NCBI GenBank assembly: GCA_003552665.1
Contig: PUNW01000166.1
Span: 1 to 35,251 of the forward strand
From: Spirochaetaceae bacterium
Lineage (GTDB): Bacteria; Spirochaetota; Spirochaetia; DSM-27196; SLAA01
Length of the DNA: 35,251 bases
Direction of reading: 5' to 3'
Position 1 is the stretch's first letter; each line of letters opens with the position of its first letter. The position numbers and the translations under genes are program-made. Below the pieces are notes generated by a model. It searched no databases. It was not told the origin of the DNA and saw only the letters and a list, made by a program, of their open reading frames with translations. Positions 1-35,251 of this stretch are shown here, in pieces.

Positions 1-564
1 CGTGAGCCGGACCTGGTGGTGCTCGATCTGATGTTACCGGAGATCGACGGCATCGAGGTGTGCCGCCGCCTGCGGCGTGAGAGTGACGCGCTGGTTGTGA
101 TGTTGACCGCGCGGACCACCGAGCAGGACAAGCTCGCCGGACTGGACGGGGGCGCCGATGATTACGTCGTCAAACCGTTCAGCCCTCGCGAGCTCGCGGC
201 GCGAGTGCGAGCTGTTCTCCGACGGTTGCCGTTGGAAATGACGCTTCGCGGACCGCCAGTGATGGATCACGGCCCGCTTTTGGTCGACTTGGAGCGGCAC
301 AAAGCTGAGCTCAACGGTGAAGAGCTGCGGCTTACACCGGTGGAGTTCCGGTTGCTCGCGTTGCTGATGCGAGAGCGAGGACGAGTTCTTACCCGGGCGC
401 AGCTGGTGGAGCGGGCCTTCGGTCATGATTACGAGGGGTTGGAGCGCACTATCGACGTTCATATTCTCAACCTGCGCCGGAAAGTGGAGCCGGACCCGTC
501 ACGCCCGACGCTGATCAAGACGGTCTATGGGGTGGGGTATACCTTTACGGAGGGCGCGGCATGA
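1..564 (+). CDS. OmpR/PhoB-family DNA-binding response regulator (5'-partial, begins before window)
   Basis: Frame open from base 1 (REPDLVVLDLMLP); receiver motifs DLMLP, MLTA, DDYVVKPF; winged-helix C-terminus RTIDVHILNLRRK...TVYGVGY; overlaps the downstream kinase start. Confidence 0.95.
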   Translation, partial: REPDLVVLDLMLPEIDGIEVCRRLRRESDALVVMLTARTTEQDKLAGLDGGADDYVVKPFSPRELAARVRAVLRRLPLEMTLRGPPVMDHGPLLVDLERHKAELNGEELRLTPVEFRLLALLMRERGRVLTRAQLVERAFGHDYEGLERTIDVHILNLRRKVEPDPSRPTLIKTVYGVGYTFTEGAA

Positions 565-1925
565 TGCACCGGTTGCAGGTTCGGCTGTTCGCGGCCTTTC
601 TGCTGGTGATCATCGTAGTGGTGATTACGATTCTCTTGCTCGTCCTTCCGGCGGCGGAGCAGGAAATCGAGACGTATGCGCAGCGTACCGGACGGCTGCA
701 ACTTGCGCGGATGCACCACTGGCTGCTCGGCTATCACTCTGCTCGCGGCAGCTGGAGCGGGGTGCAGCCTTTCGTCGAAGAGATGGGGGTTTTGTACGGT
801 CAATGGGTTGTGCTGGCCGCCGAAGACGGCACGGTCGTCGCCGACTCGCGGAACATGCTGTTCGGACAACCTTTCACTGAGGAGTGGACCGAAGTGGTCC
901 TGCGTGGGAGGGACAACGAGCGCATTCTGGGCGTATTGTACGTCAGCGCCGAGTCGGGGATTGATGAGGCGTTTGCGCGAAATCTTCGCGATTCGCTCGG
1001 ATACTTCCTGTTTTGGGGTGCGTTGACCGCGCTCGGAGCTGCGATTGTGCTGACGGTGCTACTGTCGCGGGCGATCTCGGCGCCGGTGCGCCAGCTGGCC
1101 GAATCGGCGATCAGGGCCGGCAAAGGTGACCTCTCGGTCAGGGTGCCGGGTTCGTTCCGCGGCGAAATCGGGGAGCTCGCACGGTCTTTTAACGGCATGA
1201 TCGCCGATCTGGGGCGTGCGGCCGAGCTGCGGCGCAATCTCGTCGCGGATACCGCGCATGAGCTGCGTACGCCGCTGTCGAATATTCGCGGTTACCTCGA
1301 GGCAATGAAAGACGAGGTGGTGGAGCCGCAGGACGCGCTCGCCTCGGTGGAGGAAGATGTGGGAATGCTGGCGCGCCTGGTTGACGATCTGCAGGAGCTC
1401 GCGCTTGCGGAATCCGGGGCGCTGGGGCTCCATCTTGAGCCTGAGAACCTGGTAACGGTGATACGGCGTTGTGTCGCAAACCTTCACGCGCGGGCCGCAG
1501 CCCGGGGGGTTGCGCTTCATCTGGAGCTTCAGGAAGAGCTCCCGCCGGTGATGATTGATTTCCAACGGATCACGCAGGTTGTTCACAATCTGCTGGTGAA
1601 CGCGTTGGTGCACACCGAGCGCGGCGATCGCATCGTTGTCGCCGCCCGCCGCATCGACGGGGTTGTTGAGATGCGCGTAACCGACACCGGAGAAGGAATC
1701 CCGGAAGCGGACCGCGTGAACGTGTTCGAGCGTTTCTACCGGGTGGACCGCTCACGAACACGCGCGACGGGAGGAACCGGGCTTGGTTTGACGATATCCA
1801 AACAGCTGGTGGAAGCGCATGGCGGGCGGATATGCGCGGAACCGAACGAGCCGCGCGGCAGCATCTTCGTCGTCGAGCTGCCGCTGGCCGGCTACGGTCC
1901 GAAAACGGACTCTATGATTTCCTGA
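561..1925 (+). CDS. Membrane sensor histidine kinase (2 TM, HAMP, HisKA, HATPase_c), BaeS-like
   Basis: H-box AHELRTPL, N-box NLLVNA, G1 DTGEG, F-box FERFYR, G2 GGTGLGL; coupled to the upstream regulator (ATGA overlap). Confidence 0.95.
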   Translation: MMHRLQVRLFAAFLLVIIVVVITILLLVLPAAEQEIETYAQRTGRLQLARMHHWLLGYHSARGSWSGVQPFVEEMGVLYGQWVVLAAEDGTVVADSRNMLFGQPFTEEWTEVVLRGRDNERILGVLYVSAESGIDEAFARNLRDSLGYFLFWGALTALGAAIVLTVLLSRAISAPVRQLAESAIRAGKGDLSVRVPGSFRGEIGELARSFNGMIADLGRAAELRRNLVADTAHELRTPLSNIRGYLEAMKDEVVEPQDALASVEEDVGMLARLVDDLQELALAESGALGLHLEPENLVTVIRRCVANLHARAAARGVALHLELQEELPPVMIDFQRITQVVHNLLVNALVHTERGDRIVVAARRIDGVVEMRVTDTGEGIPEADRVNVFERFYRVDRSRTRATGGTGLGLTISKQLVEAHGGRICAEPNEPRGSIFVVELPLAGYGPKTDSMIS

Positions 1926-2302
1926 AGGCGGCCACGTTCGATCGGCTTGGTCAAAAAGCCGTCCATACCGGCCTCGCGGCAACGCTCGTCCTCTCCGGCC
2001 GCCACCCCGGCGGTCAAAGCGACGATCGACGGCGCTTCCCCGCCGGCCGCTGCCAGTTCGATGATCTCTGCGGTCGCCTGATACCCATCGGTATGCGGCA
2101 TCTGCAGATCCATGAAGATCAACTGAGGGCGGTGGTCCCGAAATAGCTCCACTGCCGCCGCTCCGTCGGTGGCTTCGATGATCTGTGCCTGCGGCAGGAT
2201 GTTCGAAACCATCTTGCGCGCTACCAGAAGGTTGATGCGGTCATCCTCGGCAACCATGATCACCGGCTGCCGCTTTTCCGGTTGGTGTTGTTTTTCGTGC
2301 AT
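1892..2302 (-). CDS. Stand-alone receiver-domain (CheY-like) protein
   Basis: IMVAEDD, FMDLQMP, ALTA, FLTKP motifs; no output domain. Confidence 0.85.
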   Translation of the reverse strand: MHEKQHQPEKRQPVIMVAEDDRINLLVARKMVSNILPQAQIIEATDGAAAVELFRDHRPQLIFMDLQMPHTDGYQATAEIIELAAAGGEAPSIVALTAGVAAGEDERCREAGMDGFLTKPIERGRLQEIIESVFGP

Positions 2303-2416
2303 ACGTTGTTATGCGTGCCTATTTGCGACAAAAGTTGGGCCCGCCGTCGCGCGCTCGAGAAGGTGAGCACACGCACGAACGGCAGGCCCGGCAAATGTGG
2401 TTAGCGCTTTCGAGCG

Positions 2417-3712
2417 CTAATTGGCCCAGCTGGCCGCATCAACATCATTCTCGGTCTTCGCAACCGCGCACGTGACCGCCATGTCTCCGGTCACGTTCAA
2501 CCCGGTGCGCCCCATGTCGAGGATCGCGTCGATTCCGAGGATCATCGCATAAGCGAGCGCCTGCGGCGTCCCCTCGGTTACCGGCAGCCCGACTGCGTTC
2601 AGGACCATCAGGAGCATGATTGCGCCCGCGCCGGGAACGCCGGCGGTTCCGATCGAGGCCAACACCGCGGTTACCACTACCATCACCTGCTGCGCGATGG
2701 TAAGCGGCAGGCCGATCGCGTTGGCAATGAACAGTGCACAGACCGCCATGTAGATCGCGGTTCCATCCATGTTGATGGTGGCACCCAGCGGGAGGCTGAA
2801 CGAGTAAGTCGGCCGACCGACGCCCATTCCCTCGGAAACGTTACGCATCGTGACCGGGAGGGTACCGCCCGAGGAACGGCTGACAAATGCCGTCACCATC
2901 GCTTCGCGTCCGCGCTTGAGAAACTTCGGCAAGCTGAAGCCGAATCCCTTCAGGATACCTCCGTACACCAGCAAGAGGTGCAGGACGAGCGCGAGGTAGA
3001 CCGCCAGAGTGACGATGGCAAGCGGCCCGACCACCTCAGCACCCTGCCTTCCGAATACAACCGCGATCAACGCGAACACACCGATCGGCGCGTACTGCAG
3101 CACTCCACGCACGACCTTGAACATGATCTCCGCACCTCCGTCGAAGAAGCGGAAGATCAGGTCGGCGGCCGATTTCAGCCGTTCGTCATCGCTCGCCTGC
3201 AGATAGGACAGCCCGAGACCAAAGACCAGCGCGAAGAAGATGATCTGCAGGACTGCTCCTTCGGCCATTGCGGAGATCGGGTTGGTCGGTACGATTTCGA
3301 GCAGCGTGTTCACCAACGATGGCGCTTCTACGTCGCGAGCCGCTCCGTCTTCTATGACCGCGATGTCCACGCCGGAACCCACTCGGAAGACATTTCCGAT
3401 GATGAGCCCGATCACGATGGCTACTGCGGATGTCACGAGATAGAACAGTACCGTCTTCACCCCGATACGACCAAGGCGAGCCGGGCTGACGCTTGCAGCA
3501 CCTACGACCAAGGTGAAGAAGATCACCGGGACCACGATCATCTGCAGTAAGCGGACGAACAAGCGGCCGAGAGGTTCAATCACTTCAATCGCGGGTCCTA
3601 CAATAAGCCCGACCACCGCACCGGCGACCAAGCCAATCAGGATGCGCATAAGCAGGTTCGTTTTGAAGTACCAGTCGAGCATCCCACCCTTACCTGGAGA
3701 TTGTGAACTCAT
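2417..3712 (-). CDS. Dicarboxylate/amino acid:cation symporter (DAACS, GltP/GltPh-like)
   Basis: SRSSGGTLP, PLGATINMDGTA, ASIGTAGVPGAG and DMGRTGLNVTGD signature motifs; ATG at 3712 preceded by GGAGG. Confidence 0.95.
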   Translation of the reverse strand: MSSQSPGKGGMLDWYFKTNLLMRILIGLVAGAVVGLIVGPAIEVIEPLGRLFVRLLQMIVVPVIFFTLVVGAASVSPARLGRIGVKTVLFYLVTSAVAIVIGLIIGNVFRVGSGVDIAVIEDGAARDVEAPSLVNTLLEIVPTNPISAMAEGAVLQIIFFALVFGLGLSYLQASDDERLKSAADLIFRFFDGGAEIMFKVVRGVLQYAPIGVFALIAVVFGRQGAEVVGPLAIVTLAVYLALVLHLLLVYGGILKGFGFSLPKFLKRGREAMVTAFVSRSSGGTLPVTMRNVSEGMGVGRPTYSFSLPLGATINMDGTAIYMAVCALFIANAIGLPLTIAQQVMVVVTAVLASIGTAGVPGAGAIMLLMVLNAVGLPVTEGTPQALAYAMILGIDAILDMGRTGLNVTGDMAVTCAVAKTENDVDAASWAN

Positions 3713-3734
3713 ATCTCCCTCCAACAGGTTTATT

Positions 3735-3757
3735 TAGCTCAGACAACGTCTGAGCTA
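3735..3757. promoter_or_regulatory. Perfect inverted repeat upstream of the DAACS gene (operator or leader hairpin)
   Basis: TAGCTCAGAC-aac-GTCTGAGCTA, 10-bp arms, in the divergent intergenic region. Confidence 0.5.
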
Positions 3758-3903
3758 TTGTTTCAAAAAGCCGTGTGAATAATTGGCGAATAATGCAGTC
3801 TGCACCCGGTATGCTGCCACGTCAAGCAAATTTGTAACCGCATATGCGTTAAGCTATCGCATCGGTTTTAGACGGTGTATACTGAGCTTATCAGGAGGCT
3901 GCT

Positions 3904-4725
3904 ATGGGTGTGATTACGTTGTCCCGGGAGCTCGGGAGCCACGGCGACCGAATCGCCGAGCAGTTGGCCGAGAGGCTTGGGTACCGCTTCGTTAACAAGG
4001 CGGAGATAGAACGCGTGCTGCGCGAGGATGGGGTTCCCGAGAGCAGTATCGAGAAGTTCGACGAAAAGCACCCCGGTTTCTGGCAACGCTTCTCTCGCGA
4101 CCGCGACCATTACCTGCATTTGCTCAGCTACACAATCTCACGCTACGCCTACGAGGGAAACTGCGTGATTCTCGGTCGCGGCAGTCAGGTGCTGCTTTCG
4201 CATCTTCCGTGCGTATTGAATCTCCGGATTACGGCGCCGCTCGAGGTGCGGGTCGACAATGTGGCTCGGGAGTTCGGCTACACACACCAGGAAGCGGAGC
4301 ACATGGTGCACCACAGCGACCGCGATCGCGCCGGGTTCCACCGCTTTTTCTTCAACGTGAGCTGGACGAACGCCGAGCTCTACGATCTGGTTCTGAATAC
4401 CGAGTATCTCGACGTTGAAGCGGTCGTCGATGTGGTAAGTCATGCGCTCGCGGCTCTTCAGCGCCCCGATTATGTGAGTGAAACCGACGAGAAGCTGGGA
4501 AATCTGTTCCTGGAGATGCGGGTAATTACCCAGATCGTGTATCAGGAAGGGGTGCCGGTACAGAATCTCACCGTCACCGCTGAACAGGGGAAAGTGCACC
4601 TGCGCGGCATGGTGAGCGCCGAGGAGGACGTCCGCCTGGTCGAGGAGTCGGCTCGCCGGGTGGAGGGAGTGAAGGCGGTGAGCTCTGCGGTCTATTACGT
4701 GCCGCCGAACACCAGTATCAGGTGA
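3904..4725 (+). CDS. Cytidylate kinase-like family protein with C-terminal BON domain
   Basis: N-terminal ITLSRELGSHG, VILGRG, SDRDRA..YDLVLNT; C-terminal LTVTAEQGKVHLRGMV...VEGVKAVSS is BON-like; AGGAGG RBS. Confidence 0.85.
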   Translation: MGVITLSRELGSHGDRIAEQLAERLGYRFVNKAEIERVLREDGVPESSIEKFDEKHPGFWQRFSRDRDHYLHLLSYTISRYAYEGNCVILGRGSQVLLSHLPCVLNLRITAPLEVRVDNVAREFGYTHQEAEHMVHHSDRDRAGFHRFFFNVSWTNAELYDLVLNTEYLDVEAVVDVVSHALAALQRPDYVSETDEKLGNLFLEMRVITQIVYQEGVPVQNLTVTAEQGKVHLRGMVSAEEDVRLVEESARRVEGVKAVSSAVYYVPPNTSIR

Positions 4726-4784
4726 GCGGGCGCCCTGTCGGGCGCACCACAAGCGGGACCGACAGAGGACCGCGAAAATACGAC

Positions 4785-4810
4785 AAAAAGGCCGCGCAGA
4801 GCGCGGCCTT
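4785..4810 (-). terminator. Rho-independent terminator (possibly bidirectional)
   Basis: AAGGCCGCGC-aga-GCGCGGCCTT hairpin with an A-run on the left (U-tract on the minus strand), between convergent genes. Confidence 0.8.
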
Positions 4811-4854
4811 CGTTCGCTTAGGTTAGCTAGCGGTAGCTTAGCGTGAGCTCGGGC

Positions 4855-5724
4855 TTACGGAATCCAGGACTCCACCCGTTCGCGGTTCTCCGCTACCCAG
4901 CGCTCGGCGGTTTCGATCGGCTCGGCCCCGTCCTCTTCGTTCCACAGCAGAATCTCGCCGAGCTCGTCGAGGGACCAGTAGAAATTGTCGAGGAACTGGT
5001 GTACTTCGGGCATCTCTTCAGCCAGTCCTTCACGCGCGACTGCGCTGACGTGTTCCTCGCCTCCGAAGGATTCCTCGGGGTCTTCGAGGTACTTCAGGTC
5101 AAAAGCGGCTTCTTTCCAGTGCGGAGTCCACCCCGTGAGCACGATCCAGTCGCCGTTCTCATAGGCATTGCTGAGTGCGGCGGTCATGCTGGCATCGCTT
5201 CCTTCCACCAGGGTCAACTCGAGTCCGTAGTCATCGATCGCCCGTTCAGCCGCGGCCATGATGCCGGCGCCCGGGTCAATACCGATGATCTCGCCGCCGA
5301 ACTCATCCTGATAGTCGTTGAGATCGGCGATGCTGTCGACTTCCTCCACATAGGCGGGAACCATAAGCCCGATGCGAGCGCCTTCGATGGTGGGGCTGAG
5401 TAGATCAACCCGATCCTCGGTTTGCTCGAGGTAGGCCCCGTGCGTCCCCGGCAGCCAGGCGGCAAGCATGCCATCCGCATCTCCGGCGGCAATCCCTTCC
5501 CACATCGCTGCTGCGCTGACCGAGATCACGTTGACCTCGTAGCCCATCTCCTCGAGTACGATCTGAGCGACGTACGTAGTCGCGATCGCATCAGCCCATT
5601 CCACGTAGAGAAGGTCAACTTCGCCCGCAGGTTCGGCTTCTTCGGCCCCGGCCGAAAACACCACCGCCAGCGGGACGGCGACGAGTAAAATCGCAACTGC
5701 TGCCGCAAGAATCGTTTTCTTCAT
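4855..5724 (-). CDS. Glycine betaine/proline ABC transporter substrate-binding protein (OpuAC/ProX-like)
   Basis: Signal peptide MKKTILAAAV...; AWLPGTH, IIGIDPGAGIM, TGWTPHW, LKYLEDP motifs; start reassigned to ATG 5724 after GGAGGA. Confidence 0.92.
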   Translation of the reverse strand: MKKTILAAAVAILLVAVPLAVVFSAGAEEAEPAGEVDLLYVEWADAIATTYVAQIVLEEMGYEVNVISVSAAAMWEGIAAGDADGMLAAWLPGTHGAYLEQTEDRVDLLSPTIEGARIGLMVPAYVEEVDSIADLNDYQDEFGGEIIGIDPGAGIMAAAERAIDDYGLELTLVEGSDASMTAALSNAYENGDWIVLTGWTPHWKEAAFDLKYLEDPEESFGGEEHVSAVAREGLAEEMPEVHQFLDNFYWSLDELGEILLWNEEDGAEPIETAERWVAENRERVESWIP

Positions 5725-5878
5725 GTACATTCCTCCTTGAACTACGCACGTCATGCGCGAAACGCTCGAGTGCCCATCATCGCTGACGCGCGGGTTGGAA
5801 GGAAATATACAATACTTATAGCTGCAATGCAAGACTTCTGAACAAAAATATTCGCAAAACCAATAGTACGCACTGAAA

Positions 5879-7219
5879 CTATTGGGGCTGTACCGCTCGC
5901 AGCAGCCATCCCGGCGCCGGATGGAGTCGGGGTCGTCGTACGCGGTCAATCTGAATATGCCCGGCCGACTGATTCACCAATCTCTCCACGGGCTTACCCT
6001 CGAGCGTCAGTAGGCGAAACTCGCCGGGCTGCACCGAGGTAGCCATCTCGTGCGGCCCGAGGAGCTCAAATCCACGGTCGCTGTGTATGGTGTTCTTAAC
6101 GTCGACATAGAGCGGCGTGCTCCAGCGAGCGGTTTCGGCACCGCGGGCACCAGGGCGCTCCGCCTGATCCGCTTCGTGAGCGGCTTGCAGAGGCGCGCAC
6201 CGCGCTGCCGGTTGCTCCGTCCGGCACTCGGGCTGCGCCGGGGCTTCGATACTGCCGAGGAACAGGTGCGTCTGCCGGTAACTGCCGAGGGCCGGCTGGT
6301 CGAACGCCTCACGCCCAAAATAGAAACCGGTTGAGTATTCACGATGACTGACCGCGAAGAGATCGTCCCGGAACGGGTTCCGGTCTGCAGGATGGTCGAG
6401 CGCATAGCGATAGGCGCGTGTTACGACCGCGACGTAGTAGAGGCTCTTGATGCGTCCTTCGATCTTCAGGCTATCGACTCCGGCGGAACGCAAGTCTGCC
6501 AGATGGTCGATCATGCAGATATCCTTGCTCGACATCAGCGTGGTGAAGCCGCCGCCGGCGGTTTCACCGGTTTCGACCGGGAGGTACTCGCCCGGACGTT
6601 GCTCTTCTTCCAGCGCGAGCCGATAGCTCCAGCGGCAACTGTGGGCACAATCGCCTTGATTGGCCGAACGGTCGGCCGCCCATTTCGAGAGGAAGCAGCG
6701 TCCGGAGTAAGCGATGCAGACCGCCCCGTGTACGAATACCTCGAGCTCCAGCTCCGGGACGCGGTCCTTGATCGCCGCGATCTCTGAAAGCGAGAGCTCC
6801 CGGCCCGGCACGATCCTGCTGAAGCCCATGCGGTAGTACATCCGTGCCGCTTCCGGGTTCGTGCAGTTCGCCTGGGTGCTCAAGTGCAGCGGCAGATCGG
6901 GAAAGCGCCGCTGCAGGAGCGAGACCACACCGATATCGCTGACGATAAATGCGTCGAACGGATACTCGGCGATGCGTTCGAGGGACGCCTCGAGCGCGCC
7001 GAGGTCGGCGTTGTGAAAGTAGATGTTGAGCGCGCAGTAGAGCTTGCGGTCGCCCTTCAACGCCCGAATCTGTGCCGGGCTTTCAGCGCGCTCGTCATCG
7101 ATGTTCTCGGCGTTGGCTCGTAGACTGAAGCCGGGTAACCCCATATAGGCCGCATCGGCCCCGTACCGATAGGCATAGCCCAGCTTGCGGGAACTCCCGG
7201 CCGGTGCAAGTAATTCCAT
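5879..7219 (-). CDS. Peptidase U32-family protein (TrhP/YegQ-like, Fe-S-dependent tRNA hydroxylation family)
   Basis: MELLAPAG start, YGADAAY, HLSTQAN, FVHGAVCIAYSGRC...CAHSCRW cysteine cluster, SLKIEGR. Confidence 0.9.
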   Translation of the reverse strand: MELLAPAGSSRKLGYAYRYGADAAYMGLPGFSLRANAENIDDERAESPAQIRALKGDRKLYCALNIYFHNADLGALEASLERIAEYPFDAFIVSDIGVVSLLQRRFPDLPLHLSTQANCTNPEAARMYYRMGFSRIVPGRELSLSEIAAIKDRVPELELEVFVHGAVCIAYSGRCFLSKWAADRSANQGDCAHSCRWSYRLALEEEQRPGEYLPVETGETAGGGFTTLMSSKDICMIDHLADLRSAGVDSLKIEGRIKSLYYVAVVTRAYRYALDHPADRNPFRDDLFAVSHREYSTGFYFGREAFDQPALGSYRQTHLFLGSIEAPAQPECRTEQPAARCAPLQAAHEADQAERPGARGAETARWSTPLYVDVKNTIHSDRGFELLGPHEMATSVQPGEFRLLTLEGKPVERLVNQSAGHIQIDRVRRPRLHPAPGWLLRAVQPQ

Positions 7220-7274
7220 CACGCAGCAGAGTACCCGATCGATGCCGATCAGTCGAGCCGTACGAGCACGGCGC

Positions 7275-7694
7275 CTACGGGTTGAGAACGACCTCGTAAC
7301 TGAGGTCGGCAATCTGTCTGAGCATCGCCGACACGCCGCAGTATTTCTCCTGTGAGAGCTTCACCGCCTTTTCGATCTTGGCGCGATCGAGCGCGTCGCC
7401 GGTGAAGAGGTAGCGAACGCGGATCGCGGTATACACCCTGGGGTGCTCCTTCGAAAGATCCCCCTCTACCTCCACCTTGAAGCTCGCATACGGCATCTGC
7501 ATCTTGGCCAGGATCGAAGCCACGTCCATCCCGGTACATCCGGCTAGCGAGGTTAACATCAAAGCTTTTGGGGTGGGGCCGTAGTCTTGCCCGCCGACCG
7601 ACGAATCGGCGTCCAGTCGAAGGTTGTGGTTCTGAAGCTGCGCGTCGAACGCGAGCCCTTCACGGTGCGTAATCTCTGTGTGGTGGGTAGCCAT
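7275..7694 (-). CDS. OsmC/YhfA-family protein
   Basis: GPTPKALML..LAGCTGMDV and SQEKYCGVS two-cysteine pattern. Confidence 0.9.
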   Translation of the reverse strand: MATHHTEITHREGLAFDAQLQNHNLRLDADSSVGGQDYGPTPKALMLTSLAGCTGMDVASILAKMQMPYASFKVEVEGDLSKEHPRVYTAIRVRYLFTGDALDRAKIEKAVKLSQEKYCGVSAMLRQIADLSYEVVLNP

Positions 7695-7701
7695 GCTCAA
7701 T

Positions 7702-7932
7702 TTACCTCTTCAGCGCGCGCTCGAGATCGGCCTTGCTGAAACCAACCAGGATCTTGCCGTTGACATCGATCACCGGCACGCCCATCTGGCGCGATTTTTT
7801 GTACATTTCATCCGCTCGGCGTTCATCGCGCGCAACATTGTATTCGGTGAAGCGTATGCCCCGCTCCCTCAAGTATTGCTTGGCCGTCGTACAGTGCGAG
7901 CACGTCGGAGTAGTGTAGATTTTGACTGCCAT
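7702..7932 (-). CDS. Glutaredoxin/NrdH-like redoxin
   Basis: IYTTPTCSHC CxxC motif, GVPVI, GF; GGAGG RBS. Confidence 0.92.
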   Translation of the reverse strand: MAVKIYTTPTCSHCTTAKQYLRERGIRFTEYNVARDERRADEMYKKSRQMGVPVIDVNGKILVGFSKADLERALKR

Positions 7933-7992
7933 ACCGAACCTCCCGGATAAAGCGTTATTACATATTGAAATTACTATATAAGGCGCGTTCGG

Positions 7993-8655
7993 TCAAGCGG
8001 TGGCTGCGTTTTTCACCAGCCCTTCGAGCGGCGCGAGCACCCGCCGCACAGCGAGCGTGCCCAAGACCGCGCGTACGGCCATCACCGCGAATATGATTCC
8101 GGCCGCGGTGCGAGTTGCGGCGACAATTCGGACGAGAAAGGGGTGTTCCGGCACGGCTACAACGATCAACCAGTCGAGATTGAGGTTGCGGTACGGCAGC
8201 ACCCCGACCAGTAAGCCCCTGGTTCGGCGGGGTGGCGGGCTGGTGCCGGGTGTAGCGCGCTGTTGCTCGGCGCGCACTGTGCTCCAGGTGTCGGCAATCA
8301 CCTCGTGGCCGCTCTCAGCCGGCCGGACGCGCAGAAGCGCCCCGGAATCGTCGCGGCGAAAATTATCTGTCAGCTCGGAGTTTGCGACCAGAATCCCGGT
8401 GGTGCGTTCCACGATATACAGCGCGCCGCCTCCGCCGAGATCGATGCTGCGCAGAAACCGGCTGAGCTGCGCGAGCAGGAGATCGGTGCCGAGCACCCCG
8501 ACCAGCCGGTCGCCTTGATCGTATACCGGAAGCGAGGCCGTCACCACAAGCTCCCCGGTCTGAAAGCCGGTGAAAATCGGGCTGAAGCTGATGCCCTGCC
8601 GCTCGGTTGCAGCGGTGTACCACGGGCGCAGGCGTGGGTCGAACTCGGTCACCGC
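7993..8655 (-). pseudogene. Internal fragment of a dCache sensor protein (no N-terminal TM; stops at the start of a HAMP)
   Basis: FDPRLRPWY, ASLPVYD..LVGVLGTDL, WLIVVAVPE plus one TM helix, then a stop after LAPLEGLVKNAATA; the first ~23 aa of the predicted ORF are antisense of the TetR relic. Confidence 0.75.
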
Positions 8656-8947
8656 ATCGATTTCTTCTATCAGATCATGTACTTCAAGCCGCGATCTCTG
8701 TACCATCTGATCGACTCGCACATCCACAAGTACCAGAAGCGGTTTCAGGAGCGCCTCGAGCGCATCCTCGCTGAAGGAAAGCCAGTCCGGCGTTCTTCGC
8801 GATACCGACCCACATCACGCCGCTCTGGCTTTCCGCTGTTTGCGGGACGGCGGGCTCCTGTTTCTGATCCTGGACACCGGCATGACCGAACGGGACATCA
8901 GCCGGGTCTGGAGCAGCTTCTGGCACGGCCTCGCCGGACCGGAATGA
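8656..8947 (+). pseudogene. C-terminal half of a TetR-family regulator, 5'-truncated, with a +1 frameshift near 8782
   Basis: Manual translation: DFFYQIMYF...LERILAEGK / QSGVLRDTDPHHAALAFRCLRDGGLLFLILD...SSFWHGLAGPE*, a pattern typical of TetR C-terminal domains; HTH absent. Confidence 0.6.
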
Positions 8948-9092
8948 ACTGCGCGGCTCCCGCCCGGCAGCGGTCAGTCTTGAGGATCCCTTGACAGATA
9001 TGATTCGTGGTTGGTAACGTTTGCATTTCTTGAACCGCCTACGTCACTCATCTCATTGACACGCGTCATAAGAACCTACCGGAGACCACAGT

Positions 9093-10631
9093 TTGAATAC
9101 GCTGAAAGCTCTATTGGCGAACACTCCGGACGTCATCACGATCTTCAGCAAGGACGGCCGTTATGTCGAGGTCTCGGCAGCCGCGGCCGAGGTGATCGGG
9201 CGCTCGGTAGAGGAGATCAAAGGCAAGACCTTTTCAGAGGTACTGCCCACCGAAGTTGCGCAGGAGTTCATGCACACGCTCACCGAGTTACGGGAGACTC
9301 GGGAGCCGATGACTAAGACCGACGTTTTGGTCATCGAGGGGCAGGAGCGTGTGTTTGAAAGCAGGTTCTTCCCGGTGCAAACGGCTGCCGGCGCCGGTGA
9401 GGAGTACTTCGGTGCGATCGCGACCGACATAACCGAGAAGGAACGTGCGCAGGAGGAGCTCGTCCGAGCGCGAGAGAAGGCCGAAGCTTCGGACCGGGCC
9501 AAGAGCGAGTTTCTCGCAATCATGAGTCACGAGATACGCACGCCGTTGAACGGTATCGTCGGGATGCTGCAACTGCTCAACAGCACCGCACTGAACGACG
9601 AGCAGTGTGAGTGCGTTGAGTTGGGTCTGCGCTCCGCGGACAGGCTAACGCATTTGCTGTCCGATCTTCTTGAGCTTGCAACGATTGAGGCCGGCAAGCT
9701 CCGGATCGTGGAAGCCGAGTTCAGCGTTTCCCGCCTGTTGCAGTCCATCTCAGAGCTCTTTGAACTCGGTGCACGTGAAAAAGGTCTGCGTCTGAGTCTT
9801 GTGCCCAGCCCCGACCTTCCCGATGCAATCATTGGGGACCAATCCCGGTTGAAGCAGATTCTCTTCAACCTCGTGGGGAACGCTGTGAAGTTTACTCACG
9901 AGGGAGAGGTCTGCATTTCGGCCGAACCCGTCGACCGCGGCCCCGGGCGCCGGTTGGGTGTTGCCTTCGCTGTGAGTGACAGCGGCGTCGGCATTCCCCG
10001 CGATCGCCTCGATCAGCTGGCGGATCCGTTCAAACAGGTCGATAGCTCGCACACCCGGAGCCATGAAGGCGCGGGGCTTGGGCTCGCGGTGGTACACCGT
10101 CTCGTAAAGCTTATGAACGGGGCGGTGTCGATCGACAGCGTCGAGGGCGAGGGGACCACGGTACGAGTAGTGCTGCCGCTCAAACGCGCCGGGAATGAAG
10201 CTCCCAGTGACAGCGTACAAGGGGAGGAGGAGCCGCATGACGAGCACTGCGGAGTGCGGATTCTGGTTGCCGAGGATGACCGGCTGAACCAGATTGCCCT
10301 TCAGCGCCTCCTCGAGTCAAACGGGCACCGGATTACCGTCGTCAACGACGGCCGTGAGGTCATCGAGCGACTGCGCGCAGAGGAGTTCGATTGCGTACTG
10401 CTTGACGTGCAAATGCCGGTTATGAACGGCGTTGAGGCCACCCGCGAAATCCGTCAGGCCGAAAAGCTCAACGGCAAGCGCCATATCCCCATCATTGCTG
10501 TAACCGCCTACGCGGGATTCGAAGACCGGGAAAAGTTCATTCAAGCGGGGATGGACGACTACTTGGCGAAACCGGTGCTGATGGAAGACCTACAGCGTGT
10601 ACTGGCCCGTCATGTGATCGGTTCCACCTAG
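9093..10631 (+). CDS. Cytoplasmic PAS-domain hybrid histidine kinase/response regulator
   Basis: PAS (NTPDVITIFSKDGRY...ATDITE), KSEFLAIMSHEIRTPLNG, NLVGNAVKFT, GAGLGL, receiver LLDVQMP; TTG start after GGAG. Confidence 0.93.
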   Translation: MNTLKALLANTPDVITIFSKDGRYVEVSAAAAEVIGRSVEEIKGKTFSEVLPTEVAQEFMHTLTELRETREPMTKTDVLVIEGQERVFESRFFPVQTAAGAGEEYFGAIATDITEKERAQEELVRAREKAEASDRAKSEFLAIMSHEIRTPLNGIVGMLQLLNSTALNDEQCECVELGLRSADRLTHLLSDLLELATIEAGKLRIVEAEFSVSRLLQSISELFELGAREKGLRLSLVPSPDLPDAIIGDQSRLKQILFNLVGNAVKFTHEGEVCISAEPVDRGPGRRLGVAFAVSDSGVGIPRDRLDQLADPFKQVDSSHTRSHEGAGLGLAVVHRLVKLMNGAVSIDSVEGEGTTVRVVLPLKRAGNEAPSDSVQGEEEPHDEHCGVRILVAEDDRLNQIALQRLLESNGHRITVVNDGREVIERLRAEEFDCVLLDVQMPVMNGVEATREIRQAEKLNGKRHIPIIAVTAYAGFEDREKFIQAGMDDYLAKPVLMEDLQRVLARHVIGST

Positions 10632-10649
10632 ACTCGGAAACCTACCGGT

Positions 10650-10699
10650 TGAGCCCCACTCAGGTGGGTGAGCCCACTCAGCTACTCGAGCGCACTCAG
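10650..10699. repeat. Three short tandem imperfect palindromic units
   Basis: TGAGCCCCACTCAG, TGAGCCCACTCAG, CGAGCGCACTCAG between convergent genes. Confidence 0.5.
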
Positions 10700-10700
10700 C

Positions 10701-11168
10701 TCAGCTGCTCGAGCCCGATACGTAATTCTCCAACTGCCGAATCAAGCGTTGCTTTTCGTCGAGCAAAGCCTCCTTCTCACCGAGAGCCGCTTTCACGAGG
10801 TCGCCGATTGAGACGAGCCCGATCAAGCCGTTCGCTTCATCTACCACGGGGATGTGCCGGATTCGCCTGCGCGTCACAAACTCCATGCATTCCTGCACCG
10901 TTCGCTCCGGCGAAACCGTGATGACATCAGGTGTCATCAGCTCCTTGATCGGAGTTTCCCTCCCGAGGTCATCCCGTTCAACCGATTTGCGAGCATAGTC
11001 GCGTTCGGAGAAGATACCCACAAGGACGCCGCTCGCATCAAGCACCAACACAGCACCGATCTTATAATCGGCCATCAACCGAAGTGTATCAATCAAGGTG
11101 GTATCCGGGGTCACCGAGTAGATTTTGCGTCCGTTGATTCTGATAAGGTCTCCGACCGTTGTTTCCAT
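10701..11168 (-). CDS. CBS-domain pair protein
   Basis: GIFSERDYARK, MTPDVITVSP, RIRHIPVV, GLVSIGDLVK; start reassigned to the ATG after AGGAGG. Confidence 0.93.
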   Translation of the reverse strand: METTVGDLIRINGRKIYSVTPDTTLIDTLRLMADYKIGAVLVLDASGVLVGIFSERDYARKSVERDDLGRETPIKELMTPDVITVSPERTVQECMEFVTRRRIRHIPVVDEANGLIGLVSIGDLVKAALGEKEALLDEKQRLIRQLENYVSGSSS

Positions 11169-11426
11169 CATTTGCCTCCTCACTCTTTGACCTTTGACAA
11201 CTCCGCTCACCGCCGCTTCGTCAGCGGCGGGCGGGCCAACACACCAAAATAATACCATAAGACAGCTTGCGTGTGCGGCTCTTGATTCGCGCCCACACCG
11301 ACCGCGACGGGTTGCTACACGGGTGATCAGCTCCACCAATGAGCCGGCCTAAGGCATCTGCTTGTTGAAGAGAGCATGTAGAGTTTGTTATTTGAGGATG
11401 CGATTCGGGAAAGCGCGCAGCGGAAT

Positions 11427-11507
11427 ATGGAGCAAATTCCGACAGACGGAAGACCTACTCACCCCGGCGAAGTGTTACGTGAGGAGTTCCTCAGCCCTCT
11501 GGGGTTA
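11427..11507 (+). pseudogene. higA: N-terminal fragment of a HigA antitoxin
   Basis: MEQIPTDGRPTHPGEVLREEFLSPLGL matches the start of the intact HigA (MVRVPTDREPTHPGEILREEFLEPMGL); similarity ends just before the tRNA-derived repeat. Confidence 0.8.
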
Positions 11508-11522
11508 TTCTCGAAGGCACAC

Positions 11523-11588
11523 TGCCGGAGACGGGACTCGCTGAAGCGAGCCCCGCTTGCCACGCCGGCTCTCTCTACGAGAGCACAC
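11523..11588 (-). repeat. tRNA-linked repeat unit (47-nt minihelix 11523-11569 plus 19-nt linker)
   Basis: Identical to the unit at 13666-13731; ends in the tRNA-Leu 3' sequence CGAGTCCCGTCTCCGGCA. Confidence 0.95.
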
Positions 11589-11644
11589 TGCCGGAGACGG
11601 GACTCGAACCCGTACGGACCTCTCGGTCCAGGGGATTTTAAGTC
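11589..11644 (-). pseudogene. Displaced 3' half of tRNA-Leu(TAA) (att junction)
   Basis: GACTTAAAATCCCC-TGGACCGAGAGGTCCG-T-ACGGGTTCGAGTCCCGT-CTCCGGCA; no D-arm or 5' acceptor strand upstream. Confidence 0.9.
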
Positions 11645-11655
11645 GGGTCACCGGC

Positions 11656-11859
11656 GTAGCAGGCTGTTCCTGTGTGCCTTCTAAGACACTATTAGGAAAC
11701 AAATTAACAGGCAAGCTGTTCTTTCGTGTTCCGAGGAGATCCGCGGTGTAGCAGGCCGGATTTCTACGATTTTGCTACAATCACATCCTCATCAGATATG
11801 TAACGCCAGAAGTGAGCTCCTCAGGGTGTCAATGCTACCGAGTTGCTACATGTGGCTAG
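11656..11859. repeat. Cluster of TGCTAC-like motifs, probable tyrosine-integrase arm-type sites
   Basis: GTAGCA at 11656 and 11748; TTCTAC 11762 / TGCTAC 11773; TGCTAC 11833 / TGCTAC 11844 / GGCTAG 11854 (10-11 bp spacing). Confidence 0.55.
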
Positions 11860-11883
11860 GAGACATTGGTAGACTTACCTGTC

Positions 11884-11912
11884 TTGAAATAGCATGCGTA
11901 GCGTGCTATTCT
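11884..11912 (+). promoter_or_regulatory. Sigma70-type higBA promoter with overlapping palindromic operator
   Basis: TTGAAA-17 bp-TATTCT; inverted repeat AATAGCATGC-gta-GCGTGCTATT (11888-11910). Confidence 0.75.
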
Positions 11913-11919
11913 ATTCCGT

Positions 11920-12219
11920 GTGATTCAGTCGTTCCGAAACGATGCGAGTGAAGATCTCTTCAATGGACGAAACACGAAGGGAGCTCGTAAAGCGTGTCCG
12001 GAATCACTGTGGAACGTTCTAACGAGAAAGCTGGATGCGCTGGATTCAGCCGAACGTCTGGACGACCTCCGCATTCCACCCGGAAACCGCCTCGAGCAAC
12101 TCTCAGGAACGCGAGCCGGACAACACAGCATCAGGGTGAATGAGCAGTATCGAATCTGCTTTTCCTGGGCCGAGGGTGGACCCAAAGATGTCGAGGTGAC
12201 CGACTATCACGATGAGTGA
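11920..12219 (+). CDS. higB: HigB (RelE/ParE superfamily, plasmid-maintenance killer type) toxin
   Basis: MIQSFR..., RKLDALDSA..LDDLRIPPGNRLEQLSG.RAGQHSIRVNEQYRICF.W...VEVTDYH. Confidence 0.95.
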   Translation: MIQSFRNDASEDLFNGRNTKGARKACPESLWNVLTRKLDALDSAERLDDLRIPPGNRLEQLSGTRAGQHSIRVNEQYRICFSWAEGGPKDVEVTDYHDE

Positions 12220-12227
12220 GGGAGCAT

Positions 12228-12536
12228 ATGGTACGAGTACCTACTGATCGAGAACCAACCCATCCCGGAGAGATCCTGCGAGAAGAGTTCCTTGAGCCGA
12301 TGGGCCTCAAACAGCAGGACCTTGCGAATGCCATTCACGTCCCGTTTCAGCGAGTCAATGAGATCGTTCGTTGTCGACGAGGGGTGAGCACCTCTACGGC
12401 GCTCCGACTGGCTCGGTACTTCGGAACGAGTGCCGGCTTCTGGATGAACCTTCAATTGCGCTATGATCTCTACGAGACCGAGCGAACGGAGAAGGAAGCG
12501 CTGGAAGGGATTGAGCCGCTGCATTACGTGGGATGA
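12228..12536 (+). CDS. higA: HigA HTH antitoxin
   Basis: PTHPGEILREEFL, QRVNEIV, TALRLARYFGTSAGFWMNLQ; directly after the toxin (toxin-first order); ATG after GAGGGAG. Confidence 0.95.
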   Translation: MVRVPTDREPTHPGEILREEFLEPMGLKQQDLANAIHVPFQRVNEIVRCRRGVSTSTALRLARYFGTSAGFWMNLQLRYDLYETERTEKEALEGIEPLHYVG

Positions 12537-12546
12537 GACTATCCTA

Positions 12547-12597
12547 GAACGCCCCCTAATGGTGCTTTTCTTTTTGTCCACCATTAGGGGGTCGTTC
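12547..12597. terminator. Long hairpin between convergent ORFs
   Basis: GAACG-CCCCCTAATGGTG ... CACCATTAGGGGG-t-CGTTC: 18-bp stem with one bulged base and a 14-nt pyrimidine-rich loop. Confidence 0.5.
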
Positions 12598-12602
12598 CAC
12601 AA

Positions 12603-13071
12603 CTACCGAAATGTGTCCAAGAAGCTTTTCATTCCTAACGCGGCGTGGACAAGAACGTCGAGTAGATGTCGAGAACGGACAACGGCGGCGGTGTGTGGAA
12701 GCTCGAACCTTACTTGAAGCTGGAGGTTACCTCGCTTCTGAGACAACAGCTCGTATGCGGATCTTGACCACAGCGGCTGGTACACAACCCCATCGGTTCC
12801 GTTTGGCACGAGTACTCGTAGATCAAACTCGATCTGGGCGTCTTCGATTCCTGGCGATCTCTGGGACTTGTAGTGTCGTTGCAGCAGAAGTATGGATGGT
12901 CTCCCGCTACCATAGTCATGAGCCATCTTAGAGAGAGCCAGCGCAGTACTCTCGAGCAGGGTTACCAAACCCTTCCATCGCCAATTTCTTCAAGCGCGTC
13001 TTCACGCCTTTTGCACTGTTTGGAACAGTAACCGAGATACTGGTTTTCTTCCGACTGATCCCAACGGTGAG
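12603..13071 (-). pseudogene. 3' remnant of a hypothetical-protein gene, frameshifted near 12965 and cut by the IS256 left end
   Basis: LTVGISRKKTSISVTVPNSAKGVKTRLKKLAMEGF continues after a 1-nt shift into VTLLESTALALSKM...QRHYKSQRS...FDLR...MKSFLDTFR*. Confidence 0.55.
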
Positions 13072-13072
13072 G

Positions 13073-13663
13073 TAGAGTTCACCTGAGTGGTGTAATTTCT
13101 GGCGGAAGGTAGAGCAAGCGACCGCCGTCTCCGGTATGCTGTGGTCACCACAACAACACAGTGTGGGGAGGCAGACACGGTGGCAGAAGACAGCATCGCA
13201 TTGTTGGAGCTGGTTGAACAGTACGCGGATGCGGATTTGTTCAAGGAACTGGGACAGTACGCTTTGCAGCGGCTTATGGGAATGGAGACGGAGCAGAAAG
13301 CGGGCGCTGGTCGTCATGAACGGAAAGACGATCGCCTTACTCATCGAAACGGGTACCGCGACCGCCGGCTTGAAACGCGGCTTGGGACGATGAACCTGAG
13401 GATCCCGAAGCTGCGTAGCGGTACGTACTTCCCGTCGTTTCTCGAGCCGCGAAAGATGAGCGAGCAGGCGCTGGTGGCCGTCGTCCAGGAAGCCTACGTG
13501 AAGGGAGTAAGCACCCGCAAGATCGACGACCTCGTGCAGGCGCTCGGGATGAGCGGAATCTCGAAGAGCCAGGTCTCCAAGCTCTGCGGAGAGCTCGACG
13601 AGCGCGTGGAGGCCTTCCTGAAGCGTGAGCTCACCGGACAGTGGCCGTACATGTGGCACTCTA
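13073..13663 (+). mobile_element. Truncated IS256-family insertion sequence
   Basis: Left end TAGAGTTCACCTGAGTGGTGTAATT resembles IS256-family termini; transposase fragment inside; ACTCTA at 13658-13663 is the reverse complement of the first 6 bp. Confidence 0.75.
13180..13656 (+). pseudogene. IS256-family (Mutator) transposase, N-terminal part only
   Basis: HRNGYRDR.LETRLG..NLRIPKLRSGTYFPSFLEPR, EAYVKGVSTRK, GISKSQVS; ends at WPYMW just before the first catalytic Asp. Confidence 0.92.
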
Positions 13664-13665
13664 TT

Positions 13666-13796
13666 TGCCGGAGACGGGACTCGCTGAAGCGAGCCCCGCT
13701 TGCCACGCCGGCTCTCTCTACGAGAGCACACTGCCGGAGACGGGACTCGCTGAAGCGAGCCCCGCTTGCCACGCCGGCTTTCCCTGGAAAGCACAC
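13666..13796 (-). repeat. Two tandem tRNA-linked repeat units (66 and 65 bp) directly downstream of tRNA-Leu
   Basis: Identical 47-nt cores at 13666-13712 and 13732-13778; linkers at 13713-13731 and 13779-13796. Confidence 0.95.
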
Positions 13797-13881
13797 TGCC
13801 GGAGACGGGACTTGAACCCGTACAGGCGCAATGCCCGGGGGATTTTAAGTCCCCTGTGTCTACCAATTCCACCACTCCGGC
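13797..13881 (-). tRNA. tRNA-Leu (anticodon TAA), CCA not encoded
   Basis: GCCGGAG-TG-GTGGAATTGGTAGACAC-A-GGGGA CTTAAAA TCCCC-long variable arm-ACGGG TTCAAGT CCCGT-CTCCGGC-A folds as a full class II cloverleaf. Confidence 0.97.
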
Positions 13882-13913
13882 GTGGTTGGGTTCGGCCTCC
13901 TCGTATTGGGCCA

Positions 13914-13943
13914 ATACTACACGCAGCGTAGTTGGGTGGTCAA
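13914..13943 (-). promoter_or_regulatory. Putative promoter of tRNA-Leu
   Basis: TTGACC-18 bp-TAGTAT on the minus strand, about 30 bp upstream of the tRNA. Confidence 0.6.
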
Positions 13944-14181
13944 TGCGAAGCCGGCAGCGCGGTAGGTGGGAGCGTGAGAGAGGCGGCAGCGCGGCAGACG
14001 GTAGCGCGTGGGAGCCTCCGGCCCCGGCATTGTGGCAAAACGGTGGCCGGGTCTTCACCGTTTAGGGTTCCGTTCCGATGATTACTAACGACGGCCAAAC
14101 TCCGGAGACCGCCCGCGGACCTGGAGCGCATCGATGAATCCAAACGGCTGTCGTGACCAGCGACCAGAGGAGTGCTTGAAC

Positions 14182-14694
14182 ATGAGCGACCGCAGTGGTG
14201 CCGAACCGCACGTACGAGTACGACAACTACGAGAACGCTGGAGCCGTAGCCTCTCCATAGCTCTTGGGGCGTTGATATGCTTCCAGGTGGCAGGGGCGCA
14301 GGCTTTTGCCGAGCTTCCCGATCCGGAGGCAATTCCGCTTGAGCGGATCGACGAGGCCGACGAAGACCGATATCGCAACAGACTGCCCATGTTCGTGGTG
14401 GAGGAGTACGAATCGCCCTGGATCACTGATGACCGCAACGGCGACGGGCGCACTGATTACGCTGTTTTACTGAATGAGTATTTCGAGAAGGTCGCCGAAG
14501 CGGTGGATCATCGTCATGACGGCCTGATGGATAATTTCTATTTTTATAACAAGGGAAACCTGATACGCCAGGAGATCGATACCAACCATGACGGCGCCAT
14601 CGATCTCTGGGTGTATCTCGACGGGGCGTACGTCACGCGCTGGGAGCGAGATACAAATCACGATGGAAGCGTTGACCAAACGCGCGAATACTGA
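14182..14694 (+). CDS. Exported hypothetical protein with four DxxxDG (EF-hand-like) repeats
   Basis: Hydrophobic stretch ending AQAFA; DRNGDGRTD, DHRHDGLMD, DTNHDGAID, DTNHDGSVD; start uncertain. Confidence 0.7.
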   Translation: MSDRSGAEPHVRVRQLRERWSRSLSIALGALICFQVAGAQAFAELPDPEAIPLERIDEADEDRYRNRLPMFVVEEYESPWITDDRNGDGRTDYAVLLNEYFEKVAEAVDHRHDGLMDNFYFYNKGNLIRQEIDTNHDGAIDLWVYLDGAYVTRWERDTNHDGSVDQTREY

Positions 14695-14703
14695 TTCGTA
14701 GCC

Positions 14704-15525
14704 ATGAAGAAAGACAGACACACTCTGTCCGGTTTCCACGCGGTTGATGAGTATCTAAGAACGGGGCGCCCTGCCGAGGTGCTCCTGGCGGCATCCGCGA
14801 ACCGGCGCGTGGCCGCGCTTTGCGAACGTGCGGAGGAGCTCGGTATACCTGTTCGAAAGGTCTCGCGCGAGGAGCTGGTGAACGAAGCCGGCTCCAGGAC
14901 CCGCGACGTCGCGCTCGTGGTGCCGAAATCACAGGCTTCGAGGGGCAAGCGCCGTGCGGATGCACAGGCGGACGACCGCGCAAGCGGCCGCGCAGAAGGG
15001 CGCGCAGAGGCCCGTACCTCTGACCGGCCACACTCATTAGGTGAGCTTTGCGATTCCATCGACCAGCGTTCGGACGCGCTCATTCTGCTGCTCGACGGCA
15101 TCACCGACCCCCAGAACCTCGGCGCCATTCTCCGTTCTGCGGAGCAGTTCGGAGTGGATGCGGTCCTGCTTCCGAAACGGCGGAGCGCGGGTCTCGACAG
15201 TCGCGTTGTGCGCGCCTCAGCAGGCGCGACTGCGCACCTGCCGGTGATCGAAGGCGTGAACCTGGCCGAGGCGGTTGCCGCGCTGCAGTCGCGGGGGGTG
15301 TGGGTTTATGCCGCCGACGCGAAAGGTACGGCCGCGCCGCAGTTGCGGCTTGAGGGCAAGGTCGCTCTGGTGATGGGAAGTGAGGGCAGTGGAGTTCGAA
15401 GGCTGGTGCGCGATCGGTGTGACGGTCTTATCTCAATTCCGACGAGAGGTCAGCTCGATTCGCTGAACGTATCGGTCGCCACCGGGATCCTGTTGTACGA
15501 AATCAGGCGGCGCGCCGGCGGGTAG
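14704..15525 (+). CDS. rlmB: 23S rRNA (guanosine-2251-2'-O)-methyltransferase (TrmH/SpoU family)
   Basis: LDGITDPQNLGAILRSA, VMGSEGSG, SLNVSVATGILLYE. Confidence 0.9.
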   Translation: MKKDRHTLSGFHAVDEYLRTGRPAEVLLAASANRRVAALCERAEELGIPVRKVSREELVNEAGSRTRDVALVVPKSQASRGKRRADAQADDRASGRAEGRAEARTSDRPHSLGELCDSIDQRSDALILLLDGITDPQNLGAILRSAEQFGVDAVLLPKRRSAGLDSRVVRASAGATAHLPVIEGVNLAEAVAALQSRGVWVYAADAKGTAAPQLRLEGKVALVMGSEGSGVRRLVRDRCDGLISIPTRGQLDSLNVSVATGILLYEIRRRAGG

Positions 15526-15625
15526 GTAGCTCACCGCTGCCCAGTGGGCGCACGACCGGACCGCTTTGAGCTGACGGCTTCAGATGGCGTTTTCAGTTGC
15601 CGGTTGTGGCCCGAAACACCTTCGC

Positions 15626-16876
15626 CTACTGCCCGAAGATCATCCCGCCGATATCGGAGCGGCACCATGCTCCCTCGAACCTCACATTCTTGACGGCAGC
15701 ATAGGCAGTGCTCCGCGCTTCGAGAAGCTCTCGCCCGAGCCCCACGACCGTGAAACAGCGGCCGCTTCCGGTCAATACGCGGTCGCCGTCGGTAGTTGTG
15801 CCGGCGTGAAACACCATCAGCTCCTTGCGGTTATCAAGGGGAAGCTCGTCCACCGGTATCGCCCGGCGGTAAGAACCGGGGTACCCAGGGCTGGCAAGCA
15901 CCACGCCGAGCGCGGTCTTGGTGGACAGCTCCAGCGGAAAATCGGCCAGTTTGCCCTCAACCATGGCTTCGCAGAGGTTTCCGAAATCGCTCTTGATCAA
16001 CGGCAGGACGACCTGCGCCTCAGGATCTCCGAATCGCACGTTGTACTCCAACACCTTCGGCCCGTCGTCGGTTATCATCAGCCCGAAATAGAGCACCCCG
16101 ACGTACTGCAACCCCTCGAGCTCGAGGCCCGCAAAAGTGGGGTTAACCACGCGCACGCGCACCTCCTCGAGCAGTTCAGGCGTTACCCACGGAACCGGAC
16201 AGATAGCTCCCATTCCGCCCGTATTCGGACCGGTCCCGCCGTCGCCCGCCTTCTTGTAATCCGCGCAGGGAGGAAGCAGTGTGTAGCTCGTTCCGTCGGT
16301 GAGCGCAAATATCGTGATTTCATAACCCGATAGGCGTTCTTCGACCAGAATCTGATCGTCCTGCAGAATCGTGCGCGCGAAGGCGATCATCTCGTCCTTA
16401 TCGTCGGTCTCGAGCACGCCTTTGCCTTCCGCGAGTCCGCTTTTCTTGATTACCACCGGACGCTCGAGGCTCTGGACATGCTCCTCGAACGCATCGATAT
16501 CGCTGAAGACCGCCGCTTCGGCAGTCGCAACTCCGTGGCGCCTCATGAAATCCTTGGAGATCGTTTTACTCGCTTCCAACTGGGCCGCGGCCGCCGTCGC
16601 ACCGACGGCCGGAATGCCGGCCTCCTGCAACGCATCCACGACTCCAGCCGCAAGCGGCGCTTCCCCCCCCACGAACACGAGATCGATCCGTTCTCGCCGG
16701 CAGACGTTGATCAGCGCCGCGGCGTCGGTCTCGGAGATTTCAGGGAAGTTGGTCGCAAGCTCGTTCGTGCCGGCGTTGCCCGGCACGCAGTAGAGCCCCG
16801 AGATGCGGAAGCTACGCGAAAACTTCCAGGTCAGCGCATGCTCTCGCGCTCCTCGCCCGAGAATCAACGCTCTCAT
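15626..16876 (-). CDS. purD: Phosphoribosylamine--glycine ligase
   Basis: GRGAREHAL, PGNAG, GPNTGGMGA, LEYNVRFGDPEAQ, VFHAGT. Confidence 0.97.
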   Translation of the reverse strand: MRALILGRGAREHALTWKFSRSFRISGLYCVPGNAGTNELATNFPEISETDAAALINVCRRERIDLVFVGGEAPLAAGVVDALQEAGIPAVGATAAAAQLEASKTISKDFMRRHGVATAEAAVFSDIDAFEEHVQSLERPVVIKKSGLAEGKGVLETDDKDEMIAFARTILQDDQILVEERLSGYEITIFALTDGTSYTLLPPCADYKKAGDGGTGPNTGGMGAICPVPWVTPELLEEVRVRVVNPTFAGLELEGLQYVGVLYFGLMITDDGPKVLEYNVRFGDPEAQVVLPLIKSDFGNLCEAMVEGKLADFPLELSTKTALGVVLASPGYPGSYRRAIPVDELPLDNRKELMVFHAGTTTDGDRVLTGSGRCFTVVGLGRELLEARSTAYAAVKNVRFEGAWCRSDIGGMIFGQ

Positions 16877-17454
16877 ACGGTTGCCCCCTGTGACCAGTGA
16901 TCGAGCAGATCATGGACTACTTTCGGATACCAGTAGTGCTCGAGCGCGTGGATACGCTCGCACGCTGCCTGCAGATCGGCGACTTCAGACCGGTTGAACG
17001 ATCGTTGCACAATGATAGGACCGGTATCAACGCCGTAATCCACGAAGTGGATCGTGATTCCAAGCTCAGTATCACCGGAATTAAAACTATTTTCAATTGC
17101 TCCCACGCCGGCATGGCGGGGGAGAAGGGAAGGATGAATATTGACGATCCGCTGTGGAAACCGGTCGATGATCGTGGGGGTGAGGATCTTCATAAAACCG
17201 GCAAGCGCAATCATATGACACTCGCGACGATCGAGCTCGTCGATTATCTCGCGTTCGACCTCGCTTCGGGCGCGACGCGGGCGGTAGTCTGCATGGTAGA
17301 CCGCGATATCGCGCTCGTGCGCCCGTTCGACCACCGGCGCGTCAGGCTTGTCGGTGACCAGCACCGCAACGCGATGCGGGCCTCCCGCGAGCGCATCGGC
17401 GATTGCGACGAAGTTACTCCCGGTGCCGGAAGCGAATATCGCGAGGTTAGCCAT
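16873..17454 (-). CDS. purN: Phosphoribosylglycinamide formyltransferase
   Basis: FASGTGSNF, LAGFMKIL, NIHPSLLP, GVDTGPII; ATG overlaps the purM stop. Confidence 0.96.
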   Translation of the reverse strand: MANLAIFASGTGSNFVAIADALAGGPHRVAVLVTDKPDAPVVERAHERDIAVYHADYRPRRARSEVEREIIDELDRRECHMIALAGFMKILTPTIIDRFPQRIVNIHPSLLPRHAGVGAIENSFNSGDTELGITIHFVDYGVDTGPIIVQRSFNRSEVADLQAACERIHALEHYWYPKVVHDLLDHWSQGATV

Positions 17455-18484
17455 CGACCAGCTCACCAATATTCCACACAGTCACATCACAAGCCTCGGC
17501 GGCTTTGCGTACTGCACCTTCATCCGCGCCGGGAACAACCACGACCATCCCGATTCCCATGTTGAAGACGCGGCGCATCTCGTCCTGCGAAACCTCACCG
17601 TCCTCGGCAATCTGACGGAAGACCGGCGGCACATGCCAGTCCCAGCGAAACTGCGGTTTCAGGTGGCCGGGAAGAACGCGCTGCGTGTTTGCGACCAGCC
17701 CGCCGCCGGTCACGTGAGCCGCACCGGTGACTCCCCCGGCGGCAAGCAGCGCTTCGAGTTCCTTCGTGTAGATGATCGTAGGTTCGAGCAGCGCGCGGCG
17801 CAGCTCGTCGGCACGCTGACGGGCGTCGTGATCCTGTCCGGCGCCGGCCTCGATTCGGGTGAGGACACGGCGCGCCAGGCTGAGCCCGTTGGAGTGAACG
17901 CCGGAAGAGGGCAGGCCCAGCAGACAATCCCCGGCCTGCATCCGGTTCGGCTGCGGCAGGACCCTGTCACGCTCGGCGATACCGACCGCGAAGCCGGCGA
18001 TGTCGAATCCGCGAGCACCGTAGAGGTCCGGCATTTCGGCGGTCTCGCCCCCGACCAGTCGACACCCGGCGATCTCGCACCCTCGTACGATACCCTCCAT
18101 GAGCGGCTCGAGCACAGTCGGTTCCACCCGTTCGCAGGCGATATAGTCCAGGAACGCCAGCGGTTGCGCCCCGCACACGATCAGATCGTTGACGCACATT
18201 GCGACCAGATCGATCCCCAGGGTATCGTAGCGCTCGAGCTGTTGAGCAATCAGCAGTTTGGTTCCCACGCCGTCGGTGGCCGAAAATAACACCGGCCGCC
18301 GGTAACCGTGGAGGTCCAGCTCGAGTCCGCCTGCGAACCCGCCGAGATCCGCTCCCACCACGCGCGGATTCAGGCTGCGAATGAACTCGGCAAATGCATC
18401 GCCGCGCTCGATACTGACGCCGGCCGCTTCATAGTCCAGCGGCCGGTCACTGCGGGGCTGCGACATCTGTTGGTGTCCGCTCAT
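17447..18484 (-). CDS. purM: Phosphoribosylformylglycinamidine cyclo-ligase
   Basis: TDGVGTKL, IDLVAMCVND, GGETAEMP, SSGVHSNG, FNMGIG. Confidence 0.97.
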   Translation of the reverse strand: MSGHQQMSQPRSDRPLDYEAAGVSIERGDAFAEFIRSLNPRVVGADLGGFAGGLELDLHGYRRPVLFSATDGVGTKLLIAQQLERYDTLGIDLVAMCVNDLIVCGAQPLAFLDYIACERVEPTVLEPLMEGIVRGCEIAGCRLVGGETAEMPDLYGARGFDIAGFAVGIAERDRVLPQPNRMQAGDCLLGLPSSGVHSNGLSLARRVLTRIEAGAGQDHDARQRADELRRALLEPTIIYTKELEALLAAGGVTGAAHVTGGGLVANTQRVLPGHLKPQFRWDWHVPPVFRQIAEDGEVSQDEMRRVFNMGIGMVVVVPGADEGAVRKAAEACDVTVWNIGELVDG

Positions 18485-18486
18485 TG

Positions 18487-19953
18487 TTATTCCTGCTCGG
18501 CGGCTCCGAGATCGGCGATCTCCATAGCCTTTCTCATCTCGCGCAAGTCACGCTCTCGACCGACCGCAAGCTCTTCTTGAGTCAGCGGTACATCGATGGG
18601 GTATGCCCCCGAAAAACAAGCATAGCAGTATGCATTCGGCGTGTTAAGACAGCTCTGTAGCTCATCGAGCGAGAGGAAGCGGACCGAATCAGCATGTGTA
18701 AACCGGGCGATCTCGTCCGGCATCATCGCGTTGGAAATCAGTTGTTTGCGCGTCGGGATATCGATTCCGAAAAAACAGGGCCAGCGGATTTCAGGGGAAC
18801 AGAGTCTGAGATGCACCTCGGTTGCTCCAACCTCGCGCACCAGGCGTACGAGCATCCGCGCCGTGGTCCCTCGCACCAGCGAGTCATCCACCAGGACTAC
18901 GCGTCGGCCCTCAATAACATCGCGTACCGGATGCAGCTTCATGCGTACCGCCAGGTCCCGTTCGGCAGTGGTGGGCATGATGAACGAGCGCCCGGCGTAG
19001 TGATTGCGAGTCAGGCCGAACTCCAACGTGATGCCTGATTGCTCGGCGTAGCCCAGCGCGGCGCTGTTTCCGGAGTCCGGTATCGGCACTACCACGTCGG
19101 CCTCAACTGCGTCGGCGGCAGCGAGCGCGCGGCCCATCGCCTTGCGAGCGGCGTGCACCGAGTGGCCGAACACTACAGAGTCCGGACGAGCGAAGTAGAT
19201 TAGCTCGAAGACACAGCGGGATTCGTTCTCCTGCTTGCGAACCTGCTCGCTGCGCGAGCCGAGGTGATCCACGATCAGGATCTCTCCCGGCACGAGCTCG
19301 CGATAGCCGCGGACGCGCAGGATATCCAGCGCGCAGGTTTCCGAGGCGACCACGGTCATTCCATCCTGCTCACCGACGTACAGCGGCCGGAACCCGCTGG
19401 GGTCGCGCACCGCTACCAGGGTGTCGTCGTGCATCAGCACCATGCTGTAGGCACCTTCGACCTCCGGCAGGATTTCGTGCAGCGCTTCCAGGAAGCTCTG
19501 TGCCCGCGAGCGCGACAGCAGGTGCAGCAGTAGCTCGGAATCGGAGCTGGTTTGGAAAATTGAGCCCTCATCGAACAGGCGCCGTTTGATCTCCGGCATG
19601 TTGGCGATGTTGCCGTTGTGCGCCAGCGCGATCTCACCCTTGTTGCAGTTGACCAGAATCGGCTGAGCGTTCTCGAGCTTGTTGCCGCCGTGCGTGGAGT
19701 AACGCACATGGCCGATTCCGACGTGACATAACCGCTCGCGTTCGAGATACCGCGAGAGCACGGTCGAGACCATGCCGAGGTCTTTGTACACCACACTGTG
19801 CCCATCCTTACGATAGGCGACACCGGTGCTTTCCTGCCCCCGGTGTTGCAGGGCAAACAGCGTGAAGAAGAGCTTCTCGGGAATATTGATGGGGTCGCGG
19901 GAGTGGACCGCCGCGACACCGCACTCATGCTCGATACCATCTGAGTAGAACAC
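18487..19953 (-). CDS. purF: Amidophosphoribosyltransferase (propeptide plus [4Fe-4S] type)
   Basis: HE-CGV nucleophile after a short propeptide, LQHRGQES, HVRYST, VDDSLVRGTT, Cys ligands CVFE / PCFFGID / CYAC. Confidence 0.97.
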   Translation of the reverse strand: MFYSDGIEHECGVAAVHSRDPINIPEKLFFTLFALQHRGQESTGVAYRKDGHSVVYKDLGMVSTVLSRYLERERLCHVGIGHVRYSTHGGNKLENAQPILVNCNKGEIALAHNGNIANMPEIKRRLFDEGSIFQTSSDSELLLHLLSRSRAQSFLEALHEILPEVEGAYSMVLMHDDTLVAVRDPSGFRPLYVGEQDGMTVVASETCALDILRVRGYRELVPGEILIVDHLGSRSEQVRKQENESRCVFELIYFARPDSVVFGHSVHAARKAMGRALAAADAVEADVVVPIPDSGNSAALGYAEQSGITLEFGLTRNHYAGRSFIMPTTAERDLAVRMKLHPVRDVIEGRRVVLVDDSLVRGTTARMLVRLVREVGATEVHLRLCSPEIRWPCFFGIDIPTRKQLISNAMMPDEIARFTHADSVRFLSLDELQSCLNTPNAYCYACFSGAYPIDVPLTQEELAVGRERDLREMRKAMEIADLGAAEQE

Positions 19954-19959
19954 TCTACC

Positions 19960-19988
19960 GGTATAGCAGCATCCCCTCAGAGGGTCAA
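19960..19988 (-). promoter_or_regulatory. Putative purF promoter (leaderless geometry)
   Basis: TTGACC-17 bp-TATACC, then 6 nt, then the GTG start. Confidence 0.55.
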
Positions 19989-20036
19989 CATCCCGCCTGC
20001 GTCGAGATTACTCCGCCCGGCAGGTGCGCTTGCCGC

Positions 20037-20813
20037 TCAGGAGGCGTTGAGCCCGAACAGCTTGACGGTATTGGCGTAGATCTGTTCGGTCACCTCTTCG
20101 AGCGGCTGTTCGCGCAGCTCGGCGATGAAGCGTGCGGTCTCCTTGAGATACGCCGGCTTATTACGCTGACCCCGGTAGGTCGCCGGAACCATGAACGGGC
20201 TCTCCGATTCAATCAGCATGCGGTCGAGCGGCATCTTCTTCGCCGTCTCATGCAGGTTTCGCGCATTCCGATAGGTTACGTTCCCGGCAAACGAGATATA
20301 GAGGTTGAGCTCGAGTGCCTCTTGCGCGTAGGCCCAGTCTTCGCTGTAACAGTGCAGTACGCCTCCGCGCGACGGGAGCTTCTCCTTCAAAATTTCGAGC
20401 ACGTCCTTGCCGGCGTCACGATTGTGAATGACGACCGGGAAATTGAGCCGCTGGGCCAACTCCAGCTGCCGGATGAACAGCTCGATCTGCGCGTCACGGT
20501 TTCCGAACTTGCGGTAATAGTCGAGCCCGGTTTCACCGATTGCGACGACGCGCCCGAGTTTGGTACCTTCTTCGATCTTCGATTCCCAATCGCGTCCGGG
20601 GTTCATCACCTCGGAAGGTGACACTCCTACGCTATGGTACACGTGAGACGCGGTCTTGAGGTTCTCATAGATCTGAAAGAAGTCGTACAGGTTGTTGCAG
20701 ATGCTGAGGATGCCCTCCACCTGCTCCTGCTTTGCTTCTTGAACTACAATCAATTGCTCGATTGGGTCTTCGTGGATCAGCCCAATATGAGCATGGGAAT
20801 CAAAGAGTTTCAT
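20037..20813 (-). CDS. tatD: TatD-family hydrolase/nuclease
   Basis: DSHAH, AIGETGLDYY, IHNRDA, LHCYS, ISFAGNVTY. Confidence 0.93.
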   Translation of the reverse strand: MKLFDSHAHIGLIHEDPIEQLIVVQEAKQEQVEGILSICNNLYDFFQIYENLKTASHVYHSVGVSPSEVMNPGRDWESKIEEGTKLGRVVAIGETGLDYYRKFGNRDAQIELFIRQLELAQRLNFPVVIHNRDAGKDVLEILKEKLPSRGGVLHCYSEDWAYAQEALELNLYISFAGNVTYRNARNLHETAKKMPLDRMLIESESPFMVPATYRGQRNKPAYLKETARFIAELREQPLEEVTEQIYANTVKLFGLNAS

Positions 20814-21026
20814 GTCGGTTTCTCTACGATTGATTAAGATTCCGTATGGAAGCTGGCTTCCTACAGCTTCTACGGTACTACACGCTTGTCATTCCGTCAA
20901 TCAAAACAAAGGGTTTCGTCCGATTTGACAAACGAACTGAGCACGTGATACGCTTAAGTTCCGACAACGGCGCCTTTTAGAGACCGTTATCCTTATATGG
21001 ACGCAGTGTAACCTGGAAGTGCAACT

Positions 21027-22055
21027 ATGGCAAGACGCGGACTCCGCGGTGGCTTTCTCGGTTTGGTCGGGATCTTCACCCACAGTATTCGATATCGCAG
21101 CGCCCGGGCTGTGCGAGCAATCGCTGGGATCGCGCGCAAGCGCTTCACCATTATGCTCATCCCGCATTCGCAGCGGGGCTCGCTCAATCTGCAGGTCAAC
21201 GTGATCGTTTTGGTCGTGGTCGTGCTGGCGGCCGTAGGCCTCGTATCCAGTTTTTTCTACTACAGCACCATGTACACCGGCTCGTCACGATTGGTTTCCC
21301 ATCAGAGTCGCGAGATCGAGCGTACCGAGCGGGAGCTTGAGGCGGTGGAGAGCGAGTTAAACGAGGTCATCAAGAGCGCGCGGTTGTTCGACGGTACGCT
21401 GCAGACAACGCTGCGGAATCTCGGCCTCAGCTATCCGGGGGAAGAAGGCCCGCGCCCCGACGGTAGCGGGGATCTCGAGCGTGACATGGTGGTCGAGCAG
21501 GTTGAGCCGGGCGAAACCCCGCAGGTGCAGGAGATACGGCAGTTAGCCTCGTTCATGGAGCGCGCCGTGGATCCGCTTGAGGAAATCCGCAAAGTGCTCG
21601 GTGATCAGAAAGACCTTCTCGCCGATCTGCCGAACTTCTGGCCGGTTGAAGGGGGTACGGGTCGAGTGGTGATGGAGTTCGGTCCAAACCGCCACCCCAT
21701 AACGGACCAGTGGTACATTCACAAGGGCTTTGATATCGCAGCGCCGGTCGGAACCCCAATCGTGGCCAGCGCTAACGGCAAGGTAGTGGAGATCGGCTTT
21801 GATCCCACCTATGGGCTCTACGTTTGGCTCCGCCACAAGTACGGCTTTCGGACGAGGTATGCGCATTTGCAGAGCATCGCCGTCTCGGAGGGGCAGCAGG
21901 TGTTTCAAGGCGAGCATATCGGCACGCTTGGGAACACCGGGCGCGGTTCCGGATCGAGCCTGTATTTCCAGATCTGGGTCGGTACCGACGTGGTCGATCC
22001 GGCGGCCTTTCTGAAGATCTCCAACGAGTTTGCATATCTCGGTAATATGCGATAA
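21027..22055 (+). CDS. Membrane-anchored M23/LytM-domain protein (second zinc motif degenerate)
   Basis: TM plus coiled coil plus HKGFDIAAPVGTPIVASANG, TRYAHL; GNTGRGSGSSLYF in place of the usual HLH. Confidence 0.9.
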   Translation: MARRGLRGGFLGLVGIFTHSIRYRSARAVRAIAGIARKRFTIMLIPHSQRGSLNLQVNVIVLVVVVLAAVGLVSSFFYYSTMYTGSSRLVSHQSREIERTERELEAVESELNEVIKSARLFDGTLQTTLRNLGLSYPGEEGPRPDGSGDLERDMVVEQVEPGETPQVQEIRQLASFMERAVDPLEEIRKVLGDQKDLLADLPNFWPVEGGTGRVVMEFGPNRHPITDQWYIHKGFDIAAPVGTPIVASANGKVVEIGFDPTYGLYVWLRHKYGFRTRYAHLQSIAVSEGQQVFQGEHIGTLGNTGRGSGSSLYFQIWVGTDVVDPAAFLKISNEFAYLGNMR

Positions 22056-22082
22056 GGTCGATAAGCAGGTAGACGGAGCTCC

Positions 22083-22583
22083 ATGAAGCGGAACGACAAG
22101 CTGACGGCAGACGACTCGTTCGTCAACTCAATAATCGGCGAAGGCACCCACTTTCGCGGCCATTTGGAGCTCTCGGGGCTTCTGCGCATCGACGGCGATT
22201 TTTCGGGGTCAATCCGTACCAGCGGAAAGGTGATCATTGGTAAGAACGGCAGGGCGGACTGCACGATCGACGCCGGCACGGTGGTCGTGGGCGGCGCGAT
22301 TCGCGGCAATATCTATGCCGAAGAACGAGTCATCGTGCTAGCATCGGCTCTGTTGCTCGGGAATATCTACGCTCCGAAGCTCGTGATCGAGGAAGGGGTG
22401 ATTCTCGACGGGCACTGCGAGATTACCGGGCAGTCTCCGGCGCGCTCGGCTATTCCGGGGGCGGGTCGGGGTATGCTCTCCGGCGCTAACCGGTCGACGC
22501 TCCCGTTCGGCGGCAGCGAGTCGGTCTCGAAGCCCGGCTATGCTGAAGGGGCCCATCAGCCCGCAGCACGAGCCGGCCAGTAA
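22083..22583 (+). CDS. Bactofilin (polymer-forming cytoskeletal protein)
   Basis: SIIGEGTHFRG, LRIDGDFSG, VVVGGAIRGNI, LVIEEGVILDG. Confidence 0.93.
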   Translation: MKRNDKLTADDSFVNSIIGEGTHFRGHLELSGLLRIDGDFSGSIRTSGKVIIGKNGRADCTIDAGTVVVGGAIRGNIYAEERVIVLASALLLGNIYAPKLVIEEGVILDGHCEITGQSPARSAIPGAGRGMLSGANRSTLPFGGSESVSKPGYAEGAHQPAARAGQ

Positions 22584-22596
22584 GTGGAATGGCGCT

Positions 22597-23106
22597 ATGG
22601 AACGGATCGACAGCGGTGCCTTTTTTTCGCGGCCGAGCGGGCGCCGTGACGCTGGCGGCAAGAAGGGTAAGACCCGCAAGAGCGAGGCGGCGCCTCCCAG
22701 CTTTCTCAGTGCGTTGAGCAGCGTCGAGGAAACCGAAAAGAGTGAGGCGCCCGGGAACGTGACCGACGACAAGCAGACTGCCGCGGCCGAAGAGGCGCAG
22801 GCGCTGCTTGACGAGGTCCATCAGCGCGGAGATCAGCTCAAGCGCGAAATGACGTTGCAGGCGCTTGAACGGTATAAGAGGGCGGTGCAGGCGTTTCTGC
22901 GCTGCGTCGTTGAGCACGGGGTGGCCGTTCACGAATCAACGTCCGGAGCTCATGTCGCCAATCGCAAGCGTTTCACCTTAGTATCGGTGGTGAATACAAG
23001 GCTGGAACGCCTGGCAGCAGGGATGATGGCAACGCAGCGTGATCAGCTCGAAATTCTCGCCCGAGTGGCTGAGATTAACGGCATGCTGGTGAATCTGCTG
23101 CACTGA
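22597..23106 (+). CDS. YaaR/DUF327-family protein
   Basis: LLDEVHQRGDQL, YKRAVQAFL, Q..IL..V.EI.GMLVNL; upstream of YaaT. Confidence 0.8.
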   Translation: MERIDSGAFFSRPSGRRDAGGKKGKTRKSEAAPPSFLSALSSVEETEKSEAPGNVTDDKQTAAAEEAQALLDEVHQRGDQLKREMTLQALERYKRAVQAFLRCVVEHGVAVHESTSGAHVANRKRFTLVSVVNTRLERLAAGMMATQRDQLEILARVAEINGMLVNLLH

Positions 23107-23129
23107 GGCCGCACCTAGGAGAGTCCGAT

Positions 23130-24089
23130 ATGAGTGCAGACGTCCGTTTTGAGACGTTGTCACGATTGGAACCCGGCGAGTGCCGGGAGGAGATTTCACC
23201 CGAAGAGAAGTATGTGCTCGCGCGCGTTCTTCACAGCAACGAGACCGAGCTGTGCTTCAATCCGAGTGAGTTCAGGGTGGCACACAACGAGATCGTGGTG
23301 CTGCCGACGAAGTATGGAGTGGACCTTGGGATCGTGCTCGGATCGATCTCGCCCCACAACGCCGGCGCATGGAAAGAGACGCGCAGCATCAAGCGCATTG
23401 CTACCGAAAAAGATCGAGCCACTTATGGTGAGAATCTGGAGCGCGCCGAGGAGGCCCTTGAGATCTGCCGGCGGTGCGTGGAAGAGCACGGGCTCGATAT
23501 GAAGCTGGTCTCGGCGCACTACCTGTTGGAAGAGCCCAAGCTGTTGTTTTTCTTTACCGCTGACGGACGCGTTGATTTCCGCAGTCTCGTGAAGGATCTT
23601 GTCAGCCGCTTCCTCATGCGGATCGAGCTGCGCCAGATCGGGGTGCGCGATGAGTCTCGCGTGCTCGGCGGCCGCGGCGTTTGCGGCCGCGACTTCTGTT
23701 GTCACGGCCTTACGGACAAGCTCAGCCCGGTTTCGATCAAGATGGCCAAAACGCAGAGTCTGTCGCTCAACTCAATGAAGATATCAGGACCGTGCGGCCG
23801 GCTCCTATGCTGTCTTGCTTACGAGAACGACTATTACGTCTCGCAGAAGGCGAAGCTCCCGGATCTTGGGAACCGGATTGAGTTTGAGGACACCCAGTTT
23901 CGGGTCTGTGATATCAATGTTCTCACCAACCATGTCAAGCTAAGCGGCGAGGACGGGAGGTTGCTGACGCTTCCGGCCTGTCGCCTGCGCTACGATGAGC
24001 GCGCCCGCCGTTGGGTTGTGCGCGAGGAAGGCTGCCCCCGAGCCGAGAGCGACCGAGAGGACGAGGCTTCTCACAACCTGCAAGGCTGA
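23130..24089 (+). CDS. ricT: PSP1-domain protein (YaaT/RicT family)
   Basis: FFTADGRVDFR.LVKDL, RIELRQIGVRDE, CGRDFCC, KISGPCGRLLCCLAYE. Confidence 0.9.
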   Translation: MSADVRFETLSRLEPGECREEISPEEKYVLARVLHSNETELCFNPSEFRVAHNEIVVLPTKYGVDLGIVLGSISPHNAGAWKETRSIKRIATEKDRATYGENLERAEEALEICRRCVEEHGLDMKLVSAHYLLEEPKLLFFFTADGRVDFRSLVKDLVSRFLMRIELRQIGVRDESRVLGGRGVCGRDFCCHGLTDKLSPVSIKMAKTQSLSLNSMKISGPCGRLLCCLAYENDYYVSQKAKLPDLGNRIEFEDTQFRVCDINVLTNHVKLSGEDGRLLTLPACRLRYDERARRWVVREEGCPRAESDREDEASHNLQG

Positions 24090-24168
24090 GGCAGTACGAC
24101 TGAGCGTCCACGGCCGAGGGCCTGACGCCGTCACTCCTTCTGAGTTGAAACCGGACCGGGCACTGCGC

Positions 24169-26346
24169 TCAACGCTCCAAACCCTCGTATTGAAACTTGT
24201 ACAGCGTGGAGTACAGCCCGCTGTTCTGCAGCAGCTCCCAGTGCGTACCCTGCTCCACGAGCTCCCCGTGTGCCAGCACCAGGATCCGATCGGCGTGTTT
24301 AATTGTGGAAAGCCGGTGCGCGATCACGACTGCGCTGCGCCCGGCAAGCACGTGTTTCAGCGCCTGTTGTATCAGCACCTCGGTCTCGGTGTCGATATTG
24401 GCTGTTGCCTCGTCCATGATCAGGACCGGAGGATCATGCGCCAGCACCCGGGCGAAGGCTATCAGTTGGCGCTGGCCGGTTGAGATCACGGTGGCCCCCT
24501 CGTTCAACGGGGTGTAGTACCCATGCGGCAAGCGTTCAATGAACTCGGATGCCTGAGCGGTACGCGCAGCCTCGACAACCTGATCATCACTGAACGGCTT
24601 GCCCAAACGAATATTCTCGGCGACCGTATCGTCGAACAGGAACACATCCTGTTGAATGGGTTGTATCGCCGAGCGCAGCTCGGAGAGCGGTAGGTCGCGG
24701 ATATCGATGCCGTCAAGTAAGATGCGCCCTTCATCGACGTCCCACAGCCTGGTGAGCAGATTGGCGATGGTTGTCTTGCCGGCTCCGGTGAATCCCACGA
24801 TCGCAACTGTTTCGCCGGGCTTGACATGAAAGCTGAGGTCCCGCAACACCGGTTCTCCCGGTACGTACTGAAACGATACATGCTCGAACACCAGCTCTCC
24901 GCGCACCGGCCGGGGCAGGCGCTGCACCCCGTTGTCGGGCACGCGGTCGTCCTGATCGAGCACCGAGAACACCCGTTCTCCTCCCGCCATCGCACTCTGC
25001 AGGAGATTGAACTTCTCGGCGATATCCATTACCGGCCGGTAGAACATGCGCACCAGGTTCAGAAAAGCGATGAGCACGCCGAGCGTAACCAGACCGTCGA
25101 GATAGAAGCGTGCTCCGAAGAACACCACCGCCGCGATCGAAGTGGTCGATAGCAGGTCGATCAGCGGACGAAAAGTCGCGAATACGTACATCTCGCCGAG
25201 ATTGGCATCCAGCAGCTCGCGATTGCGCCGCTCAAACCGGCGGTCTGTCCGCTCCTCCTTCACGAACATCTGTACGATCGCCATTCCGGAGATGTGCTCC
25301 GAAAGGAATGCGTTTACGTTGGAGACCGCATGCCGCACGCGGCGAAACGCGTTGCGCGCTCGAACCCTGAAGACCAGTGTCAGCACGAGCACCGGGGGTA
25401 GGGTCAGCACCACTACCGTAGCGAGCCGTGGATTGAGCAGGTACAGCGTGATTACGACCCCGATCATGATCGCGACGTCTTTCAGCAGGTTAACCAGTAC
25501 CTGGGTGAACAGCTCGTTGATCGTCTCTACGTCGTTGGTGAGCCGGGTGACAATCTTCCCAACCGGATTGTGATCCAGAAAACGCAGCGCCTGATGGACG
25601 GTATGATCGAAAAGCCGCATCCGCAGGTCCTTCATCACACCTTGGCCGACGTAGGCGGTGAGGTAGGTTTGAGCGAAGGTGAATATAAGAACAAACACGA
25701 GCACGCCGAGGAACAGGAAGCTGACGCGAACCACCCCGTCGATGTCATGGCTGCGAAGCCGGCGCAAATCTTCCTCCGGCAGCTGTTCGAGCACCGCGGT
25801 CGGCACGGCTCCGGTTTCGGCGTTTTCGCCGATCAGCTCGTCTCCGGCGGCCTCGCGCGTCTCCTCGCTTAGTGGAAACAGGTAGTAGCCGGCGTGATCG
25901 AGAATACCGTGCTCGCGCAGCACCTCCTGCTCGGCTCCCGAAAGCCGCTGGGCCTCGCTTTCGAGCGCGTACAACGCCTCACCGAGCCGGACATACGTAA
26001 TCTGGTTGGCCTCGAGCAGCGCAACGATCGAATCAGGATGCAGGCTGTCGGCCGGGAAATCGGCGGGAGGCGGGCGGTCTTCTTCGCGCAGCTGCTGTTC
26101 CACCTCGGCTGCCTGTTCGAGATCAAAGCGTCGGTGGGTCGCAAGTAGGTGCTCATCAACGGCGCGCTGCAGCATGACCGGTAGCAGGAGCTCACCGGCA
26201 GTCGAGATTGCCAGGGCAAGCAACGCGAGGATCGCGGCCAGTTTGTAAGGACGTGCGAAGCCCAGGATCCTGCGCATTACCACCGGATCATAACCTTTTG
26301 CGACTTGTTCCTGTTCAAGCGGCCCTTGCGCGTGTTGTCCTCGCAT
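24169..26346 (-). CDS. ABC exporter, fused TMD-NBD half transporter (MdlB/YheH-like)
   Basis: GFTGAGKT, ISTGQRQLIAFAR, LIMDEATA, IAHRLST; long extracytoplasmic loop after TM1. Confidence 0.95.
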   Translation of the reverse strand: MRGQHAQGPLEQEQVAKGYDPVVMRRILGFARPYKLAAILALLALAISTAGELLLPVMLQRAVDEHLLATHRRFDLEQAAEVEQQLREEDRPPPADFPADSLHPDSIVALLEANQITYVRLGEALYALESEAQRLSGAEQEVLREHGILDHAGYYLFPLSEETREAAGDELIGENAETGAVPTAVLEQLPEEDLRRLRSHDIDGVVRVSFLFLGVLVFVLIFTFAQTYLTAYVGQGVMKDLRMRLFDHTVHQALRFLDHNPVGKIVTRLTNDVETINELFTQVLVNLLKDVAIMIGVVITLYLLNPRLATVVVLTLPPVLVLTLVFRVRARNAFRRVRHAVSNVNAFLSEHISGMAIVQMFVKEERTDRRFERRNRELLDANLGEMYVFATFRPLIDLLSTTSIAAVVFFGARFYLDGLVTLGVLIAFLNLVRMFYRPVMDIAEKFNLLQSAMAGGERVFSVLDQDDRVPDNGVQRLPRPVRGELVFEHVSFQYVPGEPVLRDLSFHVKPGETVAIVGFTGAGKTTIANLLTRLWDVDEGRILLDGIDIRDLPLSELRSAIQPIQQDVFLFDDTVAENIRLGKPFSDDQVVEAARTAQASEFIERLPHGYYTPLNEGATVISTGQRQLIAFARVLAHDPPVLIMDEATANIDTETEVLIQQALKHVLAGRSAVVIAHRLSTIKHADRILVLAHGELVEQGTHWELLQNSGLYSTLYKFQYEGLER

Positions 26347-26373
26347 GCTCTTATTCTCGCGGCAGCAGCGCTG

Positions 26374-28116
26374 CTAGTGGTGCAGCTGCTTCTCAAGCTG
26401 TTGGATCGTATAGATCTCGCGATAAAACCCGTCGGTCCGGATCAGCTCGTGGTGAGTCCCGCTCTGGGTGATGCGTCCTTCGTCAAGTACGATGACGTTG
26501 TCGGCGCGTTGCAAGGTTGAAACACGGTGTGAGACGATCACCGTGGTCTTGCCCTTGCGGAACTCCAGCAGACCGGTGAGGATTCGTTCTTCGGTTTCGG
26601 TGTCCACCGCCGAAAGGGAGTCATCGAGGATCATTATCTCGGGATCCTTAGCCAGTGCCCTGGCGATGGCAATACGTTGTTTCTGGCCTCCCGAGAGCGT
26701 GATACCGCGTTCGCCCACCACAGTGTCCCACCCATTCGGAAACAGCTCCAGATCACGATCGAGAGCCGCGATTTCGGCCACCCGGCGCAGCAGCGCATCG
26801 TCGGCCTCCTCGAGCGCAAAGGCCAGATTCTCGCGGACGGTTGTCGAAAACAGAAAGCCGTCCTGGGGAACCACGCCGAACAGTGCGCGCAGGTTCCCGA
26901 GCTCATACTCTTCGACCGGCACCCCGCCGACCAAAACACTTCCCGGCGGCGGGTCGATCAGGCGCGGCAAGGTCTTGACGAGCGTAGTCTTGCCGCTTCC
27001 GGTGCGGCCGAGAACGCCGATGCTGTGCCCGGGTTTCACCGTAAATGTGACCTCGGCCAGCACATCCGGGGTGTCTTCCTGGTAGCGGAAACTGAGCGAG
27101 TTGACCTCGATCCCGGTGTGTGCAGCAGTACGGCGGCCGTCCGGCGGACTGACGATCTCAGGCTCTTCACGCAGCACCTGATTGATCCGCGCGAGCGAGG
27201 CCGCGCCGCGTTGAATTACATTTACGGTAAACCCCGCACCGATCATAGGCCAGGTGAGCATCTCGAGGTAGTTCAGGGTGGCGACAAACTCACCCGGGGT
27301 GAAGCCGAGCATGATCACCGACTCACCGCCCACACGCAGCAAAATCAGCATCGTCAGTCCCGACAGGAAGGTGACTGCCGGCATGAAAAGGCCCCAGATT
27401 ATGACGAGCTCAAGGTTGCGCCGCTGATAGTCATAGTTGGCCGCGCCGAACCGTCGCAGGAAGTAGTTTTCCTTTACGAAGCTCTTGATTACGCGAATAC
27501 CGGTGAAGGTTTCCTGTGTGTTCTCGCTGAGCCGCGAGAACCCCTCCTGAACGCGTTTGAAACGCCGGCTGATGGTGCGCCCGAGGCTGACGATGAGAAT
27601 CGAGATCAGTGGGAGGGGCAAAACGGTCAGCAATGCCATCGGCGGCATCTGTACAAACAGAATGACGAGAATCGCGAGGGTCATGAAGATGCCGTCGGCG
27701 GCGGCGACGAGCGCCATCCCGCTCGCCATACGAATCGCCTGCAGGTCGTTTGTGGCGCGCGCCATCAGATCGCCGGTGCGCGTGCGCGCATAGTACGATG
27801 GGTCGAGCTTCAACAGGTGTTTGAACAGATCGCCGCGCAGCTCCACCTCAATCCGCCGTGAGGCCCCGTGGATGAAGTATCGCCAGCCGAAGCGACCGAC
27901 CGCAATGATCGCTGCGAGTGTGCAGAGCTGGAGCATCAGACGGGTGATCGCGCGAATTTGGAAATCACCGGCGGCGATCTCATCAATTGCGATCCGCAGC
28001 AGCTGCGGAATGAACAGTTGTCCCCCGCTCGTGATCGCCAGGGCGGCCAAGCCCACGATGTAGAACCGCAGGTATCTGCGCATGTACGGCAGCAGCGTGC
28101 GGTACTCGGTTATCAC
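26374..28116 (-). CDS. ABC exporter, fused TMD-NBD half transporter (MdlA/YheI-like)
   Basis: GRTGSGKT, LSGGQKQR, degenerate Walker B ILDDSLSAVD typical of heterodimer partners. Confidence 0.95.
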   Translation of the reverse strand: MITEYRTLLPYMRRYLRFYIVGLAALAITSGGQLFIPQLLRIAIDEIAAGDFQIRAITRLMLQLCTLAAIIAVGRFGWRYFIHGASRRIEVELRGDLFKHLLKLDPSYYARTRTGDLMARATNDLQAIRMASGMALVAAADGIFMTLAILVILFVQMPPMALLTVLPLPLISILIVSLGRTISRRFKRVQEGFSRLSENTQETFTGIRVIKSFVKENYFLRRFGAANYDYQRRNLELVIIWGLFMPAVTFLSGLTMLILLRVGGESVIMLGFTPGEFVATLNYLEMLTWPMIGAGFTVNVIQRGAASLARINQVLREEPEIVSPPDGRRTAAHTGIEVNSLSFRYQEDTPDVLAEVTFTVKPGHSIGVLGRTGSGKTTLVKTLPRLIDPPPGSVLVGGVPVEEYELGNLRALFGVVPQDGFLFSTTVRENLAFALEEADDALLRRVAEIAALDRDLELFPNGWDTVVGERGITLSGGQKQRIAIARALAKDPEIMILDDSLSAVDTETEERILTGLLEFRKGKTTVIVSHRVSTLQRADNVIVLDEGRITQSGTHHELIRTDGFYREIYTIQQLEKQLHH

Positions 28117-28922
28117 GACGCTCCCTTGTTCTGCAGCGATGGTTCGGGTTCGGCTGGAAAGCCGGGCAAGGTGCGTTTGTCCTCCGCCTGCCAGGCCTCC
28201 ACTTGAGAGCGGATGCGCTCGTGCGCATCGCTGAGAAGCGCAGCGATCTCGCGCTTGTCGGCCGGGGTAGGATATACGTTCACGATACGCGCACGGTAGC
28301 AGGTGTTACGCATCCGCTTTGCGAGCTGGTTCAGATGCGAAAACCGGTATCCTCCGTCGAGTGCGATTGCGATGACCGGCATCCGGTGCGCTTCAAGCAC
28401 ACGGCGCACCGCGCCGGAGTTGAATTGCCGCACCGTCCCGGTCCGCGAGCGAGTGCCTTCGGGGAACACAACCGGCGAGTTGCCGTGCGCGGCGCGCCGT
28501 CCCAGGCTGCGTAGCTGATTCATCGTGGTCTGGAAATCGCTGCGCCGGTCGATCAGTGCGTGGCGCTGCACGCGCAGGACATGCGAAACCGCGGGGAACC
28601 AGTTCTTGAGCTCGCGCTTGGCCACGAAGCGCAGGGCGTGATCCGGCAGGACGACCATCAGCAGGGGGATATCGACCAGACTCTGGTGGTTTGCAACCAC
28701 AAGCGCCGGTTTAGGCAGCGGGTTCTCGACTGCCGAGTTGATCTCGAACTCCAGTCCGGCGTAGAGCCCGGCCATCGTGAACAGCTTATGGGCCATCGCG
28801 GCGACGTTTCTATCGATGTAGCTGCGCGTTCTGCGGTAGCTGAAAACGGTGCCGAGCTTGAACCGGAGATCCCAGAACAGGAGCTGTGCGAGGAGGCAAA
28901 TTAAGAAAACAACACTACCCAT
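28113..28922 (-). CDS. Lysophospholipid acyltransferase (PlsC family)
   Basis: NHQSLVD, FVAKREL, FPEGTRS; start uncertain. Confidence 0.9.
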   Translation of the reverse strand: MGSVVFLICLLAQLLFWDLRFKLGTVFSYRRTRSYIDRNVAAMAHKLFTMAGLYAGLEFEINSAVENPLPKPALVVANHQSLVDIPLLMVVLPDHALRFVAKRELKNWFPAVSHVLRVQRHALIDRRSDFQTTMNQLRSLGRRAAHGNSPVVFPEGTRSRTGTVRQFNSGAVRRVLEAHRMPVIAIALDGGYRFSHLNQLAKRMRNTCYRARIVNVYPTPADKREIAALLSDAHERIRSQVEAWQAEDKRTLPGFPAEPEPSLQNKGAS

Positions 28923-29023
28923 AGACCGTGCAAATCTACCGCGAATGCGCCGAAATGGAAAGTAGCGTCGAGGAGGACGAGACGTTTGGTGCTTCGACTC
29001 TACGGCGATGGCCGCGCATCGTC

Positions 29024-29052
29024 TTGACATGCCGTAAGTTATCTGGTAGCTT
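29024..29052 (+). promoter_or_regulatory. Putative rpsT promoter
   Basis: TTGACA-17 bp-TAGCTT with TG at the extended -10 position. Confidence 0.65.
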
Positions 29053-29114
29053 GAGCCACCTGTACAATCGGTACGGAAATCCACGGTAAGAGACTGTTAC
29101 GAAGGAGTTGACTA

Positions 29115-29381
29115 TTGGCTGAATATGGACCTGCGGCGAAGCGGCACCGCCAGAGTCTCAAGGCGCGGCTGCATAACCGTTCGATTCGCAGCCGCGTTCG
29201 GACGGCGCAACGAAGCTGCCTGCATGCAATTGAAGCGAAAGACAAAGACCTTGCGGAGCAACGCTATCGCGAGCTTGCGAAGCTTATCGACACGGCCGCC
29301 GGAAAAGGGGTGTTCCACAAGAATACCGCCGCCAGAACCAAGTCCCGACTGAGAAAGAAACTGGATTCATTACTCGTGTGA
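29115..29381 (+). CDS. rpsT: 30S ribosomal protein S20
   Basis: AKRHRQS, N..IRSRVRT, GKGVFHKNTAARTKSRL; TTG start after AAGGAG. Confidence 0.95.
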   Translation: MAEYGPAAKRHRQSLKARLHNRSIRSRVRTAQRSCLHAIEAKDKDLAEQRYRELAKLIDTAAGKGVFHKNTAARTKSRLRKKLDSLLV

Positions 29382-29501
29382 CCCTTGCGTGAGCCTGACC
29401 GGGCTCATGTGAGCAGGCTGTGAACTACGAGCACACGGTGCAGTATGAGTGCGTGGCAGATTCGGAAGCGCAACGACTGAGAGCGTAGCGAGGTAGCAAG
29501 C

Positions 29502-29804
29502 GTGTCGGACTCAAAGCTGACGAAGGCGGAGATCGTAGAGTCAATCTCCGAAGAATGTGACGTTAGCAAGAAAGACATCCAACGGATCATCGACCTGTTC
29601 TTCGACGAGGTGAAGAGCGCCTTGAAGCAGGATCGCGTGGTTGAGTTCCGTGGGTTCGGCACCTTCGAGGTGCGCACCCGCAAAGGGCGTGAAAAAGCAC
29701 GAAATCCAAAGACCGGCGACACTGTTCAAGTGCAGCCCCACGGCGTGGTGGTCTTCCGCCCCGGCCGGGAGCTCAAGGAAGCGGTGTGGAGCATCCGCCG
29801 GTAA
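29502..29804 (+). CDS. HU/IHF-family DNA-binding protein (Hbb-like by synteny)
   Basis: LTKAEIV, EFRGFGTFEVR, ARNPKTG, FRPGRELK. Confidence 0.95.
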   Translation: MSDSKLTKAEIVESISEECDVSKKDIQRIIDLFFDEVKSALKQDRVVEFRGFGTFEVRTRKGREKARNPKTGDTVQVQPHGVVVFRPGRELKEAVWSIRR

Positions 29805-29863
29805 CGAATTGACATTCAGGCATACCTGTAGGAGAATGAGGTTACCGAGCGGGTGAGGTGGGT

Positions 29864-30589
29864 ATGGAGCCGAAAGGCAAGATTCTAATTGCCGATGATG
29901 AGCAGATCAACCTCGAGTTCTTCGATGTAATGCTGTCGAAGCTGGGATTTGAGGTGGAGACAGCCGAAGACGGGGAGATGGCGCTCGAGAAGGTTCGCGA
30001 AACCGAGCCCGATCTGGTGATTCTCGAGAATATCATGCCGAAGATGTCCGGCTGGGAGGTCACGCGCATGCTCAAGACTGACGATGAGTATGCCGCCTAC
30101 CGCAATACTCCCATCATCATGTTTTCGGCGATGCATGATGTGAAGGACAAGATCGAGGGGTTCGAGCTCGGCATTGAAGACTACATAACCAAGCCGTTCA
30201 ACTTCTCAGAGGTTCTCGCACGCATCCGTGCAGTGCTTCGCAGCCGCGAGTTATCGGAACAGGTAGTACAGCGGGAACGCCGTATCGCGCTGATTGAAAC
30301 GTTGAACAAATCGCTGGTATATTTCACTACGCACCTGCGACTGCCGGTGAAAGATCTGCTGCAGTCGGCGGCAACCCTTGACCCGCGGGATGTCGAGGCG
30401 GTAAAGTCCTTTGTCGAACAGGTCAAGCGGGAGTCTGAAACAACCTTGGCGGCGCTGGACGGGCTCGAGGACGAGATCCAGGATCTGCTGACAAAAGGCG
30501 ACGAGCTGAAATCGCAAGAGCTTACCCTTGATTTGCTTGAAGAAAAGTATCAGAAACACTTCGAACAATACCGGCAGAGCGCAACGTAA
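29864..30589 (+). CDS. Receiver-domain protein with coiled-coil C-terminus; Glu at the phosphoacceptor position
   Basis: ILIADDE, PDLVILENIMP, MFSA, DYITKPF. Confidence 0.88.
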   Translation: MEPKGKILIADDEQINLEFFDVMLSKLGFEVETAEDGEMALEKVRETEPDLVILENIMPKMSGWEVTRMLKTDDEYAAYRNTPIIMFSAMHDVKDKIEGFELGIEDYITKPFNFSEVLARIRAVLRSRELSEQVVQRERRIALIETLNKSLVYFTTHLRLPVKDLLQSAATLDPRDVEAVKSFVEQVKRESETTLAALDGLEDEIQDLLTKGDELKSQELTLDLLEEKYQKHFEQYRQSAT

Positions 30590-30603
30590 GGCGCGGATAC
30601 CAC

Positions 30604-31026
30604 ATGGCACGTGACAGCAGCATGCGGAGCATTCCTCGAACCACCACCCGGCTGAGTTCCGGCACGGTGTTCAAGGGCAAGATGAAATTTACCGATTCGG
30701 TAAGTATCGGCGGACGGTTCGAGGGTGAGATTCGCTCGAGCGGGTTTCTCTACATCGAAGAGGGCGCCGAGGTGCATGCCGACGTCTTCGCTGAGACGGT
30801 CATAATCGCCGGCACGGTACGCGGCAGCGTGCTCGCAACCGCCAGGCTGGAGATGCTTTCAACCGGTCGCATCTACGGCGATGTGAAAGCGTCCAAGCTG
30901 AGAATTGCCGACGGAGTCGTGTTCGAGGGCAAGTGCCGGATGCTGCGCAATGCCGACGCTGTGGACATTTTCGCGGCACCGGTGGAACAGCTGAAGGAAG
31001 GCACTCCGCGCGTTGTGTCTTCGTGA
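30604..31026 (+). CDS. Bactofilin (second copy)
   Basis: GTVFKG, IGGRFEGEI, IIAGTVRGSV, LRIADGVVFEG. Confidence 0.9.
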   Translation: MARDSSMRSIPRTTTRLSSGTVFKGKMKFTDSVSIGGRFEGEIRSSGFLYIEEGAEVHADVFAETVIIAGTVRGSVLATARLEMLSTGRIYGDVKASKLRIADGVVFEGKCRMLRNADAVDIFAAPVEQLKEGTPRVVSS

Positions 31027-31122
31027 CCTTTTGGATGCGGATCGTGGGCCGCCGGGTGGGGGAAGGCGGCCCACGGAAGCGATAATTGGGAAGAGCTGCG
31101 GTCGGAGCGGCACCGCCGCAGG

Positions 31123-31151
31123 TTGACAGGGAAGCGCGGGCGCTCTATAGT
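31123..31151 (+). promoter_or_regulatory. Putative rho promoter
   Basis: TTGACA-17 bp-TATAGT, giving a leader of about 135 nt. Confidence 0.75.
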
Positions 31152-31292
31152 TTAAGGTGCGCGCCGCAGAGGACATCCCGATAAAAAGCACATTTCAACG
31201 TAAGCTCGACTATATCACATGACATCAGTGGCTGCCGAAGTTCGAATTCGCAGATGTGTTCTCATAACAATTAATTAGAACTGGAGTTTCTC

Positions 31293-32954
31293 ATGGCTAC
31301 GACATCCAACGACCACGAAAACGAGCTCAGCAACAACAGCGAATCCACACCCGCCAACGGCGAGAAGGGCGAAGGAAACGGCGCCACGGCCGAAACCTCG
31401 GAGCGCAAGTCCGGGCGAAAGAAGAAGGTCCGGGTGGCGTTGATCAAAGACTCGGACGCCAACGATCGCGAGAAGGCCGATAAGAACGAGAGTTCCGACG
31501 ACAGCGACCAGAGTTCCGGAACAGGGGACACAACTGCAACGGCGACGGTTGATCCGAGCGATATGCCGAAACCGGATCCTCGTGGAGGCCGGGAGGGGCC
31601 GCGTACGAAGCGCCACAATACCACCGATTTCCAGGCGATGCGCACCGGCGAGTCCGACCCGGAGAAGCTCGCTGAAAGCAAGACGTTGAGTATCAACGAC
31701 CTGACCAAGCTGAACATGAAGGAGCTGCGCACCGTAGGCTCGCGTATGGGGATAACCCAGGACAACCTGCTCGCGTTGAAGAAGCAGGAGGTTATCTTCG
31801 CTATCCTGAAAGCTCATACCGAGAAGAACGGGACGATCTACGCCTACGGCTCGCTTGAGATTCTGCCTGACGGGTACGGGTTTCTGCGTTCGCCGCAGAA
31901 CAGCTATCTGCCGGGTCCCGACGACATCTATATTTCGCCTTCGCAGATTCGACTGTTCAATCTCAAGACCGGAGATACGGTTTACGGTCAGATTCGACCG
32001 CCGAAAGAAGGCGAACGGTTCTTCGCGATGTTGCGGGTGGAGAGCGTCAACTTCGACAATCCGAGCGTGGCACAGACGCGCATTCCGTTCGATAACCTCA
32101 CGCCGCTGTATCCCGACGAGCGGCTGAACATGGAGACGCGTTCGGGCGACCCGTCAACGCGAATGATCAACCTGTTCTGCCCGATCGGCAAGGGTCAGCG
32201 TGGTCTGATCGTTTCTCCGCCGCGAACCGGAAAGACGGTATTGCTGCAGAAAATCGCCAACGCGATCACTGAGAATCAGCCCGAGGTGTTTCTCATCGTG
32301 TTGCTGATCGACGAACGGCCCGAAGAGGTTACCGATATGCAGCGCAACGTGCAGGCGGAGGTGATCTCGTCCACGTTTGACGAACAAGCGACCCGGCACG
32401 TGCAGGTAGCCGAGATGGTGCTTGAGAAAGCGCGCCGCCTGGTCGAGCACAAAAAGGATGTCGTGATTCTACTCGACTCCATCACTCGGCTGGCTCGCGC
32501 CTACAACCAGACGGTTCCCACTTCCGGTAAGATCCTCTCCGGCGGTGTTGATTCCAACGCGCTTCACAAGCCGAAGCGGTTTTTCGGCGCCGCGCGCAAC
32601 ATTGAAGACGGCGGCAGTCTTACGGTTGTGGCAACGGCCCTCGTTGAGACCGGCAGCCGCATGGACGAGGTCATCTTTGAGGAGTTCAAGGGTACCGGTA
32701 ATATGGAGATTATCCTCGATCGCAAGCTGGCGGACCGTCGCCTCTATCCGGCAATCAACATCAAGCGCTCGGGGACGCGTCGCGAGGATCTGCTGTTGAC
32801 CGACGAGGAGCTGCAGAAGATGTGGATTCTGCGGAAGGTCATCAATCCTATGGACGACGTTGAGATCGTCGAGTTGTTAGTTGACAGGATGGGTAAAACC
32901 AAGAATAATGAGGCTTTCCTGCGCTCGATGAACACTTCGGGTGTAAGTGACTGA
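31293..32954 (+). CDS. rho: Transcription termination factor Rho with N-terminal low-complexity extension
   Basis: [48 protein letters not shown]. Confidence 0.98.
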
Positions 32955-33009
32955 CAGACAGGCGTATTCATTACCGCACATGACCAGAGGCATTGATCAG
33001 GAGATACCC

Positions 33010-33255
33010 ATGAAGAAGGACATCCATCCGAACTATAGACCGGTGGTTTTCAAGGATACCGCCTCCGGGACGCTGTTTCTTTCGCGCTCCACAGTGGAGA
33101 CCAAAGAGACGGTCGAGTACGAAGGCAAAGAGTACCCGCTGTTTCAGGTGGAGATTTCCAGCGCGTCCCACCCGTTCTATACCGGCAAGCAACAGCTCGT
33201 TGACACCGCCGGGCGGGTTGAGCGCTTCAAGCGCAAGTACAACATCAAGACCTAA
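33010..33255 (+). CDS. rpmE2: 50S ribosomal protein L31, type B (no zinc ribbon)
   Basis: [25 protein letters not shown]; no cysteines; AGGAG RBS. Confidence 0.95.
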
Positions 33256-33323
33256 TCACCGTACCCTGCGAACCCCTGCGCGGCGTCGAACCGTGCGCCC
33301 GAGTTCGGTTACCGGGTATGCGG

Positions 33324-35021
33324 TTACGGGGACGCGCGGTGGCGGCGCTCTGTGCGCAGCGGTGCGACAATACCCGCCAGCACGATACCCAGGAACAACA
33401 CCGGCAGGTAATCTCCGAAGCGAGTGTAGAAGGTCAGCTGCGCAGGACGATAGACCGGAACGTTGGTGCGCAGATAACTCTCGGTAAACATCGGAAGGTC
33501 CGCCGTTACCCGCCCGTGCGGGTCGATGACGCTGGTCAGGCCCGAGTTCGTGGATCGCACCAGCGTGCGTCGATTTTCGACCGCGCGGAATCTCGCAGCG
33601 ACGAAATGCTGAGTTTGCGCTGAGTTGGTCTCCGACCATGCGTTGTTGGTGAGATTGATGAGCAGGTCCGCGCCCCGGAGGGTGAACTCCCGATTGATGT
33701 AGGCAAAGGCGTCTTCGAAACAGATCGGAGTAGCGAAACGGATCGGCTCACCGGGGTTCGCGCTGCTGTGCACCTCGGGGAACTCAAACACTCGATACTC
33801 CGGCCCCGGAGTCCAGGCGCCGTGCAGCCCCACGAGTTCCTGGTAAAACCAGCGCACGAACTCGTGCTCCCACAGCGGGATCGCTTCGGTGAACGGGACG
33901 AGATGGCGCTTCCCGTAAACCTGACGCTCCCGGCCGTCCTCGTCGAGCAGTATTGCCGCGTTGTAGCTCGCGTGCCGGCCGGTCTCCAGGTCCCACTCCA
34001 CATAGGGTGCGCCGGTAAGCAGCGGTACATCGATCTCGCGCACGAACTCGAGAAACGGATCGCCTTCGGGCCGGTTGCGATAGAACTCGCGGTCTTCGCG
34101 CACCGGCCGGTTGAGCGTCGTTTCGCTCCAGACCACGAGGTCCGGGTGGCCGGCGCCGCCCTCGGATTGGATTCCGGCGCGGGTGAGCTCCTGAGCGCGC
34201 CGAATACCGCGTTCTTCGGCGCCGCGCTCCCACGAATCGGTATTCTGTTGTACCAGCACCATGTCGATCTCGGCAAGCTTCGGATACTCGGTGCGAAGCC
34301 GGTGCACTCCGAACGCGCTCATGAACACCACGATCGCGGCAACCACTGCCACGGCAGCCGGCGCGTGAAACCGCGCTGTGGCCGCGGCGGGCAGTTGACG
34401 CCGGGGCGCTGCCAGCAGAGCCGAGATGGTCCCGAACCGGATTCCGTGCTCCGCCGGCCCGATCGGTTGCGGCGCGAGTGCTTCGTCGGTCGCGATTACG
34501 AGCTCCGCCAGGATAGTGTTCGCAGCGACGGCTACAAACGATAGTGCCCACACGCCGGTAATCTCAGCGTGCTGCAGCAGCAAGGGGTAGTCCGAGAGTG
34601 GGTAACCGGCAAGTCCCCAGGGGTAGCCGAGAAACCCGATTGATTTCAGATACTCGTAGGCCGTCCAGGCTGCGGCAAGCACAAACGGACGCAGATGCCG
34701 CGGGCTGTCGGCGAGGCGCCTCAGAAACGGGGCGAGGATGGCGTTGTACAGGATATACCCTATCGTGGGCCCGCCAATCGTCCAGATCGCGAACTCCCCG
34801 AAGTTTGCAAGCCAGTAGTTCGACAACGCCGTGGAAATGCCGCCGAAAACGGCGCCGAGCAGCGCCGCATCCCGCAGGCGCCGGGTTCGGATCAGTGCAA
34901 CGAAAAAAGGGGTGAGCGCGAGAAGGCTGAGCCACGGGACCCCGTAGGGAAACACCTCATTCGGCAGCGCGACGGCAAACAGAACCGCGGCTGCGATCGC
35001 ATTCACTATACTCATGCCCAT
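33324..35021 (-). CDS. lnt: Apolipoprotein N-acyltransferase
   Basis: GYPWG, VVWSET, YNAA, YGKRHLVPFTE, PICFEDAF, RAVENRR..RSTNSG; start uncertain (35024/35021/35015). Confidence 0.95.
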   Translation of the reverse strand: MGMSIVNAIAAAVLFAVALPNEVFPYGVPWLSLLALTPFFVALIRTRRLRDAALLGAVFGGISTALSNYWLANFGEFAIWTIGGPTIGYILYNAILAPFLRRLADSPRHLRPFVLAAAWTAYEYLKSIGFLGYPWGLAGYPLSDYPLLLQHAEITGVWALSFVAVAANTILAELVIATDEALAPQPIGPAEHGIRFGTISALLAAPRRQLPAAATARFHAPAAVAVVAAIVVFMSAFGVHRLRTEYPKLAEIDMVLVQQNTDSWERGAEERGIRRAQELTRAGIQSEGGAGHPDLVVWSETTLNRPVREDREFYRNRPEGDPFLEFVREIDVPLLTGAPYVEWDLETGRHASYNAAILLDEDGRERQVYGKRHLVPFTEAIPLWEHEFVRWFYQELVGLHGAWTPGPEYRVFEFPEVHSSANPGEPIRFATPICFEDAFAYINREFTLRGADLLINLTNNAWSETNSAQTQHFVAARFRAVENRRTLVRSTNSGLTSVIDPHGRVTADLPMFTESYLRTNVPVYRPAQLTFYTRFGDYLPVLFLGIVLAGIVAPLRTERRHRASP

Positions 35022-35251
35022 CAATTATAACTGTACGAGAGAGTTCGCCTGTTGGGCAAGCCTCTGCGGTCGTACGGATCGGCGTGCAACCGACCGGCCT
35101 TACACTGCCGGCCGTCGCACCGAGCGCGCGGCGGTAGCAGATTCCCGGGATTAGATTTATGTTGATCATTTAGATTATTTAGGCTAAAATACCTGCAGTA
35201 GCGTTTTGAGCATAACAGAACTTACCATGACTGACATAGCTGCTGCACACA

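Follow-up and report, generated by a model that had tools for sequence, protein, structure and literature searches.

Tandem two-hairpin units behind a spirochaete tRNA-Leu(TAA) gene resemble the tRNA-linked repeats of Escherichia coli

Introduction

The tRNA-Leu(TAA) gene of an uncultured salt-lake spirochaete is followed by short tandem repeats that contain part of the tRNA itself, which raises the question of what these repeats are and whether they act as RNA or as DNA. The initial annotation read them as miniature tRNAs or, alternatively, as spare integration sites, and did not recognise the architecture as a described one. In E. coli, tRNA-linked repeats (TLRs) have been known since 1978, and one account (PMC8144298) presents their origin and function as lacking an accepted explanation.

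Results

Organization of the tRNA-Leu(TAA) locus

Three identical 47-nt cores were confirmed on the minus strand of the window, that is, the whole stretch of 35,251 nucleotides analysed (11523-11569, 13666-13712 and 13732-13778; 0 mismatches). They are the only copies in the MAG (409 contigs, 76% complete), and 0 of 100 dinucleotide shuffles contained a match. The 47-mer is the 3' part of a larger 65-66-nt unit, repeated with periods of 65 and 66 nt; the 18-19-nt 'spacer' between the cores belongs to this unit and is a conserved hairpin in its own right. From 5' to 3', a unit begins with GTGTG and hairpin A (6 bp), continues with a linker of 12 nt and hairpin B (11 bp), and ends in a single-stranded tail. 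The 3' strand of hairpin B equals the 3' strand of the tRNA T-stem, and the 8-nt tail consists of the acceptor 3' strand and the discriminator, after which the next GUNUG begins; each unit ends with a copy of tRNA positions ~58-73. The first base of unit 1 is the base immediately after the discriminator of tRNA-Leu. In the direction of the tRNA, the features are as follows:

13914-13943, minus strand: putative promoter-like site TTGACC-18-TAGTAT upstream of tRNA-Leu (consensus scan)
13797-13881, minus strand: tRNA-Leu(TAA), CCA unencoded (ARAGORN; Rfam RF00005, 59.6 bits)
13732-13796, minus strand: unit 1, 65 nt, with GTGT and linker (fold, pair counts; CM R1, 85.9 bits); hairpin A 13777-13792, hairpin B 13740-13765, tail CTCCGGCA 13732-13739
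13666-13731, minus strand: unit 2, 66 nt (fold; CM, 85.3 bits); hairpin A 13711-13727, hairpin B 13674-13699, tail 13666-13673
11645-13665, no strand assigned: island remnant of ~2.0 kb between unit 2 and the partial tRNA (sequence, Pfam)
13657-13665, minus strand: AATAGAGTG, the 9 nt from unit 2 to the transposase fragment (sequence)
13141-13656, plus strand: N-terminal fragment of a Mutator/IS256-family transposase gene, truncated beside unit 2 (Pfam PF00872, E 3.7e-43)
11920-12536, plus strand: HigB-like toxin (11920-12219) and HTH antitoxin (12216-12536) in the island remnant (Pfam PF05015, E 1.5e-19; PF01381, E 3.7e-07)
11589-11644, minus strand: partial tRNA-Leu(TAA), 56 nt, from the anticodon loop to the 3' end (local alignment)
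11523-11588, minus strand: unit 3, 66 nt, identical in sequence to unit 2 (84-nt exact repeat; CM); hairpin A 11568-11584, hairpin B 11531-11556, tail 11523-11530
11513-11522, minus strand: GTGTGCCTTC, the beginning of one more, truncated unit (sequence)

The exact 84-nt repeat spans 11523-11606 and 13666-13749. Both the promoter-like sequence upstream of tRNA-Leu and the flank past GTGTGCCTTC are conserved in genome G003. The initial annotation had missed the full extent of the unit, the ~2.0-kb island remnant between copies 2 and 3, and the fact that the copy at 11523-11569 lies behind the 56-nt 3' fragment of tRNA-Leu and not behind a tRNA.

Chance similarity or an assembly artefact was considered as an explanation of the array, given that the MAG was built from short reads, in which the copy number of a 66-nt tandem repeat may be collapsed, and that contigs of relatives often break inside arrays. 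Against it, besides the shuffles, the same architecture occurs with sequence differences in five genomes and two metagenome contigs, and independent k-mer contigs cross the junctions. The Logan contigs of run X1, possibly the source sample, are short and break at the repeats. They join unique sequence to a repeat at three junctions, one leading from the island into unit 2, one from the spacer of unit 3 across the partial tRNA to the island, and one entering unit 3 from its downstream flank, and no contig spans an array. The probability of this explanation is negligible.

Folding and covariation of the units

RNAfold predicted the 11-bp hairpin with a UUCA loop that had been annotated, and hairpins A and B both form in the MFE folds of the units. 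In nine distinct Leu units, hairpin A was paired at 96% and hairpin B at 100%, each with two covarying pairs, compared with 35-54% pairing in slid controls. A wider set comprised 27 CM matches (25 distinct; the rows include three truncated copies and one antisense overlap); here 98% of hairpin A and 84% of hairpin B were paired, and both partners had changed in 4 of the 6 pairs of the former and in 4 of the 11 of the latter. None of 500 shuffles reached the covariation score of this set, a statistic that overstates independence, as it comes from a small number of related sequences representing three to five tRNA-end families. The fit of A3 to the structure of the model was counted against the covariation evidence. 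In DNA palindromes, intrastrand template switching is another source of compensatory changes, one that needs no selection on an RNA. In 17 of 18 distinct units the tRNA-sense strand gave the more stable fold, and its mean advantage of 4.9 kcal/mol is due to G-U pairs.

Acceptor-T-arm minihelices are substrates of RNase P and of the CCA-adding enzyme, and each 47-mer had been proposed to be such a minihelix, cut by RNase P, tailed with CCA and acting as a tRNA decoy. The units share the T-stem 3' strand, the acceptor 3' strand and the discriminator with these substrates; GCCGGCGTGG resembles the 5' end of the tRNA, six of the seven acceptor pairs could form in the window (GCCGGCG/CUCCGGC, with one mismatch, as annotated), and in some Pro units 4-6 nt of the linker can pair with the tail. 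However, the units have neither a conserved 5' acceptor strand nor a T-loop, in place of which lies a stem extension of 3 bp or more with a 3-5-nt loop; the tail is predicted to be single-stranded, and the acceptor stem is absent from the MFE folds. The first GC of the supposed 5' strand is part of covarying hairpin A, and the Cys units lack any 5' acceptor strand. The inner three acceptor pairs were unpaired in 4/8, 7/8 and 3/8 of the Leu sequences without compensatory change, and the outer four are uninformative since they are invariant in the Leu units. Homologues fail to keep the 5' strand paired, the very observation that the initial annotation had named as decisive against miniature tRNAs, and on this comparison of sequences the proposal is already largely refuted. 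We regard it as highly improbable.

Distribution of the units among relatives

Five genomes of a single Spirochaetaceae genus contain homologous units, which follow tRNA-Leu(GAG), Val(CAC), Pro(CGG) and Pro(GGG), as well as a type with terminators that follows Cys and Pro. The family thus sits behind at least five tRNA genes of the genus, and its tail is fitted to each tRNA with few exceptions. The Cys, Pro, Val and Leu(GAG) arrays likewise start immediately downstream of the tRNA, and arrays hold one to four units. Unit and tRNA ends agree over 16 nt for Leu(TAA) and over 14 nt for Cys, Pro and Val. The exceptions are G003 unit b and the G002 unit, which differ by 1 nt, and the Val tails of G000 and G001, which differ by 2 nt; since the latter have drifted from their own tRNA, an exact tRNA end is not required. 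Across tRNA genes, the first 22 nt, which are independent of the tRNA, are as much as 91% identical between units. The initial reading of the units as tRNA-derived, structured and located directly behind the tRNA is supported.

A CM search gave 24 matches in 6 of 10 genomes, of which 23 are credible; a weak 25-bit match in G008, with no tRNA adjoining, was set aside as false. Each of the 23 either follows a tRNA, a partial tRNA or another unit in head-to-tail arrangement or sits where a contig ends, and all those with a visible tRNA share its orientation. In a census of four genomes, an exact copy of the tRNA end lay within 600 nt downstream of 3/26, 1/43, 2/32 and 5/40 tRNAs, and upstream, as a control, in 0/143. 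Four of the 26 tRNA genes detected in the MAG bear units, three by the exact 11-mer test and Val by eye and CM. A scan with a gapped 20-base pattern returned 16 stretches in genome contigs, 3 with the flanking features, and 16 in metagenome contigs, 2 with these features; the other 13 and 14, respectively, are chance. The generic motif 'stem-GCT...AGT-stem' matched 16 times over the MAG, four of them in tRNA-linked units, and revealed nothing new. Long versions of the unit (158-234 nt) occur in a sister genus (G006), and in G002 no unit lies behind tRNA-Pro(GGG). Copy number and presence differ between close relatives, as expected of unstable DNA repeats, which speaks against a role as trailer RNA.

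Such a distribution could reflect a selfish module, a tiny non-autonomous element that copies itself onto tRNA 3' ends with positions ~58-73 as its target duplication and with a hairpin B 5' strand that matches the T-stem of each new host. One homologous family with locus-specific tails behind five tRNA genes would fit this idea, as would the hairpin-A variant that unit 3 of Leu(TAA) shares with units 2-4 of Leu(GAG) in G004 (20 of 22 nt). Relatives vary in copy number, and the TLRs of E. coli are equally dispersed according to PMC8144298. Nevertheless, no enzyme is linked to the units, similarity between loci within a genome (0.69) is no higher than between genomes (0.67), and ectopic recombination between similar T-arms would explain the spread as well. 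We judge a selfish module to be distinctly unlikely.

Transcription of the arrays

No terminator-like site, with a GC-rich hairpin ahead of a T-run, was present on the minus strand between 11400 and 13800, in agreement with the annotated absence of a terminator behind tRNA-Leu on its strand. Co-transcription of the units is therefore plausible. A canonical hairpin followed by a T-run lies within ~30 nt behind three of the eight arrays examined, which places those three inside the tRNA transcription unit; the other five have no terminator after them. In the type-1 arrays of Cys and Pro every spacer is a canonical terminator, and hence the units behind would be transcribed only by read-through. 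The five arrays without a terminator and these internal terminators count against a role as trailer RNA. Among the sequencing runs listed as containing the locus, none is an RNA run.

The island remnant and the partial tRNA

Integrative elements are the established cause of tRNA 3'-end duplication, and the usual crossover place for tRNA-targeting integrases of this sort is the anticodon loop. The units could accordingly be remnants or miniature derivatives of tRNA-integrating elements, with fused att ends, or an array of spare attachment sites to which integrases or recombination would turn in place of the tRNA. This DNA-level alternative, raised for the 3' ends in the initial annotation, gains some support since the island remnant directly adjoins the end of unit 2 with no base between them, and has the partial tRNA-Leu and unit 3 at its far end; a boundary placed precisely where a unit ends speaks for a DNA-level role. 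Moreover, AATAGAGTG matches at 8 of 9 positions the island start AATAAAGTG behind the true tRNA-Leu end of G003, and the partial tRNA-Leu has 18 nt (CGAGTCCCGTCTCCGGCA) in common with the unit. In G002, a Leu unit ends in CCGGTA, the variant of the G003 island junction, and is adjoined by an insert bearing a HigBA pair homologous to that of the window; the same genome holds a partial tRNA-Pro followed by two units.

Several observations weigh against it. Although the unit 2 end and the partial tRNA flank the 2-kb remnant as the repeats of an integrated element would, adjacent tandem units flank no element DNA, only ~50 nt of conserved hairpin sequence lying between successive tRNA ends. No integrase gene was found with Pfam in the island remnant of the window. 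Partial tRNAs start at the anticodon loop, which the units lack. G-U pairs make the hairpins more stable on the sense strand, a preference that a protein site in double-stranded DNA would not need. Neither a partial tRNA of the element type nor the unit/island junction motif was present in the viral collection, and in the genomes of the family this motif occurs only at the two known places. A DNA-level origin or function is thus not the favoured reading, and we consider it unlikely.

The partial tRNA-Leu differs from the intact gene in its self-complementary variable arm and in a G for A in the T-loop; a sub-threshold match to the Rfam tRNA clan covers 11590-11655, and TGTAGCA-type repeats lie nearby. 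The transposase fragment covers positions 9-163 of the 379 of the PF00872 profile and has no second copy in the MAG. Two histories are possible for this layout. Insertion of the island behind unit 2 is favoured by the identity of units 2 and 3 and by the native-type 3' half of the intact tRNA, whereas arrival of the island together with units 1 and 2 is favoured by a partial tRNA that starts at the anticodon loop.

Discussion

Taken together, the cores are probably parts of repeats of the TLR/RtT kind, structured modules stacked head to tail in the 3' trailer of the tRNA. The tRNA promoter would transcribe the array as part of the precursor, and endonucleolytic 3' maturation after each discriminator would release ~65-nt two-hairpin trailer RNAs. 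Slippage at the repeated tRNA ends, or unequal recombination between them, would let arrays grow and shrink. Units would not serve as mimics of tRNAs or minihelices; candidate benefits to the cell are trailer stability, insulation from the downstream gene and a trailer sRNA. As a side effect at the DNA level, every unit would add a 16-18-nt copy of the tRNA end where island boundaries fall.

A broader proposal is that these units, and TLRs generally, are widespread, unrecognised, tiny structured modules that colonise the 3' ends of various tRNA genes by pairing one of their hairpin strands with the T-stem and duplicating positions 58-73, and that yield stable trailer RNAs with a free 8-nt acceptor strand; this we hold to be unlikely. 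If modules do colonise tRNA ends, they would be a mobile DNA element, a source of small RNAs and a supply of extra tRNA ends for island recombination. The compact, covariation-rich units of a distant phylum, together with the long version of the sister genus, display general features of TLRs, namely a duplicated segment that begins where the T-loop ends, concealment of the T-stem strand in a helix, an unpaired tail made of the acceptor strand, and spread over tRNA genes with tails matched to each locus. As these features are visible across phyla, the origin and function of TLRs become testable by comparison. Annotators should not take such units for tRNA pseudogenes or for simple att scars.

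Comparison with known systems

REP/BIME elements were ruled out since the copies sit only at tRNA ends, and CRISPR arrays because the 'spacers' are 18-19 nt and conserved. Like the direct repeats of att sites, the units are copies of a tRNA 3' end downstream of the gene, and the window holds one true case of such a repeat, the partial tRNA at 11589-11644 with the island remnant. In contrast to att repeats, the tandem units have no element DNA between them, start in the T-loop and not at the anticodon loop, contain two hairpins with covarying pairs and belong to a single family shared by different tRNA genes.

The 3'ETS-leuZ of E. coli is an sRNA from the 3' external transcribed spacer of a tRNA, as described in PMC8144298. 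If transcribed, the units would likewise be trailer RNAs from a tRNA precursor, although 3'ETS-leuZ is no repeat of the tRNA end.

The closest likeness is to the TLRs of E. coli, which include the RtT of the tyrT-tyrV operon (RF00391, rttR) and RrA/RrB/RrF behind rRNA operons. As defined in PMC8144298, an E. coli TLR lies in a tRNA or rRNA operon directly downstream of the gene, its 3' end equals the 3' end of the upstream gene over 18-19 bp, and it is present in 1-5 copies per locus at several loci per genome; the same text gives the function of the tRNA-linked ones as unknown. The spirochaete units agree with this description in position, shared 3' end, and copy number and loci. Like the E. 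coli repeats, they immediately follow a stable-RNA gene and share its orientation, carry the local 3' end and are dispersed over tRNA loci. In both, the duplication starts at A58 and runs to the end of the tRNA, which makes 19 nt in tyrT, where CCA is included, and 16 nt in the Leu(TAA) units, where it is not. As in the Rfam consensus structure of RtT, the T-stem strand copied from the tRNA is paired with a 5' strand, and the acceptor 3' strand is free.

The units are shorter (63-77 nt versus ~100-180 nt), form a plain hairpin in contrast to the multi-branched RtT core, bear the extra 5' hairpin A, have no tpr-like ORF and no encoded CCA, and belong to another phylum. Rfam yielded no family for the units either at the gathering thresholds or at E<=10; RF00391 (model threshold 45 bits) had no match in 11400-14000 even at E<=10 and none to the long G006 units, whereas the four E. 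coli copies used as a positive control scored 133-137 bits. The architecture is nonetheless a described one, for it agrees with the E. coli TLR definition of that source (PMC8144298) and is equal in topology to the RtT of Rfam. We conclude that the units are a compact variant of the known TLR class and no miniature tRNAs.

Layout and anatomy of the repeat

The initial annotation had reported three identical 47-nt cores on the minus strand behind tRNA-Leu(TAA), and these were recovered with 0 mismatches, a match being found in 0 of 100 shuffles of the sequence. No copy beyond these three was present in the rest of the metagenome-assembled genome (MAG; 409 contigs, 76% complete). The core is thus real, but the true repeat is a unit of 65–66 nt that also takes in the supposed spacer. 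The locus is arranged as follows:

13943–13914, minus strand: promoter-like site upstream of tRNA-Leu(TAA)
13881–13797, minus strand: tRNA-Leu(TAA)
13796–13732, minus strand: unit 1, in tandem with unit 2
13731–13666, minus strand: unit 2, in tandem with unit 1
13141–13656, plus strand: IS256-family (Mutator) transposase gene fragment (profile positions 9–163 of 379)
between unit 2 and the partial tRNA-Leu: about 2 kb of unrelated DNA
11920–12536, plus strand: HigB-like toxin and HTH antitoxin (HigA) genes, overlapping by 4 nt
11644–11589, minus strand: partial tRNA-Leu, a 56-nt 3' fragment
11588–11523, minus strand: unit 3, behind the partial tRNA-Leu
directly after unit 3, minus strand: first 10 nt of a further unit

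Counting in the tRNA-like end that precedes each of them, units 2 and 3 agree at every position over 84 nt. The units matched no existing Rfam family, tRNA being the only family detected at the locus down to E ≤ 10. Two 32-nt tandem copies, 75% alike (13949–14012), lie about 5–70 nt upstream of the promoter-like site on the tRNA's strand.

Each unit begins with GUGU followed by a 6-bp hairpin A, the former spacer; the GC that ends this hairpin had been counted as bases 1 and 2 of the supposed acceptor 5' strand. After a linker of 12 nt comes hairpin B (11 bp), the 3' strand of which corresponds to tRNA A58-G59-U60 plus the T-stem 3' strand, and the 3' terminus CUCCGGCA corresponds to the acceptor 3' strand and discriminator.

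Pairing and covariation

The cores had been interpreted as mini-tRNAs closed by an acceptor stem. Across the Leu units the outer four pairs of this stem are invariant, and the inner three are unpaired in 4/8, 7/8 and 3/8 sequences with no compensatory changes, so that the minihelix fails by the pairing test proposed with it; RNAfold instead predicted hairpins A and B with an essentially free tail. In nine distinct Leu units, hairpin A was 96% and hairpin B 100% paired, each with two pairs altered on both sides, against 35–54% in slid controls. A covariance model built on 12 units and searched against 10 genomes of the family returned 24 matches in six of them, including all four other genomes of the window's genus; a single weak match in one of five sister-genus genomes was taken as false. 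Over 27 model matches (25 distinct, all rows kept, including three truncated copies and one antisense overlap), hairpin A was 98% paired, with compensatory changes at 4 of 6 pairs, and hairpin B 84% paired, with such changes at 4 of 11; these figures err on the generous side, since the sequences are related to one another and were aligned to fit the structure. The covariation score of this alignment was reached by 0 of 500 shuffles.

The sense (tRNA) strand gave the better fold in 17 of 18 distinct units. Judging from sequence, the hairpins look selected on that strand, which makes a putative transcribed and processed trailer module the best reading of the units, and a reasonably probable one.

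Distribution among genomes and tRNA genes

BLAST searches of 60 related genomes located Leu units in three of the four other genomes of the genus and in 0 of 56 from other genera of the order. Two public collections, when scanned, yielded a further three Spirochaetaceae MAG records, apparently the same three genus genomes, together with two metagenome contigs with Leu units; the remaining matches were attributed to chance.

The initial annotation had also suggested looking for matched units at other tRNA genes, and units were found behind Pro, Cys, Leu(GAG) and Val genes. Within the MAG, the last 11–12 nt of the tRNA are repeated downstream for 3 of 26 detected tRNAs, namely Leu(TAA), Pro(GGG) and Cys(GCA). 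Behind tRNA-Val(CAC) there are two units (contig C157:2901–3017; locus L149, 202–318) with tails that now differ from the tRNA end at 2 nt, both reading GGCGCCCA against the tRNA's ATCGCCCA; since this variant also occurs in the related genome G001, unit tails are able to evolve apart from their tRNA. The Cys units and first Pro units measure 67–77 nt and have as hairpin A a canonical terminator complete with T-run. One homologous family of 63–67 nt comprises the units behind Leu(TAA), Leu(GAG), Val(CAC), Pro(CGG) and Pro(GGG), ordered GTNTG, hairpin A, CC, linker, hairpin B and locus-specific tail. In this family, identity over the first 22 tRNA-independent nt reaches as much as 91% across units of different tRNA genes. 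A selfish mobile module is a quite improbable reading of the units. Arrays hold 1–4 units, and a canonical terminator lies within about 30 nt after three of eight examined arrays. On contig C334 (1817–1973), tRNA-Lys(TTT) and tRNA-Glu(TTC), 5 nt apart, both encode CCA, unlike most other tRNA genes of the MAG; this contig may be foreign or phage-derived.

In the sister-genus genome G006, units of 158–234 nt follow 5 of 40 tRNAs (loci L121, L124, L130, L143 and L147; tRNA-Met, Arg(TCT), Pro(CGG), Pro(GGG) and Leu(GAG)). Each of these units opens with the T-loop and T-stem 3' strand in inverted copy and finishes with the tRNA end; across different tRNAs the units share a conserved internal core, GCGGCGCGA...GAGCGCAAACC-hairpin-GGTTTAGC, and they had no Rfam match. 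Control searches on the upstream side of tRNAs found tRNA-end copies in 0 of 143.

The island and its boundary

The transposase fragment represents the N-terminal 40% of the gene and is cut off 9 nt from unit 2, its mechanical ORF extending through units 2 and 1; the MAG contains no second copy of the gene. The roughly 2-kb island also carries two ORFs without Pfam matches and a palindromic sequence upstream of the HigB/HigA pair. The 9 nt after unit 2 (AATAGAGTG) match at 8 of 9 positions the sequence behind the true tRNA-Leu end in the congeneric genome G003, where an ORF begins 170 nt further on, just short of the contig end. The partial tRNA-Leu begins at the anticodon loop, has a different yet self-complementary variable arm, and shares CGAGTCCCGTCTCCGGCA with the unit. 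These junction sequences therefore place the island boundary exactly at the unit's tRNA-like end: either recombination used the end of unit 2, or the island brings units 1 and 2 along. A similar order, a unit and then HigBA, occurs in the congeneric G002, where a pair homologous to that of the window adjoins a Leu unit. An att-related origin, or use at the DNA level, would suit such a boundary and is an unlikely though serious alternative to the trailer module; no integrase gene lies between unit 2 and the partial tRNA. Separately, (C)ATGTAGCA / CTGCTAC motifs are repeated near the partial tRNA (11700–11900, minus strand) and at the start of the G003 island (L009, 1530–1650), and may be arm-type integrase sites.

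Comparison with E. coli tRNA-linked repeats

[quoted passage not shown] In the E. coli tyrT-tyrV region the repeated segment starts at T-loop A58, as in the spirochaete units. The Rfam RtT model (RF00391) recovered the four tyrT-tyrV copies; its consensus closing helix joins a 5' strand to the tRNA-derived CCUUCCC and leaves the acceptor strand and CCA free, and a separate fold of the tyrT-tyrV repeat gave the same helix. The spirochaete units therefore fall within the TLR definition and have RtT topology, so that the architecture is not, as first supposed, an undescribed one. A literature search, mostly of titles, returned nothing on spirochaetes, nor such units elsewhere. No sequence relation to RtT was detectable, and the spirochaete units are far smaller: they are of a known, unexplained kind, and it is the compact version that is new.
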